A DNA stretch of 64,000 nt from an uncultured Pseudomonadota bacterium (GTDB lineage: Bacteria > Oederibacteriota > Muellerivitia > Muellerivitales > Muellerivitaceae): the NCBI GenBank assembly GCA_963770835.1, contig CAVYRH010000007.1, positions 25,076 through 89,075 of the forward strand. The letters are read 5' to 3'. A model generated the notes under the pieces. The model saw nothing but the letters and a program-made list of their open reading frames with translations. It searched no databases and was not told the origin of the DNA. Of the stretch, positions 1 to 64,000 are shown piece by piece (within the stretch, counting starts at the first letter, position 1; each line of letters begins with the position of its first letter). Both the position numbers and the translations under genes were made by a program.

Positions 1-517
1 CCATAGTGATGGGCCGCCCGAAGAACTGGTCGATAAGGTATTTCTTGCTTTCCAAGTCCTCGCGCAGTTTCTCGTAAACCATGCTGCGTTCGGCCTCCTG
101 GGGGTCGCCATTGAAGACCAAATGGATGAAGACGCGCTCGATAGCACCCTGGTAGTTGAGCATCTGGCTTTTCAGCTGGAGGAAGAATTGTTCCTCCTGG
201 ATGCCCGGGGGGGCTTGGCCGAAAACCCGGTCCATTCCCACCTCCACGAGGCGCTGGAAGGGCACGCGGAATAGAATTTGTGCCTCGGACCATCGGAACT
301 GGAACAAGTAAAGGTTTTTCAGCTGGGGGTCGATGTGGAAGGCGTCCACGCCGTATTCGTTGCGGCCCCAGAAGATTTGCTGGACGGCCTTCTCGCGGGT
401 TGCTTTGAATTCCCGTTCCAAGTAGAGGAGGGCAAAGGCATTGTCAGGGACGACCTCGGGGGTTTCCTGGAAGGAAAGAAGAACGGCGTCTATATCGGCT
501 TGGGAAATGGTGACCAT
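1..517 (-). CDS. AIPR-like (abortive infection phage resistance) protein, N-terminal part; runs off the window edge
   Basis: Not in the ORF track. Hand translation from ATG 517 (GGAG upstream) gives MVTISQADIDAVLL...FWGRNEYGVDAFHIDPQLKNLYLFQFRWSE...KLREDLESKKYLIDQFFGRPITM, open to base 1. The xYGVDxFHxD...LYLFQFxWS pattern resembles AIPR N-termini as I recall them. Confidence 0.6.
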   Translation of the reverse strand, partial: MVTISQADIDAVLLSFQETPEVVPDNAFALLYLEREFKATREKAVQQIFWGRNEYGVDAFHIDPQLKNLYLFQFRWSEAQILFRVPFQRLVEVGMDRVFGQAPPGIQEEQFFLQLKSQMLNYQGAIERVFIHLVFNGDPQEAERSMVYEKLREDLESKKYLIDQFFGRPITM

Positions 518-602
518 GGAAGCTCCTAACCCAAGCCCATTATATCAACGGAAAAGGCCGATGCGACGGTGGAGAGTAAATTGTTTGGAAATGCTGAAGA
601 AT

Positions 603-1061
603 CTAGTTCTGTTTGATGGCCTGCTGGCGCAACTTTTCTGAAAGGAGGTACATCATCAGGCGGTCCATATCCTCGCGGTTCAAGGCCAATATCTTGACGC
701 CGGCGTTGTACATGGTCTTTCCTAGGTCGAAGAAAGAGCTGGAGCGGGCCACTTCAGCCAGTAAGGTTACGGCCACGTTGTATTGGGGAAGCTGAAGGGA
801 GATTTCCACGTGGTCGCCTTCGGAAAAGGGATGCTCACCGGAAATGGACAATCCACCCTCAGAGATGTCGCGGGTGACGGCGTGGTAGGCGTGGAATTTT
901 TGGGAAAGGTAGGGAAGCTGGTCGGCGGTGGTTTGGCTGTAACGGGGCTGCTGGAGTATTCCATTCTTCTCCTCCGCGTCTAAAACGCGGTAGGAAACCT
1001 TTAAGGTGGCCGCAATGCGCTCATACCGGCGTTGTTCCATCCAGCCTTTTTGCATAACCAT
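603..1061 (-). CDS. PilZ-domain c-di-GMP receptor
   Basis: EQRRYER (RxxxR) and DISEGG (DxSxxG) motifs; start moved to ATG 1061 after GAAAGG. Confidence 0.85.
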   Translation of the reverse strand: MVMQKGWMEQRRYERIAATLKVSYRVLDAEEKNGILQQPRYSQTTADQLPYLSQKFHAYHAVTRDISEGGLSISGEHPFSEGDHVEISLQLPQYNVAVTLLAEVARSSSFFDLGKTMYNAGVKILALNREDMDRLMMYLLSEKLRQQAIKQN

Positions 1062-1282
1062 AATCTTGATACCTTTCCACTTCCAAACCGGGGGGTTCAA
1101 CCCTGCCTCAAGTTTACCCCTGACTCACCCCTAGGGCAAACCACTTAAAGGGCCGGATTTAAGGGAAAATTGGCTTGCCTTGATCCTTTGGTTTGATGAG
1201 ACTGGGCTAGGAATGATTCTCAACTTTATGGATGCAGACCAAGGCTTATGGGATATGGCCCAGGCCAAAACGGACATAAATC

Positions 1283-2047
1283 ATGGATAACCTTAGAACC
1301 TACGGCCAGGCGCCTTTTACGGTGGCAGTGTTACACGGTGGGCCCGGGGTCAGCGGGGAAATGGCGCCCGTGGCCCAGGAACTCTCCGCGAAGAGGGGTG
1401 TTTTGGAGCCTCTTCAAACCAAGGCTTCGGTGGAAGGCCAAATTGAGGAATTAAAACTGGTATTGGAGGAAATGGCCTCAATCCCAGTCGTATTGGTTGG
1501 GTATTCCTGGGGAGCTTGGCTGGGTTATCTTTTGACCGTCCGGTATCCCAAACTTGTCCGAAAACTCATCCTTGTTTCCAGCGGTCCTTTCGATGAAAAA
1601 TACGCACCCCAAATCCTGAGAACCCGTCTTCAAAGGTTGAGCAAAAAAGAACGGGATGACGTGGAGTTTCTCATGGCGAGACCGGAAGACCCATTGGCCT
1701 TCGGCCTTTTAGGAGAACTTCTCGCCAAGGCGGATTTTTACGACCCCCTCCCCATGCGATCAGAGGGCTTGGAATTGAGGCCTGAGATTTACAAAAATGT
1801 CTGGAAAGAAGCCTCGGATTTAAGAAAATCCGGAAAACTCCTAAAGGAGGGCAAGTCTATCCAATGCCCTGTTGTGGCTATTCAAGGGGACCACGATCCC
1901 CATCCGGCCGAAGGGGTTCAAAAACCGTTAGCCGGGGTTCTCAAGGATTTTCGTTTTTTTCTGCTGGAAAAATGCGGCCATACCCCTTGGATGGAAAAAC
2001 AGGCCCGGGAGGAGTTCTTTCGAGTTTTGATTGGAGAACTAGATTAA
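1283..2047 (+). CDS. alpha/beta-fold hydrolase
   Basis: LHGGPG, GYSWG nucleophile elbow, GDHDP and CGHTPW triad motifs. Confidence 0.9.
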   Translation: MDNLRTYGQAPFTVAVLHGGPGVSGEMAPVAQELSAKRGVLEPLQTKASVEGQIEELKLVLEEMASIPVVLVGYSWGAWLGYLLTVRYPKLVRKLILVSSGPFDEKYAPQILRTRLQRLSKKERDDVEFLMARPEDPLAFGLLGELLAKADFYDPLPMRSEGLELRPEIYKNVWKEASDLRKSGKLLKEGKSIQCPVVAIQGDHDPHPAEGVQKPLAGVLKDFRFFLLEKCGHTPWMEKQAREEFFRVLIGELD

Positions 2048-2433
2048 AAATGTTATTTGGTTTCCAAATTAACAACGAAAGTAAGCGAAGAATTAGCAGT
2101 TTTCCGAAACAAACCGGCCATTTTTCTAGAGGCCAAATCAAACGTTTTTAGGTAAACCTTTTTAATCTAAAAATGGTTTAGTTTAACGGCCTGCTTAAAG
2201 GTTGCTTTCTACCTAACCTTCCGTTAAGCCGTTTCCTTCAATAAATCCAGGTGATAAAATTAAACCAGAGAAAGTTGAACGCGGCCTGACAGCTAATCTC
2301 CGGTTTTCGGAATTTTCAAAATTCCCAATTCGGATAAAATCTTTTTCATAATTGATGACAATGGGTTGATCCCATGGAACTTCTTCCTTCCACCACTTCG
2401 TTTTTCCTCGGCAACCATGGAAAGGCGGTAAAG

Positions 2434-2886
2434 ATGATGACCTTAACCAAAAAAAGATCCCGAAATGTTCGGGCGCTTTTGATAGAGGATAATCTTGTCG
2501 ACGCGGGTCTCACCGTCGAAGCGTTTCGAGAAACCGAATTTCCGATCGAAGTAACCCATTTTTCAGACGGCGAGGAAGCCCTGGCTTATCTTCTTCAAAA
2601 AGAAAACTTCGAAGAAGCCTCCGTTCCGGATGTCATTCTTTTGGATATTAATATGCCCCGAAAGGACGGCCATTGGGTTCTCAAAGAAATCCGGGCCAAT
2701 TCCCGACTTTCCCACATCCCCGTTGTTATCTTAACCTGCTTGAAAAATGATGAGGATATTCGACGCGCCTATGAGGGGAAGGCCAATTTCTACGTCGTAA
2801 AACCTATGGACCTGGACCAGTTACTCGAGACCGTCCGGTATCTGGAAGAGGTGTGGCTTTCACCTTTTCGTTTCGAACCAGTCTGA
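2434..2886 (+). CDS. single-domain response regulator (Rcp1-like)
   Basis: LLIEDN, ILLDINMPRKDG, ANFYVVKP; start set at ATG 2434 (ORF open from 2374). Confidence 0.9.
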   Translation: MMTLTKKRSRNVRALLIEDNLVDAGLTVEAFRETEFPIEVTHFSDGEEALAYLLQKENFEEASVPDVILLDINMPRKDGHWVLKEIRANSRLSHIPVVILTCLKNDEDIRRAYEGKANFYVVKPMDLDQLLETVRYLEEVWLSPFRFEPV

Positions 2887-2919
2887 AAGAGGAGATTTTT
2901 TTGTCGCGAGGGAAGGAAG

Positions 2920-4230
2920 GTGCAAATGGAAAAACCCTCGACTCACATTTTACTTTTGGAAGACAATCCCGGCGATGTGGGCCTCTTGAAGGAAACCCTC
3001 TCCGCCGAAACAACCTTTCCTTGCCGTATGGATATTTCATCGAAACTTTCCGACGGCCTGAAACGACTTTCCCAGGAACCTTTTGACGCCGTGGTTTTGG
3101 ACTTGTACCTGCCCGATTCATCGGGTTTGGAAACCCTCAATCAAGTCCATCACGCCGTGCCCCAGATCCCAATCGTCGTTCTCACGGGTTTGAGCAACCC
3201 GGAAACGGCCACGGAGGCCATGCGCGAGGGAGCTGAGGACTTCCTTTCCAAGGACGACTTGAGCGGTCCCTTGTTCGTCAGGACGATCCGCTACGCCTTA
3301 GAACGCCATAAGCTGCTCATGAACCTCCAGGAAAAGGAAGAGCGTTATTTCTTGGCCGCTGAGGGGGCTAACGATGGGCTTTGGGATTGGGATTTGAAAT
3401 CCAACAAGGCCTATTTTTCCACCCGCTGGAAACTCATACTCGGTTTTTCGGAAAATGAAATTGGGGACAACCCGAATGAATGGTTGTTGCGGGTTCATCC
3501 CCAGGATTTGGAAAAGGTCAAACGGGATTTGGCAAAGCACTTTTTAAAAGAGACTTCCCATTACACCAACGAGCATCGTTTGAGGCATAAAGATGGGCGT
3601 TATCGTTGGGTTTTGAGCCGCGGACAGGCAACCATTGATCCGACGGGGCACGCTTCCCGCATCGCCGGTTCTTTCACCGATATCACCCGGCACCGGAACC
3701 TGGAACAGGAGTTGGCCTTGCGGGCCTTTTATGATCCCTTGACCGGGCTACCCAACCGCACTTTTTTCATGGAGAGCTTGGACCGGGCCTTTTCGCGGCT
3801 CAATCGCCGGCCCTCCGTCCTGTTTGCATTGTTTTTCCTGGATATGGACCGCTTGAAGTTCGTCAACGACAACTTGGGGCACCAGGCCGGGGATCACTTT
3901 TTGATCGAGTTTGCCCGGAGGCTTAAGTTTTGCGTAAGGCCCAGTGACACAGTCGCACGCATGGGCGGGGATGAGTTCACGGTGCTTTTAGAAGACCTCC
4001 ACGGCACCCAGGAAGCCATTGAAGTGGCCGATCGAATCCTCGAATCCCTGAAGGAACCCTTACAACTGGGGGGAACAACAGCCTCGACCTCCGCCAGCAT
4101 TGGAATCGCCTTTTCCGATTGCGGTAAAAAAGACGTTGATGGAATTCTCCAGGCCGCCGATTCCGCAATGTATCAGGCGAAATCGGAGGGAAAAGCCAGG
4201 TATAGGATCTTTAGGATGGGAAAAGAATGA
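2920..4230 (+). CDS. REC-PAS-GGDEF diguanylate cyclase
   Basis: N-terminal receiver, GANDGLWDWD PAS/PAC, DPLTGLPNR, RPSD I-site five residues before an intact GGDEF. Confidence 0.92.
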   Translation: MQMEKPSTHILLLEDNPGDVGLLKETLSAETTFPCRMDISSKLSDGLKRLSQEPFDAVVLDLYLPDSSGLETLNQVHHAVPQIPIVVLTGLSNPETATEAMREGAEDFLSKDDLSGPLFVRTIRYALERHKLLMNLQEKEERYFLAAEGANDGLWDWDLKSNKAYFSTRWKLILGFSENEIGDNPNEWLLRVHPQDLEKVKRDLAKHFLKETSHYTNEHRLRHKDGRYRWVLSRGQATIDPTGHASRIAGSFTDITRHRNLEQELALRAFYDPLTGLPNRTFFMESLDRAFSRLNRRPSVLFALFFLDMDRLKFVNDNLGHQAGDHFLIEFARRLKFCVRPSDTVARMGGDEFTVLLEDLHGTQEAIEVADRILESLKEPLQLGGTTASTSASIGIAFSDCGKKDVDGILQAADSAMYQAKSEGKARYRIFRMGKE

Positions 4231-6692
4231 CCGCTAGTAACCCGTCCAATCTGCGACAGGCGTTTAAAATTTTGGGCTTGGCTCTCTTATATTTCATCGC
4301 CGCCAAATGGGGCCTGTTGATGGCGATTGTCCAGTCCAACGCAACAGCCATTTGGCCGCCGACGGGGATCGCTTTGGCAGCCCTCCTAGTGGGGGGGCGC
4401 CGTCTTTGGCCTGGAATTTTTCTGGGTGCTTTCGCGGCGAACCTTTCGACCGCCGGAACCATTTGGACCTCCTTGGGAATTGGGGCGGGAAATACCCTAG
4501 AGGCGCTTGTGGGATCGACCTTGGTCATCCACTTTGCCGGGGGGCGGGAAGCGCTTCTAAAATCCGCCAATCTTTTCAAATTCGCCTTCCTGGGGGGGCT
4601 GATGGCTCCGCTGGTGAGCGCTACTGTGGGGGTCGGTACCCTGGCGCTGGCCGGCATGACGGGTCCGGCTTCTTTTCGGGCCGTGTGGATGACCTGGTGG
4701 CTGGGTGACATCGGTGGTGCCCTCCTTTTCGCCCCCCCGATCCTTTTGTGGCCACAAGGATGGAATTGGAAAGTCAATGCCCGCCGTTTCCTGGAAGGGG
4801 CCTTCCTAACAATGTTTCTCCTGCTGGCCGCCTGGGTTTTGTACGGCGGTAAGACACTTCTCTCCACTGAAAACGCCAATGCTGAATTTCTCTTTTTACC
4901 GTTGTTTTTGTGGGTGGCCATACGGTTCGGCCCCTTTCCGTCCTGCTTGGCGGTGATGTTCATCAGCCTAGCTTCCATCCGAGGAACCCTTATCGGCCTG
5001 GGCCCTTTTCATGCGGCCACCCTGAACCAATCCCTTTTATTACTCCAAAGCTTCATGGGCGTGACCAGTTTGACCATCCTGGCGCTGGCTTCCGGCATAG
5101 CCGAACGAAAGCAAGCCGAGGAAGGCCTCCGGACTTCCCAGTCCGATCTCCAATTGCGGGTTCTCGAGCGAACGGAGGAACTGACGCGGATAAATCGGGA
5201 GTTGAAAAAGAAAAGCTACGAAATGGAAAACAGCGAGAAATACTTCAGGGCCCTTATCGAGAACGCCTTGGACATTGTGACCATCCTGGACGGAAGGGGA
5301 ACTATCCTTTTCGAGAGCCCCTCCATCAAACGCGTCCTTGGCTACGGATCCACCGAACTTAACGGGATGAATACCTTTAGCTTGGTCCACCCCGAGGATT
5401 TGCCCCGGGTCCAGGAAGCCTTCGGGGGAGTTTTGGAAGGCCCCGGAAATATCCGTTCCGTCAAATTCCGTTTCAGGCACAAGGATGGTTCCTGGCGCAA
5501 CTTGGAATCCATCGGTACCAACCTTATTTCGGATGAGGCCATCCAAGGGGTGGTGGTCAATTCCCGCGACATTACCCTTGAGGAAGAAGCCCAAAGGGCC
5601 CTGGCGGAAAGGGAGGAGAGGCTCCGTTTGTTGGTTGAAACCGTGCAGGATTACGCCATCATTCTCCTGAACCCTGAGGGCCGGGTGGAAAGTTGGAATG
5701 TGGGAGCGCAACGAATCGAAGGTTATGAAGCCCGGGAGATTATTGGAAAGCATTTTTCTTATTTTTATCCTCCAGAAGTAGTGAAGGAGGGGAAGCCTGA
5801 AAAACTCCTGGATCAGGCTGTTCAAATGGGCCGTGTGGAAGACGAAGGCTGGCGGGTACGTAAAGATGGCTCGAGATTTTGGGCCGATACCATCCTCACG
5901 GTCTTAAAAGATAATAAGGGACAATTGATGGGGTTCGCCAAGATTACCCGTGACATGACCCAACGCAAACAAATGGAGGAACTTGCCCGATCCAACCAGG
6001 AATTGGAACAATTCGCCTACGTGGCCTCCCACGACCTGCAAGAACCCTTAAGGATGGTCACCAGCTACGTCCAGCTCCTGGCGCATAAGTACGGGAATAA
6101 GTTGGACAGGGAGGCCGATAGTTATATTCAACAGGCCGTGGACGGTGCCAAACGGATGCAGGCCCTCATCAACGACCTTTTGGCCTATTCCCGGGTGGGG
6201 AACCAGCGGCGGTCTTTCGATCGAGTGGATTTCGAGGAGGTGTTGGCTGGTGCCCTCCGGAACCTGGAGACGACCTTGAAAGAAACCGGCGCCCGCGTGA
6301 CCCATGGACTCCTGCCAACCGTAGTAGGCGATTTTCCCCAGTTCCTCCAGCTTCTCCAAAACCTTATCGGGAACTCCCTTAAGTTCAGGGGAAAGAACGT
6401 TCCGGCCGTCCACGTGGATGTTGTTCGAAAGGGGGAGGAGTGGGTCTTTTCGGTCCGGGACAACGGCATTGGAATCGATCCCAAGTACAGCGAGCGAATT
6501 TTTGAGGTTTTCAAGCGTTTACATACCCGGTCCGAATATCCGGGAACGGGAATCGGACTGGCGATCTGCCGGAAAGTCGTCACTCAATATGGGGGGCGTA
6601 TCTGGATTGAATCCAAAGAAGGAGAGGGAGCCACTGTTTATTGGACCCTTCCGGTACCGAAAGGAGCATCCCTTGAATCGAGATCCGTTTAA
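4227..6692 (+). CDS. MASE1-PAS-PAS sensor histidine kinase
   Basis: IWPPTGIALA membrane domain, two PAS domains, H-box FAYVASHDLQEPLR, DNGIGI and GTGIGLAIC boxes; ATGA overlap with the upstream gene. Confidence 0.92.
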   Translation: MTASNPSNLRQAFKILGLALLYFIAAKWGLLMAIVQSNATAIWPPTGIALAALLVGGRRLWPGIFLGAFAANLSTAGTIWTSLGIGAGNTLEALVGSTLVIHFAGGREALLKSANLFKFAFLGGLMAPLVSATVGVGTLALAGMTGPASFRAVWMTWWLGDIGGALLFAPPILLWPQGWNWKVNARRFLEGAFLTMFLLLAAWVLYGGKTLLSTENANAEFLFLPLFLWVAIRFGPFPSCLAVMFISLASIRGTLIGLGPFHAATLNQSLLLLQSFMGVTSLTILALASGIAERKQAEEGLRTSQSDLQLRVLERTEELTRINRELKKKSYEMENSEKYFRALIENALDIVTILDGRGTILFESPSIKRVLGYGSTELNGMNTFSLVHPEDLPRVQEAFGGVLEGPGNIRSVKFRFRHKDGSWRNLESIGTNLISDEAIQGVVVNSRDITLEEEAQRALAEREERLRLLVETVQDYAIILLNPEGRVESWNVGAQRIEGYEAREIIGKHFSYFYPPEVVKEGKPEKLLDQAVQMGRVEDEGWRVRKDGSRFWADTILTVLKDNKGQLMGFAKITRDMTQRKQMEELARSNQELEQFAYVASHDLQEPLRMVTSYVQLLAHKYGNKLDREADSYIQQAVDGAKRMQALINDLLAYSRVGNQRRSFDRVDFEEVLAGALRNLETTLKETGARVTHGLLPTVVGDFPQFLQLLQNLIGNSLKFRGKNVPAVHVDVVRKGEEWVFSVRDNGIGIDPKYSERIFEVFKRLHTRSEYPGTGIGLAICRKVVTQYGGRIWIESKEGEGATVYWTLPVPKGASLESRSV

Positions 6693-7155
6693 TGATGTCC
6701 GGATTCTGGCTGTGGAGGACAATATGGGGGACGTAGTGCTTTTAACCGAGGCTTTCAAGGAAAGTCAAATCAAGGCGAAGATGAAAGTGGTGACCACCGG
6801 CGAAGAAGCGATGGATTACCTCAAGGGGGGTGAAAAACGCGGGGACGATCCGATGCCGGACCTCATTTTGCTGGATCTTAACCTTCCTCGGATGGATGGA
6901 AGGGCTCTTCTGAGGCGGTTGAAAAGCGACCCTGTGCTTAAATCGCTCCCCATCATCGTTTTAAGCAGCTCCAGCTTGGAAACGGATATTCGCGAAGTTT
7001 ACGACATGAACGCGAACTGTTATATTGTCAAGCCGTCCGATTTGGAGGGCTTTTTCAAGGTGGCGAAAAGCTTGAAGGAGTTTTGGCTTTCCCAAGTACG
7101 GCTACCTCTTCATACACAACCCGTAAGATGGCAAAAAGAAGAAGGAGGAGAATAA
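6673..7155 (+). CDS. single-domain response regulator (Rcp1-like)
   Basis: TTG 6673 after AAGGAG; ILAVEDN, ILLDLNLPRMDG, ANCYIVKP. Confidence 0.9.
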   Translation: MNRDPFNDVRILAVEDNMGDVVLLTEAFKESQIKAKMKVVTTGEEAMDYLKGGEKRGDDPMPDLILLDLNLPRMDGRALLRRLKSDPVLKSLPIIVLSSSSLETDIREVYDMNANCYIVKPSDLEGFFKVAKSLKEFWLSQVRLPLHTQPVRWQKEEGGE

Positions 7156-7611
7156 ATGGCGCTGAGACCAAAAGTCGCCGGGCGTATTCTGGAAGTCCTT
7201 CATATCGAAGATAACCTGGGTGATGTAGTGCTTCTGAAAAAAGCCGTGAAAGAAGCCGGCTTTCCCATGCATTTAAGCACCGTTGGCGATTGGGAAGAGG
7301 CTTTGATGTTCCTGGGCCGGCAGGGGCGTTACACCCAAAGCCCAAAGCCGGATGTTCTTCTACTGGACTTGAACCTGCCGAAAAAAGATGGAATGACCAT
7401 TCTGGTCGAGATCCGGCAAAATCCGGATTGGAAAAGCCTGCCGGTCATCATTTTAACGAGCTCGGAGAGCGATTTGGACCGGGACTGGGCTGACCGGCTT
7501 AATGTCAGCCATTTTGTCACCAAACCCATGGATCCAAACCAATATGGAGAATTATTGAGGCATCTAAAAGAATTTTGGATAAAAAGTTTTCGAACACATC
7601 GAAAGATATAG
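7156..7611 (+). CDS. single-domain response regulator (Rcp1-like)
   Basis: HIEDN, LLLDLNLPKKDG, FVTKP; GGAGGAG RBS. Confidence 0.9.
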   Translation: MALRPKVAGRILEVLHIEDNLGDVVLLKKAVKEAGFPMHLSTVGDWEEALMFLGRQGRYTQSPKPDVLLLDLNLPKKDGMTILVEIRQNPDWKSLPVIILTSSESDLDRDWADRLNVSHFVTKPMDPNQYGELLRHLKEFWIKSFRTHRKI

Positions 7612-7998
7612 GCTAAAAACCCGCCAAAAGATTGAATGACTCAAACTAATTATTCGTAATGAACGTTTTTTAGCTGTTTTTGGTACCTTCGCTGATAGCG
7701 CCTAATGTTTTCTCGGCTCCCACCTGAAAAAAGACCATTATTCGAAGAGATTAAAATTTCCACTCGAATACTGGGTTTTCCCAAACTCAAAATGACACAC
7801 CCCACTTGAATTTCGAAAATTCCGGTTTTTAAACTATAGAGGGGAGTTTATCCTCTAGTTAAATCGATTCCTTTAAAGCCGGTGCACTGGCTTCGAAAAA
7901 ATAAAAAATAAAACTTAAAGCTGAAATTCTTCGCCTGAGCGCCTTCAGGCCAGGTTGTCTTCGCATCATAGATGATTTATTTTTTTAAGGAGGCCGTG

Positions 7999-10900
7999 AT
8001 GGACACCGGTGTCTTGGAACAGGAACTTGACAGCCAAAAACTGATTCTGGCTTTGAACGCCCTTAAAAACGGGGATTTTTCCGTCCGCCTTCCGAACGAC
8101 TGGACGGGAAAGGCAGGGAAAATCGCCGACACTTTCAACCAGGTGGTGGAACGCAACCAAAAAATGGCCCGGGAACTGGAGCGGCTCGGACTGGAAGTCG
8201 GGGTCGAGGGGAAAATCGACCAGAGGGCGAACATCGGCGAGTTTACCGGATCTTGGGCCGGAATGGTTTCTTCCGTCAACACCCTGGTGGAGGAATTGGT
8301 CCGCCCCACCAGCGAGATGTCCCGTGTCATCGGGGCCGTCGCCAAGGGGGACCTTTCCCAGACCGCGATGTTGGAATTGGGCGACAGGCCCCTCAAGGGG
8401 GAGTTTTTTAAGACGGCGAAGACCGTCAATACGATGGTGGACCTGCTGAATTCCTTCACCTCGGAGGTCACGCGCGTGGCCCGTGAGGTGGGGACCGAGG
8501 GGAAACTCGGCGGCCAAGCCACGGTCAAGGGCTTGGTGGGCATCTGGAAAGACCTCACCGACAACGTCAATTCCATGGCCAGCAACTTGACCGGCCAAGT
8601 GCGCAACATCGCCGAAGTCACCATCGCGGTGGCCAATGGCGACCTTTCGAAAAAAATCACCGTGGACGTGCGCGGCGAAATCCTACAGTTGAAGGAAACC
8701 ATCAACACCATGGTGGACCAGCTGCGCTCCTTCGCCTCCGAGGTCACCCGTGTGGCCCGTGAGGTGGGGACCGAGGGGAAACTCGGCGGCCAAGCCATCG
8801 TTCCGGGCGTGGCCGGAACTTGGAGAGACCTCACCGACAACGTCAATTCCATGGCCAGCAACTTGACCGGCCAAGTGCGCAATATCGCCGAGGTCACCAC
8901 CGCCGTGGCGCGGGGCGATCTTTCCCGGAAAATCACCGTGGACGTGCGCGGGGAAATCCTGGAGTTGAAGGACACCATCAACACCATGGTCGACCAGCTC
9001 AACAGTTTCGCGGGCGAGGTGACCCGCGTCGCGCGCGAAGTGGGGACTGAGGGAAAATTGGGCGGACAAGCCCAAGTGCCGGGCGTGGGGGGCACCTGGA
9101 AGGACTTGACCGACAGCGTCAATATCATGGCCGGAAACCTGACCGGCCAAGTCCGCAATATCGCCGATGTCACCATCGCGGTGGCCAATGGCGACCTTTC
9201 CAAGAAGATCACCGCCGATGTGCGGGGCGAAATCCTTCAATTGAAAGAAACGATCAACACCATGGTGGACCAATTGCGGTCCTTCGCCTCCGAGGTGACC
9301 CGCGTGGCCCGTGAGGTGGGGACCGAAGGGAAGCTGGGCGGGCAGGCTATTGTTCCCGGCGTGGCCGGAACCTGGAAAGACCTGACCGATAATGTGAATT
9401 TCATGGCCGGCAACCTGACCAGCCAGGTGCGCAATATCGCGGACGTCACCACTGCCGTGGCCAAAGGCGACCTTTCCCGCAAAATTACGGTGGACGTCAA
9501 GGGCGAAATTTTGGAGCTCAAAAACACCATTAATACCATGGTGGACCAACTTTCCTCCTTCGCCTCCGAGGTCACCCGCGTGGCCCGTGAGGTGGGAACC
9601 GAGGGAAAACTGGGCGGCCAGGCCCAAGTGCCCGGCGTTGCCGGAACCTGGAAAGACCTGACCGACAACGTGAATTTCATGGCTGGCAACCTGACCAGCC
9701 AGGTGCGTAACATCGCCGCGGTCACCACGGCCGTGGCCAAAGGGGACCTGTCCAAGAAAATCACCGTGGACGTGCGCGGCGAAATCCTGGAGCTGAAGGA
9801 CACCATCAACACCATGGTGGACCAGCTCAACGGCTTCGCCGGCGAGGTGACCCGCGTCGCGCGCGAAGTGGGGACCGAGGGGAAACTGGGGGGCCAGGCG
9901 CAGGTGCCCGGCGTGGGAGGAACCTGGAAGGACCTGACCGACAGTGTCAATTTCATGGCCAGTAACTTGACAGCCCAAGTGCGCAATATCGCCGACGTGA
10001 CCACCGCGGTGGCCAAGGGGGACCTCTCCAAGAAAATCACCGCCGACGTGCGCGGCGAAATCCTGCAGTTGAAGGAAACCATCAATACCATGGTGGACCA
10101 GCTTTCCTCCTTCGCCTCCGAGGTCACCCGCGTGGCCCGCGAGGTAGGAACCGAGGGAAAACTGGGCGGCCAGGCGCAAGTGCCCGGCGTAGCCGGGACA
10201 TGGAAGGACCTGACCGACAGCGTCAATTTGATGGCTTCCAATTTGACCGACCAGGTCCGGAACATCGCCGACGTGACCACCGCCGTGGCCCGGGGCGACC
10301 TTTCCCGCAAGATTACGGTGGACGTTAAGGGCGAAATTTTCGAGCTCAAAAACACCATCAATATCATGGTCGACCAGCTTTCCTCCTTCGCCTCTGAGGT
10401 CACGCGGGTCGCCCGCGAGGTCGGCACGGAGGGAAAACTGGGCGGCCAGGCGCAGGTGCCCGGCGTGGGCGGCACCTGGAAGGACCTGACCGATAACGTC
10501 AACTTCATGGCGGGGAACCTGACCAGCCAGGTGCGCAACATCGCGGCGGTCACCACCGCCGTGGCCAGGGGAGACCTTTCCAAGAAAATTACGGTGGACG
10601 TCAAGGGCGAGATTTTGGAATTAAAGGACACCATCAACACCATGGTGGGCCAGCTTTCCTCCTTCGCCTCCGAAGTGACCCGCGTGGCCCGCGAGGTGGG
10701 GACGGAAGGGAAACTGGGGGGCCAGGCGCAGGTACCGGGCGTCTCGGGCACATGGAAGGACCTGACCGACAACGTCAACCTGATGGCCGCCAACCTGACC
10801 GACCAGGTACGCGGCATCGCCAAGGTCGTGACCGCCGTCGCCAACGGCGACCTGACCAAGAAACTCGTCATGGCCGCCAAGGGCGAGATTGCCGCCCTGA

Positions 10901-13875
10901 CCGACACCATCAACGCCATGATTGACACGCTGGCCACCTTCTCAGCCCAGGTCACCACCGTGGCCCGGGAGGTCGGGGTAGAAGGCAAACTGGGGGGCCA
11001 AGCCAACGTTCCGGGAGCGGCCGGCACCTGGAAGGCCCTGACCGACAATGTGAACCAGCTGGCGGCCAACTTGACCACCCAGGTGCGCGCTATCGCCGAG
11101 GTGGCCACGGCCGTCACCAAGGGCGACTTGACCCGGTCCATCCGCGTGGAAGCCAGCGGGGAGGTGGAAACCCTCAAGGACACCATCAACCAGATGATCG
11201 CCAACCTGCGCGGCACCACGCAAAAGAACGCCGACCAGGACTGGCTGAAAACCAACTTGGCCCACTTTACCCGCATGCTGCAGGGGCAAAGGGACCTGCA
11301 AACGGTGTCCTCCTCCATCCTGACCGAGCTTTCCAAAGTGGTTTCGGCGCGTTACGGCGTCTTTTATATCGCGGAAGCCAAGGAATCCGGCGGCACCCGC
11401 CTGAGGCTGCTCTCGGCCTTCGCCCCCCAGCCCGCGGAAACATTGAAACAGGAAGTTGCCATCGGCGAGGGGCTTATCGGGGAATGCGCGAAGAACAAGG
11501 AGAGGATCATCCTCACCGGCGCGCCCCAGGACTATATCAAGGTGAGTTCCGGCCTCGGCGAGGCCCAACCCGGCCATATCGTGGTGCTACCGACCCTGTT
11601 CGAAGGCCAGATGAAGGCGGTACTGGAACTGGCCTCCTTCGAGCCCTTCAACCCAACCCAGCTGGCCTTCCTGGACCAATTGGTGGAAGTCATCGGGATC
11701 GTGCTCAACAACCTGGAGGCCACCCTCCGGACTGAGACACTCCTGAAGAGCCTCCAGCACCAGCAGGAGGAATTGCGCCGCACCAACCAGGCCCTGGAAG
11801 AGAAGGCCGACCAGCTGGCCCTGACCTCCAAGTACAAGTCCGAATTCCTTTCCAACATGTCCCACGAGCTTCGCACACCGCTCAACAGCATGCTGATCCT
11901 ATCCCAGCAACTGGCGGAGGATTCGGCCCACCTCACCGAGAAGCAGATCGAATACGCCAAGACCATCCACGCCTCGGGCGGGGACCTGCTGGCGCTCATC
12001 AACGACATCCTGGACCTCTCCAAGGTGGAGTCCGGGACCATGACGCTGGACCTCAACAACATGGCCTTCACGGAAATGCGCCAGCACCTGGACCGCGTGT
12101 TCCGCCACGTGGCCGAAGGCAAGGACCTCCACTTCGCCATCGAGGTGGACCCCATCACGCCCGAGGAAATCTACACCGACGGCAAGCGCCTGGAGCAGAT
12201 CCTGAGGAACCTACTCTCCAACGCCTTCAAGTTCACGGAAAAGGGCTCGGTGTCCCTCCGCGTGGCCCCCGCCAATAGCGGCTGGAGCGTCGACCACCCC
12301 ATCCTCAGCCAGGCGGAGTCGGTCATCGCCTTCACGGTTTCCGACACGGGCATCGGCATCCCGCGCGACAAGCAGAAGATCATCTTCGAGGCCTTCCAGC
12401 AGGCCGAGTCCGGCACCAGCCGCAAGTACGGCGGAACCGGCTTGGGGCTTTCCATCAGCCGCGAGCTGGCCAAATTGCTCGGGGGGCAGGTCATCCTGGC
12501 CTCGAGCGTCTCGGGCAAGGGGAGCACCTTCGTACTTTATATCCCCACGGCCTTCCGCTCCCCCAGCGCCGAAACCAAGGTGGAAAAGAAGGAAGAGGCC
12601 GCGCCTTTCCTCCTGAACATGCCTTACCGGCTGGCCAACCGCTTCACCCCCGACAGCCTGGAGCCTAAGGCCAACGTCATCGACGATGACCGCAACCACC
12701 TCCAGCCCGGCGATCTGGTCCTGCTCATCATCGAGGACGAACCCGCTTTCGCCCGCATCTTGGTGGAAGCGGCACACCAAAAAGGGTTCAAGGCCGTGGC
12801 GGCCGTCGGCGGGGACGAGGCCTTAAGGCTGGCCAACGAGATCAAGCCCAGCGCGGTCACGCTCGACATCCGCCTTCCGGACATGGACGGATGGAAGGTG
12901 CTGGCGCGCTTCAAAAACGACCCCAATACCCGGCATATCCCCGTCCAGATCATCTCGGCGGACGAGGACCGCTTAAGGGGGCTCCAGGAGGGGGTGGTGG
13001 CGTTTTTCTCTAAGCCCGTTTCCAAGGATGAGATGAACCAGTCCCTGGATACCTTGCGCTCCTTCTGCTCGCGCCGGGTCCGGAACCTCCTTCTTCTCGC
13101 GGGGGAAAAAGGCACTCGGAACGCCTTGCGGGACCTCTTGGGGGGCGATGGTGTCGAGGTGACCCCCGCCAAAAACGCGGAGGAAGCACAGGATTTCCTG
13201 AAGAAAAACCAATTCGACTGCATGGTCCTGGTTCCCGACAAGGAAAGCGTGGGAATCCTCAAAACGATGAGAAAAGGCCCCCAGCGTGCGAACTTTCCCA
13301 TCGTGGTCTACCAGGACCACGAGACCGGCAAAAAGGAGGAGGAAGCCCTCCGGCTCGCGGCTAAGACCTTCGTGATCAAGGAGGCCAAGTCCACCGAGCG
13401 GCTTTTCGACGAAACCGCCCTTTACCTGCATCGGGTGACGGCCAAGCTGCCGGAGGAGAAAAGGCAAATCGTGGAGAAACTCCACCAGCCGGGCCAAATC
13501 ATGGTCGGCAAGAAGGCCCTGGTGGTGGACGACGACATGCGCAACATCTTCGCCATGACCAGCCTCCTGGAGCGCAACCAGATGGGTGTCGTCTCGGCGG
13601 AGAGCGGAAAAGAAGCCCTGGAGGTGCTGGCCAAGAATCCGGACGTGGATGTGGTGCTGATGGACATCATGATGCCGGAAATGGACGGTTACGACACCAT
13701 GCAGGCGATCCGGAAGATCGAAAATTTCAAGTCCCTGCCCATCATCGCCGTGACCGCGAAAGCGATGAAGGGGGACCGGGAAAAGTGCATCGAAATGGGG
13801 GCGTCCGACTACATCACCAAGCCTATCGATTCCGACCAACTGCTCTCATTGATGCAGAACTGGCTGTACCGCTGA
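7999..13875 (+). CDS. cytoplasmic poly-HAMP-GAF hybrid histidine kinase with three receiver domains (OsaA / group III HK-like architecture)
   Basis: ATG 7999 after AAGGAGG; about 11 units of 92 aa, a GAF-like region, [11 protein letters not shown]-box, HATPase, REC, degenerate REC, REC. Confidence 0.93.
8450..11200 (+). repeat. 276-bp intragenic tandem repeat encoding poly-HAMP units
   Basis: The GKLGGQA codons recur ten times at 276-nt spacing, from about 8501 to about 10985; boundaries approximate. Confidence 0.95.
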
Positions 13876-13886
13876 AAGTCAGCCGA

Positions 13887-13941
13887 CAGATTTTAGATAT
13901 TAGATTTTAGCTAATAGCTAACAGCCAAAATCTAATATCTG
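13887..13941. repeat. heptamer-unit inverted repeat
   Basis: AGATTTT/AGATATT units; AGATATTAGATTTT (13895-13908) pairs perfectly with AAAATCTAATATCT (13927-13940). Confidence 0.8.
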
Positions 13942-13953
13942 TTTCTCAAGGAT

Positions 13954-15327
13954 GTGGATATGGAACCTGAGATACAAACCCAGACCCAAACCACCGGGGA
14001 AAAAGCCATTCCCGTGAATATCCTCATGGTGGACGACGCTCCGGCCAACCTCCTGGCCCTGGAAGCGGTGCTGAAAGACCTGGGCCAAAGGCTGGTGAGG
14101 GCCAGATCGGGGCGGGAGGCCCTGCGGCACCTCATGAACGAGGAATTCGCCGTGATTCTCCTGGATGTGGCCATGCCCGTCATGGACGGTTTCGAGACCG
14201 CCCGGTTGATTCGCCAAAGGGACAAGAACCGCCTAACCCCCATTATCTTCCTGACGGCCGTCGGCCGGACGGATAACGAGATCTTCCGGGGATACGAAGT
14301 GGGGGCCGTGGATTACCTCCTCAAGCCCCTGGTTCCAGAGATCCTGAAATCCAAGGTGATGATTTTTATCGAGCTTTACAACAAGACCCGCCAGATCCAA
14401 AGCCTCAACACCGAGTTGGGGAAAAATGTCCAAGAGTTGGAAGCTGCGAACCTCGAACTGAAAAAGGAAAACTCGGTCCGGCGGAGGGCCGAGCAAGAAC
14501 TGCGATATTCCGAGGAAAAGTTGAGGAACCTCAACAGCTCCCTGGAGGAACGGGTCGCCGAGCGCACCGCGCTGGCCGAGGAAAGGGCCAAGGAGTTGGC
14601 CCGGTCCAACGCCGAACTGCAACAATTCGTCCATATTTCCTCCCACGACCTCAAGGAACCTTTAAGGATGATCAACAGCTTCGTCCAGCTCCTGCAAAAA
14701 AATCTCGAGGGCAAATTGGACACCGATACCGGGGAATACCTCCACTACGTCCTGGAAGGGGCCCGGCGGATACAAAGGCTCATCGACGACCTGCTGTCCT
14801 ATACCCGCCTGGGGGCCCGCTCTCTTTCACCACAGTTGTTGGACTTGGGAGAAGTGGTGGGGGAGGCCCTTTCCAACCTGCAAATATCCATTGTGGAAAC
14901 GGGAGCCTCCATTACCTGCGATCCCATGCCCCAGGTGGAAGCCGACCGGACCCATTTGGTCCTGCTGTTCCAGAACCTGATCGGGAACGCCATCAAGTTC
15001 AACGGCGGGAAAAAGCCGCGAGTCCATATCCGGGCCAAGGCGGAAATCGACAGCTGGGTTTTCAGCGTGGAAGACAACGGCATCGGCATCGATGCCCAAT
15101 ATTTCGAAAAGATATTCGTGGTTTTCCAGAGGTTGCACGCCCGGGAAGAATATCCCGGCACCGGTATCGGCCTGGCGCTCTGCAAGAAAATCGTCGAGCA
15201 GCATAATGGAAAAATCTGGGTGGATTCGGAACCGGGGAAGGGTTCAACCTTTCATTTCACGATTCCCAGAATGGGCAAGGGGGCGCAACATGGCGGTCAA
15301 AATGGGCTTGGGCCAAAGGTCGGTTGA
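13954..15327 (+). CDS. REC-coiled coil-histidine kinase (OsaB-like receiver fused to a kinase)
   Basis: ILMVDD..ANLLALE, ILLDVAMPVMDG, GAVDYLLKP, SSHDLKEPLR, GTGIGLALC. Confidence 0.92.
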   Translation: MDMEPEIQTQTQTTGEKAIPVNILMVDDAPANLLALEAVLKDLGQRLVRARSGREALRHLMNEEFAVILLDVAMPVMDGFETARLIRQRDKNRLTPIIFLTAVGRTDNEIFRGYEVGAVDYLLKPLVPEILKSKVMIFIELYNKTRQIQSLNTELGKNVQELEAANLELKKENSVRRRAEQELRYSEEKLRNLNSSLEERVAERTALAEERAKELARSNAELQQFVHISSHDLKEPLRMINSFVQLLQKNLEGKLDTDTGEYLHYVLEGARRIQRLIDDLLSYTRLGARSLSPQLLDLGEVVGEALSNLQISIVETGASITCDPMPQVEADRTHLVLLFQNLIGNAIKFNGGKKPRVHIRAKAEIDSWVFSVEDNGIGIDAQYFEKIFVVFQRLHAREEYPGTGIGLALCKKIVEQHNGKIWVDSEPGKGSTFHFTIPRMGKGAQHGGQNGLGPKVG

Positions 15328-15730
15328 AATCCTCCTGGTGGAGGACAACCTGGGGGACATAACCCTCATGAAGGAAATCCTCAAAATGTCGAGGTTTCCC
15401 ATTCGTTTGAACGTCGTCCGTAACGGATTGGAAGCTCTCGATTATCTTTATCATGAGGGCGAATACCAGAATTCCATCCGGCCGGACCTCATCCTGCTGG
15501 ACCTCAATTTACCCAAAGTCGATGGAAGGGAAGTCCTGGCGCAAATCAAGCGGGACAGTTTACTGGGCCAAATTCCGACCCTCATCATGACTTCCTCGAA
15601 AAACGATGCGGATGTTTTGGAAGCTTATAAGAACAACGCGAATTTCTACATCGTCAAGCCCATGGATTTGGACCATTACATGGTCATCATGAAATACCTT
15701 GAGGACTTTTGGATCGAAAAGATTAAGTAA
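15290..15730 (+). CDS. single-domain response regulator (Rcp1-like)
   Basis: ILLVEDN, ILLDLNLPKVDG, ANFYIVKP; start at 15290 or 15302. Confidence 0.9.
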   Translation: MAVKMGLGQRSVEILLVEDNLGDITLMKEILKMSRFPIRLNVVRNGLEALDYLYHEGEYQNSIRPDLILLDLNLPKVDGREVLAQIKRDSLLGQIPTLIMTSSKNDADVLEAYKNNANFYIVKPMDLDHYMVIMKYLEDFWIEKIK

Positions 15731-15794
15731 GCTCCCGTTGTTTCGATGAGTCTTATAAGATATCCGGGTGAAAAGCCTATCCCGGATGGAACGA

Positions 15795-16916
15795 ATGAAA
15801 AAAACCTCCCGCCTTTTCCCATGGGTTTTTGCGGCAGGGCTGCTTTGTTCCAACTGGTGTTTCGCCGACTCCGTGAATGACGGGCCCAACCCGACCCTGA
15901 CCCCCGCTTCGACGCCTTCGCCGCTGTCCAAGGATTACCATCCCGCGCGTCCCGCCACGCCGGGCCACGTCAAATTGGCCTTCATGGGCGACATCAACTT
16001 GGGACGGCGTGTGGCGGACCTACTCCAAAAAAACGGAACCCCCTGGGCTTTCCAAGCCTGCAAACCCTTCCTGGATGAGGCGGATTTGGCCGTGGCCAAC
16101 CTGGAATCCCCGGTAGGGGACGGCGGCAAGAAATACGCCGAAAAATCCGTTTACTTGAAAGGCCGGCCCCAGGACCTGGACGCCCTTTCCTACGGTGGTA
16201 TCGGGCTCGTGACCCTGGCGAACAACCACGTTTTGGATTACGGGCCGGACGTTATGGCCCAGACCGTGGACGGATTGGACCGCCGCGGGATTTTGCATAC
16301 GGGTTTGGTTTCTTCGAGCGGCAAATCCCAAGAACCAGTTTATGTCGCGGTGCAGGGGGTGACGCTGGCTTTCCTAGCCTATTGTTCGGTTTGCCCCGGG
16401 GAATTTGAGCCTGGTAAGAACAGGCCGGGGGTGGAAGTGGCTCTTTCCTCGGTCATGCTCCCCGAAATCAAGAAAGCCAGGGCCAAGGCCGATTTCGTCA
16501 TCGTGCTGGTCCATTGGGGAACGGAGTATTTCGGCGTTAACGCCCTGCAAAAAAAGCTGGCCCAATCCCTTCATAAGGGCGGGGCGGACATGGTCATCGG
16601 CGCTCATCCCCACGTGCCGCAAAAAATCCAACGGATTGGAAAAACATTGGTGGCTTATAGCTTGGGGGATTTTCTCTTTGACTTGAGCCATGCGGCCTGC
16701 CAGGACAGCTGCATCCTGATGGTGGAATTGCAAAAAGGCAAGAAGCCCCAATGGGAAGCCGTGCCGTTGGATTTAAGCTCGGGGCGCCCTGAACCCCTGG
16801 CCGGTCAAAATCCGCAGGCCCTGGTGATTCAGCAGATCTTGAAAAAAGGCTATGAATACAACGGGCGAAAAGACCAGAAAGTTGTAATGAAAGCCGCTGT
16901 AAAAAACCCGAAGTGA
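15795..16916 (+). CDS. CapA / PGA_cap-family metallophosphoesterase, secreted
   Basis: Signal peptide; GDINLG, ANLESP, LANNHVLDYG, HWGTEY, GAHPHV, YSLG motifs. Confidence 0.88.
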   Translation: MKKTSRLFPWVFAAGLLCSNWCFADSVNDGPNPTLTPASTPSPLSKDYHPARPATPGHVKLAFMGDINLGRRVADLLQKNGTPWAFQACKPFLDEADLAVANLESPVGDGGKKYAEKSVYLKGRPQDLDALSYGGIGLVTLANNHVLDYGPDVMAQTVDGLDRRGILHTGLVSSSGKSQEPVYVAVQGVTLAFLAYCSVCPGEFEPGKNRPGVEVALSSVMLPEIKKARAKADFVIVLVHWGTEYFGVNALQKKLAQSLHKGGADMVIGAHPHVPQKIQRIGKTLVAYSLGDFLFDLSHAACQDSCILMVELQKGKKPQWEAVPLDLSSGRPEPLAGQNPQALVIQQILKKGYEYNGRKDQKVVMKAAVKNPK

Positions 16917-16920
16917 ATTT

Positions 16921-17958
16921 CTACCGCATGGGAGTTTGCACTGGAATGGTGGTCATGATGGAAAGAATGACCACCAGGAAGGCGAATTCGATGAGGCCGA
17001 TGTGGTCGGGCTCGGCCGGGGCGTCCTTGCGGAAGGCCTGAAAAACGGCCAAGGCCATAAGGATCATCAAGAGTTTCTCCCCGGTGTCATAAAGCATCAG
17101 CCCCATGACCGCCAGCATCACCCAGCGCTGCCAAGTGGAGAGGGATTGGAATCCCCGGCCCCCGTCCAATTGCCAGACGGGCATGAGGTTGAAGAGATTG
17201 ATCCAAGCCCCGATTTGGGCGATGGCGGCGAAGACCATGATCCCCGTGGCGCGGAAAAGGGCATAAGCCGTCAAGGCGGCCCCCAAACCCCAAATGGGTC
17301 CGGCCAGGCCTACCCGTGCGTCCTCCCTCGGGTTGGTCAGCTTTTGCTGGAGGCGGATGAAAGCCCCGACGCCGGGGATAAAGACGGGAGCGGTGGCCTT
17401 GATACCATAACGGTTCAGGGCGGCCACATGGCCCATTTCATGGATGTAGATGGAAAGCACGAAGCCCAAGGCGAATTTCCAACCCCAAAACGTCCAATAG
17501 ACCCCAAAGGCCAGGAGCATGGATAAAAGCGTGTGGAGCTTGGCCAGGCCCAACAAAAGCAGCTTGATCTTGGAAAGAAAGACCGCTAGGAGACCCAAAA
17601 GGCCCGCTTTTCCACCGTTCTTCCCGAAGAAGGACTTTTGCTCCTGAACCACCGATGGATTGGAACCGGTAGGGGAAAGGCCGTCCACTTGCCGCCCCAG
17701 ATCCGTTATTTTTTCCCGTAGCGCCTCATGTTGCTTGGAACGGGGTGGAAGGAGATCCAGTGCCCCCCGCCAAAAAGCCAATGCGTCGGAGGGGCGGTTT
17801 TCGCGTTCGGCTTGAGTGGCGTTTTTGGATAGCTCGTTTAAACGGTCGGCGTAAACCAGCCTCCGGCAGCCCGGACAGGCCAGGAAATTTTTCGGTATTT
17901 CCGTTCCGCACTGGGGGCAGGAACGGGAAGAAACAATTGATTCAAATTCGTTAGCCAT
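16921..17958 (-). CDS. site-2 (M50) membrane zinc protease with N-terminal zinc ribbon
   Basis: CPQC..CPGC, HEMGH, AGP and NLMPVWQLDGG motifs; several TM segments. Confidence 0.9.
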   Translation of the reverse strand: MANEFESIVSSRSCPQCGTEIPKNFLACPGCRRLVYADRLNELSKNATQAERENRPSDALAFWRGALDLLPPRSKQHEALREKITDLGRQVDGLSPTGSNPSVVQEQKSFFGKNGGKAGLLGLLAVFLSKIKLLLLGLAKLHTLLSMLLAFGVYWTFWGWKFALGFVLSIYIHEMGHVAALNRYGIKATAPVFIPGVGAFIRLQQKLTNPREDARVGLAGPIWGLGAALTAYALFRATGIMVFAAIAQIGAWINLFNLMPVWQLDGGRGFQSLSTWQRWVMLAVMGLMLYDTGEKLLMILMALAVFQAFRKDAPAEPDHIGLIEFAFLVVILSIMTTIPVQTPMR

Positions 17959-18029
17959 TCAGGCCTCTTCTTTTCAGGTAAAGCGCCGTTTTTATAATTA
18001 ATTTTAAGAACCTAACCCCATAACCCACA

Positions 18030-18059
18030 GTTAAGATGGGTAATAATTACTCACTTAAC
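18030..18059. promoter_or_regulatory. palindromic putative transcription-factor site
   Basis: GTTAAGATGGGTAATAATTACTCACTTAAC in a divergent intergenic region; core GGGTAATAATTACTC at 18038-18052. Confidence 0.4.
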
Positions 18060-18258
18060 GGTTATTTAAAAATAGCACTTTAATTGACCAAATTTATTTT
18101 TAAACCGAATCGCTCTTTGGAAATTTAAAATTCAAAAGAGAGATGTTAATATATATACACATACCCTTTAGTTAAACGCGTTAACCAAGCGATTAATGCC
18201 TTAATCGTGATTTGTGTTGGATAACCCAGCATATCATTTTAACCGATTAAGGAGACCT

Positions 18259-20397
18259 GTGATTTTCGGAAAAAAAACTACCTCCCTTCTCTTCATGATT
18301 TTCTCGGCCATCCTATTCAACCGCGGTTCCTTCGCCCAAGCACAGGATAAAAATTTGTCTCCGGTCCAAACTCCGGAAGCAAGCCCGTCCCCCTTTTCCA
18401 CACCAGTGGCAAGCCCATCCCCCCTCCCCACGCCGGAGGTAGGTTCCTCCGCCCCGACAGTGGCGGCAGAAGCATCCCCAAGCACGTTAAAAAAATTGAG
18501 CTTGGAGGACCTGATGAATTTGGATGTCACTTCCGTATCCAAACAGCCCCAGCCCTATGGGGAAGCGCCAGCCGCGATCGATGTGATTACTAACGATGAA
18601 ATCCGCCGTTCGGGCGCTTCCAACATCCCGGAGGCCCTGCGGCTGGCGGACAACCTGGAAGTGGCGCAAAAAGACTCCCATGACTGGGCCATCAGCGCGC
18701 GCGGGTTCAACACCAGTTTGGCGAACAAGCTTTTGGTCTTGATGGACGGAAGGACCCTTTACACGCCCCTTTTCGCCGGCGTCATCTGGGACACGCAGGA
18801 TTACCTCATGGAGGATATTGACCGTATCGAGGTCATCAGCGGCCCCGGCGGAACCCTCTGGGGCGCCAACGCGGTGAACGGCGTCATCAACATCACCACG
18901 AAGGGCGCGAAAGACACCCAGGGGCTTTACGTGGAAGGCGGCGGGGGAACCGAATTGCAGGATTTCACCGGAGTCCGTTACGGCGGCGCCTTGGACTCCA
19001 ACATTTATTACCGCTTTTACGGTAAATATTTCGACCAAGGGAATGAATATTTTCACCCTTCCGGGAACGCAGCGCCGGATTCGTGGCACATGGGCCAAGG
19101 GGGATTCCGGATGGACGTCCTTACCTCAACGGAAGAAACGTTCACTTTGCAGGGGGACTATTACGACGGCAACCAAAATATTTCGACGGGGGGAAACTCC
19201 CAAACCAGCGGGGGAAACGTATTGGGACGCTGGTCCCGTAGTTTCGCCGACGATTCCAACCTGAGCCTGCAATTGTATTACGACCAAACCTACCTGGACG
19301 ACCCTGTCCCTGCGGACGGTCTGTTGGCACCCGCGGGAACGCTGGCCGACACCCTCGACACCTACGACATGGACTTCCAATACCGGTTCCACCTGGACAC
19401 TTGGAACAACCTGGTTTCGGGTTTGGGGTACCGATATACGAATGAAGTGGACCAGAATGCCCCGGCCCTAGCCTATGAGCCGTCCACATTGGACCAGAAT
19501 TTATACAGCGCCTTCGCCCAGGATGAAATGGTGCTGGAAAAGGACCTTTCGTTCATCTTCGGGAGCAAGCTGGAGCACAACGACTATACAGGTTTCGAAG
19601 TGGAACCCAGCGCAAGGCTGAAATGGGACGTGGACTCGGGTCAAATGCTATGGGCTGCGGTTTCCAGGGCCGTCCGCATGCCATCCCGCGTGGACCGGGA
19701 TGAGGAGTATCCCATCACGAACCCGATCTACGAGCACTTTGGGATCGACGAGCTCCTAATCGGCGGCGCCGATTTCGTGTCCGAAACGGTCATTACTTAC
19801 GAACTGGGTTACCGGGCCCAGCTCAACCCGGAACTTTCTACGTCCCTTTCGACCTTCTTCAACAATTACGGTGACATTCGAAGCGCGGCTTATACGCCTC
19901 CGCCGACGCCCTTGAATCAGGGTCTTCCCATCGTCTTCCAAAACAACCTGTTGGCACAGACCTGCGGCGTCGAACTCACCGCCGACTACCAGGTCCTGGA
20001 AGGGTGGAGGATGCATGCCGGTTATGACCTGCTGCAGGAGAATGTCTGGGTCGTGCCGGGAGCGAAGGATATCAACAACGCGCTCAACGAAACCGCCGAC
20101 CCGCCGAACCAGGTTTTCTTGCGTTCCTCCATGGACTTGCCGGGAAACCTGGAGTTTGATCCTTCTTTTCGTTGGATTGATTCCATCGTCTACAACAACA
20201 ACGGCAGCCCCGCTCGGGTCCCCAGCTACGCCGAACTGGACGCTCGTTTAGGCTGGAGCCCAGTCCAAAACATCGAGGTTTCGGTGACGGGATTGAGCCT
20301 CCTGCATTACGAACATGTCGAGTACCTGGTCAACGGCGCCAACCAGAACGAATGGATCCAGCGCAGCGTTTATGGAAAGATCGCATGCCGGTTCTGA
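18259..20397 (+). CDS. TonB-dependent receptor
   Basis: GTG 18259 after AAGGAG; signal peptide, Pro/Ser linker, LSLEDLMNLDVTSVSK, plug motifs IDRIEVISGPGGTLWGANAVNGVINI, terminal Phe. Confidence 0.93.
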   Translation: MIFGKKTTSLLFMIFSAILFNRGSFAQAQDKNLSPVQTPEASPSPFSTPVASPSPLPTPEVGSSAPTVAAEASPSTLKKLSLEDLMNLDVTSVSKQPQPYGEAPAAIDVITNDEIRRSGASNIPEALRLADNLEVAQKDSHDWAISARGFNTSLANKLLVLMDGRTLYTPLFAGVIWDTQDYLMEDIDRIEVISGPGGTLWGANAVNGVINITTKGAKDTQGLYVEGGGGTELQDFTGVRYGGALDSNIYYRFYGKYFDQGNEYFHPSGNAAPDSWHMGQGGFRMDVLTSTEETFTLQGDYYDGNQNISTGGNSQTSGGNVLGRWSRSFADDSNLSLQLYYDQTYLDDPVPADGLLAPAGTLADTLDTYDMDFQYRFHLDTWNNLVSGLGYRYTNEVDQNAPALAYEPSTLDQNLYSAFAQDEMVLEKDLSFIFGSKLEHNDYTGFEVEPSARLKWDVDSGQMLWAAVSRAVRMPSRVDRDEEYPITNPIYEHFGIDELLIGGADFVSETVITYELGYRAQLNPELSTSLSTFFNNYGDIRSAAYTPPPTPLNQGLPIVFQNNLLAQTCGVELTADYQVLEGWRMHAGYDLLQENVWVVPGAKDINNALNETADPPNQVFLRSSMDLPGNLEFDPSFRWIDSIVYNNNGSPARVPSYAELDARLGWSPVQNIEVSVTGLSLLHYEHVEYLVNGANQNEWIQRSVYGKIACRF

Positions 20398-20966
20398 CCT
20401 TGCCCCGACAGGTAAGGACAACAGGCGTGGGGCTTGTCCTGCTGGCCCTTTTGTTTTTGACCACTAGGGCGCCCCTCTTGGCGGAACCCACGATTTCGAA
20501 GGAATACCAGGTCAAGGCCGTCTTCCTCTTTAACTTCGCCCAATTCGTCCAATGGCCGCCCAAGGCCTTCACTTCCGCGGACGAGCCTTTTTGCATCGGC
20601 ATTTTAGGCGACGACCCCTTCGACGCCTTTTTGGACGCGACCGTCAACGGCGAGAAAATAGGCGGCCATCCCCTGGTCATTGAACGCTACCGACGCATCG
20701 AGGACGCCAAGGACTGCCAGATCCTGTTCATCAGCCGGTCCGAAAACGCACGGATGGGAAGCATCTTGGACGGTTTGAAGGGAAGGAGCGTCCTCACGAT
20801 CGGGGACACGGACGGTTTCATCGAAAACGGGGGAATCATCCGTTTCGTCACGGTGAATAATAAAATCCATTTCAAGATCAACCTGGAGGCCGCGAAGCGA
20901 GCCAACCTGACCATTAGCTCCCAAGTACTGCGGCTGGCCGAAATCACCGGGCCGGGAAAGGACTGA
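20385..20966 (+). CDS. YfiR/HmsC-family periplasmic regulator (DUF4154)
   Basis: Signal peptide, EYQVKAVFLFNFAQFVQWP, FCIG..DCQILFI Cys pair, INLEAAKRANLTISSQVLRLA. Confidence 0.88.
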   Translation: MPVLTLPRQVRTTGVGLVLLALLFLTTRAPLLAEPTISKEYQVKAVFLFNFAQFVQWPPKAFTSADEPFCIGILGDDPFDAFLDATVNGEKIGGHPLVIERYRRIEDAKDCQILFISRSENARMGSILDGLKGRSVLTIGDTDGFIENGGIIRFVTVNNKIHFKINLEAAKRANLTISSQVLRLAEITGPGKD

Positions 20967-20968
20967 CC

Positions 20969-23170
20969 GTGGCGCTCAAGGACATGCCCATCCGGCGAAA
21001 ATTGATGGCGGTCAATCTGCTCACCAGCGGCGCGGTGCTGCTGCTGACTTGCGCGGCCTTCACCACTTATGAAATCGTCACGCTGCGCAAGGGCATGGTG
21101 GATGGCTACCGGACGAGGGCTGAAATCATTGCCGCCAACTCCACGGCGGCGCTGGCCTTCCAAAACGAGGCGGATGCCGCCGATGTGCTGGCCGTGCTTA
21201 AAACCGACCCCCGGGTCACAGGGGCCTGCCTTTATGACAGCCAGGGAAAATTATTCGCGAAGTATCCGGCCGGTGCCCCTGCCTGGGTTTTTCCCGCCAG
21301 TCCGGGCGAATCCGGCTACCGGGGCGGGCATTTGGAAGTCTTCTGTCCCATCGTCCAAGGGGACCGGAAACTCGGCACAGTCTATATCCAATCGGACTTG
21401 TCAGCCCTGACAGACCGGTATTCCGCCTATGCCTGGCTTTCGGTCGCCATCATTCTTGGTTCCATCCTGACCGCTTTTCTGCTTTCCAGGACCTTGGAAA
21501 AGCAAATCTCCAGGCCTGTCCTGGCCTTGGCCAAGGTAGCCATTGCCGTCTCCGACCACCGGAACTTCTCGGTTCGCGCCCAAAAGTTCAGCGAAGACGA
21601 ATTGGGGTCGCTGACCGACGCCTTCAACCAGATGCTCGGGGAGATTCAGGCCCAAAACCAGGCGCTCGAGGCCTCCGAGGCCAATTACCGGGAAATTTTT
21701 GAGAAGGCCAACGACGGTATTATTATTACGGATCCCGAAACATCCGCGAATCCTATCGTGGATATGAATCCCCGGCTGGAACGAATGACCGGTTTTACCC
21801 TGGAGGAATATAAAAAAGTCCCGGTGGAAAAACTGTTCACCAAAGAACTTGGTTTTACCCCGGAGGATTACGGGGTTTTAGCCAAGAAGGCCCTGGCCGA
21901 AGGCCCCCAACTCTTCGAATGGCTGGCGCTTCACAAGGACGGACATACCTATTGGATTGAAGTAAGCCTCCAGAAGGCCATCTTGGCCGGTAAAACCCGG
22001 TTAATTGCTTTTATCCGCGATATCTCTGAGCGTAAGCAACTGGAGGAAATCCTCCAGACCCGGGATTTCATCACCTCCGTCCTCGAGAACCTGCCCAATA
22101 TGGTTTTCGTCAAGAATGCCAAGGACCTGCGTTTCGTCATGTTCAACAAAGCGGGCGAGGAACTCTTGGGGGTCCAGCGGGCCGACATCATCGGCAAGAA
22201 CGATTATGACTTCTTCCCCGGGGAACAAGCGGATTTTTTCACCTCCAAGGACCGGGCGGTATTGAACAGCGGAAAAGTCCTGGACATACCGGAGGAGTCC
22301 ATTGACACGAAGGCCAACGGGAAAAGGATATTGCACACCAAAAAAATCCCGATCCGGGACAAGGAGGGGACCCCTCAATACCTCCTCGGCATCTCGGAGG
22401 ACATCACGGAGGAAAAACGGCAGCAAGAATTAAGGATGTACACCCAGGCCCTGGAAGTGAGCAACAAGGAACTGCAGGATTTCGTTTTCGTGGCTTCCCA
22501 CGACCTGCAGGAACCCTTGAGGAAAATCCAGTCTTTCGCCAATTTCCTGGCCGAGGAATACGGCGCCGCCCTCGAGGGCAACGGCAAGGATTACCTGGAG
22601 CGCATGCGGTCGGCCGCGGGCCGCATGCAGACCCTCATCAACGACCTTTTGTCCCTCACCCGGGTCACCACCAAGGCCCAGCCCTTTCTTCCCGTCGACC
22701 TTTCCCAAGTGATCCGGGATGTCCTGGAAGACCTGGAAACCAAGATCGGGGAAAAAGGCGCCCAAATTCACGTGGGGCCCCTTCCAACCCTGAAAGCGGA
22801 TGCCACCCAAATACGGCAATTGTTCCAGAACCTCATCGGGAACGCATTGAAATACCAAAAGCCGGGTGTCCCGCCCCAAATCAAAATCAGCGCTTCCTTG
22901 GGCGGACCGGCGGGACCTCCACTTGGATTTTGCCGCATCCTAGTGGAGGATAACGGCATCGGATTCGACAACCAATACGCGGAGCAGATTTTCAAAGTGT
23001 TTGAAAGGCTTCACGGGCGGGAGGAGTATGAGGGAACGGGGATAGGTTTGGCGATATGCCGGAAAGTAGTGGAACGGCACGGCGGCACCATCCGCGCCGA
23101 AGGGACGATTGGAAAGGGCAGCCTCTTCACGGTGGAACTGCCGCTCGGGCCAAAAACTAATGGAGGATAG
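20969..23170 (+). CDS. membrane sensor kinase: YfiN-like periplasmic sensor-HAMP-PAS-PAS-HK
   Basis: IRRKL TM1, IIAANSTAALAF periplasmic domain, TM2, HAMP DELGSLTDAFNQML, ASHDLQEPLRKI, GTGIGLAIC. Confidence 0.9.
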   Translation: MALKDMPIRRKLMAVNLLTSGAVLLLTCAAFTTYEIVTLRKGMVDGYRTRAEIIAANSTAALAFQNEADAADVLAVLKTDPRVTGACLYDSQGKLFAKYPAGAPAWVFPASPGESGYRGGHLEVFCPIVQGDRKLGTVYIQSDLSALTDRYSAYAWLSVAIILGSILTAFLLSRTLEKQISRPVLALAKVAIAVSDHRNFSVRAQKFSEDELGSLTDAFNQMLGEIQAQNQALEASEANYREIFEKANDGIIITDPETSANPIVDMNPRLERMTGFTLEEYKKVPVEKLFTKELGFTPEDYGVLAKKALAEGPQLFEWLALHKDGHTYWIEVSLQKAILAGKTRLIAFIRDISERKQLEEILQTRDFITSVLENLPNMVFVKNAKDLRFVMFNKAGEELLGVQRADIIGKNDYDFFPGEQADFFTSKDRAVLNSGKVLDIPEESIDTKANGKRILHTKKIPIRDKEGTPQYLLGISEDITEEKRQQELRMYTQALEVSNKELQDFVFVASHDLQEPLRKIQSFANFLAEEYGAALEGNGKDYLERMRSAAGRMQTLINDLLSLTRVTTKAQPFLPVDLSQVIRDVLEDLETKIGEKGAQIHVGPLPTLKADATQIRQLFQNLIGNALKYQKPGVPPQIKISASLGGPAGPPLGFCRILVEDNGIGFDNQYAEQIFKVFERLHGREEYEGTGIGLAICRKVVERHGGTIRAEGTIGKGSLFTVELPLGPKTNGG

Positions 23171-23171
23171 G

Positions 23172-23642
23172 ATGACACAAGCTGAAAAAAATTCGATGCC
23201 GATATTGATGGTCGACGACGACAAGGACGACCGGATGATCACGGAGAAGGCGCTCCGGAAAAGCCGGGTGGTCAACCCTATCATCTTCCTCGTGGATGGG
23301 GAAGAATTGATGGATTACCTCAAGCGAAAGGGCAAATTTTCCGGCTTGGGCACCGCCTCCAGGCCTTGTTTCATCCTCCTGGACTTGAACATGCCCAAGA
23401 TGGACGGCCGCAAGGTGCTCCTTTTCATCAAGGCGGACCCGGACCTGAAAAATATCCCTGTTGTGGTGCTGACCACTTCCAAAGCCGAAGAAGATATTGT
23501 CCGAAGCTATAATTTGGGGGCCAACTCCTTCATCACCAAACCGGTTAATTTCGAGGGACTGGTGAGCTTGATGGAATCCTTGAAGAATTACTGGCTGGAG
23601 ATCGTCGAACTGCCTCCCGGAAACGGACACGCGCCGCAATGA
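23172..23642 (+). CDS. single-domain response regulator (Rcp1-like)
   Basis: ATG 23172 after GGAGG; ILMVDDD, ILLDLNMPKMDG, GANSFITKP. Confidence 0.92.
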   Translation: MTQAEKNSMPILMVDDDKDDRMITEKALRKSRVVNPIIFLVDGEELMDYLKRKGKFSGLGTASRPCFILLDLNMPKMDGRKVLLFIKADPDLKNIPVVVLTTSKAEEDIVRSYNLGANSFITKPVNFEGLVSLMESLKNYWLEIVELPPGNGHAPQ

Positions 23643-26329
23643 CCGAAAAACCCATTCGGGTCCTGTTGGTGGAGGATGACAACGAGGACTTCCTGATCAT
23701 CCAAAAAATGCTCACGGTCGTCAAAAAAAAGTGCTTTGAGCTGGACCGGGTTTCCACCTATAAGGCCGCCATCCAGAAGCTGGAACAGAGGGATCATGAC
23801 GTCTGCCTGCTGGATTACCGGCTGGAGGGACGGAACGGACTGGACTTGCTCAAGGAAGCGGCCCTCAAGGGGCACACCATCCCTATTATTTTCCTCACGG
23901 GCCAGGGGGAACACGAGGTGGACGTGGAAGCCATCCAATTAGGCGCCGCGGACTTTCTCTACAAGAACAAGATTGACGGCGACATGCTGGAACGGTCGGT
24001 GCGCTACGCCCTGGAGCGGCACAAAGCGGAGGAAAACCGGATCCGTCTGGCCGCTATCGTGGAATCCTCCGAGGACGCGATTTATTCGGTCACCCTTGAG
24101 GGGGTCATCCTCAGTTGGAACGCGGGCGCCCAGCGGGTTTACGGGTTTGCCGCCGAAGAGGCGGGGGGGCGGCATATATCGCTCGTTCTTTCCCCGGCCC
24201 AAGAGAAGGAATTCACCGCGTTTTTATCGATGGTTCGGGAAGGGAAGGCCGTCATCAACGCCATGGCCGCTCACCGAACCAAACAAGGCAAGGACGTCCT
24301 GCTTTCCCTGACCCTATCACCCATTCGAAACCCCTTAGGCCAGGTCGTCCGGGCCTCCGTGGTGGCCCGGGACATCACCGAAAGCGAAAAATCGAAGGCC
24401 CTCCAAGAGATGCTTCGGGGCGAACGCGACCAGCTCTTGGAACGCCTCCAACTGCAAATGCAAATCATGCCCATTGCCTTTCTTGTCTTGGACCATGATT
24501 TCAACATTACCTATTGGAATCCCGCGGCCGGAAGGATTTTTGGGTACGACTTCCCCGAAGTGGAAGGGAAGTCCGTCACCCTCCTGCTGGCGGATTCGGA
24601 AAAAGCAGAAGTCGAACAAACCATCCAAAAGGTCAAAGCCGGCTACACCCCTCCCCATGGCAGCATCCGCAAGATCCGGCAAAAGAAGGGAACCTTCATC
24701 ACTTGCGAGTTCTACAACGGGACCCTTAAGGATTCGGAGGGCTATTTAACGGGTACGATGGTCATGGCCATCGACATCACCGAACGCCGCAAGGCCGAGG
24801 AAGTCCAATCCCAATTGGCCGCTATCCTCCAACAAACCCCCGATGCGGTCATTGGAGTGGATTTGGAAGGACGGATTTTCAATTGGAACCGGGGCGCGGA
24901 AATGTTATATGGCTATTCCTTCGATGAAATCGTCGGGCAACAAGTGTCGCTATTGGTGCCGCCGGACCGCCAGGAGGAATCCCAAAAAATCACCCAGGCC
25001 GCAAGCCAGGGTGAAGTTGTGCAGGGGTTCGAGACTGTCCAGATTAAAAAAAACGGGGACTTGGTGGATGTTTCCCTTACGTTGTCCCCCATCAAAGAAA
25101 GCCGGGGCAAGAGTATTGGTATTTCGGCGGTCATCCGTGACATTACGGAACGCAAAAAAGCCGAGGATTCACTCCGTAAGCATGAGGAACAACTGCGGTT
25201 GGTGGAAAAAATGAACGCCATCGGCCGCCTGGCGGGGGGGGTGGCCCACGATTTCAACAACCTGTTAAGCGTGATCGGCGGCAATGCCGAATTTTTGATC
25301 GGGAACCTGGAGAAGGACAGCCCCCAACTGGAAGAATTGGGGGAAATCCAAAAAGCCGTGCGGCGGGGAGCCGACCTGACCAAGCAATTGCTGGTCTTTG
25401 GCCAGAAACAGGTGGTCCAACCCCAGCCCGTCAACTTGAACGACCTCGGCGCGGAAATGAACAAAATGCTCAAACGCCTGATCGACGCCAACATTGACCT
25501 CGCTATTATCCAAGATAAGGACCTCAAGCCCATCCTGGCCGACCCGGGGCAAATACAGCAGGTCATCCTGAATCTGGTATTGAACTCACGCGACGCCATG
25601 CCCGAAGGCGGGCATTTGATCATCGAAACCAAGAACCTGGAGTCCGCCCAAATGGAACGGGAAAAAAGGCCCACTTTGCCCATAGGGGATTACGTGCGCC
25701 TGAGTGTGACGGACACGGGAACAGGAATGAGCCAGGAAATTCAAAAGCACGTTTTTGAGCCTTTTTTCACAACTAAGGCGGGGAAGGGAACGGGGCTAGG
25801 ATTGGCCAGCGTCTATGGCATCGTCCGCAAGTGGAGCGGGCATATCTTCCTTTACAGCGCTCCCGGGATGGGAAGCACTTTCACGCTTTATTTTCCCGCC
25901 CTGCAGGAAGCTGAAACCACGCCAGCCAAGGCCCAGCCAACCGCTTCCATTTCACAGGGGACAGAGACCATCCTTTTGGCCGAGGATGAGGAACCGGTAA
26001 GAAAAATCATCGTCCGAACCCTTAAAAAATACGGTTACGAGGTGATTGAAGCTAAAAACGGCATTGACGCCGTCCAAAAGGCATGGGAGTACAAGAAGGC
26101 AATCCATCTTCTTTTGACCGACACGGTTATGCCGAAGATGAACGGGAAAGAATTGGCGGATGAAATCCAAAAAGGCCGCCCGGAAACGAAAGTGCTTTTC
26201 ATTTCCGGTTATCCCCGCGAAATTCTTTCCCAACAGGGCATTTTGGACTCCGAGATTCGCCTTGTCCAAAAACCGTTCGAACAGGACGATTTGGTCATGA
26301 AAATCCGGGAAGTCCTCGATGAAAGATAA
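23639..26329 (+). CDS. REC-PAS-PAS-PAS-HK-REC hybrid histidine kinase
   Basis: N-terminal receiver, three PAS domains, LAGGVAHDFNNLL H-box, FEPFFTTK..GTGLGL, C-terminal receiver. Confidence 0.93.
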   Translation: MTEKPIRVLLVEDDNEDFLIIQKMLTVVKKKCFELDRVSTYKAAIQKLEQRDHDVCLLDYRLEGRNGLDLLKEAALKGHTIPIIFLTGQGEHEVDVEAIQLGAADFLYKNKIDGDMLERSVRYALERHKAEENRIRLAAIVESSEDAIYSVTLEGVILSWNAGAQRVYGFAAEEAGGRHISLVLSPAQEKEFTAFLSMVREGKAVINAMAAHRTKQGKDVLLSLTLSPIRNPLGQVVRASVVARDITESEKSKALQEMLRGERDQLLERLQLQMQIMPIAFLVLDHDFNITYWNPAAGRIFGYDFPEVEGKSVTLLLADSEKAEVEQTIQKVKAGYTPPHGSIRKIRQKKGTFITCEFYNGTLKDSEGYLTGTMVMAIDITERRKAEEVQSQLAAILQQTPDAVIGVDLEGRIFNWNRGAEMLYGYSFDEIVGQQVSLLVPPDRQEESQKITQAASQGEVVQGFETVQIKKNGDLVDVSLTLSPIKESRGKSIGISAVIRDITERKKAEDSLRKHEEQLRLVEKMNAIGRLAGGVAHDFNNLLSVIGGNAEFLIGNLEKDSPQLEELGEIQKAVRRGADLTKQLLVFGQKQVVQPQPVNLNDLGAEMNKMLKRLIDANIDLAIIQDKDLKPILADPGQIQQVILNLVLNSRDAMPEGGHLIIETKNLESAQMEREKRPTLPIGDYVRLSVTDTGTGMSQEIQKHVFEPFFTTKAGKGTGLGLASVYGIVRKWSGHIFLYSAPGMGSTFTLYFPALQEAETTPAKAQPTASISQGTETILLAEDEEPVRKIIVRTLKKYGYEVIEAKNGIDAVQKAWEYKKAIHLLLTDTVMPKMNGKELADEIQKGRPETKVLFISGYPREILSQQGILDSEIRLVQKPFEQDDLVMKIREVLDER

Positions 26330-26359
26330 CGGGCTGACGGAGATGAATTGGGCGGGGGC

Positions 26360-26842
26360 CTAGTCCTTCAACCAGAGCCTTATTTCCAGCGGAAACCCTT
26401 CCACTTCCATGCCACAAGAGGCATGGGGAGCGCTTGGCGGCCAATCCTCGGGTGTGGACGGCGAGGGGCGGATGGGGCCGATTTGGAAGGAATCGGGGTT
26501 CCAAAAGTCATGGAAAAGATAAAGACAATAAAGCGAAACCATTTCCTCAAATATTTCTTCCGGGTTGTAACGGCCCATGACGGTGTTTTCCCTCAGGCCC
26601 CGAAGCCAATATAAAAATTCGGTCGTGGTTCGAAGCACCAAAACACCCCGCAAAGTTCCCGTCAAAATCACCCTGCGTTCCACGGGAAGATCGGCCGTCC
26701 CGGCCGGGTTTAAAGTGAGGGGATGAACCTTTTCAGCTCCCCAGGCCCGGATAATCCGCTCAAAAAGACGGCCCGGATCGAAAAAATGGAACCGGAAAGC
26801 GCCTGGCGGGTTTCTGTGAGTCTCATCCATGGTCATGTCCAT
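26360..26842 (-). CDS. CheX-like protein, divergent (paralog 2)
   Basis: ILTGTLRGVLVLR, EIFEEMVSLYCLYL, GPIRP and EGFPLEIRLW follow the order of CheX elements; ExxN is ExxS. Confidence 0.6.
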   Translation of the reverse strand: MDMTMDETHRNPPGAFRFHFFDPGRLFERIIRAWGAEKVHPLTLNPAGTADLPVERRVILTGTLRGVLVLRTTTEFLYWLRGLRENTVMGRYNPEEIFEEMVSLYCLYLFHDFWNPDSFQIGPIRPSPSTPEDWPPSAPHASCGMEVEGFPLEIRLWLKD

Positions 26843-26873
26843 TCTTTTTCCTTTCCCAATCTATCCGAAGGAA

Positions 26874-27365
26874 TTAGTCCGCCCAAAAACGGATTTCCAA
26901 GGGATGGGTGTCCACCAAAAGCTGGCAGGTGGCATTGGGGTCCCGGGGCGGCCAATCCCTCGGAGCCGAAGGCCGGGGAAGGATCAATCCCAACTCGAAA
27001 AGTTCTGAAACCCAAAAGTTCTGTACCAGGTAAATGCAATAAAGGGTGGCCATTTCGTTGAAAAGTTCCCTCCCGCTGCCGGACCGTGGCAGTTTGGAAT
27101 TCCGTTTTTCCTCGAGCCACTTCAGAAAGGACCGTTGGCAACGGATGACGAGAATGCCGGACAGGGAGCCTTTCCACCGGATTTTTATTTCCTCCGGCAT
27201 GTCTTCCCGGTCTTCCAGGGCTTGGCCGTTGTACTCGGCATCGCCCCCGGCCCAATATTGAACGAATCCCCGGAAAAGCGTGGAAAGGTCCATGGAGCGA
27301 GGCATAAAAAGGGGAGGAGTGAAATTTAAATTTTCTTGTTGGATCTCGGCTAGGGTTTCGACCAT
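26874..27365 (-). CDS. CheX-like protein, divergent (paralog 1)
   Basis: IRWKGSLSGILVIR, ELFNEMATLYCIYL, GLILP, DWPP and HPLEIRFW; clearly paralogous to the neighbour; ExxN is ExxT. Confidence 0.6.
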   Translation of the reverse strand: MVETLAEIQQENLNFTPPLFMPRSMDLSTLFRGFVQYWAGGDAEYNGQALEDREDMPEEIKIRWKGSLSGILVIRCQRSFLKWLEEKRNSKLPRSGSGRELFNEMATLYCIYLVQNFWVSELFELGLILPRPSAPRDWPPRDPNATCQLLVDTHPLEIRFWAD

Positions 27366-27406
27366 GGCTCGCCTCGTTTCGGGATTGATGACATAACCGT
27401 TTATAG

Positions 27407-27423
27407 AGCAAAGGAGATGCCAA
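27407..27423 (-). promoter_or_regulatory. sigma54 -24/-12 promoter for the CheX-like pair
   Basis: Minus strand TTGGCATCTCCTTTGCT (GG-N10-GC), about 40 nt before ATG 27365. Confidence 0.75.
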
Positions 27424-27474
27424 TCGGAGGCCGCTTAATATTAGGGTTTTGTTGAGTGTAAATAGAAAAGTGAA

Positions 27475-27507
27475 CTGAAATGCTTTCCCAGGGGGTAAAA
27501 AAGGAAC
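27475..27507. promoter_or_regulatory. putative degenerate tandem upstream activator boxes
   Basis: CTGAAATGCTTTCCC-agg-GGGTAAAAAAGGAAC, 18-nt period; only half-site matches to the box at 29998. Confidence 0.4.
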
Positions 27508-27704
27508 AAAGTTGTGTGGGCCGTTTACCTAAATTTTTTAAACGAATCTTGGATCACCGGATGGCTAATGCTTACTGGAAAAAAGAGTAAAAATCATACA
27601 AACGAATTCTCCTATTCCTCAAATGATCAAGAAGATAGGTTGCTTCCGGATTTCCCAAAAACATGTGAGAAAGGGATGTTGTGCCGCTTCATCCATCAGG
27701 AGTC

Positions 27705-28094
27705 TCAAGCCACCGCGGTGGCTTTTTCGGCCAGGATTTCTTTAATCTTGTTCTTTAAGGCGTCCATGTTTACCGGTTTGTCGAAGAAACCGCTAATGTT
27801 GAAGCCTTTCAAGGCGAAGTCATTTTCCATTCCCTTAAAAGCCGAGGCTACCACGATGGGGAGGTAGGGGTGATCCTCGCGCACATGGGGGATCATCTCC
27901 ATCGCGTGCATGTCGGGCATCTTGATGTCGGTCATGAGGAGATCCACGTGGACATCCTCCAGGATTCCCAGGACCTGGAGACCGTTGTCGGCGGTCAAAA
28001 TACGGTAACCCTCCTCCGACAATTCCTCCAAATAAAGAAACCGGGAGGCTTCCTCGTCTTCCGCCACCAGGATGGTATAAATGGGTTTTTTCAT
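27705..28094 (-). CDS. single-domain response regulator
   Basis: ILVAEDE, LMTDIKMPDM, FFDKP; AGAGGAGG RBS. Confidence 0.92.
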   Translation of the reverse strand: MKKPIYTILVAEDEEASRFLYLEELSEEGYRILTADNGLQVLGILEDVHVDLLMTDIKMPDMHAMEMIPHVREDHPYLPIVVASAFKGMENDFALKGFNISGFFDKPVNMDALKNKIKEILAEKATAVA

Positions 28095-28113
28095 GACCGC
28101 CTCCTCTTAAAAG

Positions 28114-29901
28114 TTATTCTTCCCCAAGGGGAATGTAAAAAGTAAAAGTGCTTCCTTTTCCAAGCTCGCTTTCCACGTCCAGGTTCCCTCCGTGGGCCGC
28201 GATGATCTTATGGCAGATGCTTAAACCCAATCCCGTACCGGTGATTTTGGTTGTGAAAAAGGGGTGAAAGAGTTTTGAAAGGTTCTCTTTTGGGATCCCA
28301 CAACCCGTATCCCCAACCGAGATCGCCACCATTTTTTGCTGGAGGAACAGCTGTTGGAAGAGGAACCCTTCCCCTTTTCCTTGGGCTTCCGGGACCAAAC
28401 CCTCGATCAAGCGGGTTTTGAGGAACAATTTGCCACCCCGGGGAGTGGCTTGGATGGCGTTCAACATGAGGTTTAACGCCACTTGGCGTACTTTCGGGAT
28501 GTCGGCGGCGACCTGGGGCAATAGAGGGCTGAGGCTCTTTTCCATGGTCATTCCTGCGTTTTCGATCTTCTCGTTGAGGAATGAGGCGGTTTCCTCCAAC
28601 AGCTGATTCATGTCCGCAGGGGTTTTGTGGAGCTGGTCCGGCCGGCTGTATTCCAGGACATCATTGACGATACCATCCATCCGTTTGACCTCCTCGGCGA
28701 TGATATCGGCGTATTTCTTGAGGGTGGGGTCGTTGAGCTTGACCGAAAGCCTCTTGGAAAAACCGCTGATGGCGTTCAGCGGATTCTTGATTTCGTGGGC
28801 CACACCCGCGGCCATCTCCCCCAGGGCGGAGAAACGCTCGGAACGCAACAGCTGGGTCTCCATTTGGCGGAGAAGGGTCATGTCCCTCAACGTAGCGATG
28901 GCCCCGATGATTTCGCCGTTTCCACCCCGCAGGACAGAGGTTTCCAGAGTGACAGGAACAACCTCGAAGCGGGTGGTGTTTAGTTCTAAGTGGTCCTGCA
29001 CGAAGCTTCTTTCCTCCTCAAGGGTCCGCCGCAAGGCAACGGAGACCGGTTTTAATTCCTCGGGCAGTTCCTCGAGGGTTTTTTCCGCTATTTCGGCCTC
29101 CACAAAACCCGTGATCTGGCGGGCTCCCGAGTTGAATGTCCGTATCTTCCCGTCCTTTCGGGCCACGATGATGCCGGTCTTGATGGAAGCCAGCACACAG
29201 TGGTGGTATTCCAAGAGGGATTTCAGCTTCCGGTTGGATTCCACGAATTTTTGGACCGAAGTATCCGCTTGTTCGGCCAGGAACTGGTTCATGCCCACGA
29301 GGTGTTTTTGGGCGTCCTTTTGTTTCTTGGTTTCCATGGCCAAATAACCGCTTAAGGAGGCCGCCACGAAAAGGAAGGGGAAACGCACCAGTACTTCGGT
29401 GTCGCCGGTGAGGAATTGGCCGGAGCTTTTCATTTGCAGGAAGCCGTAAAGGGAACAGGAAACGATCGCGATCCCGAAAACGCTTTTTACGTCCTGGGAA
29501 AGGGCGGAGATGAAGATGGTGGTGAATAAAATGAGGAAAAGGTCAACGTCCTTGATCCCCCCGAAGTAAATGCTGCCAGAAATGAAAAAAATATCGGCTA
29601 GAAAAATGGTGGAAAGGACGCTGTTTTTCTCGATCCACCGGGTTTTCAAAAGAGGCATGGCGATAATCGATAGGAAGTAAGCCGCCAAAAGAACTATTAT
29701 TCTCGGGCTGAAGAGGACGCCGGTATTCTGTTCTTTGAAATAAAGAAGCACGGTAATGGTGAGAAAAACCAGCAGCCGGAAGGACATCAGGATTTCCCGC
29801 TTGCCCATGTCGATCCGGCGTTTTTGCAAGTGGGCGGAACGTTGATCCAGATCCTCCACCCATCGATTGGCTTGAATGGTCCCCGCCAGAGAATTAATCA
29901 T
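28114..29901 (-). CDS. membrane PAS histidine kinase (NtrB/PilS-like)
   Basis: Multi-TM N-terminus, PAS, GEMAAGVAHEIKNPL, FHPFFTTKITGTGLGL; start uncertain (29901 or downstream). Confidence 0.9.
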   Translation of the reverse strand: MINSLAGTIQANRWVEDLDQRSAHLQKRRIDMGKREILMSFRLLVFLTITVLLYFKEQNTGVLFSPRIIVLLAAYFLSIIAMPLLKTRWIEKNSVLSTIFLADIFFISGSIYFGGIKDVDLFLILFTTIFISALSQDVKSVFGIAIVSCSLYGFLQMKSSGQFLTGDTEVLVRFPFLFVAASLSGYLAMETKKQKDAQKHLVGMNQFLAEQADTSVQKFVESNRKLKSLLEYHHCVLASIKTGIIVARKDGKIRTFNSGARQITGFVEAEIAEKTLEELPEELKPVSVALRRTLEEERSFVQDHLELNTTRFEVVPVTLETSVLRGGNGEIIGAIATLRDMTLLRQMETQLLRSERFSALGEMAAGVAHEIKNPLNAISGFSKRLSVKLNDPTLKKYADIIAEEVKRMDGIVNDVLEYSRPDQLHKTPADMNQLLEETASFLNEKIENAGMTMEKSLSPLLPQVAADIPKVRQVALNLMLNAIQATPRGGKLFLKTRLIEGLVPEAQGKGEGFLFQQLFLQQKMVAISVGDTGCGIPKENLSKLFHPFFTTKITGTGLGLSICHKIIAAHGGNLDVESELGKGSTFTFYIPLGEE

Positions 29902-29912
29902 GCCTTATGAAA

Positions 29913-29929
29913 GGCAATGGACGTGCCAA
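29913..29929 (-). promoter_or_regulatory. sigma54 -24/-12 promoter for the kinase-receiver pair
   Basis: Minus strand TTGGCACGTCCATTGCC, near-perfect TGGCACG-N4-TTGC. Confidence 0.85.
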
Positions 29930-29979
29930 AGAAAACCACATGTTTTAAGGAAAAATCGAGGGTGGAAGAGACAAGGCGG

Positions 29980-30012
29980 AGGAAGGTTTTTCACGTTGGG
30001 TAAATTTTACCC
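29980..30012. promoter_or_regulatory. putative upstream activator boxes
   Basis: Perfect palindrome GGGTAAATTTTACCC (29998-30012) with a weaker box AGGAAGGTTTTTCAC 18 nt away. Confidence 0.65.
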
Positions 30013-30090
30013 GCTTCTAAAGGGAAGGGAAAAGACAGTTGGCTTCACCACAGCGCTGTCACCCTTCGTTTGAAATCCTGGTTTGTTTTC

Positions 30091-31434
30091 TTATTCCAGT
30101 TCGTATTTTTTCAATTTGTTAAACAATGTTTTTCGGGTGACGCCCAGGAGGTCGGCGGCTTTTGACTTATTACCCTTGGTTTCCAAGAGGGCGCGCTTGA
30201 TGTTTTCCTTTTCGGCGTCGCTGCGGCTGAGGACTCCCTTCTCCCCGGAAGGCAGCAGGGTTTTCGCCTCTCGTATTTCTTTGGGAAGGTCTTTGGGAGA
30301 AAGGGTGTTTTCCTTGGCGGTAACCACCATACGCTCAATAACGTGCTTCAATTCCCGGACGTTTCCGGGCCAGGAGTAATTCTTCAAAAGGGTGAGAATG
30401 TCATCGGAAAGCAGGCTGAGCTTCTTGTTAAAGGCCCGGCAGGATTCCTGAAGGAAAAAGTTGGCCAATTGCTCAATGTCCTTGGGGCGGTCCCGCAAAG
30501 CCGGAATTTTCAACGGGATCACGTTCAAACGGTAATAAAGATCGGCCCGGAAACGGCCTTCCTTGACCTCTTTCTCCAAATCCCGGTGGGTTGCCGTGAC
30601 TACCCGGACGTCCAGTGGAATCTCCCGGTTCCCGCCCAGCCGCCGGAGCATTTTTTGCTCCAAAACCTTCAAAAGTTTCATTTGGACGGAGGGTGTCAAT
30701 TCTCCAATCTCATCTAAAAAAACCGTGCCACCCTGGGCCTCTTCGAAAAGGCCGGGCTTCTGCCGCTTGGCGTCCGTAAAGGCTCCGGGTTCATAACCGA
30801 AGAGTTCGGATTCAAGGATGGATTCGGGCAGGGAGCCGCAGTGCAGTTCCACGAAGGGTTTGGAGGTCCTGGGCGACAGGGCGTGGATCAGCCGGGCCAC
30901 GTGCTCCTTGCCGGTGCCCGTTTCCCCCAGGATCATGACGGTTACCTTTTCCTGCTGGGCCACCTGCTCGATTTCCCCGTAAAGCCTCTGCATATCCGGA
31001 TCGGTCAAGAAAAGGTAATCCTTGCGGTACATTTCCTGCTGCTGCCGGCGGAGGGAGGCGACTTCCTTCTGCAATCCGCGTTTTTCGCCGATCTTTTTCA
31101 AAACGATTTTTAATTTTTCCATGTCGATGGGTTTTTCCAGGTAGTCCTCGGCGCCCATTTGCATCGCCTTGACGGCCGAGTCCACCGATCCGGCTCCCGT
31201 GATGACGACCACGGAAGCGGATGGAAAGGATTCATTCAATTTGGCCAGAAGTTCCAGGCCTCCCATATCGGGAAGATGGAGATCCAAAAGGATGATGTCG
31301 GGTTTCAATTGGTTGGCGTTTTCGATGCCTTCGGCGGCCGTATGGGCGGGGAAAGCCTGGTGGCCCTGCTGTTCCAGGAACTTCGCCAGGATTTTCACAA
31401 GGGATTGTTCGTCGTCAATGAGCAGTATCCGCAA
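30091..31434 (-). CDS. sigma54-dependent response regulator (REC-AAA+-Fis HTH; NtrC/AtoC family)
   Basis: Receiver, GETGTGKE, ESELFGYEPGAFTDA, FLDEIG, FRADLYYRLNV, WPGNVREL, KAADLLGVTRKTL. Confidence 0.95.
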   Translation of the reverse strand: MRILLIDDEQSLVKILAKFLEQQGHQAFPAHTAAEGIENANQLKPDIILLDLHLPDMGGLELLAKLNESFPSASVVVITGAGSVDSAVKAMQMGAEDYLEKPIDMEKLKIVLKKIGEKRGLQKEVASLRRQQQEMYRKDYLFLTDPDMQRLYGEIEQVAQQEKVTVMILGETGTGKEHVARLIHALSPRTSKPFVELHCGSLPESILESELFGYEPGAFTDAKRQKPGLFEEAQGGTVFLDEIGELTPSVQMKLLKVLEQKMLRRLGGNREIPLDVRVVTATHRDLEKEVKEGRFRADLYYRLNVIPLKIPALRDRPKDIEQLANFFLQESCRAFNKKLSLLSDDILTLLKNYSWPGNVRELKHVIERMVVTAKENTLSPKDLPKEIREAKTLLPSGEKGVLSRSDAEKENIKRALLETKGNKSKAADLLGVTRKTLFNKLKKYELE

Positions 31435-31638
31435 GGTTTCTGTCCTTTTTATAAAGTCTTAACTCTAATTATAAGTGACACTGTTTATTTATGGCTTGCG
31501 AATAAGAGATTTCCAGGTGATTGAGCCAATAAAAGTGCGTTTTTTTGAATGGCTCAATTTTATTGGGTTTTTGAGAAAAAACCAAAAAGGTGATGGAACA
31601 CAAACAAAAAAGGCTAGACCTTTTTTATTCTTTGTTGG

Positions 31639-32514
31639 TTATTGCATCGGCGGGGGTTGGTTTTTGGGCGGCCCGGCGCGATAGGGGCCGTTTATTTCAA
31701 TACGGCGCCCTTTGTTGATTTTCCAGGCCTCGTAAAGCCCGATTGCCAATATGACCAGCCCGAGGATGTTTTGGAATCCCGCTAAAAAGGGTAGGGCATA
31801 GGCCAACAACAGAAGAGCGCCGCAACCCAAGATAAACTTGCCGAAGTCCATTTGATCTTTCCGGGGTTCGGGATTGGCGGCAGAAGCGGCTTCGGGGGTG
31901 GCGGCGGGATCAACCGTGGTTGGATTGGCGGCGGAAGTCAAAAAAGTATCGGTAGCTAGGGGAGTAACCCCGGGCGTCGCCAAAGAGGCGGAATCGTTGG
32001 AACTGGGAGTCGCCTGAATTTGGGATGGGGAAGCGGCGGTTTGATTTGCCTGTTTGGTTTTGAGGTCGTCTTTTAATTCGCCCACGGCCATGGGGATATA
32101 AGTCAACACAATGGCGTTATAGGTCAGGAACATGGCCAGCAATTGATAGGGCCAGCCACCTAGGCCGTTGGAACCCCAACGAACCGCCGCACCTACCATG
32201 AAACCGACCAGAATCGCCACCAGGCCAAATTCATATCCGGTGGCCTTTTCGATACCGTAATAAATCCCGAAACCTAATAGGGCCGCCAAGCTTCCGGCGA
32301 AGAAGGCCTTTAAGAACCGCTTGACCTGTGAGCCGCCCTTGAATTGGGCTTCGATCTTACGCTTACACTCCATACAAAAGGTTTTGCCGTTAATCTCAAA
32401 ATAGAACTCATCAATGGTTTTTCCACAAGCTGCGCATGAAAGGACGGGAACTCGGGGAGTGTCGAAATCAGCCTTCTCGAACTGCAGGTTGGGATCGCCA
32501 GTATCCGGACTCAT
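31639..32514 (-). CDS. hypothetical membrane protein with N-terminal Cys4 zinc finger
   Basis: CAAC...CMEC, about five TM segments, and an Ala/Thr/Pro-rich loop. Confidence 0.75.
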   Translation of the reverse strand: MSPDTGDPNLQFEKADFDTPRVPVLSCAACGKTIDEFYFEINGKTFCMECKRKIEAQFKGGSQVKRFLKAFFAGSLAALLGFGIYYGIEKATGYEFGLVAILVGFMVGAAVRWGSNGLGGWPYQLLAMFLTYNAIVLTYIPMAVGELKDDLKTKQANQTAASPSQIQATPSSNDSASLATPGVTPLATDTFLTSAANPTTVDPAATPEAASAANPEPRKDQMDFGKFILGCGALLLLAYALPFLAGFQNILGLVILAIGLYEAWKINKGRRIEINGPYRAGPPKNQPPPMQ

Positions 32515-32652
32515 AGAAATCCTTTTAAATAAAATGGGGCATTGAAATTAGAGAAGAAATCGAGGCAATTATACAAAATAAAGGTTGTATAGGTGGGGAA
32601 GTATTAAATGGAATTTTAAGGCTTTTCACAAATCCAAAACTTAAAACCGACG

Positions 32653-33312
32653 CTAAAAAACACCCCGGAACGGGTCCACGTGCTCCGAGTCCAGCATGAC
32701 CTTAAAACCCACCCGGCCCGAGTAAATTTGGGTTAAACCTTGCCAGGCGATGAGATGGTCCAGGCCCTCAACATAAAGGAACCACTGTTTCCCGTCGCCT
32801 AAGGGGAAGTCCATCCCGGCCCCGGCATTCATGGAGAAGAGCATGTCGAAGGAATTGCTGTAAAAATTTGAATTGGATAGTGGCTGGTATTGGTCCACCA
32901 CCAAATCCATACCTCCGCCCACCAAGAGGTAGGGAACCGTGTTGAAGTTCTGGTGGACGCGGTCGTATTTCGATCCCCAATACCACCGAACGTTCACGGT
33001 CAGGGCGAAGTCGTTGGTCGGCTGCACGATCTGGTAGGCCGCAAAGCCGTTTTCCGTGGTGGGAGCCTGGCTGACGGTGACCGGCAGGTTCGGCATGGTG
33101 TAATAGTCCATGCCCCAAAGGCCGTCAAAATCGTCCGCAAGGCTGATGCCCAGCCAAAGCCCCCCTTCCGGCGAGGGGGTGCCGCTGCCTAAGAAACCCG
33201 AAACTTCACTTGAGCCCAACTGGCCTAGAATGCTGAAATTCGGGGGTTCAGGGGTTTGGGCCAACGCATGGCCGCCTAAAAAAATAAAAAATACGAATAG
33301 ATATTTTTTCAT
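32653..33312 (-). CDS. putative outer-membrane beta-barrel protein
   Basis: Signal peptide MKKYLFVFFIFLGGHALA (ATGA overlap with the upstream gene); alternating strands PYLLVGGG, NAGAGMDF, LYVEG. Confidence 0.65.
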   Translation of the reverse strand: MKKYLFVFFIFLGGHALAQTPEPPNFSILGQLGSSEVSGFLGSGTPSPEGGLWLGISLADDFDGLWGMDYYTMPNLPVTVSQAPTTENGFAAYQIVQPTNDFALTVNVRWYWGSKYDRVHQNFNTVPYLLVGGGMDLVVDQYQPLSNSNFYSNSFDMLFSMNAGAGMDFPLGDGKQWFLYVEGLDHLIAWQGLTQIYSGRVGFKVMLDSEHVDPFRGVF

Positions 33313-33614
33313 GGACGGACGCGCCCTTGAAGGGATTTTCGAACGCGGCTCCAGTACCACCACTTTTTTTGCGGCGCGGGCAAACGGGGATTCCGGGCCT
33401 GGGCCACCGCGCAAGTGAAGGTGTCCAAAACGCAGGGATCCTGGCGGTGGCCGGTGATTTTGGAAAGCTTGTCATAAAGGGCCCGGGGATTAGAGTTCGC
33501 CAGTTGTGAAACCGACCGGATGCCGAGCCGGTCGAAGACGCGCAACATGGCCGGGCCGATGGAAATAAGGTCGGAAAGCAGGCGTTTCTTCTTTTGCGGA
33601 ATGGATTTAGGCAT
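33309..33614 (-). CDS. helix-hairpin-helix protein, Cdd1 / mitomycin-resistance-like family
   Basis: DLISIGPA..LGI, LYDKL..QDPCVLDTF.CAV, KWWYWS. Confidence 0.82.
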   Translation of the reverse strand: MPKSIPQKKKRLLSDLISIGPAMLRVFDRLGIRSVSQLANSNPRALYDKLSKITGHRQDPCVLDTFTCAVAQARNPRLPAPQKKWWYWSRVRKSLQGRVRP

Positions 33615-33668
33615 GCCCCAAATTATGGGGCAAAAACCCCGGGAAGGGAATAGCCCCGGACCTGACGC

Positions 33669-34316
33669 TCAGAAAGGCTTTTCGCAGTCGGGGCAAACAA
33701 AGCGGGCCGCGAACCAATGCCCATCCGCCCTGGCGTAGTCGGGAAAGAATTCCACTTCCATACCCACCTTGCATTCGGGACATTCGAAACCGTTTTGAAG
33801 TCCCAAGTCCTCTTCGAGCCTGAGGGCACTCTTCCGTTCTTCATTCATGACAAGCCGGTAGGAATTGAGTTTGCTTTTGTGGCTACAGTCCTTCAAAAGG
33901 CCCTTGATCTTGCTCAAAACCTGCCGGGGGGTGTAAAAGCCCTTCACGGAGTAGTCGTTAGCGCCCAACTCCAGCGCTTTTTTGACGTCCCGGGGTTCGC
34001 CTAAGACGGAAAAGATGATGACGGGAATATCCTTGGTTTGTTCGCTTCGCCGTATTTTTTCCAGGACTTTGAATCCGTCCAGCACGGGCAGTCCGAGGTC
34101 CAAAAGGACTAGGCTTGGTTTTTGGTTGAGGATGACTTCCCAACCTTCTTCGCCGTCGGCGGCTTCCAAAACCTCATAACCGTCCTGTTCCAGCACATCG
34201 CGGTAAATGCGGCGGAATCCCCTTTGGTCTTCCAGGATTAAAATGGTCCCTTTTTTGATCTCGATTGCGGAAGGCTTTAGTTTTTCCCGGACAATGTCTT
34301 CAATCATCAGTTCCAT
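33669..34316 (-). CDS. response regulator with C-terminal Cys4 zinc ribbon (paralog 2)
   Basis: ILILEDQ, LLDLGLPVLDG, then CPEC...GHWF..CPDC. Confidence 0.88.
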   Translation of the reverse strand: MELMIEDIVREKLKPSAIEIKKGTILILEDQRGFRRIYRDVLEQDGYEVLEAADGEEGWEVILNQKPSLVLLDLGLPVLDGFKVLEKIRRSEQTKDIPVIIFSVLGEPRDVKKALELGANDYSVKGFYTPRQVLSKIKGLLKDCSHKSKLNSYRLVMNEERKSALRLEEDLGLQNGFECPECKVGMEVEFFPDYARADGHWFAARFVCPDCEKPF

Positions 34317-34356
34317 TTCACACCTCTCCTTACGGAAGTATTTCCGTTATGAGGAA

Positions 34357-34373
34357 AGCAAGGAAGGTGCCAA
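34357..34373 (-). promoter_or_regulatory. sigma54 -24/-12 promoter for receiver-zinc-ribbon paralog 2
   Basis: Minus strand TTGGCACCTTCCTTGCT, about 40 nt before ATG 34316. Confidence 0.85.
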
Positions 34374-34413
34374 AGAAAAGCCACCGAAAGAATATCAAAA
34401 TCCGCTGGGAACC

Positions 34414-34446
34414 GAGTCTAAACAACCCGTAGGGTTATTTTTACCC
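34414..34446. promoter_or_regulatory. putative upstream activator boxes
   Basis: GAGTCTAAACAACCC-gta-GGGTTATTTTTACCC, 18-nt period; the second box matches 29998-30012 at 13 of 15 positions. Confidence 0.65.
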
Positions 34447-34460
34447 AACGGCCGATAGTT

Positions 34461-35051
34461 CTAAAAGGACTTGCCGCATTTCGGGCAAATAAAATGGGCC
34501 GTGAACCAATGACCCTCGTTCCGGACATAGTCCGGGAAAATTTCCAGGACCATTTCCACACTACACTGGGGGCACTGGTAACCCTTGACGAGGCCGATTT
34601 CACTCTGGAGCTTGGGGGCGTCTTCCACCGCTTCCTGGATTTTTAATTTGTAGGAATTGATCGTGGGTTTGACGCCGACTTCGGTCATGAGGCTCTTGAT
34701 TTTGCTGAGGATTTGACGAGGTGTGTAAAAGCCCTTGACGGTATAGTCGTTGGCCCCCATTTCCAGGCCTTTCTTGACGTCCTTTTGCTCCCCTAGGACG
34801 GAAAAGATGATAACCGGGATGTTCCGCGTTCCGGCGTCGGCCCGGATTCTTTTTAAAACCTCATAGCCGTCGATTTTCGGGAGGCCCAGATCCAGCAGGA
34901 TAAGGTGGGGCTTGCGCTCTTTTGCCATGTTCCAGCCTTCCTCGCCGTCCTGAGCCTCCAAGACCTCGTAACCTTCGTTTGCAAGCACATCATGGTAGAT
35001 TCGCCGGAAACCCGGCTGGTCCTCCACAAGTAGGATGGTTCCTTTAGACAT
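34461..35051 (-). CDS. response regulator with C-terminal Cys4 zinc ribbon (paralog 1)
   Basis: ILLVEDQ, ILLDLGLPKIDG, then CPQC...GHWF..CPKC; overlaps the stop of the upstream kinase. Confidence 0.9.
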   Translation of the reverse strand: MSKGTILLVEDQPGFRRIYHDVLANEGYEVLEAQDGEEGWNMAKERKPHLILLDLGLPKIDGYEVLKRIRADAGTRNIPVIIFSVLGEQKDVKKGLEMGANDYTVKGFYTPRQILSKIKSLMTEVGVKPTINSYKLKIQEAVEDAPKLQSEIGLVKGYQCPQCSVEMVLEIFPDYVRNEGHWFTAHFICPKCGKSF

Positions 35052-38000
35052 ATCCGTCTCCTTTCACTCTTGGTATTTTGACGAAAAAAGCTGAGCCTTT
35101 TCCGAGCTCCGAAACAACCTCGATATCGCCATTTTGGAGCTTCATGAAGCTTTTGGCGATATAAAGCCCCAGGCCCGCTCCGGACCTGGAGGCTTCCGTT
35201 CCCATGACCCTTTCTTTGATGAAAAGCCGCTGGAGGGTTACAGGGCTCATGCCGATTCCCGTGTCCCTAATTTCAATGACACCAAAATCGCCGTAGATCG
35301 ACGTTCGGATCGTAATGGAGCCCTGATCGGTGCACTTAATGGCGTTATTAATAATATTACGGACGGTTTCGACGGTCTTTTCACTGTCAGCTTGGACAAG
35401 GGTTTCTTCCCCGCCCTTTTCCAGCACCAATTGAAGGCTTTTTCTTTGGATGATATTTTCGTAATCCCGGATAGAGGAGTCAACGATTTGCTGGAGGGAA
35501 ATGGGTTTTAAATTGACTGTCATCACTCCGCGCTCGATTTTGGAAAGACTCAAGAGGTCGGAAATCAAGCGGTAGTTTTCCACCCCGATCTCCCTCATGT
35601 CGGATAAATACTCCTGCTGCTTGGGCGTGAGGTTGCCCGCCAGGCCGTCCAGCAAGTTCTCGATATAACCGTTGATTTCCGCGACGGGGGTTTTGAGCTG
35701 GTGGGAAACGACCGAAATCAAGTCGTTCTTCATTTCCTCAATCTGTTTGCGTTCCGTGACGTCCCGCATGATGGAAGTGATGAAAACGCCTGCATCGGTA
35801 AACCACGTATAAAGTGAAAGCTCCAGGGGAAATTCACGGCCTTCATTGCTGAGTCCGACCCATTCGGTGTTCCGCCCGACGAGGGGAGATGTTCCGCCGG
35901 CGAAAGCCCGCCGGAAGTCGTCAGCATGCCCAGAGTAACTCTTTTCCGCCAAAAGAGAAACAAAGGGCCGCCCGTTTATTTCCGTTCTTGAATATCCAAA
36001 AAGCCGGCTCGCCGCCGAGTTGGAGTAGATGATGTGGCCGTAACTGTCCGCCGAAATGATGGCCTCATTGGCGGATTCGGTAACCGCCCGGAATTTTTCC
36101 TCGCTTTCCTTGAGGGCGGTTTCCGCGGCTTTTTGCTCCGTGATGTCCCGCATGATGGAGGTGAAAAAAAGGCCGGCACCGGTTTTCCAGGAAAAATAGG
36201 ATATTTGGGCGGGAAACTCCCCGCCGTTTTTCCGTTTCCCCGTCAATACGAAGGTACGGCCGGGAATGGTCTCCTTCCCAGAAGCGAGATAGTTCTGGAT
36301 GAGCTGGAAATTGCCTTTCCAGGAGGCCTCGGACATCAATTGGCTAAAGGGGCGCCCGAGGACCTCGGCCTGGGTGTAGCCGAAGATTTTTTCAGCGGTG
36401 GGGTTGAAGAAAATGACCAATCCCTTAGAGTCGGCGGAAATAATGGCGTCGTTGGCCGATTCGGTGAGGGTCCTGAACCTTTCCTCGCTTTCCTTGAGGA
36501 CCATTTCGGACATCTTTTGGTCCGTGATATTCTCAATAACGGCAAGGCGAAAGAGGGGCTCGTTTTTGATGTCGAGGACGGTGGAAGCGGAAACCTTGCA
36601 CCAGAGAATGTCGCCTTTTTTGCTGATGTAGCGGCTTTCCACTTGGTAATGGGGGAGGATCTTATCAAAGAGTTTTTGGTTCAGGTTCTTTTCCACGGGC
36701 TGGTCCCCGGAAAAAGTGAAGTCGGTGTAGGGATGCCCCACCAGTTCGTTCTTGGAATAGCCCAGCATGCTCGAGAAGGCGCGGTTGACGTTCACGAAGA
36801 TGCCGTCGGAAAAGGTCAAGGTCATGCCGATGGGGCTTTCCTCGAAAAGGTTCCGGAAAAACTCCTCCCTCTCCCGGAGTGTCTCCATAATTTGCCTTTG
36901 AAGGCTGATGTCGATGCAGGCCGTCAGGGCGAATTTGACCATGCCGTTTTCGTCCAGGATCGGGGCGCCCCAGACTTCCAGGGGGGAAACCCGGCTGGAA
37001 CGGCGTATTTCAATGTCATCCACATGGGTTTTCTCGCCGGCCAAGGCCCGGATGATCGGTAATCTCTCCACGGGATAGGGCTCCCCGGTTTCGGTGCTGT
37101 AAAGATTATAAGTTTCCGAGGATTTTTCGGGGCCGGCTTGGCTCTTGACCGCCTCCGACCCAAACATCTCATGGGCCGCCAAGTTGGCGTAATAGGGGGC
37201 GCCGGAAGGGTCCCGCACGGTGATGGCCACGGGCAGGACGTCCAAAAATTGGAATAAACGGTGCTCGTTGTTCAGGAGGGTTTTAATGAAGAATTTCCTC
37301 TCGGTGATGTCGCGCACGATGGTGGTGAAAAAGACCCCCTCCTTCGTCTCCCACCTTGAAACGGAAAGTTCCAAGGGGAACTCGAACTTGTCCTTCCGTC
37401 GGCCGTAAAGCTCCATTGTCTTGATCTCGACGGCCATGGAAACGAATTTTTCGAAGGAATTGGGCCCGTGTTCCTGGACGAATCTTTCCGGCATCAGCTG
37501 GGTGAGGGGTTTTCCGATCATCTCGGGCTTGGAATACCCAAACAGGATTTCGCCGGCGGGGTTGATGTCGGTGATAAGCCCCGCGGCGCTCGAGGTGATA
37601 AAGGCCTCATTGGCCGTTTCGGCGAGGAACCTAAATTTTTCCTCGCTGGCTCTCAGCCCGTTGACTGCCTCCTGGCGCTCGTGAATCTGGCGGTTGATCG
37701 AGACCACAGCCAAACCGCAGGCCAGGAGGGCGAAGGCCGTGCCGAGGAACATGAACCGCAGGTTGTTTTGGGTCCCGGTTTGCTCAAAGGCCTTGCGGGT
37801 CTTCAACAGCCATATTTGGACGCCCGATATCTGGTCGACCAGGTCCTTGATCTCCCGGTCCGTTTGCTTTTCGTCCTCCATCTGGATGGGACGGACGGCC
37901 AGGTCCGGCCTTCCCGCCTTCACATAGGCCAGGCCCACGCGCATGGAGGTGGACTTTTTCTCAATGAGGGTTCGGAGCCGACCGACGCCCTTGTTGAGGA

Positions 38001-38295
38001 TGGCATCACCGGCGGTGAGGCTTTCGGCGTGGCCGAGTTCCTCCTCCAGCTTGTCCATGCTCGTACCGCAGGCCGCCGCGTAATGGGCTTTTTGGGTCAA
38101 CAGAAATTCGGCGTAATTGGTTTGGGCATCTTTTAAATCGGCGTAGGTCTTTTGGAGTGAAAGGATGATCTGGTGGGAGTGGTCAATCCATTCGGTGTCG
38201 GTTTCCAGCCTTTGGATGCTGAAGTAAGCGATGGCCCCCAGGATCAGGAGGAAGAAAAAGGTAACGCCCAATATCAATTTGACTTTCGCGCTCAT
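35044..38295 (-). CDS. CHASE3-(PAS)5 sensor histidine kinase
   Basis: TM, WIDHSHQII CHASE3-like domain, TM, five PAS/PAC units, VSHQLKTP H-box, GAGLGLYI. Confidence 0.9.
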   Translation of the reverse strand: MSAKVKLILGVTFFFLLILGAIAYFSIQRLETDTEWIDHSHQIILSLQKTYADLKDAQTNYAEFLLTQKAHYAAACGTSMDKLEEELGHAESLTAGDAILNKGVGRLRTLIEKKSTSMRVGLAYVKAGRPDLAVRPIQMEDEKQTDREIKDLVDQISGVQIWLLKTRKAFEQTGTQNNLRFMFLGTAFALLACGLAVVSINRQIHERQEAVNGLRASEEKFRFLAETANEAFITSSAAGLITDINPAGEILFGYSKPEMIGKPLTQLMPERFVQEHGPNSFEKFVSMAVEIKTMELYGRRKDKFEFPLELSVSRWETKEGVFFTTIVRDITERKFFIKTLLNNEHRLFQFLDVLPVAITVRDPSGAPYYANLAAHEMFGSEAVKSQAGPEKSSETYNLYSTETGEPYPVERLPIIRALAGEKTHVDDIEIRRSSRVSPLEVWGAPILDENGMVKFALTACIDISLQRQIMETLREREEFFRNLFEESPIGMTLTFSDGIFVNVNRAFSSMLGYSKNELVGHPYTDFTFSGDQPVEKNLNQKLFDKILPHYQVESRYISKKGDILWCKVSASTVLDIKNEPLFRLAVIENITDQKMSEMVLKESEERFRTLTESANDAIISADSKGLVIFFNPTAEKIFGYTQAEVLGRPFSQLMSEASWKGNFQLIQNYLASGKETIPGRTFVLTGKRKNGGEFPAQISYFSWKTGAGLFFTSIMRDITEQKAAETALKESEEKFRAVTESANEAIISADSYGHIIYSNSAASRLFGYSRTEINGRPFVSLLAEKSYSGHADDFRRAFAGGTSPLVGRNTEWVGLSNEGREFPLELSLYTWFTDAGVFITSIMRDVTERKQIEEMKNDLISVVSHQLKTPVAEINGYIENLLDGLAGNLTPKQQEYLSDMREIGVENYRLISDLLSLSKIERGVMTVNLKPISLQQIVDSSIRDYENIIQRKSLQLVLEKGGEETLVQADSEKTVETVRNIINNAIKCTDQGSITIRTSIYGDFGVIEIRDTGIGMSPVTLQRLFIKERVMGTEASRSGAGLGLYIAKSFMKLQNGDIEVVSELGKGSAFFVKIPRVKGDGYV

Positions 38296-38501
38296 GGAGC
38301 CTTGGGCCCCCTCGTGGGCATTAGGTATCGGGTTTTCGTATCAGCCCAGGCAACAGTTTACTGGATTTAAAATGGCATTTCTTGAAAAGGAATGGGGCCC
38401 GGTAAAAACGCCTATTATTCGTCTCATTTTCAATAGAAACCGGAGGTTAGGAGCGCCGCAGTCCTTTTAGCTGGGTTAGGGGACTCGCATGCCAGCCGAC
38501 G

Positions 38502-38552
38502 CTAGTTGCGCCAGACGCAGCGGTCAAGATTCCGGTACTGGATGGCCTCGGC
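38502..38552 (-). pseudogene. displaced duplicate of the last 16 codons and stop of comM
   Basis: Encodes [16 protein letters not shown] versus com[17 protein letters not shown] (38638-38688); 40 of 51 nt identical. Confidence 0.85.
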
Positions 38553-38637
38553 CCCATTCCCTCGGGATGGGACCGCCCAGGCTCGCTTCTCGCCTTGAAG
38601 GCTCGTCGCATGACGGCCTGCGGCGAAATAAAACTAT

Positions 38638-40173
38638 CTAGTTTCTCCAGACGCTCCGGTCCAAATTGCGATATTGAATGGCCTCAGCGATATAGGCGGG
38701 TTGGATGGCCTCGACGCCATCCAGGTCGGCGATAGTACGGGCGACTTTTAATATGCGGTCGTAAGCCCGGGCCGAGAGGCCGAATTTCTCCATGGCCGTT
38801 TTCAGGAGCGTTTGGGAGGGTTCGTCCAAACCGCAGTATTTCCGGAGTTGGGAAGTCCCCATCTGGGCATTGCAATGCAGGCCTTCTCCTTCGAAGCGCT
38901 TTTGCTGTATGTCCCGGGCCCGGCTGATCCTTTCCCGGATGGTGCCGGAGGGTTCACTGGGCTGGGTGTCCGAGATTTCCTTCCACTTCAAGGCCGGCAC
39001 CTCGATGTGCAGGTCGATCCGGTCCAAGAGGGGCCCTGAGATTTTACTCAGGTATTTCTGGATTTGGTGGGGGGTGCAGGTGCATTCCCGGGAAGGGTCG
39101 GTGTAATAGCCGCAGGGGCAGGGGTTCATGGCCGCCGCCAGCATGAACTGGGCTGGAAAGCTTAGGGTGGACTGGACCCGCGCAATCGTGACCATACCGT
39201 CCTCCAAAGGTTGGCGTAAAACTTCCAAGACGTTTTTATTGAATTCCGGAAATTCGTCCAAAAATAAGACGCCATGATGCGCCAAACTAACTTCACCCGG
39301 TTTTGGAATAGTCCCACCACCAATGAGGCCCGCATCTGAAACCGTATGGTGTGGAGAGCGGAAGGGCCGCACGGCGGTCAAGGCTTTGCGTCGTCCCAGG
39401 GTTCCCGCTATGGAGTGAATCTTGGTAGTTTGGATGGCTTCCTCCAATGAGAGGGAAGGAAGGATTGTCGGCAGGCGCTTGGTCAGCATGGTTTTGCCCG
39501 AGCCCGGAGGACCGACCAGTAAAATATTATGGCCCCCCGCCGCCCCGATTTCCAAGGCTCTTTTGGCGTTCTCTTGCCCTTTGACGTCGGAGAAATCGAC
39601 CTTGTAGGACGAATGGTTGCGGAACTCCTCTTCGATATTCACTTGAATGCGTGGGAGCTTTTTGGCGCCGCTCAGGAATTCGAAGGTTTCGCGAAGGTTT
39701 TTCACCGCGTAAACCGGCACTTCCTGGACCACTGCCGCTTCCTTGGCGTTTTCGGAGGGCACCAGCAACCCCTTCACATGGGCTTCCCGGGCCGCCAGGG
39801 CGATGGAAAGTGCACCCCGGATGGGCCGGATTTTTCCGTCTAGGGCCAGTTCGCCCACCATCCAAAAATCCTCCACGGCATTTTGGGGCAGGCGCTCGGA
39901 GGCGACGAGGATGCCGACCGCCATGGGCAAGTCGAAGGAAGGGCCTTCTTTTTTGGTATCGGCAGGGGCCAGGTTGACGGTGATGCGTTGGATGGGGAAG
40001 TTAAAATGGGAATTGGTGATCGCGCTTTTGACCCGGTCCTTGGATTCCTTGACGGCGGCGTCGGGTAATCCTACGGTTTGGAAAGTGGGAAGGCCGGGGG
40101 CGATATCGACTTCCACCTCCACGGCGTAGGCGTCGATCCCCAGGAGGGCGGCGCTTTTGATGTTACCGAGCAT
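38638..40173 (-). CDS. comM: YifB/ComM Mg-chelatase-like AAA+ ATPase
   Basis: [70 protein letters not shown]; start ATG 40173. Confidence 0.95.
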
Positions 40174-40301
40174 GAACCCTACCCGAATTGGAATGAGGCG
40201 TTGGAAAGGGTGTAGGAGGGGTATATAACAAGCGTTCCCGGAATTATCAACAAAATATGCACCACAAACCCTGCAAAACTCCCGCAAAAGGGGCGTTTTG
40301 C

Positions 40302-40330
40302 TTGAAAAAGGCCTAGAGCGCGGGTAAGAT
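40302..40330 (+). promoter_or_regulatory. sigma70-type promoter
   Basis: TTGAAA-N17-TAAGAT upstream of ATG 40374. Confidence 0.55.
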
Positions 40331-40373
40331 ACCGCCTCTGTTGCCCGCTAAAAACCCATCAAAGGTGCTATTC

Positions 40374-40657
40374 ATGAACCAAACGCCAACGGCCGAAAAA
40401 GTCAAAGTGACCATTCACGAGAAGGATTTCGAGGTTGAAGTATTTGAGAAGGACAGGGAAAATTATTCGCCAAAAGCCACGTGAATAATTTTGGTGAGAT
40501 TATGGTTCCCGATTTCGGGGGTGGAAGGGAAAAGGCCCTCCAAAATATCCAGGCCCGCATCGGAAATATCATGACTGCCATGCAAGCGGATGAGGCCCGT
40601 GAGGCCCGCCGGAAGGAATGGGAAGAAGAACAGGCCAAGAAACAGCAGGGCCAGTAA
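40374..40657 (+). pseudogene. small hypothetical gene interrupted by a 1-nt frameshift (pseudogene or sequence error)
   Basis: MNQTPTAEKVKVTIHEKDFEVEVFEK reads to TGA 40484; the -1 frame from about 40451 continues GQGKLFAKSHVNNFGE...EWEEEQAKKQQGQ* to 40657. Promoter and terminator flank it. Confidence 0.65.
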
Positions 40658-40733
40658 GCCGGCTGCCACCGGCCACTCGACAGTTCGTGCCCCGGCTTAA
40701 CGGCCGGGCACTGAGGGGATCCCCCCCTCTTTG

Positions 40734-40765
40734 AAGCCTCGGATCCCCATCCGGGGCTTTTTTTT
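40734..40765 (+). terminator. rho-independent terminator
   Basis: AAGCCTCGGAT-cccc-ATCCGGGGCTT stem running into a T8 tract. Confidence 0.8.
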
Positions 40766-40769
40766 ACAC

Positions 40770-40880
40770 CAGTTGGCAGTTCACAGTCCGCAGCTATGGA
40801 TTTGAAAGCCAAGTCATTAAGGTTGGTTTGGGTTTGCCGGGATTGGCTGCGAACTGCTAGCTGCCGACTGCCAGCTGCCG
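40770..40880. repeat. heptamer-unit inverted repeat element
   Basis: CAGTTGG CAGTTCA CAGTCCG CAGCTAT ... CTGCGAA CTGCTAG CTGCCGA CTGCCAG; same family as 53174-53266. Confidence 0.8.
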
Positions 40881-41336
40881 TTATTCGATCCAGAAGCTGA
40901 TAACTTCCAGGTTTTTGTTGGCTTGGCGGAGACGGTTCGAAAGTACCTTGATGATGATATCCATCAATTTCAAGGCCGTATGGGGTTTTTCACGGCGTAA
41001 TTTCTGGTAGCCGTCCAGGGAGACCATGAGGACCTCGCTGTCGGCGGTGGCGCGTACCGTAGCGGAGCGGGGAAGCCCGTCCAAAAGGGCCATTTCCCCG
41101 AAAAACTCGCCAGGGTTCAAAACTGCGATGGTGTTTTCCTGGTTTTTCACCTTTTTAAGAATCTTCACCGAACCCGACTTGATGACATACATGCTGTCGC
41201 CCTTGGAGTCCTCGTCGAAAACCAGCTCATCCTTCTTGACGGATTTTTCTTCGCCCACAGAGCCCAGGGCCTCCAGGTCGTTTCCATCAAAGGTTTTGAA
41301 GGGGGCGTATTTGGCGAGGTAACTCACATCAGGCAT
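40881..41336 (-). CDS. stand-alone cyclic nucleotide-binding domain protein
   Basis: GDSMYVIKSGSV and GEFFGEMALLDGLPRSATVRA phosphate-binding cassette; no HTH; 151 aa. Confidence 0.92.
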   Translation of the reverse strand: MPDVSYLAKYAPFKTFDGNDLEALGSVGEEKSVKKDELVFDEDSKGDSMYVIKSGSVKILKKVKNQENTIAVLNPGEFFGEMALLDGLPRSATVRATADSEVLMVSLDGYQKLRREKPHTALKLMDIIIKVLSNRLRQANKNLEVISFWIE

Positions 41337-41479
41337 AAAAATCTCCTTGGGTTTTGGTGTCCCTCAATTGTAGGAATCTTCCCTTAAGACGCAAGCCCAA
41401 AATCAGCTGTCGGTTAAAACCTAAATCCAAGGTCTTTAAAACCGCTCTTGGCACGATGGTTGAGGACAAACGACCGGCG

Positions 41480-43405
41480 TTAAAAGAAACCATGTTTGAT
41501 TGCGGATTTTTGGGTTTGGGTGTTCGGCGGGATGGGAGACGCGGGAATGGAAGGCGGCTTCGGGGTGGTGGAGAGGGAAGGCATGGGAACGGGCGTAGGG
41601 GGGGCTTGCGGAGCATCTTCCAATAATTCATCGTCGCCCATGTGGGAGGATCGGATGGCTTCAACGGCCTCCAGGACCTGGGCTTCCTGTTCCACGCTTT
41701 GGGTGTCCACTTGGACAATGGCGTTCAAGACTTCTTCCTCGTCGAGGACATAGCCGTCAAGGGCGGAAGCGGGTAGGGGTTGGTCTGGATTGTAGATGGG
41801 GATGGAGGAAACGGCTTCTTCTTCCGGCTGGTAGGCTGATGAGGCGGCTTCGGCCTGGACCGGCTGGGGATGTTGCTCCGGTTGGGGTTCGGAGGCTTTG
41901 GCGGTTTCGGGCAGACCTTGAGTTTCCACGAAGGGAGGTGCGGCAAGGGCGGGCCGGGGAACAGCCTGAGGTTCGACAGTTTCCGGTTTTGAGGTGGCGA
42001 TCGGCGGCATTGGAGCGGGTTCAGGGGCCGGAGTTGGGGCAGGGGGCGCCATGGCCGCTGGGGGTTCGGGAGCAGGCGCTGGGGCCTGGATCGGCGAGGG
42101 AACTGTTGGGACGGTCGCAGGGGTTGCCGGGGCGGGCGCCTTGGCCGCAGGGACCGATGGAGCGGCCATCGCCGGAGGCGCCGAGGCTTGGGGGTTTTTG
42201 GCCGCTTTGGCCTTGGCCAGGACCTGTTTTAAGTATTCCTTGGGGTCGGTCAGTTTCACTCCGCCGGCGGACGGCGCAGAGGCGGCCGCTTCGGGTGCCC
42301 CCGGAGTGGAAGAAGCGGCGGGCGCGGTGGCCGCTTCCGTAGGCGCCGGTTCGGAAACCGGAGCGTCCTGTTTTTTCATGTTCAATTGTTTTTCCAGCTC
42401 GTCCAGGCTGGTGTTTCTCAATTTGGCGATGCGGGTTTTGGCCTCGTCCACCATGGCGCCTGTCTCATGGATGCGGACAAACTTCTCGTATTCCGCCACG
42501 GCTTTTTCCACGATGCCCTTGTTCTCGTAAACCTGGCCCAGGATGAAATGGGCGTTGGCGTAGCTGGGTTCCAGCTGGATGGCGACGCGGTATTCCTTGA
42601 TGGCTTGCTTGTAAAGGCGGAGCTTGTCGTAAATCAAGCCTACCGTGTTGTGGATCTTGGCGCTTTGCGGGTTGAGGGTGATGACCTGGCCGAAAGTCTC
42701 AAGGGCCTTTTGCAAATCCCCTTTGCGCTCATAGGCGAACCCCATGGACATGAAGGCCGCCTCAAAGCGGGGGTCCAGCCGGGTGGCCTCCAGGAAGGAT
42801 TTGATGGCCTTATCATGGAGTTCCTGTTTGGCGTAGAGGGTGCCCATGTCGTAGGCCACCTTGGCCTTGTTCTTTCCCGACTTGGCGGCTTCCTCCAGCC
42901 GTTTCAGCGCCACGTCCATATTACCGGCGGTGTCCTTGTCGATTCCCAGGCGGTGGTAGGACTCGGCGTAGGAGGGATCCAATTCCACGGCGGTTTGGAA
43001 GACCTGCATGGCTTGGGCGAACTGGCCCAATTCATAATAAACGTTCCCCAGGTTATTGTAGAAGGTGGCGACCTTGGGGTTGCGGGCAATGGCGTCCTCA
43101 AAGGTCTTGATGGCTTCCTTGTATTTCTCGCAGCGGGCCAGGGTCAGTCCCAGGTTGTTCCAGGCCTCGGGAGAATTGTTGTCAATGGAAATGACCTTCT
43201 TGAAAATCTGGATGGCGTCGTCATATTGGCCCATGTCGGAATAAATAAAGCCCATGGCCGTATGGGCTTCCTTGTAGTTGGGATCGATATCCAGCGCTTT
43301 TTGCAGTTCCTTCAGGGCTTTGGCCGTATCACCCTGCTCGGAAAGTTTTTGCGCGGATTCGACCAGTTCTTTTTTCTTGTCGTCCTTGCTGCCGAAGAGT
43401 CCCAT
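41480..43405 (-). CDS. TPR-repeat protein with Pro/Ala-rich C-terminal region
   Basis: About nine 34-aa TPR units (AWNNLG, FYNNLG, AHFILG) followed by a low-complexity tail. Confidence 0.9.
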   Translation of the reverse strand: MGLFGSKDDKKKELVESAQKLSEQGDTAKALKELQKALDIDPNYKEAHTAMGFIYSDMGQYDDAIQIFKKVISIDNNSPEAWNNLGLTLARCEKYKEAIKTFEDAIARNPKVATFYNNLGNVYYELGQFAQAMQVFQTAVELDPSYAESYHRLGIDKDTAGNMDVALKRLEEAAKSGKNKAKVAYDMGTLYAKQELHDKAIKSFLEATRLDPRFEAAFMSMGFAYERKGDLQKALETFGQVITLNPQSAKIHNTVGLIYDKLRLYKQAIKEYRVAIQLEPSYANAHFILGQVYENKGIVEKAVAEYEKFVRIHETGAMVDEAKTRIAKLRNTSLDELEKQLNMKKQDAPVSEPAPTEAATAPAASSTPGAPEAAASAPSAGGVKLTDPKEYLKQVLAKAKAAKNPQASAPPAMAAPSVPAAKAPAPATPATVPTVPSPIQAPAPAPEPPAAMAPPAPTPAPEPAPMPPIATSKPETVEPQAVPRPALAAPPFVETQGLPETAKASEPQPEQHPQPVQAEAASSAYQPEEEAVSSIPIYNPDQPLPASALDGYVLDEEEVLNAIVQVDTQSVEQEAQVLEAVEAIRSSHMGDDELLEDAPQAPPTPVPMPSLSTTPKPPSIPASPIPPNTQTQKSAIKHGFF

Positions 43406-43456
43406 GATTTTTGCCGTTTAACCCTAGAGAAATTTGAGGAATTGGAGAGGTGCCAT

Positions 43457-43486
43457 ATTTTATCGCCGGTTCTTTTGAAAGGTCAA
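43457..43486 (-). promoter_or_regulatory. sigma70-type promoter for the TPR gene
   Basis: Minus strand TTGACC-N18-TAAAAT. Confidence 0.5.
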
Positions 43487-43534
43487 CGTGAACCGGCTTT
43501 TTCTTTGGTTTGGAAGGCGTGAATTAATTTTTGG

Positions 43535-44917
43535 TTAAGCGCGGGGAAAACCAGGGGGCATGGCGCCAGGTGGAAATCCCGCGCCCCGCCCGCTCATCAG
43601 ATTCTGCAGGTTGCGGTCGGCTCCCCCTTTTTTCACCATCTTCCGCATCATGTCATATTGCTTTAAAAGAGTGTTGATTTCATCGGGGCGGGTGCCGCTG
43701 CCCGAGGCGATACGGCGTTTCCGGGAACCATCCAATAATTGGGGAAAGCGCCTTTCCTTGGCCGTCATGGAAAGCAAGATCGCCTCCATCCGTTTGATTT
43801 TTTTCTCATCCGGCGCATTGGCCATCATTTGTTGTTTTTGGGCCTGGGCGCCGGGGAGCATGTTGATGATTTCGTTCATGGAGCCCATTTTTTTGAGTTG
43901 GCGGATCTGGTCCAGCATGTGGTCCAGGTTGAAGTCGTTACCCTTGACGGCCTTCTGCTTTTCAAAGGACGATTGCCGGGCGACTTCTTCGGCTTTCTCG
44001 ATCAGGGTCAGCATGTCGCCCATCCCGAGGATGCGGGAAGCCATGCGGTCCGGGTAAAAGGGCTCCAAGCCCTCCATTTTCTCGCTCACCCCGACGAATT
44101 GGATGGGGACCCCCGTGACGGAAGTAATGGAAAAAATGGCCCCACCCCGGGCGTCGCCGTCGGCTTTGGTCAGGACTAGGCCCGTCAAGGGCAGGCGGGC
44201 GTGGAAAGAGGTGGCCACATTGACGGCGTTTTGGCCCGTCATGGCGTCCACAACCAGCATGATATTGGTGGGCTTCAATTTTTTATGGATTTCGGCGATC
44301 TCCTCCATCATGTGCTCGTCGATCTGGAGGCGGCCCGCCGTATCCAATATGAGGATGTTGGCATCGTTCTGAAGGCAGGTCTTGACGGCCCTCACGCAGA
44401 CATCCAGCGCTTTTTCTCCACCCTCGGGCTTGAAGATGGGAACGCCGATCTCCTTGGCCAATACGGCCAACTGGTCGATGGCGGCGGGACGGACAAGATC
44501 GGCGGCCACCAAGCCCGGTTTTCGGCCGTCCTTCTTCAACCACAAGGCCAGCTTGGCGGCCGTGGTAGTTTTGCCGGTTCCCTGGAGGCCGGCTAAGAGA
44601 ATCAGGGTGGGGGGGGCTGGCGCGAACTTGAGCTTGGTGGCGTTCTTGTCCTTGGGGGTCAGGAGGGCAATCAGTTCTTCGTGGACGATCTTGACCATGA
44701 CCTGCCCCGGGGTGAGGCTTAAGGCCACTTCCTTGCCGAGGGCCTTGATTTTGATCCTTTCGAGGAAAAGCTTGACGGTCTCGAGGTTGACATCGGCGTC
44801 CAAAAGGGCCAGGCGGACTTCCTTCAAGGCTTCCTCGACGTTTTCCTCGCTGATCTTTCCTTGGCCGCGGAGGTTCTTGAAGACTTTTTGGATTTTTTCG
44901 GTGAGTTGCTCGAACAT
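43535..44917 (-). CDS. ffh: signal recognition particle protein
   Basis: ALLDADV, GLQGTGKTT, DTAGR, TKADGDARGG, FYPDRMASRILGMGD, SRKRRIASGSG; start MFEQL at 44917. Confidence 0.97.
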   Translation of the reverse strand: MFEQLTEKIQKVFKNLRGQGKISEENVEEALKEVRLALLDADVNLETVKLFLERIKIKALGKEVALSLTPGQVMVKIVHEELIALLTPKDKNATKLKFAPAPPTLILLAGLQGTGKTTTAAKLALWLKKDGRKPGLVAADLVRPAAIDQLAVLAKEIGVPIFKPEGGEKALDVCVRAVKTCLQNDANILILDTAGRLQIDEHMMEEIAEIHKKLKPTNIMLVVDAMTGQNAVNVATSFHARLPLTGLVLTKADGDARGGAIFSITSVTGVPIQFVGVSEKMEGLEPFYPDRMASRILGMGDMLTLIEKAEEVARQSSFEKQKAVKGNDFNLDHMLDQIRQLKKMGSMNEIINMLPGAQAQKQQMMANAPDEKKIKRMEAILLSMTAKERRFPQLLDGSRKRRIASGSGTRPDEINTLLKQYDMMRKMVKKGGADRNLQNLMSGRGAGFPPGAMPPGFPRA

Positions 44918-45002
44918 GAAGACATTTCCTGTCATAGATATAAGGGGCGGTCGATTTTAAGGCCAATCCTGCCAAAAGAAAAGGCGGGGTTGTGGCGGGT
45001 GC

Positions 45003-45500
45003 TTAATTTGTTTCCTTGAGCGCCTGAAACGCCCAATCAAGCAGGATTTTTTTATCCGGTGCGCTTAACGGCTGGCCGAATTTTAAAACCTTTTGGATTT
45101 CGGGTGGCATCCATCCTTTTTGAAGCGCCCTCACCATATCCTTCAAATCATCCTTCGGATTGTCACTGCCAGGAAAGGGAAAGGTGATATCCATCCGAAG
45201 TTCGTTTTGAGCTTTGGCAATAGTTTTTACGGCTTTTTTCCTCAAAGCGGGATCTTGGATGCCATCGGTGCCTTGGGGCTGGGGCCCATGGCAGGCAAAA
45301 CAACTTTGCCGGAGGATTGGAAGGGCTGTTTTCGAAAAATCAGATCGAATGGACGGGGCCGGGGAGACGGAAGGAGTCCCTGTGGTTTTGTTATCGGCTT
45401 GGAGAACGGAAGCCGCAAAAAGGATTCCGGCCAGCGGGGTGAAAAAAACGGCTTTGGCTTTCCGCGTTTTGGGAAGGGGCATTTCTTTTACTTTGATCAT
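45003..45500 (-). CDS. secreted c-type cytochrome / haem-binding domain protein
   Basis: Signal-like segment, ILRQSCFACHG, distal WMPP, ILLDWA; start uncertain. Confidence 0.75.
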   Translation of the reverse strand: MIKVKEMPLPKTRKAKAVFFTPLAGILFAASVLQADNKTTGTPSVSPAPSIRSDFSKTALPILRQSCFACHGPQPQGTDGIQDPALRKKAVKTIAKAQNELRMDITFPFPGSDNPKDDLKDMVRALQKGWMPPEIQKVLKFGQPLSAPDKKILLDWAFQALKETN

Positions 45501-45571
45501 TTCTCCGGTTTCACCGGCTGGTGGATTTTGAGGTAATTTCAAATCAAAACTATGCTTCCCCTAAAACTTCA

Positions 45572-46189
45572 TTAGGATTTTTCGCCCAATAGAATTTCCA
45601 GGTCCTTGTCCAGGGTCAAAAGGGATTGCTCATCGTCACTGTTGTAATAGCCGCGGATCCGCCCTTGGCGGTCCACGAGAGTGAACCGGATGCTGTGCAC
45701 GAAATCGGAATCCGGTCCCCCTTGGGCCGGGAGTTTGAATCCGTTTTTCGCGAGCCGGGTCACGTCCTCGTAATTACCAGTCAAAAAGGACCAGCTGTTC
45801 GTATCCGCGCCGTAATCCTTAGCGTATTGAGCCAGTTCCCCTGGAGTGTCCCGGGGGTCCATGGTAAAGGAAACGAAATAAATACCTTTCCCCTTCCACT
45901 GCTCTTGGACCTTTTCCATGACTTTGGTCATAAGGGGACACTGGGTGGTGCAATGGACATACATAAAATCCGCCACCCAAACTTTTCCCTTCAAATTATC
46001 CAATGTGAATTTTTTTCCATGGGTATCCGTCAGGGAAAAAGCGGGTATGTTTCCAAGGGGTTGGAGGGTCCGGGGCGGTTTATCCGTTAATATCGCAAAA
46101 GCCAGGGCTGCCACCAGGAGGGCGGCGAAAACGTAAACAAAAATCTCCTGGCGGTCCAGCCTGGTCCGTTCCATGGTGGTCGTGTTCAT
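45572..46189 (-). CDS. SCO1/SenC-family copper chaperone
   Basis: TM anchor, LKGKVWVADF, CTTQCP (CxxxC), WSFLTG, HS.RF.LVD.QG.IRGYY. Confidence 0.93.
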   Translation of the reverse strand: MNTTTMERTRLDRQEIFVYVFAALLVAALAFAILTDKPPRTLQPLGNIPAFSLTDTHGKKFTLDNLKGKVWVADFMYVHCTTQCPLMTKVMEKVQEQWKGKGIYFVSFTMDPRDTPGELAQYAKDYGADTNSWSFLTGNYEDVTRLAKNGFKLPAQGGPDSDFVHSIRFTLVDRQGRIRGYYNSDDEQSLLTLDKDLEILLGEKS

Positions 46190-46201
46190 GATGACGTCCT
46201 G

Positions 46202-46537
46202 TTAATGGCTGTTCATGGCGTCGGGTGTGGAAGAGGGGGCGGCGTCCGCAGGCGCCTTTGATTTCACCAAGTCCATCCCGCATTTGGGGCATTTCCCATC
46301 CTTGGTCCTTGGGCCGCTGTAGTCTCCCATGGGACAAACCCAAACGACCTTGGTTTTCTTTTTCTTCTGGACTTTTTTGGACTTCGGCTGAACGGCCCGG
46401 GTGGCTTGAACCGTCGGCTGCGATGAGGCGGGCGTAGACATGGCCATTCCGGACATGTTATCCGCCCAAACAGTGGTGGAAAGAATTCCAAAGAGTGACA
46501 GAATTGCCATCGAACGGCTTAAAAAATTGGTTTTCAT
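46202..46537 (-). CDS. secreted heavy-metal-binding domain protein
   Basis: Signal peptide, MSGMAM, WVCPMG...GKCPKCGMDLV. Confidence 0.8.
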   Translation of the reverse strand: MKTNFLSRSMAILSLFGILSTTVWADNMSGMAMSTPASSQPTVQATRAVQPKSKKVQKKKKTKVVWVCPMGDYSGPRTKDGKCPKCGMDLVKSKAPADAAPSSTPDAMNSH

Positions 46538-46762
46538 TTTTTCTCCTTAATGAAGTTGTTCCCCTCCGGGCCGGAACCTGGAAGGGATTTTCGAACGGTT
46601 TTTACTGGAAAAACTACGGCTTGGTGGATTAAAAATTGTGGCGGGGGTGTCACACTTTTCGAACGGCGCGGACACATCGAGGGAAAAGTTTCCCTCGATG
46701 GTTTCAAACTCAAATATTCATAATTGGCGAGAGTCCGCGGGACCAATAGAGATCAGTCCGTC

Positions 46763-47767
46763 TTAAAACTGGTATCCGACCCCAAAGTTGAGCAAGTATG
46801 GAGCGACTTGCTGGTAACCATTTTCATCACGGTAGAGAGGTATATAGATGGCGGCATTGGCCAGCAAGTGTGAATCGATTCTATCCTGAAGACCCGGGGT
46901 CAAATAAAAGTTGGAGTATCCACTATCCGCATTCCCAAACGCCGCGTCGCCTCCACCTTGATCATAGTCTCGGAACTGGTAGTGGATCTCGAGGGTGGGA
47001 ATGAGACTGGTAGCCGTTTCAATTCCATGAAATTGGTCACCGATAGCCGCGTCGATGCTATCACCCGGCCGATATCCCTGGAAACTGTAAAGGGCATGTT
47101 CCCACAAAGCCTGTACATACCAGCTGCTAGGGCCTAAATTCCCGACTTTAAAAGCTCCCAGTAATGTATCCGTAGTGCCCGTTCCTGGCTGGGTATCCTG
47201 GTCCATGATCGGCTGGCCCTGGAAATAATCCCCGGCATCGTTCGGACCTGTCGGCAACTTGAGCCCGAATTGTATGCCAAGCGACATGTCATCGGACAAA
47301 CCCATATATTCACCCATGATGCGGATGTCTGACAGTACGGTAGCGTTGGATGACAATAATTGCGGGGTTACGCCCTGGCTGGCATCGGTTACGCCCGGAG
47401 TACCATTGTTATCAGTTACGAAATTTCGATTCCATACCGGTATCATCGCCATGAATCCCCAATCCTGATCAAATTGATGCTGAAAAAATAAAGTAAAGAA
47501 GTTAGTCTCTAGCTGTTTATCCGGGTTCAAGTCACCAGAAACAAGCCCCGTACCATGTTGAGTCTTATTCTGGTTCATGTAATCGTACTGTAAGGAAAAA
47601 GTTGTAGAGTAGTGCATATCTGGAAGGCCAGGAACTACTAGGTCGAAAATCCCGCATCCACAGGCACAGGCAGAAGCCAGATGAGGAATCGCCCCCAAGG
47701 TTATGATAATGGCTACAACCTCCCAAAACCGTCTCACTTTTAAATTTAATCGTTTAAACCTGGTCAT
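46763..47767 (-). CDS. putative outer-membrane beta-barrel with N-terminal CxCGC motif
   Basis: ATG 47767 after AAAGGAG; ASA-CACGCG, GLKLPTG, QPGTGTTD, terminal GYQF; visibly lower GC than its flanks. Confidence 0.75.
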   Translation of the reverse strand: MTRFKRLNLKVRRFWEVVAIIITLGAIPHLASACACGCGIFDLVVPGLPDMHYSTTFSLQYDYMNQNKTQHGTGLVSGDLNPDKQLETNFFTLFFQHQFDQDWGFMAMIPVWNRNFVTDNNGTPGVTDASQGVTPQLLSSNATVLSDIRIMGEYMGLSDDMSLGIQFGLKLPTGPNDAGDYFQGQPIMDQDTQPGTGTTDTLLGAFKVGNLGPSSWYVQALWEHALYSFQGYRPGDSIDAAIGDQFHGIETATSLIPTLEIHYQFRDYDQGGGDAAFGNADSGYSNFYLTPGLQDRIDSHLLANAAIYIPLYRDENGYQQVAPYLLNFGVGYQF

Positions 47768-47909
47768 GACTTCTCCTTTGTGAAAATTAAATTTGGGATA
47801 AAAGTTTTGAATTTCGACATTGAATCCCAAGAAATATTTTTAAAACGACGTAGCATGAAATACCTGCTCGAATGGAATGATCTCTCAACAGACTTTCAAA
47901 AGCCTGTCC

Positions 47910-48281
47910 TTAGCAAAGACCTTTCCATCGGGGAGGTGGGGTATGGACAAAAAGGGGAGGGATCGGAAGGGAAACGGTTTTCATCTCCTGGCTTCCCGGG
48001 GGAATCGGAATGAAGAGGGAAGGCGTGGCGGGGGGGAACCCCTTGACCGGACTTTGGGAAAGGGCATTGGAATGGGAGCCGCCACCGCAATCTCCTGAAT
48101 AAAAGCCGGGGGCGGCGGGACAGGGTGTGTTTTCGGCAGGATGATGGCAGCAACAGGGACCATGGCACATGGGGCAATAAGCTTTTACTTGGGATGGTTT
48201 AGGGGAAAAGGATAGGCCAACGAAGGGTTCTGTGACCCAAGAAAAAGCCAATAAGAGCAGGAAGGCAAGTTTTAGACTCAT
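47910..48281 (-). CDS. small Cys/His- and Pro-rich secreted protein (DUF2946 / CutF / CruR-like leader candidate)
   Basis: Hydrophobic N-terminus, CPMCHGPCCCHH, C-terminal HTPPPRW; first gene of the metal cluster. Confidence 0.6.
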   Translation of the reverse strand: MSLKLAFLLLLAFSWVTEPFVGLSFSPKPSQVKAYCPMCHGPCCCHHPAENTPCPAAPGFYSGDCGGGSHSNALSQSPVKGFPPATPSLFIPIPPGSQEMKTVSLPIPPLFVHTPPPRWKGLC

Positions 48282-48360
48282 CTCGTTAAATTACCCGGAC
48301 TCCATTAGAATTTCAATGCCGCCTGTCTATATCTCTAAAACACTGTAAAAGTTACTCATC

Positions 48361-49584
48361 ATGGTAAAAACGGAAATATTCAGCGAATCCCCACTGATAG
48401 GCCATTCCCCCGGACTCGGAAAGCCCTGGTCCGGTGAAAAGCTTTATTTCCACGGCGACGATTATTTCTGGGATGTCCTAAGGGCCATACGGGAAGCGCG
48501 CAGGAGCGTGGACATTGAAACTTATATCTTTGAGCCGGGAAGACTGGGGAATCTAATCGTGGCCGCCCTTATCGCCGCGAAACGGAGGGGTGTTTCCGTG
48601 AGGCTTTTGGTGGATGGCGTGGGTTCGCCGGAATTCCTGGACCATTACGGTCCCCGGCTGGAGAAGAATGGGGTTGCTTTTCGGATTTACCGTTCTTGGC
48701 CGACATTTTTCTCCTCCGTTTTCCACCGCTTCCAGTGGATGCGGCTCCGGTGGTCCCTCCGTTATGCCTTTACCATCTGGAACAGCGGGAAACACCGGGA
48801 TCACCGCAAGCAATGTATCGTGGATGGACGGAAAGTTTGGATCGGTAGTTTCAACGTTTCCGATTGGCACCTGGAGGGAATAAAAGGAAAATCGTCCTGG
48901 AGGGACACGGGTATCGGCCTTTCGGGAGTGAAAAGCCAAGTGTTTCAACTGGCCTTCCGAACCGCCTGGGAAGATCCCTGGCCCCACCAATCGGCCCGCC
49001 GGCACCGCCATTTTCTGATCCAGTGGCTGACTCATGACGTCCAGGGAAGCCCTATTCGCATGACCGCCAGCCGCAAGTTAAGGCGCAGTTTCCGCAAGGA
49101 ATTGCTGGGCCGCATGTCTTCCGCCAACCACCGGGTTTGGGTCCTGACACCTTATTTTGTCCCAACTGGGCCGCTTTTGCGGGCCCTGGCACGGGCTGCC
49201 CGGCGGGGATGCGACGTCCGCCTGGTGCTCCCCGGCCGCTCGGATGTGCCCATGGTGCGTTGGGCTTCCATTGTTTATTTCCCGGGTCTCCTCAAGGCAG
49301 GATGCAGGATTTTCGAATACCAAGGACGGGTACTCCACGCAAAGACTTTCCTGGCGGATTCCTGGGCCCTGGTCGGGTCCTCCAACCTGGATTATCGAAG
49401 CCTCCGCAAGGATTTGGAGGTCAACGTCATTCCCTCGGAAAAAAAGTCAATCCGGGGTTTAGAGGCGCAGTTCGAAAAGGATTTCGCCCATTGCCGTGAA
49501 GTTTCCATGGCCGATGTCCGCCAGCGCCCTCTCTGGAGCCGTTTCCTTTCGACCGTCTTCTTCCATTTTCGATATTGGTTTTAA
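48361..49584 (+). CDS. phospholipase D family cardiolipin synthase (ClsB-like)
   Basis: Two HKD motifs (DHRKQCIVDG, LHAKTFLAD), WRDT, TPYFVP, GSSNLDYRS. Confidence 0.9.
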   Translation: MVKTEIFSESPLIGHSPGLGKPWSGEKLYFHGDDYFWDVLRAIREARRSVDIETYIFEPGRLGNLIVAALIAAKRRGVSVRLLVDGVGSPEFLDHYGPRLEKNGVAFRIYRSWPTFFSSVFHRFQWMRLRWSLRYAFTIWNSGKHRDHRKQCIVDGRKVWIGSFNVSDWHLEGIKGKSSWRDTGIGLSGVKSQVFQLAFRTAWEDPWPHQSARRHRHFLIQWLTHDVQGSPIRMTASRKLRRSFRKELLGRMSSANHRVWVLTPYFVPTGPLLRALARAARRGCDVRLVLPGRSDVPMVRWASIVYFPGLLKAGCRIFEYQGRVLHAKTFLADSWALVGSSNLDYRSLRKDLEVNVIPSEKKSIRGLEAQFEKDFAHCREVSMADVRQRPLWSRFLSTVFFHFRYWF

Positions 49585-49689
49585 CCCGGTTTTAACCCTA
49601 TCGAAAAAGGAAAACTTGCATTTTGAGCCGTCTTAAATAAGGTATAAATACTTTTAGCGCCGAATTCGCCCGTTCCATCGAGGACAGCC

Positions 49690-52600
49690 TTGGCCAAGAA
49701 CAAGAAAAAGAAAGCTTCTTCAGAAGACTCCTCCCCCCTCCTTCACACCATGGCCCAAACCACGGACGCCCAAAAGGCTTCCCAGCAGCTTTCCGAACTG
49801 CCCGACCTCAAACAACACCCCGACGCCCCCAAAATTGCCGGTTACATGTTGATCAAGCCCCTGGGGCGGGGTGCCTACGCCCAGGTTTGGGAGGCCATCC
49901 AGCTTCGGACCCGGAAGTTCGTTGCGGTCAAGGTTTTCACCAAGAAGAGCGGCGTCCATTGGTTCTTTCTCCAAAGGGAAGCCGACCGCCTGATCCGCCT
50001 GGACAAGCATCCCCATATTGTCTCCCTTTTGGACGCGGACTTGAGCGGCGATATCCCCTATTACGTCATGGACCTGGCCCAGGAAGGATCACTCGAACGC
50101 CAAATGGAGGGTGGGCTACCCGGAACCGGTGAGATCGAAGTGGAAAAGGCCGCTGGTTGGATGGACGAAGTGGCCCAGGCTTTGCATTACGTGCACGCCA
50201 AACAGATGGTGCACTGCGACTTGAAGCCGGCCAACCTGCTCGTGGACGACGAAGGGCATATCCGCGTTGCGGATTTCGGCAATTCCCGGGTTTTGAGCGA
50301 GTCCGGTGGAACCTTGGGCACCCTTTTTTACATGGCGCCGGAACAGGCGGTCACGCCCGACCCGGAAAAGCCCCTCCAGCCCGACATCCGGTGGGACATC
50401 TATGCCCTGGGCTGTACGATTTATTCCATGTGCTCCAACCGGGTACCCCACTCGGAGATCGCCCCCAAACTGGAAAAAGTTTCCGGGGTGGAGGAAAGGC
50501 TCCGGATTTACCGGGAAGCCGTCGAGGCCGAACCAGTTCCCGATCTCTTCACCCTCACCAAGGGCAGGGTGGACCGGGACCTCTCCGCCATCGTGGCCAA
50601 GTGCATGGCGGTCGATCCCCAGCAAAGATACACCTCAGTCGGAGAGGTGTTGAAGGATTTGAAAGCCCGCCGGGAAGGACGGCCGGTGAGCCCCCTGGCC
50701 CACGACATGGGCTATTGGCTGGCCAAGTTCCTCCTGCGGTACCGCACCTCGGTTTTGATCGCGGCGGTTTCCTTGATCGCCCTTTCGGTCGTGCTTTTCT
50801 TCCTTTCCAAGCGCCAGACCGCCCAAATTCAGGACACGGCCTTCAACTATGTCCTGAGGGGGAGGGAATTCCTGGACAAGGACGACGAGGCCTCCGCCGT
50901 GGCTTATTTTGCGGCGGCGGACAAGATGTACCCTTCCATCCTGGCCAGGGGTAACGCTGCCTGGCATATGCCGCCCGTTCCAAGAGCGTTTTTCGCCCAT
51001 GACGGCCCGCTGATGACCGTGGCTTACAGTCCGGACGGCAAGATCCTTTTGACGGCCGGGGGAACGACGGGAGCGATACTTTGGGACGCCGAGACGGGCC
51101 AAGTCTTGAGCCGCACCCTCCCGTTGAACGGGGTCCTGACCGCCGCAGCCTTTAGCCGGGACGGCTCCAAATTGGCCTTGGGCGGGGACAACGGGGAAGC
51201 AAGGGTTTTTGACGTTGCCACCCATGCGGCGGTGGGGAAGGCGATGTGGCAAAACAAGGGAATCACTTCGGTGGATTTCAGCGATGACGGCCAAAAGGTT
51301 TTGACGGGTGGAATGGACGGAAGGGCGAGGGAATGGAACGCCGCCACGGGCCTTTTACTGCCGCCCGTGATGGAGCACGACCAGCCGGTTTTGAAGGCTT
51401 TGTTCGGCCCCCAGGGGGACCGGGTGCTGACTTTGGATAAGGGCGGCGCGGCGCAGTTGTGGGACGCCGATAACGGGAATCCGGTCGGGGAATCCATCCA
51501 ACTGGACTTGAAAGGGGCGCCCTCCTGGTACAAGCCCACCGTGGCTTTTAACCCCAATGGCAGGGGCTTTCTTGCCGCCGGATGGAATGGGGCGGTCAAA
51601 TTTTACGACAACAAGGGAAAAAGAACAGGGGCCGTGATCTTTATGGAAGGCTTGGGAGCGCAGGCCGTTTACAGCCCAGATGGCAGCCACGTCCTGGCTT
51701 CGGTCACCAGCGGGGGTTCGGCCGGGTTCGCCAGGGTTTTCAATGCCCGGACCCACGCGCCCTTGAGGTTTATCCTAAAGACCGGGGGAAGGATTTCAGC
51801 CTTAGCTTTCAGTGCCGATGGAAGGGAAGTCCTGACCGGGGACACGGACCACGTGGTGGGGATATGGAACGCCGAAACCGGCCAACACTTGGGCCATGAT
51901 TTTTGGCAAGGGGACATCATTACCGCCGCCGCCTTCGATCCCCAGGGCAGGACCTTGGCCGCTGGCTGCCGGGATGGTCTGGCCTGCCTTTGGGCCTTAC
52001 CGGGGGACGGGATGGACGACGAAATTTCCCTGGCGTGGAATAATCCGGGGCGCGAGCACCTGAAGAAATTCCAAAGCCACGCCCTCTTCAGCCCGGATCT
52101 GAAAAAGGCGCTGACCTTCGGCGGGAAAACCGCCTGCCTTTGGGATGCCGCCACGGGGAAAGGGGAAGGGGATATCCTGGTGGCCGGTGGAACGATCCTG
52201 AGGGCGGTTTTTAGCCCTGACAGTTCCCGGCTTCTCACCTGCGATTCGGACGGCGAGTCCCGATTGTGGAATCTTCCCACCGGTCGCTTCCAAGTGCTGG
52301 GGAAGGGGAAGGCGGTTTACGGGGGGGCCTTCAGCGCCGACGGCCGGACGGTCTTGACCGGCGGAGAGGATAAAAGCCTGCACCTGTGGGACGTCCAAAG
52401 CGGCCAAGAAAAGGGAAAGCCCCTAGGGACAGGCCTTTCCATTTCAAAGGTCCTGCTTTCCCCTGACGGTGAAAGAATGGCCGCCTTGGGTTGGAACGGG
52501 GGCCTCAAGCTTTATTCCCCGCAGCCGACGGGTGGCAAGCCGCTTCTGAAGGTGGAAAAGGGGGTCCACGACGCGCTGTTCAGCCCCGATAGCCGCACCC

Positions 52601-53169
52601 TGGTTTATGCGCTTACCAAGACCGCGGCGGTCGTGGACTCCTCAACCGGCAAGTCCTTGAGAATCCTCGACCACGGTATCGGGCTGGTCTCCGTTTTAAT
52701 CAGCCCGGATAGCGGGACCATCGCCACCATGGGCTCGGATGGAACCATCCGGCTTTGGAGCCTCGCCACAGGGCTTTCTATCGGAAACCCCTTGCGGCAC
52801 GAAGGCCCGGCCCAGGATTGGACCTTCAGCCCCCATGGAGACGTCCTTTTAGTCGCCTACCAGGATGGGGGCTGGGAATTTTGGGACACCCGCACCGGGG
52901 AAGCGATTGGGGAGGAAGAGCCCCGGGGACTCTTGGCTAAGGCTGTTGGCTTTGATCCGGACGGGAAGACCGCGCGAATGCTGGGAAAAGAGGGGGAACT
53001 CGTTCAAAAGCGGCTGGATTGGATGGACCCCCTGACCGATCCAAACCGCCTGGTGTTAATCTCCGAAGTGGCGGGCCGTTCGCGGGTGGACGTCCAAGGA
53101 TCGCTGGAACCCGTCACGAGCGACCAATGGGTGCGCCTTTGGGCCCAATACCGGAAGGAAAGCAAATGA
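49690..53169 (+). CDS. Hanks-type Ser/Thr kinase with TM segment and WD40 repeats
   Basis: LGRGAY, VAVK, HCDLKPANL, DFG, YMAPEQ, DIYALG; a TM segment; more than 12 FSPDG...LWD repeats. Confidence 0.93.
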   Translation: MAKNKKKKASSEDSSPLLHTMAQTTDAQKASQQLSELPDLKQHPDAPKIAGYMLIKPLGRGAYAQVWEAIQLRTRKFVAVKVFTKKSGVHWFFLQREADRLIRLDKHPHIVSLLDADLSGDIPYYVMDLAQEGSLERQMEGGLPGTGEIEVEKAAGWMDEVAQALHYVHAKQMVHCDLKPANLLVDDEGHIRVADFGNSRVLSESGGTLGTLFYMAPEQAVTPDPEKPLQPDIRWDIYALGCTIYSMCSNRVPHSEIAPKLEKVSGVEERLRIYREAVEAEPVPDLFTLTKGRVDRDLSAIVAKCMAVDPQQRYTSVGEVLKDLKARREGRPVSPLAHDMGYWLAKFLLRYRTSVLIAAVSLIALSVVLFFLSKRQTAQIQDTAFNYVLRGREFLDKDDEASAVAYFAAADKMYPSILARGNAAWHMPPVPRAFFAHDGPLMTVAYSPDGKILLTAGGTTGAILWDAETGQVLSRTLPLNGVLTAAAFSRDGSKLALGGDNGEARVFDVATHAAVGKAMWQNKGITSVDFSDDGQKVLTGGMDGRAREWNAATGLLLPPVMEHDQPVLKALFGPQGDRVLTLDKGGAAQLWDADNGNPVGESIQLDLKGAPSWYKPTVAFNPNGRGFLAAGWNGAVKFYDNKGKRTGAVIFMEGLGAQAVYSPDGSHVLASVTSGGSAGFARVFNARTHAPLRFILKTGGRISALAFSADGREVLTGDTDHVVGIWNAETGQHLGHDFWQGDIITAAAFDPQGRTLAAGCRDGLACLWALPGDGMDDEISLAWNNPGREHLKKFQSHALFSPDLKKALTFGGKTACLWDAATGKGEGDILVAGGTILRAVFSPDSSRLLTCDSDGESRLWNLPTGRFQVLGKGKAVYGGAFSADGRTVLTGGEDKSLHLWDVQSGQEKGKPLGTGLSISKVLLSPDGERMAALGWNGGLKLYSPQPTGGKPLLKVEKGVHDALFSPDSRTLVYALTKTAAVVDSSTGKSLRILDHGIGLVSVLISPDSGTIATMGSDGTIRLWSLATGLSIGNPLRHEGPAQDWTFSPHGDVLLVAYQDGGWEFWDTRTGEAIGEEEPRGLLAKAVGFDPDGKTARMLGKEGELVQKRLDWMDPLTDPNRLVLISEVAGRSRVDVQGSLEPVTSDQWVRLWAQYRKESK

Positions 53170-53273
53170 AAGACAGTTCGCAGTCCACAGTTCGCAGTCC
53201 GCAGTTAAAATCTTTCAAGCTTCAGAGGTTGGCTGCCAACTGCCAACTACCACCTGTGGACTGCCGTTCATGA
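53166..53273 (+). repeat. heptamer inverted-repeat element forming a 35-codon mini-ORF between the kinase and cyclase genes
   Basis: CAGTTCG CAGTCCA CAGTTCG CAGTCCG ... CTGCCAA CTGCCAA CTACCAC CTGTGGA; ATGA overlaps at both ends. Confidence 0.8.
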
Positions 53274-54940
53274 AGGCCATTGTGGAAGCCGTGCGCCAGG
53301 GGGAGGCCACCCTTCGTTTTGAGATTGGGGAGAACCACGACGTCATCCTGGGCCGCACGGATGATGCGGACTGGGCCGTGCCCCATGAGAAGTTCCTCAG
53401 TCACCGCCACCTGGAATTGCGCATGAAAGCGGGGCGGCTGATGGTCAAGCGCCTCACCGGCACCACCAACCCCGTCTTCCACAAAGGCGTGGAGAAAGAA
53501 GCCTTCTTCCTGGAGAACGGGGACCAGTTTGTCGTGGGGAAAACCCGGTTCCATTTCGCGATCCTAAGCAACCGCAAGGACGAGGTCCGGCCCGACCTCA
53601 AGATGTCCATGAGCTCGGAAGAAGTTTACAAGAACGGAGGGGCGGTCCCCGCCCGGTTGCGCATCCTCGACCTTTTGGAGCTTCCCGAACTCCTCCGTCA
53701 AAAGGCCGAGTCCGACTCTTATAACCATATCGCGAGCCTTTTGAGGTCAGTAGCCGCCGGGTCCTGGTCCCAAATCATGCGGCCGGGAGGCCGGGTCCTG
53801 GCGGTGGATTCGGCCCTGGATTCCACGGGTTTTAAGACCAGCCGCACCCTCATCGAGGAAGCCCTCAAACATGCGCCCCAGCCCTTTCTTTATTGCTGGA
53901 CCAACCCGGACCAGGGCCTTTCGGCCACCCTGCAGGAAGGGGCCGATTGGGCGGTTTGTGCGGCCACCCAAATCCCCGGGGAAGAACCGCTTCTTTTCTA
54001 TGTGGCCGGGCAGGGAGGTAGTGAAGCGGCCCTCAAGGATAATTGCCGCCTGGTCGGCCTCATCGCCGACATGGTGGGCCGCAGTCTTTCGGTGCAGAAA
54101 CTGGAGGGATTGAAGGAAAGGCTTCAACGGTTTTTCTCGGGCCAGGTGGTCTCCAAAATCATCGAGTCTTCCGACACGGAGGAATTGAAGCCCAAGCTGA
54201 CCGAAGGCACGGTGATGTTTTTCGACATCCGTGGCTTTTCCAAGCTCACCGAGGGCAAGGCCGAGAAGATCCTGGAAAAAACCGGTGAACTACAGGACGT
54301 CATGACGGCCATGACCGAGGAAATTTTCAAGGAAAATGGCGTCGTGCTCCAGTTCCTGGGCGACGGCATCCTGGCCTGCTGGAACCTGCCTTTCCCCGAT
54401 CCCGACCACGTCAACCGCGCCTGCCGGGCCGCCCTGGCCATGGTGGTCTCCCTGGAAAAGATTGCCCCCGAGTGGCGTTGCGGCATCGGCATCCATACGG
54501 GCCAAGTGGTGGCGGGGTCCATGGGCGCCAAACAGCTTTTTTCCTACACCGTCATGGGGCCGGTCGTGAACCAGGCCTCCCGGCTGGAAGGCATCACCAA
54601 GATCGTGGAGGTGCCGATCCTGGCCACCAAGGAAGTGGTGGAAAAGATTTCCAAGGATACCGCCGTGGCGCGCCGCATCGGGAAGTTCCAGCCGGCGGGC
54701 ATGAACGTGGCCCTGGACCTCTTCGAGATCCATCCCCTTCCGGCGGACCAGGACAAGGCCAAGCTTTTCACCAAGGGCCTGGAAGAATTCGAGTTGGGCC
54801 AATGGGAAACGGCCTACGAAATCCTCGACCACCTGCCCCCCAGCGACCGGCCCGCCCGCTATATCAAGACCCTGGCCGAGATGCACCGCCGCCGCCCGCC
54901 CAAGGACTGGAAGGGCATTATCGAGCTGGCGGAGAAATAA
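53270..54940 (+). CDS. FHA-domain class III nucleotidyl (adenylate/guanylate) cyclase
   Basis: FHA LGR..LSHRH..NP; FFDIRGFS, QFLGDG, GIGIHTG, YTVMGPVVNQASRLEG; C-terminal PPKDWKG..EK. Confidence 0.9.
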   Translation: MKAIVEAVRQGEATLRFEIGENHDVILGRTDDADWAVPHEKFLSHRHLELRMKAGRLMVKRLTGTTNPVFHKGVEKEAFFLENGDQFVVGKTRFHFAILSNRKDEVRPDLKMSMSSEEVYKNGGAVPARLRILDLLELPELLRQKAESDSYNHIASLLRSVAAGSWSQIMRPGGRVLAVDSALDSTGFKTSRTLIEEALKHAPQPFLYCWTNPDQGLSATLQEGADWAVCAATQIPGEEPLLFYVAGQGGSEAALKDNCRLVGLIADMVGRSLSVQKLEGLKERLQRFFSGQVVSKIIESSDTEELKPKLTEGTVMFFDIRGFSKLTEGKAEKILEKTGELQDVMTAMTEEIFKENGVVLQFLGDGILACWNLPFPDPDHVNRACRAALAMVVSLEKIAPEWRCGIGIHTGQVVAGSMGAKQLFSYTVMGPVVNQASRLEGITKIVEVPILATKEVVEKISKDTAVARRIGKFQPAGMNVALDLFEIHPLPADQDKAKLFTKGLEEFELGQWETAYEILDHLPPSDRPARYIKTLAEMHRRRPPKDWKGIIELAEK

Positions 54941-55117
54941 TGGCTCCACCGGCGGGTCTTATGGTATGGTATGGCCTGTTTTTGACGGATGACATTTGGT
55001 AACCCTCGTTTCGAGCCGCCATGGGGTGGCGGGAGCCCTTCAACAGGTGCCCCGCAGAAATAGCGTGACGGCTTTCCAACCCAATTATTTCCCCTGGTTC
55101 ATTCCCAAAACTCAAAT

Positions 55118-55315
55118 GCTGTCGTTGTGAGGAATATTCACCGAATCGGTGAATGGCTATGACGAAGCAATCCAATTTTTATAAGCTTTTTGCAATGGAT
55201 GCTTCATCTACTTTGAAATCTTCGGCGGAAAACCTTAAAAACGAATGCATGTGGAATTGAGGTTTCTTCGCCGTTAACGTCCCGCTAATCGCGGGACACT
55301 CCTCGCAATGGCAGC
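55118..55315. repeat. REP/MITE-like palindromic element
   Basis: Ends GCTGTCGTTGTGAGGA / TCCTCGCAATGGCAGC; internal GACGAAGCAATCC; hairpins ATTCACCGA-a-TCGGTGAAT and GTCCCGC-taatc-GCGGGAC. Confidence 0.65.
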
Positions 55316-55339
55316 GATTAAAATTGATAAGGAATTAAA

Positions 55340-57247
55340 ATGGAAAGTTTTCAAGAATTGGATTTGCCCGAGTTTTTAAGGCATTCCCTGCATCAGATGA
55401 ATTTCGAGAAGCCCATGCCCGTCCAGGCGCAGGCTATCCCATTGGCATTGGAAGGGAAGGATGTCATCGCTTCCGCCCAAACCGGAACGGGGAAAACCGC
55501 CGCTTTCGGCATCCCCCTTTTGACCTACCTGGAAAAGAACAAGGACAAGACGGCGCTGGTGCTGACCCCCACGCGCGAGCTGGCCGTGCAGGTGTTGGAG
55601 GTTTTACGCAAGCTTACCGGAACCCATCACGTGGGCGGGTCCGTTCTTTTGATCGGCGGGGCCAATATGAGCACCCAATTCAGCCAGCTTACCCGTAAGC
55701 CCCGGCTGATCATCGGCACGCCGGGCCGGGTCATTGACCATTTGAACCGGGGTTCCCTGGTTCTTTCCTCCAACGGCTTTTTGGTTTTGGACGAGGCGGA
55801 CCGGATGCTGGACATGGGTTTCGCCCCGCAATTGGATGAAATCCGCAAGCGCTTGGCGGGACACCGCCAGACACTTCTTTTCTCGGCGACCATCCCCCCC
55901 AACATCCAGCAAATGGCGTCCAAATACCTGAAGGACCCGGTCCGCATCACCATCGGTTCCACCACCCAGCCCATCCAGAAGATTGTCCAAAAGGTGCTCT
56001 ATACCACCGAGGCCAAAAAACCCGAGGAGCTTTCCAGTGAGCTTAAGGAAAGGCAGGGTTCCATCCTGATCTTCGCCCGCACCCAGCACCGCGTGGACCG
56101 CATCATGAACCGCCTCAAGGACGAAGGCGTGAAGGTCACCCGCATCCACGGGGGCCGCACCCAATCCCAGCGGCGCCAGGCGATCGATCAGTTCCGGGAA
56201 GGGAAGTTCCTGGTCCTGGTGGCCACGGACATCGCGGCCCGGGGGCTGGATATACACCATATCGCCCATGTCATCAACTACGACCTGCCGAAGAACCCGG
56301 AGGACTACATCCACCGCGTGGGCCGCACAGCGCGCGCGGGCGCCGAGGGCGAATCCCTGTGTTTCCTCACTCCTGAGGACATGGACTTGTGGAGGAGGAT
56401 CCTCAAGTTGATGAACGTGACGAAGGAATCCATCCCGGTGAAGCCTTCCCGGTTCGGGTTTACGGCTCCCAAGGAAGAATCAGCTCAAAAACAACACGCT
56501 CCACGGCCCGCATCCCATGGACGTCCCCCGCAGGGGCATGGAAGGCCCCAAGGAGGCCGGAATGAAGCCCGGCCCCAAGGCCAAGGCGGATTCAAGCCTT
56601 CCTATTCCAGGCCGCCCCAAAGGCGCCAAGAAGGCTGGGGTGTCGGTCACAAGGATTCCCAATCCAGGGATTTCCATCAAAAAAATCGCCATCCGGATGG
56701 ACGGCATCAGCAAAGGTCGGAACAGCACCGGGACAAGTTTCAAAGGCCCCAGGAAGGCTCCCGGGATAACACTCCCTTCAATGAAGCCGATGAGAAGCAA
56801 CCCATGTCGAACGAATCCCGCAATTGGGCGAAACCGGAAGGTTTTATCCAGCGAATCGGGAGAAAGTTCATGGGCGGGGACCGGCCCCGGAACTCGAACC
56901 GGAACTTTCGGGATGACCGCCAGGGTTTTAGGAAAGAAGGCGGGTTCGGTGGCGGCGCAGGAAAGCCCCATCAGAGGCCGTCGCAGGGACAGCATCCGCA
57001 CCGCTTTGAGAAACGTCCAGGGGAACAGCGGCCTTTTTCCGGGGAGCATCGCAGCCGTCCGGATAGCGGATTCGGTGGCGGCTCAGGCACCCCCCATCGC
57101 AGGCCCGAAGGGGAACATCGGAATCGGGAGTATCGTCCGGAAGGTGGCAACCGGCCCCAGCGGCCGGGAGGCAACTTCCGCCCCAAGGGCGGGTTCAAGC
57201 GGCCCAGCGAGGGAAACTCCAGGCCCGGCGGTTTTCGTCCCCGCTAA
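55340..57247 (+). CDS. DEAD-box RNA helicase with long disordered C-terminal tail
   Basis: Q motif, AQTGTGKT, PTRELA, TPGR, LDEADRMLDMGF, SAT, ARGLD, HRVGRTAR. Confidence 0.96.
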   Translation: MESFQELDLPEFLRHSLHQMNFEKPMPVQAQAIPLALEGKDVIASAQTGTGKTAAFGIPLLTYLEKNKDKTALVLTPTRELAVQVLEVLRKLTGTHHVGGSVLLIGGANMSTQFSQLTRKPRLIIGTPGRVIDHLNRGSLVLSSNGFLVLDEADRMLDMGFAPQLDEIRKRLAGHRQTLLFSATIPPNIQQMASKYLKDPVRITIGSTTQPIQKIVQKVLYTTEAKKPEELSSELKERQGSILIFARTQHRVDRIMNRLKDEGVKVTRIHGGRTQSQRRQAIDQFREGKFLVLVATDIAARGLDIHHIAHVINYDLPKNPEDYIHRVGRTARAGAEGESLCFLTPEDMDLWRRILKLMNVTKESIPVKPSRFGFTAPKEESAQKQHAPRPASHGRPPQGHGRPQGGRNEARPQGQGGFKPSYSRPPQRRQEGWGVGHKDSQSRDFHQKNRHPDGRHQQRSEQHRDKFQRPQEGSRDNTPFNEADEKQPMSNESRNWAKPEGFIQRIGRKFMGGDRPRNSNRNFRDDRQGFRKEGGFGGGAGKPHQRPSQGQHPHRFEKRPGEQRPFSGEHRSRPDSGFGGGSGTPHRRPEGEHRNREYRPEGGNRPQRPGGNFRPKGGFKRPSEGNSRPGGFRPR

Positions 57248-57251
57248 GACT

Positions 57252-57491
57252 TTAATCGGGGAATACAGCCAGCTTGAATTTCATGCAATCATTCGGAAAA
57301 GGAAAATCTGGGCATTTTAAGCAGGATTCGATTCCTTTTTCGATGACGCATTTCCTTGCGCCGCAATTGCCGTTCGCTTCGGTATTTCGACAACCCTGGC
57401 ATTTTTTCTTTAGGTAGGTGGCGCAGGCGCCGCAGTAGAGCCCGCAACAAGACAACATACTTGAATCAACGCCAATTAGACCCATGGCCAA
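57252..57491 (-). CDS. Cys-rich DUF3795-like protein, possibly truncated
   Basis: CCGLYCGAC..CQGC..C..RKC...GIESC.KC. Confidence 0.7.
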   Translation of the reverse strand: MAMGLIGVDSSMLSCCGLYCGACATYLKKKCQGCRNTEANGNCGARKCVIEKGIESCLKCPDFPFPNDCMKFKLAVFPD

Positions 57492-57772
57492 TACCTCGTT
57501 TTAGGGATAAGGCACTTTAAACGGGTGGGTCAGGGGCCAATATGATTCAAGTCAGGTACTATTCCACTATGTTTAAAGGCATTTGGAGAATCGTCCGGAG
57601 TGGGCAACCGGCCCCATCGGCCGGGAGGGAACTTCTGCCTCGAGGGCGGGGTTAGGCGGCCAGGTGAAGGGAATTCCAGCCCCGGCGGATTTCGTTCTCA
57701 CTAAAACTTAAAAGATCAACAATTTCTATTCCGTGCCTGTCCACGACGGGTCCCCCATCGTGGACAACAGGA

Positions 57773-58141
57773 TTACTGAAAAAGCCCTTTGATTTTCAAA
57801 TAAATCCAATAAGTTGACATCCCATGCAAAATAACGAAAACCGTTATGAACAGTGCAAAGAGTTTGAACTTTTTCTCTTTGATAAGGAGAAATAAAAATT
57901 GAATTAAAAAACTGTAATATAAAAAAACTAGGCCCCAATTTAGTAACACACAAGCACTGCTATCAAAACCAGTAAGAACGTTTATCAGATGAAGAAGATA
58001 AACAAAAGGTCCGGCAAAAAAGCATCCAAGTAGATTCAAAAATTCAGAACTTATTCCTGAATTCGTCAAGAAATAAGAAGTAGCGACTATCAACAAAGCG
58101 ATGGGAAAATTCAAAATTTCTTTAAAATTAAAAACTTTCAA
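57773..58141 (-). CDS. hypothetical AT-rich membrane protein
   Basis: TTG 58141 after GGAGG; about four hydrophobic segments; strongly AT-rich. Confidence 0.6.
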   Translation of the reverse strand: MKVFNFKEILNFPIALLIVATSYFLTNSGISSEFLNLLGCFFAGPFVYLLHLINVLTGFDSSACVLLNWGLVFLYYSFLIQFLFLLIKEKKFKLFALFITVFVILHGMSTYWIYLKIKGLFQ

Positions 58142-58197
58142 AAACACCTCCCAATATCGTCCAACCCGGATTCCCAGCGCGGGCAATTCTTTTTCAG

Positions 58198-58767
58198 TTA
58201 AGCCTCCACCCGCTTAAGTGTGTTCTTGTCCCTATGCTCGAAGATGTTCTTCTGCCCCTTGATCTGAATGCGGGTCACTTGGTGGTAAATAAAGGTCTCC
58301 TCGTCGGGGAAAGACACCTGGATTTCGTATTCGACCGTTTGGAATTCCTTGTCGAGGAAAGGGTTGGAACAAATCCCGAAGGTCTTTGAGCCCAATTCCG
58401 CCTTGAGCTTGAACGATTTGGAATCATGCTCCGCGTGACCACCCGCCAGGAGCGCCATGGCCCGGGGAATGGCGAGGGATTGCATCACTTGCTTGGCCTT
58501 GGGGTCCCAATGCCAGTAGCCGATTTGGTCGTGGAAGGGGAATTCCTCGCCGTGGCGGAAGACCTGTTGGTGATACCGAACCCCATAAAGTGTCTGCTCG
58601 TGGTTCATGGCGGGCAGGATATGGGTGAAGACGATGACTTCGTGATACTTGTTGTTTTCGGTGCCCCGGTCGTCCGAGGGGGCTGTGTCGTCCCCGATAT
58701 CCCCCGTGAAAGTCCCCACCAAGTTCTGCAGAGGTCCTAATTCGTTCAAATCGAGTTGCTGCGCCAT
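58198..58767 (-). CDS. nitrobindin-family haem-binding beta-barrel (DUF1794 / THAP4-like)
   Basis: LGPL..LVG, Y.E...F, LYGVRYH, FHDQIGYW, C-terminal FEHRDKNTL. Confidence 0.85.
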   Translation of the reverse strand: MAQQLDLNELGPLQNLVGTFTGDIGDDTAPSDDRGTENNKYHEVIVFTHILPAMNHEQTLYGVRYHQQVFRHGEEFPFHDQIGYWHWDPKAKQVMQSLAIPRAMALLAGGHAEHDSKSFKLKAELGSKTFGICSNPFLDKEFQTVEYEIQVSFPDEETFIYHQVTRIQIKGQKNIFEHRDKNTLKRVEA

Positions 58768-58800
58768 GACGCCTCCTTAAAATAACGGCAACACAAGTTT

Positions 58801-58987
58801 AACCACCAAGCTCACCAAGGGCACCAAGAACAGCAAAAAAATATACCTAAACCTCCACGGTTTATTTTGATTTTATCTTTCTTGGTAAGCTTGTGCCGAT
58901 TACCCACAAGATAAAATTGTGGAAATCGATACTATACCGACCTCTATAACTGCTTTATGGAAGGTCGGCATAGTGACCTTGGTGGTT
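58801..58987. repeat. CACCAAG-unit inverted repeat with nested hairpins
   Basis: AACCACCAAG ctCACCAAG ggCACCAAG ... TTCTTGGT ... GTGACCTTGGTGGTT; two imperfect hairpins are inserted in the right arm. Confidence 0.75.
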
Positions 58988-59011
58988 CAAATCGCCTTTT
59001 TAGTAGTGTGC

Positions 59012-61078
59012 TTACTTTTGCTTGACCGCCGTAAATGGTTTCCGGTCCTGCGTCACGACGGTCTGGTAGAAGGCCAATAAGTCCTGGTATTCCTTGCCCA
59101 ACGAGATAGTCCTTTGCTTCACCCCAACGTACCTTTCGTAACTCAAGGTCCCAAATTCGAGTTTGGAAGTAGCGGAAAATTCCGCGACAGGATTGCTGAG
59201 GGCCACATCCTTGGGCAGATCGCCGGCCAGGTAGCCGGGGGGCAGTTTCACGATGGTTTCGGTCTCGGAATTGAAGTTTTGGGGCACGACCACGGGCGTT
59301 TGGCGGGAATCGTGCAGGACGGAGAAAAAGTCCTCCACATCCTCGAAGACCACGGGGAAGAAAGCCATGCCACCGTCCTTGCGGAACTTGGCGTAAGAGG
59401 GAATTTGGAAGGTGTAATGAACGTCCAGGGGTTTGGAAATGTCCCTGTAGTCGCCGAAACGGTAGTCGGTGAGGGCCACTTGGGGGAAAAGGCGGGCCAA
59501 GCCCCTGTAAACCAGGTCGCGCCGCTTCTCATCGGTGGTGGCCCGAAAAAACTGGCGCAAGGCCAACTCGGAGGAACCATAGGCCAGGATATCGACCGTG
59601 CAATTCAGGTTGCCCTGGGCGTCCAGTTCCATGACGACGTCGCGGTGTTTGCGGTGGTCCTTGGCTGCAAAGGAGGGCGTCAGCTTCCAATTCAAGGGTG
59701 TGAGGACGCAAAGGGCCTTGCGGTCCAGCGCGTTGATGGGGAGTACGCCCGGTGCCGCCAGGGGTTCGGTAGGATCGACCCAAATCAAGTCCTTGCCGGA
59801 AGCTACGGCCACCAGCACCCCGTTGAACTGGGAAAGGGCGGGCAGATCGGGAATGATCTCGCCGCTGGAGGCCTGGCGGTAGAGGTAAACCAAGGGCGTT
59901 AGTTTGGCGTACCGAAGGGACAGCGTCAAAAGCATGGCCATATCGTGGGCCGTACCCTTTCCGCTTTCAATGATTTCACTCACGGGCCGGTCGGGGTTCA
60001 GGTAAACAGGCAGGCCCGTGTCCACGAAATCGACTTTTTGCTCGATGGCGGATTTGATTTGGCCGATCCGGTCAGCCAGGGCTTCGGCCGTGTTGCTTCC
60101 GGCGTCCCCGATCAAGTCCCCCACCTTGGAAAGATCCCCGTCCAAGTACTGCCGGACCCGGATACGGTAGGGCATCACCGCTTCCTCCCAGGATCGGTTG
60201 AGGGTGAAGGCGGTGAGGGGGGCCAGGTCCTGGAGGGCGGGTTGGAAACTTTCGGAAGGCACGGGGTCTTCGGGCCCCATGGATAAGCGCACGGTTTTTT
60301 CGTGCCCCTTGGGGACCGTGGGTGCGTCCGTGGTGAAGTTTTGGGGCAGCCTCAGCCGGGCGCCGAAGAGCTCCAGGTTGGAGGGAATGTGAAGGGTTAG
60401 GTCCCTTTGAAGGGAAGGGGTGTAGTCGTTCCAACGGAACGCGAAGCTGGCCTCGGGGGCTATCGGGTGGGGTTTCTTCGGGTCCTTCATCATATCCTTG
60501 TCCACCAAAAGCGCGGAAGTTTTGGTTTCAAGGGTGTACTTCACTTCTAGGGCTTCGCCCGCCTCCAGGTCGGGAATCCGGACCGAGGTCAGTTTGGAGA
60601 GGCTTAAGGGCAGGTTTTCCTGGGGTGGGATCCATTGGGCCTGGGGTTGTTTTTCGGCGGGCGTGAAGTTCCCTTTATCGTCCAGCACATAAAGCTTCAG
60701 GGTCTGGATGGAGAGATTTTGGGAATCCTGGTTTAGGCTGGCCAGAAGGGGCAGGGGATGGTCGGGTTTGACCCGGGCCGCCCATATCTGATGCACCGTC
60801 ACCCGGAAGCTTTTGTCCGAACGCCATTCCACCTGGGCGTCATCCTGGAGGGTCAGGGTCTTGGGCGCATCAGGGGCGGTGAAACGGGCGGCGGCTTGGG
60901 AAAGGAGGGCTTGGGTTTGGGCCTCCTCGGGGGGAAGGGGCGTGGGAGTAGGCGCCGTCGCACAGCCGGTTAAAGACAATATTAACCACCAAGGCACCAA
61001 GACACCAAGGAAAGCGAAAACCAAAGAAACAATATTTTTAGACGTTCTTGGTGTCTTGGTGTCTTGGGAGTGAAACAT
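59012..61078 (-). CDS. DUF3857 / transglutaminase-like lipoprotein, catalytic residues degenerate
   Basis: ATG 61078, 2 nt after the rpe stop; lipobox LTGC; PDLEAG..LEVKY, GKGTAHDMAMLL, QFNGVLVAV, WVDPT, KLPPGY. Confidence 0.8.
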   Translation of the reverse strand: MFHSQDTKTPRTSKNIVSLVFAFLGVLVPWWLILSLTGCATAPTPTPLPPEEAQTQALLSQAAARFTAPDAPKTLTLQDDAQVEWRSDKSFRVTVHQIWAARVKPDHPLPLLASLNQDSQNLSIQTLKLYVLDDKGNFTPAEKQPQAQWIPPQENLPLSLSKLTSVRIPDLEAGEALEVKYTLETKTSALLVDKDMMKDPKKPHPIAPEASFAFRWNDYTPSLQRDLTLHIPSNLELFGARLRLPQNFTTDAPTVPKGHEKTVRLSMGPEDPVPSESFQPALQDLAPLTAFTLNRSWEEAVMPYRIRVRQYLDGDLSKVGDLIGDAGSNTAEALADRIGQIKSAIEQKVDFVDTGLPVYLNPDRPVSEIIESGKGTAHDMAMLLTLSLRYAKLTPLVYLYRQASSGEIIPDLPALSQFNGVLVAVASGKDLIWVDPTEPLAAPGVLPINALDRKALCVLTPLNWKLTPSFAAKDHRKHRDVVMELDAQGNLNCTVDILAYGSSELALRQFFRATTDEKRRDLVYRGLARLFPQVALTDYRFGDYRDISKPLDVHYTFQIPSYAKFRKDGGMAFFPVVFEDVEDFFSVLHDSRQTPVVVPQNFNSETETIVKLPPGYLAGDLPKDVALSNPVAEFSATSKLEFGTLSYERYVGVKQRTISLGKEYQDLLAFYQTVVTQDRKPFTAVKQK
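60984..61072. repeat. octamer-unit (CACCAAGA) inverted repeat inside the lipoprotein signal sequence
   Basis: AACCACCAAG GCACCAAG ACACCAAG ... CTTGGTGT CTTGGTGT CTTGGGAG; same family as 58801-58987. Confidence 0.85.
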
Positions 61079-61080
61079 GT

Positions 61081-61746
61081 TTAATTTTTGTTTCCGGCGT
61101 TTTTGAGGGCCTGGACGGCTTCTTTCATGTTGGGTGCCTTGAAGACGGCTGTTGCGGCCACTAGCAAGGTGGCCCCCGCCTCCACCACCAAGGGTGCGGT
61201 CTTGGGGTTGATGCCCCCATCCACTGCGATCTCCGGTTTGAAGCCTTGCTCTTTGCACCATTTGGAGAAACGAGCGATTTTAGGCACCACGTCGGGAATA
61301 AAGGATTGGCCGGCAAAGCCGGGCCAAACCGACATGAAAAGCACGTAGTCCAGGTCCTTGACGAAGGGTTTTAAAACTTCCTCGGAAGTGGTGGGATTGA
61401 CGACCATACCTGCCCGGCAGCCGTCCTGCTTGATAAGGTGGATGGTGGAAGCCGGGTTTTCGATCGCCTCCGCGTGGAAGAGGATATAGGTGGAGCCAGC
61501 CTTGATGAAATCCGGGATGTATTTATCCGCGTTTTCAATCATTAGGTGGGTATCCATGGGGACGTTGACCTTGCCCTTGAGGCTGGCGATGACAGGGGCG
61601 CCGAAGGTGATGTTGGGCACGAAATGGCCGTCCATGACGTCCATGTGCAGCATGTCACAACCGGCCTCGACGGCCTGTTTGGCGTTCTTGAGGAGGTCGC
61701 CGAAATCCGCGGAGAGAATGGAAGCCGAAACTTTGATGGGGGGCAT
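61081..61746 (-). CDS. rpe: ribulose-phosphate 3-epimerase
   Basis: SILSADF, HMDVMDGHFVPNITFG, DTHLM, MSV.PGF.GQ.F, VDGGI. Confidence 0.97.
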   Translation of the reverse strand: MPPIKVSASILSADFGDLLKNAKQAVEAGCDMLHMDVMDGHFVPNITFGAPVIASLKGKVNVPMDTHLMIENADKYIPDFIKAGSTYILFHAEAIENPASTIHLIKQDGCRAGMVVNPTTSEEVLKPFVKDLDYVLFMSVWPGFAGQSFIPDVVPKIARFSKWCKEQGFKPEIAVDGGINPKTAPLVVEAGATLLVAATAVFKAPNMKEAVQALKNAGNKN

Positions 61747-62019
61747 AAAAACACCTCGAACTTGGATTGGGGCCCGTATCTTAGCAAAAAGGGTTCCAAC
61801 ATCCTATGCAGTTTCCCAATGGCAACAGGGCCAAGGCCCCTAAATGAAAATTGTCTCTCACCTATTTTTTGGAAAATAGATGATTTGTGGGACTATACCG
61901 ATCACCTTAATTCTTAAAAGAAGATCGGCGTGTATAACCCGCATTTTCTTGTTCGGGCTGGCTTGATTTCAATGACGGAGAATGAGGGTCGGAGAGCCTT
62001 CGACGGCAAAAAAGGCCGA

Positions 62020-63000
62020 TTACTCGATGGGTATTTCCTTCACGAACTCCTGGTTCAGGTACACCTGGGCGGAGGCCTTGCCACTGACCAAAACGTCCAA
62101 CTCCACGTGGTCCTTGGGGGTTTCCATCTTGTTGTAAATCGTTCGGGTGCCCGAACTGTCGAAGATGTCGATCTGGAGGCGCCGGGGGTTGCCCTCGGGC
62201 ATGTCAAAGACGATTTTGGCGGAACGGGTTTTCAGGCTGGGCTCGGAACTTTTGGCGCTGACCACGAAGGAGACGTCGTCTTTCTCCTGGATACGGGTGC
62301 CGGCGGGCGGGGTTTGGGAAAGGATGGTTTCCGAATCCAGGTCGTCGTGCACCTCGCTCTTGATGTTCTGGATGGTGATGCCCGCGGGCCGCAGGGCCTT
62401 GAAGGCTTTTTCCAAGGGCTGGTTTTTCAAGTCCGGCATGATGTAACTCGGCTGGGGCGGCGCGGCGGCCACCAACAGGTTGACCTCGGTGAAAGAATCG
62501 GCCAGTTCGTCGGCGGGGGGCATTTGAGCCAGCACGGTGTCCTGCGGGTCCCCGGAAATCATGAGGGATTCGCGGCCTACCCTCAAATGGGCCCCGGCCA
62601 GGGCGATCTGGGCCTGGGGGAAAGACATCTCGACGACCTGTGGCACCTTGACCTTGGGGTTGCCCTTGCTCAAAACCACTTCTACCGTTTGCCCCCGCTT
62701 GGCGTAGCTATTGGCCTTGGGGACTTGCTCGCTGACAAGGCCCAGTGGCACATGTTCGTCGTATTGGGAACGGGTGACCTTCAAGTGAAGACCCTTGGAG
62801 GAAATGGCCTTTTCGGCCTGGTTTTCGTCCATGCCGATGATCTTCGGCACGATCATCGGCTGGTGAAATTGGGTGTAGAGCATGGAAGCCAGGGCCGTCA
62901 CCACCGTAATGCAGGTGAAGGTGCCCAAAACAACCAGTGCCCGTTTCGTAAGGTTCTTTTCCCCGGGCGTCAGCTTGATTTTTTCAAAACGCAGGTTCAT
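62020..63000 (-). CDS. membrane-anchored PASTA-domain protein (three PASTA repeats)
   Basis: N-terminal TM; VPKIIG, VPQVVE and MPDLKN repeats, each with a Q.P motif. Confidence 0.88.
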   Translation of the reverse strand: MNLRFEKIKLTPGEKNLTKRALVVLGTFTCITVVTALASMLYTQFHQPMIVPKIIGMDENQAEKAISSKGLHLKVTRSQYDEHVPLGLVSEQVPKANSYAKRGQTVEVVLSKGNPKVKVPQVVEMSFPQAQIALAGAHLRVGRESLMISGDPQDTVLAQMPPADELADSFTEVNLLVAAAPPQPSYIMPDLKNQPLEKAFKALRPAGITIQNIKSEVHDDLDSETILSQTPPAGTRIQEKDDVSFVVSAKSSEPSLKTRSAKIVFDMPEGNPRRLQIDIFDSSGTRTIYNKMETPKDHVELDVLVSGKASAQVYLNQEFVKEIPIE

Positions 63001-63027
63001 CCAAGCCTTCTTTGAGGCGATTTGTGA

Positions 63028-64000
63028 CTATTTAAACGCGGGCGTATTTTCGAAGCCCAATTGGCCGCAAGCTGCGGCGATGTCCACGCCCTTCCTCTCC
63101 CGCAAGAAAACCCGCATTCCCTTCGCTTTCAAGAGTGCCCGGAAGGCCATCACCTTTTCCTCACTGGGCGCATCGAAAGGCAGGGTGGGTACTGGGTTAT
63201 AGCGGATCAAGTTGACCTTGCAAAGCAGATCCTTGCAGTAGTCCGCCAGTTTTTCGGCATCCTCGGGGCGGTCATTGACGTCTTTTAAAAGGATGTATTC
63301 CAAGGTGACCGGAAGGCGGCGCACGAAGGTGTATTTGCGCATCAGCTTTCGCAGCTTGTCCAGGGGGTTGGAACGGTTGATGGGCATCAGGCGGCTGCGG
63401 ATTTCGGGGTCGGCGCTGTGAAGGGAAACCGCCAGCGAAACCGGCCAATCGTCCTTGATAAAGCGCGCGATGTGTTCCAAGAGGCCGGAGGTGGAAACGG
63501 TGACGCGGCGCCGGCCTAAGTTTAACCCATCGGGGTCGTGCAGGATGCGCATGGCTTTCTCGGTGTTTTCATAGTTGTCCATGGGTTCCCCCATTCCCAT
63601 GACCACTACATTGTTAAAAGAAGTGCCGGAATCCTGCTCCATGCCTACGATCTGGGCCACGATTTCGGCGGTCGTGAGGTTCTTTTGGAACTTGGGGATT
63701 CCGGTGGCGCAAAAAGTGCATTTCATGCGGCAACCGGCCTGGGTGGAAAGGCAGGCCGTATGGCGGGAGGCTTCACCTTCCTCGTCGCGGGCCATGGGGA
63801 TGAGCACGCTTTCCACCAATGCCGTTTGGCCTTTTTCATCGGGAGGCAGCTGCCAGAGGTATTTGACGGTTCCATCCTTGGATGCCTGGCGGGTATGGAG
63901 GGTGAGGGGGGAAAGGGAGGCTTTTCCCTCCAGATCCTGGCGCAGTTCCTTAGAGAGATCCGTCATTTCACCGAAACCGCGGGCGCGTTTTTGGTAAAGC
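63028..64000 (-). CDS. rlmN: 23S rRNA m2A2503 / tRNA methyltransferase, radical SAM; 5' end outside the window
   Basis: CLSTQAGCRMKCTFCATG, MGMGEP, STSG, LAVSLH, DIAAACGQL; the frame stays open upstream (LYQKRARGFGEMTDL) to the window edge. Confidence 0.96.
   Translation of the reverse strand, partial: LYQKRARGFGEMTDLSKELRQDLEGKASLSPLTLHTRQASKDGTVKYLWQLPPDEKGQTALVESVLIPMARDEEGEASRHTACLSTQAGCRMKCTFCATGIPKFQKNLTTAEIVAQIVGMEQDSGTSFNNVVVMGMGEPMDNYENTEKAMRILHDPDGLNLGRRRVTVSTSGLLEHIARFIKDDWPVSLAVSLHSADPEIRSRLMPINRSNPLDKLRKLMRKYTFVRRLPVTLEYILLKDVNDRPEDAEKLADYCKDLLCKVNLIRYNPVPTLPFDAPSEEKVMAFRALLKAKGMRVFLRERKGVDIAAACGQLGFENTPAFK

Follow-up and report, generated by a model that had tools for sequence, protein, structure and literature searches.

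A probable sigma-54 regulon of signalling genes pairs an NtrC-type activator with divergent CheX-fold proteins

In two-component systems such as NtrB–NtrC, AtoS–AtoC and ZraS–ZraR, genes are read from sigma-54 promoters that have tandem activator sites upstream. The CheY-P phosphatases CheC, CheX and FliY share the active-site motif D/S-x3-E-x2-N-x22-P. Here we analysed a 64-kb stretch of DNA (the window) from a soil bacterium known from a metagenome alone, which probably carries a conserved sigma-54 regulon run by a single response-regulator-type activator, referred to as EBP (Table 1). As in the three systems above, and as described in part of the Desulfovibrio regulome study (PMC4641369), the activator has a receiver–AAA+–HTH_8 architecture, tandem dyads are found no more than ~100 nt from a -24/-12 promoter, and the system's own signalling genes appear to be autoregulated. 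Unlike in those systems, no curated cut-off is reached here and the sigma-54 contact loop reads GAFTDA; nearly all predicted targets are other signalling proteins, not metabolic or transport genes, and the kinase gene follows that of the activator and is preceded by a promoter of the activator's own type. Two of the predicted targets, X1 and X2, may act as small proteins on the phosphorylated receiver of a transcription factor and limit its output, a role resembling that of Spo0E and Rap (PMC3035606; PMC3246441), although their fold is unrelated; no such partner of an NtrC-type EBP was found in the literature searched. Chemotaxis-type proteins are also linked to an NtrC-like activator in the Myxococcus Che3–CrdA system (PMC3147164), yet there the input is a CheA-type kinase, whereas here the activator has a CheX-type protein among its predicted targets.

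Table 1. Coordinates of genes, promoters and boxes (positions in the window unless prefixed by a contig)
Feature	Coordinates	Strand	Basis or remark
X2, X1 paralogue, 160 aa, ~35% identity, Ser at Asn position	26360..26842	-	sequence comparison
X1, CheX-fold, 163 aa, Thr at catalytic Asn position	26874..27365	-	AF2 model, Foldseek, motif columns
Sigma-54 promoter of X1-X2, TGGCATCTCCTTTGC	27408..27422	-	pattern match and conservation
X1 partner site (GGGAAAG...), 18 nt past box start	27475..27489	-	half-site alignment
Box upstream of X1 promoter, GTTCCTTTTTTACCC on minus strand	27493..27507	-	85 nt to TGGCA
RR129, stand-alone receiver, 20 nt downstream of kinase	27705..28094	-	Pfam Response_reg 4.4e-19
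HK595, membrane PAS histidine kinase, AtoS-like	28114..29901	-	Pfam PAS, HisKA, HATPase_c
Sigma-54 -24/-12 promoter of kinase-receiver operon, TGGCACGTCCATTGC	29914..29928	-	pattern match and conservation
Weaker partner, left half GTGAAAA, 18 nt past strong-box start	29980..29994	-	half-site alignment
Strong box upstream of kinase promoter, perfect dyad GGGTAAAATTTACCC	29998..30012	-	84 nt box start to TGGCA
EBP, NtrC/AtoC-like response-regulator sigma-54 activator, 447 aa, GAFTDA loop	30091..31434	-	Pfam domains
Signal-peptide, outer-membrane-like gene, probable member of RRZ2 operon	start 33315; operon part 32653..33614	-	overlaps Cdd1-like gene
Cdd1-like gene, probable member of RRZ2 operon	33309-33614	-	Pfam Cdd1 1e-23
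RRZ2, receiver with C-terminal CxxC...CxxC zinc-ribbon tail, 215 aa	33669..34316	-	Pfam Response_reg 3.9e-24
Sigma-54 promoter of RRZ2, TGGCACCTTCCTTGC	34358..34372	-	pattern match and conservation
RRZ2 partner site (GGGTTGT...), 18 nt past box start	34414..34428	-	half-site alignment
Box upstream of RRZ2 promoter, GGGTAAAAATAACCC on minus strand	34432..34446	-	74 nt to TGGCA
RRZ1, RRZ2 paralogue, context, without box	34461-35051	-	60% identical to RRZ2
CHASE3-PAS kinase, context, without box	35044-38295	-	overlaps RRZ1
Further box-plus-promoter sites	C4:525386, C4:640898, C26:172894; weaker C11:231472		
Box-plus-promoter at kinase paralogue	C16:22583		

The activator, its kinase and the receivers

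EBP contains Response_reg (PF00072, 5.7e-27), Sigma54_activat (PF00158, 3.2e-67), AAA_lid_14 and HTH_8 (6.1e-14) domains, in line with the NtrC-like activator gene that an earlier note had placed among the promoters. Its phospho-acceptor pocket is intact, with D7, D8, D51, T79 and K101 invariant in 31 aligned relatives; in the same alignment the F-T-D-A residues of the GAFTDA loop are invariant and its G and A are at least 90% conserved. GAFTDA is among the variants listed as compatible with activation in PMC4641369. Twenty relatives at 63-83% identity are present among 30 genomes of the family. The EBP gene has neither a box nor a sigma-54 promoter of its own.

HK595 is the probable cognate kinase of EBP, and the gene order EBP-HK-RR is retained in three other loci (L031, L033 and L038). 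The pair is of the two-component type, with HisKA and HATPase_c in the kinase and Response_reg in RR129, whose orthologues (76-81% identity) follow the kinase in three loci. Both EBP and HK595 were also considered as equivalogs of the Ato proteins. The best NCBIfam model for EBP is AtoC at 408 bits, below the curated cut-off of 714 bits, and that for HK595 is AtoS at 315.7 bits, below 646 bits; they are AtoC-like and AtoS-like, respectively, and not members.

X1 and X2, a divergent branch of the CheX family by predicted fold

The AF2 model of X1 (pLDDT 90.7) has CheX chain 1xko_B as its best Foldseek match (E 1.5e-6, TM 0.62). The top 10 matches consist of CheX chains and a putative chemotaxis protein; CheC-like proteins, CheC, FliM and FliY come next. 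Judged by this modelled fold, X1 and X2 form a divergent lineage within the CheX family (PDB 1xko, 3hzh), which bears out their earlier description as CheX-like. They also retain the helix with D/E-x3-E and a Pro 23 residues past the Asn position. Unlike CheX, X1 and X2 have no match to Pfam CheX at E<=0.01, and X1 has none at E<=1. The X family as a whole is recognised in part, with 37 of 94 members matching at E<=1 (best 8.8e-10) and the C8 paralogue scoring 26.7-27.1 bits, around the 27-bit cut-off.

In the active site the Glu is present and, in contrast to CheX, another residue stands in for the catalytic Asn. All X1 and X2 orthologues retain Glu104, and the Asn position holds T, S or V in X1 orthologues and S, C or A in X2 orthologues, with Asn in none of those seen. 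Across the family, Glu104 occurs in 76/94 and Asn107 in 38/94 members. Asn is absent from all X genes beside clade-A EBPs (0/13), and Asn or Gln occupies the position in 7 of the 8 next to clade-B EBPs. According to PMC3035606, it is the amide side chain that positions the attacking water, and both inserted residues are required for wild-type activity. The loss of Asn means that X1 and X2 may act otherwise than CheX.

The genomic setting also sets them apart from CheX, as the X genes are predicted to be sigma-54-dependent and are paired with NtrC-type activator genes; no che gene was found in the neighbourhood of X1/X2, and the CheA-CheC cluster of this genome is on a different contig. Of EBP genes from two clades, 24/35 have an X gene downstream on their own strand, no more than 5 kb away. 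This recurrent pairing of an EBP with a CheX-like gene is the least ordinary result of the analysis, and it suggests feedback on an NtrC-type regulator. X1 and X2 would most likely bind a phosphorylated receiver, with that of EBP as the first candidate, and thereby modulate or limit the response.

A less favoured reading, which we nevertheless regard as a serious one, is that X1 and X2 act on RR129 or on RRZ-type receivers instead of EBP, or that they are working phosphatases using the Thr, Ser or another residue. The regulon is rich in receivers, X1-X2 come right after HK-RR129 in four genomes, and the acidic residue is retained in every orthologue. However, the HK-RR pair is missing between EBP and X1-X2 in three genomes, in most EBP-X modules no further receiver gene lies between the two, and the role of the amide described above argues against an intact phosphatase.

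Sigma-54 promoters, upstream boxes and their likely binding protein

The pattern TGGCAY-N5-TTGC has exactly three exact matches in the window, all on the minus strand (shuffle mean 0.26; three matches reached in 0/100 shuffles). Each sits in an intergenic gap just upstream of, and correctly oriented to, a minus-strand open reading frame (X1, the 595-aa kinase and RRZ2), shows the GG and GC elements with the exact spacing of the consensus TGGCAC-N5-TTGCW, and is conserved in orthologous regions. Start sites are predicted at ~27396, 29902 and 34346, and the kinase ATG (29901) lies 12 nt past the -12 GC of its promoter. The gene for sigma-54, rpoN, whose absence the earlier note would have counted against the regulon, is present in the genome (G000:C19:249668-250144, PF04552, 213.9 bits, 519-aa open frame).

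Upstream of these promoters, GGGT-W7-ACCC has exactly two matches in the window, 29998-30012 and 34432-34446 (0.03 expected; two reached in 0/100 shuffles). The box at the X1 promoter retains the right half (TTTTTACCC) only; this half is conserved in 10/10 orthologous X1 promoters, and a matrix trained only on other genomes gives the box a score of 16.5. At 18 of 22 aligned sites, the three of the window among them, a GGGTAAA-like half-site (<=2 mismatches) begins at +18/+19 from the start of the box, and no other downstream offset exceeds 3/22; a second peak lies upstream at -23/-24 (9/22). The GGGT-N7-ACCC box was not met in literature searched without the box sequence as a query, and may be published.

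The upstream tandem boxes show both conservation and a fixed phase relative to the promoters. Box and promoter are kept upstream of X1 in 10/10 loci and upstream of the kinase in 4/4 loci (3/3 orthologous) plus a paralogue. Upstream of RRZ2 they are kept in 8 of the 21 loci examined (7 besides the window); the promoter is absent in 12/21, and one more has boxes only. The spacing from box to TGGCA is 83-86 nt in 13/14 X1 and kinase promoters (74 nt in the remaining one) and 72-75 nt in 8/8 RRZ2 promoters, giving two spacing classes about one helical turn apart. The counts and this conservation of promoters, boxes and spacing across genera, which the earlier note had suggested checking, confirm its central observation of sigma-54 promoters and related upstream boxes with an NtrC-like activator gene among them. 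Its distances of 59-70 nt are right as gap lengths (85, 84 and 74 nt from box start), and the weaker partner box that it placed 18 nt away is seen at all three sites.

The protein most likely to bind the boxes is EBP, to which both gene proximity and co-variation between recognition helix and box point. In 6/10 X1 loci the gene immediately upstream of the boxes encodes an EBP orthologue. Among loci with the RKTLFNK recognition helix, 8/11 show TTACCC-N3-5-GGG upstream of the X gene and three fall short of this strict pattern; among loci with other helices it occurs in 0/5, and 4/5 have other repeats. These counts are small and come from genomes that are kin.

It seems unlikely to us that, at real promoters, a different EBP or a non-EBP factor occupies the boxes and the neighbouring EBP has other targets. 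Nine EBPs of this genome have the sigma-54 contact loop, and among them the adjacent one would be singled out by proximity and co-variation only. The same-genus loci L029 and L030 keep box and promoter at X1-X2, yet have no EBP within 10 kb; two same-genus relatives (G002 and G003) carry an EBP of 70% identity at another place in the genome. The RKTLFNK helix is also common to some clade-B EBPs of other genomes. Against another binder, the strongest box directly follows the EBP gene in 4/4 kinase loci, EBP is directly upstream of the X1 box in three loci, helix type tracks box type (8/11 vs 0/5), and the sole close EBP paralogue in this genome (C8) has a different helix and a different palindrome.

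A structural or relict nature of the A/T-rich palindromes, for instance as terminator hairpins of the genes upstream, bent DNA or nucleoid-protein sites in place of activator sites, is very improbable. Two boxes do lie right after stop codons, and one plus-strand terminator-like match overlaps the RRZ2 box junction, but terminator-like matches in the region number 17 versus 17.5 in shuffles. Moreover, the X1 boxes are non-palindromic yet conserved, the spacing to the -24 element is constant within 1-2 nt across genera, and the box is also present at promoters without a gene end before them. The motifs are short, but their co-occurrence by chance is next to impossible given 3 vs 0.26, 2 vs 0.03 and 8 vs 0.084 expected and conservation in other genera.

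With EBP as the binding protein, phosphorylation of its receiver would lead it to assemble on alternately oriented GGGTAAA-like half-sites, comprising the strong 15-bp dyad GGGT-N7-ACCC and a weaker site 18-19 bp downstream. From this array, centred ~90-100 bp upstream of the start site, EBP would open the three sigma-54 promoters of the window. The first target, the AtoS-like kinase with its stand-alone receiver, would provide positive feedback on EBP's own input; the second would be the tandem X1/X2 genes, and the third RRZ2, probably with the Cdd1-like and outer-membrane-like genes. The feedback circuit proposed earlier is a plausible design.

Reach of the regulon and the RRZ2 operon

With a box matrix derived from 19 sites in other genomes, we counted 184 matches scoring >=12 in the genome; 8 of these, at 7 promoters, are followed by a sigma-54 site after 65-100 nt (0.084 expected), so that a genome scan of the kind advised in the earlier note supports the pairing. 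Four pairs lie outside the window; three drive paralogous kinase or receiver genes, and the C11 candidate drives an NHL-repeat lipoprotein. The presence of this signature at kinase and receiver paralogues elsewhere would make EBP the head of a cascade of two-component systems. The earlier note took the regulon to be self-contained, which is not borne out, as the signature recurs at no fewer than four other genome sites. Domain content and fold agree with the targets named in that note, a kinase-receiver pair, two CheX-like proteins and a receiver-zinc-ribbon protein. That all targets are phosphosignalling proteins holds for the kinase, the receivers and the CheX-fold proteins, but not for the Cdd1-like and outer-membrane-like genes or the C11 lipoprotein. 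Likewise, of two protein types called uncharacterised, the RRZ zinc-ribbon tail is indeed unannotated, whereas X1/X2 belong to the CheX family.

In Pfam the RRZ2 tail gives nothing above sub-threshold zinc-ribbon matches; across 41 sequences, C179, C182, C208, C211 and the motif G-H-W-F vary little or not at all. RRZ2 probably heads an operon that includes the Cdd1-like and outer-membrane-like genes. The gap between RRZ2 and the Cdd1-like gene is 54 nt, the end of the latter overlaps the outer-membrane-like gene, and the order RRZ2-(Cdd1)-OMP recurs in 7/23 related loci. As a minor observation, Atlas features of the outer-membrane-like protein offer a mere lead toward small beta-barrel families.

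Promoters and boxes of the region

The sigma-54 regulon of the region is real and conserved and has a predicted activator site; it is ordinary in architecture and unusual in content. Read from its sequence, it appears to be a cascade of two-component genes together with a CheX-derived protein pair, X1 and X2, that lacks the catalytic Asn. The source genome (G000) measures 4.58 Mb in 26 contigs and is 96% complete; the window occupies positions 25076-89075 of its contig C7, and the region's genes all lie on the minus strand (Table). Parts of window positions 26300-35100 are contained in nine public runs from four studies, all DNA, eight labelled soil metagenome and one metagenome.

Table. Genes, promoters and boxes of the region, and box-bearing promoters on other contigs (C, contig of this genome)
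Feature	Position	Strand	Remarks
CHASE3-PAS histidine kinase	35044-38295	-	stop overlaps RRZ1 start
RRZ1	34461-35051	-	receiver, C-terminal CxxC...CxxC tail
RRZ2 promoter; box	34358-34372; 34432-34446	-	
RRZ2	33669-34316	-	60% identity to RRZ1
Cdd1-like gene	33309-33614	-	
Outer-membrane-like gene	32653-33315 (start 33315)	-	signal peptide; 220 aa
Membrane zinc-finger protein	31639-32514	-	
EBP	30091-31434	-	NtrC/AtoC-like activator
HK595 promoter; box	29914-29928; 29998-30012	-	
HK595	28114-29901	-	AtoS-like PAS kinase
RR129	27705-28094	-	stand-alone receiver
X1 promoter; box	27408-27422; 27493-27507	-	
X1	26874-27365	-	X2 paralogue, 160-aa type
X2	26360-26842	-	X1 paralogue, 160-aa type
Stand-alone receiver	C4:525386		39% identity to RR129; matrix box and sigma-54 site
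HAMP kinase and receiver	C4:640898		matrix box and sigma-54 site
Exported protein, HAMP kinase, receiver	C26:172894		matrix box and sigma-54 site
NHL-repeat lipoprotein	C11:231472		weak box and sigma-54 site

The three sigma-54 promoters proposed in the earlier note are borne out: TGGCAY-N5-TTGC has just three exact matches in the 64 kb, all at the places named there (shuffle mean 0.26; 0/100 shuffles reach three), and the genome contains rpoN. The box proposed upstream of each promoter stands in full at two of them, with GGGT-W7-ACCC occurring exactly twice (0.03 expected), and only by half at the third, where X1 retains just the TTTTTACCC half. The weaker partner box is confirmed by a sharp peak of GGGTAAA-like half-sites 18 or 19 nt past the box start, present at 18/22 sites. 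Over all sites, conservation is highest in the inner pair of half-sites, TTACCC-N3-4-GGGNAA. A terminator scan of the region led us to reject the view that the boxes are terminators.

Box and promoter are also kept in orthologous loci of other genomes of the same family. A T-rich-ACCC element followed by a sigma-54 site is found at X1 in 10/10 loci, the window counted, and the full dyad with promoter at HK595 in 4/4 loci, plus a paralogue on contig C16. At RRZ2, box and sigma-54 site are present in 8 of the 21 loci examined, boxes only in 1 and neither in 12, several of which have a short gap to the preceding RRZ1-type gene. In 13/14 X1 and HK promoters TGGCA lies 83-86 nt from the box start (74 nt in the remaining one), and in 8/8 RRZ2 promoters 72-75 nt, giving two spacing classes about one helical turn apart. 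A third, GGTAAAC-like element was observed 23-24 nt upstream of the box at 9/22 sites (27515-27535 in the window); among these are the X1 promoters of the four loci arranged EBP-HK-RR-X1-X2.

In 5/5 sequences (window 29899-29928 and loci L031, L033, L038 and L007) the kinase ATG lies 12-14 nt past the GC of the -12 element. The frame is open through about 32 poorly conserved codons, followed by a conserved membrane domain, and one orthologue has no internal Met ahead of that domain. Together, the ATG position, the open frame and the missing Met suggest that kinase mRNA from the sigma-54 promoter is leaderless or nearly so. The terminator scan showed no prominent intrinsic terminator in the gap from the EBP gene to the kinase, so read-through from the EBP gene could supply a basal kinase level.

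Extent of the regulon and its predicted activator

The regulon had been described as self-contained, which does not hold, as further pairs of box and sigma-54 site occur on other contigs. Sixteen genomic 15-mers differ from the dyad by at most 2 mismatches; at a distance of 60-100 nt, five of them are accompanied by a good sigma-54 site (score at most 1) and two others by a weaker one. A weight matrix trained on 19 sites, from other genomes only, gave 184 matches scoring at least 12 in this genome. For eight of these, at seven promoters (the three of the window and the four on other contigs in the Table), a sigma-54 site follows at 65-100 nt, compared with 0.084 expected. The two HAMP kinases found in this way (C4:640898 and C26:172894) are 63-65% identical to one another and to the core of the large CHASE3-PAS kinase of the window, and the receivers beside both are 57-60% identical to RRZ1 and RRZ2. 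With paralogous kinases or receivers at three of the four other promoters, the predicted targets are mostly phosphosignalling genes but scattered. The claim that all of them are of this kind needs qualifying for the NHL-repeat lipoprotein and for the Cdd1-like and outer-membrane-like genes that probably follow RRZ2 in its operon.

The HK595 paralogue on C16 (G000:C16:18000-23000, L007) carries the dyad and a TGGCAC-N5-TTGA site; its frame stops after 346 aa, ahead of the kinase core, and may reflect a pseudogene, a frameshift or an assembly error. A plain-consensus genome scan also returned C7:136683 and C8:2962, paralogous surface-protein genes (one of 1310 aa, the other open for at least 971 aa, up to where the analysed sequence stops) with a box-like 15-mer just upstream of each. 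Their neighbouring sigma-54-like sites are either weak or located within the ORF, and the two were not counted as targets because the C8 site sits inside the ORF. Identical 25-mers among the matrix matches (C22:40, C16:35357 and C12:23533; also C9:22790 and C5:409584) are probably copies of repeated elements.

Nine activators in the genome have a sigma-54 contact loop, and its GAFTDA form occurs only in EBP and in a paralogue on contig C8. GAFTDA is among the natural variants expected to retain activation in the Desulfovibrio regulome (PMC4641369, excerpt). In kinase loci an EBP orthologue (76-83% identity) immediately precedes the box, and in three genomes without the kinase pair here it immediately precedes the X1 box. 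One of the two activator clades, clade A, has the recognition helix (I/V)TRKTLFN(K/Q) in 21/21 sequences. Among 16 activator-X loci of kin genomes, from both clades, TTACCC-N3-5-GGG lies upstream of the X gene in 8/11 loci with the RKTLFNK helix and in 0/5 with other helices; these numbers are small, and 4/5 of the latter have other repeats, for example TGCCCAA-N3-TTGGGCA in the C8 module of this genome. The region upstream of the EBP gene has neither box nor sigma-54 site. From the orthologue position, the common helix, the co-variation of helix and box and this upstream region, we infer that EBP is the predicted protein binding the boxes. At G000:C4:583212-583710, halves of a sigma-54 interaction domain occur in adjacent overlapping stretches in different frames, which may represent a frameshifted activator gene.

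CheX-like proteins and their pairing with activators

X1 and X2 have no Pfam or NCBIfam match. A profile search of 1.84 billion representatives returned only 149 relatives, and within the phylum the X family is nearly confined to this bacterial family (28/30 genomes) and a few others. From 94 sequences, AlphaFold gave a confident model (pLDDT 90.7) that matches CheX best in the PDB (1xko_B, E 1.5e-6, TM 0.62), then CheC-like proteins, CheC, FliM and FliY. At the sequence level, neither the X profile nor the C8 paralogue found a significant PDB match; the top hit was a CheC-like chain (E 0.68). With this fold, and with 37/94 relatives reaching E of 1 or less against Pfam CheX (8.8e-10 at best), the label "CheX-like" given earlier is right.

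CheX-type phosphatases use an Asn to position the attacking water and an acidic residue to form a bridge to the receiver lysine; wild-type phosphatase activity requires both (PMC3035606, excerpt). The X family keeps D/E-x3-E (Glu in 76/94) and the distal Pro (63/94), and has Asn in only 38/94. At the catalytic-Asn position X1 has Thr and X2 Ser; orthologues have T/S/V (X1, nine other loci) or S/C/A (X2, ten other loci). X genes beside clade-A activators have Asn in 0/13, and the eight beside clade-B activators have Asn in five, Gln in two and Asp in one. The C8 paralogue has the whole motif, D-x3-E-x2-N-x22-P, and its own sigma-54 promoter. Its module (G000:C8:188500-194500, L004) comprises a kinase, a GAFTDA activator (58% identical), a methyltransferase-like ORF, a 184-aa ORF and the X-family gene, preceded by promoter TGGCATTCCGATTGC with palindrome TGCCCAATAATTGGGCA 97 nt upstream. 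A canonical chemotaxis cluster at G000:C5:164318-167548 (L063) includes the terminal part of a CheA gene and, after it, a CheC-like protein in which the D/S-x3-E-x2-N motif appears twice; the organism thus also has ordinary CheC-type proteins.

The least ordinary result is the recurrent pairing of activator and X genes. In the linkage set, limited to genomes present in both the X and the activator hit lists (G000-G024, this genome included; 5/92 X rows and 9/44 activator rows dropped), 24/35 activator genes from two clades and many genera have an X gene downstream on the same strand within 5 kb; conversely, 32/87 X genes lie downstream of an activator in this way. CheY has known auxiliary phosphatases (CheZ, CheC/X/FliY), as do sporulation regulators (Spo0E, Rap), and dephosphorylation of NtrC-type activators is usually credited to their own kinase. 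Our limited literature search found no description of an activator-X module.

Because of this recurrent gene pairing, we propose that X proteins act on the activator's receiver. The X gene, just downstream of its activator, would be induced by it through a sigma-54 promoter, and the X protein would feed back on the activator's phosphorylated receiver. In the clade that includes the C8 module, with Asn/Gln kept, it would be a true phosphatase. In the window clade, the X gene would have been duplicated and the amide residue lost in both copies, and the X1-X2 pair would bind the phospho-receiver without hydrolysis, serving for example as a timer, as a sequestering agent or as a link to the regulon's other receivers. 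That CheX-derived proteins form a so-far undescribed partner class of NtrC-type activators, with phosphatase and non-hydrolysing clades, is a tentative and rather unlikely reading. Modelling residues 1-122 of EBP, its receiver, in complex with residues 20-163 of X1 gave a score of 0.16, against a mark of 0.32, which counts neither for nor against the proposal.

The 24/35 pairing would point to a dedicated feedback partner for a large NtrC-type class, and the X proteins would give a natural series from intact to degenerate active sites for testing the feedback idea. The regulon is also a clear, testable case in which one two-component system governs how several others are expressed, and the predicted activator site can be used for annotating a poorly known soil lineage.

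The probable RRZ2 operon and the RRZ tail

RRZ2 is probably the first gene of an operon that continues with the Cdd1-like and outer-membrane-like genes; 7/23 loci show the order RRZ2-(Cdd1)-OMP, among them 5/7 non-window loci bearing the promoter. The RRZ1/RRZ2 tail of about 70 aa has four invariant Cys and a G-H-W-F motif and matched no Pfam family; 47 protein clusters bear it, all annotated as receiver only. The whole-protein model (pLDDT 80.8) matches only receiver domains, and an Atlas search with residues 145-215 gave no usable match. The product of the outer-membrane-like gene ends in Phe and has no Pfam match. As no more than a lead, its Atlas features are similar to those of small outer-membrane beta-barrel families, and it may be a non-signalling output of the regulon.
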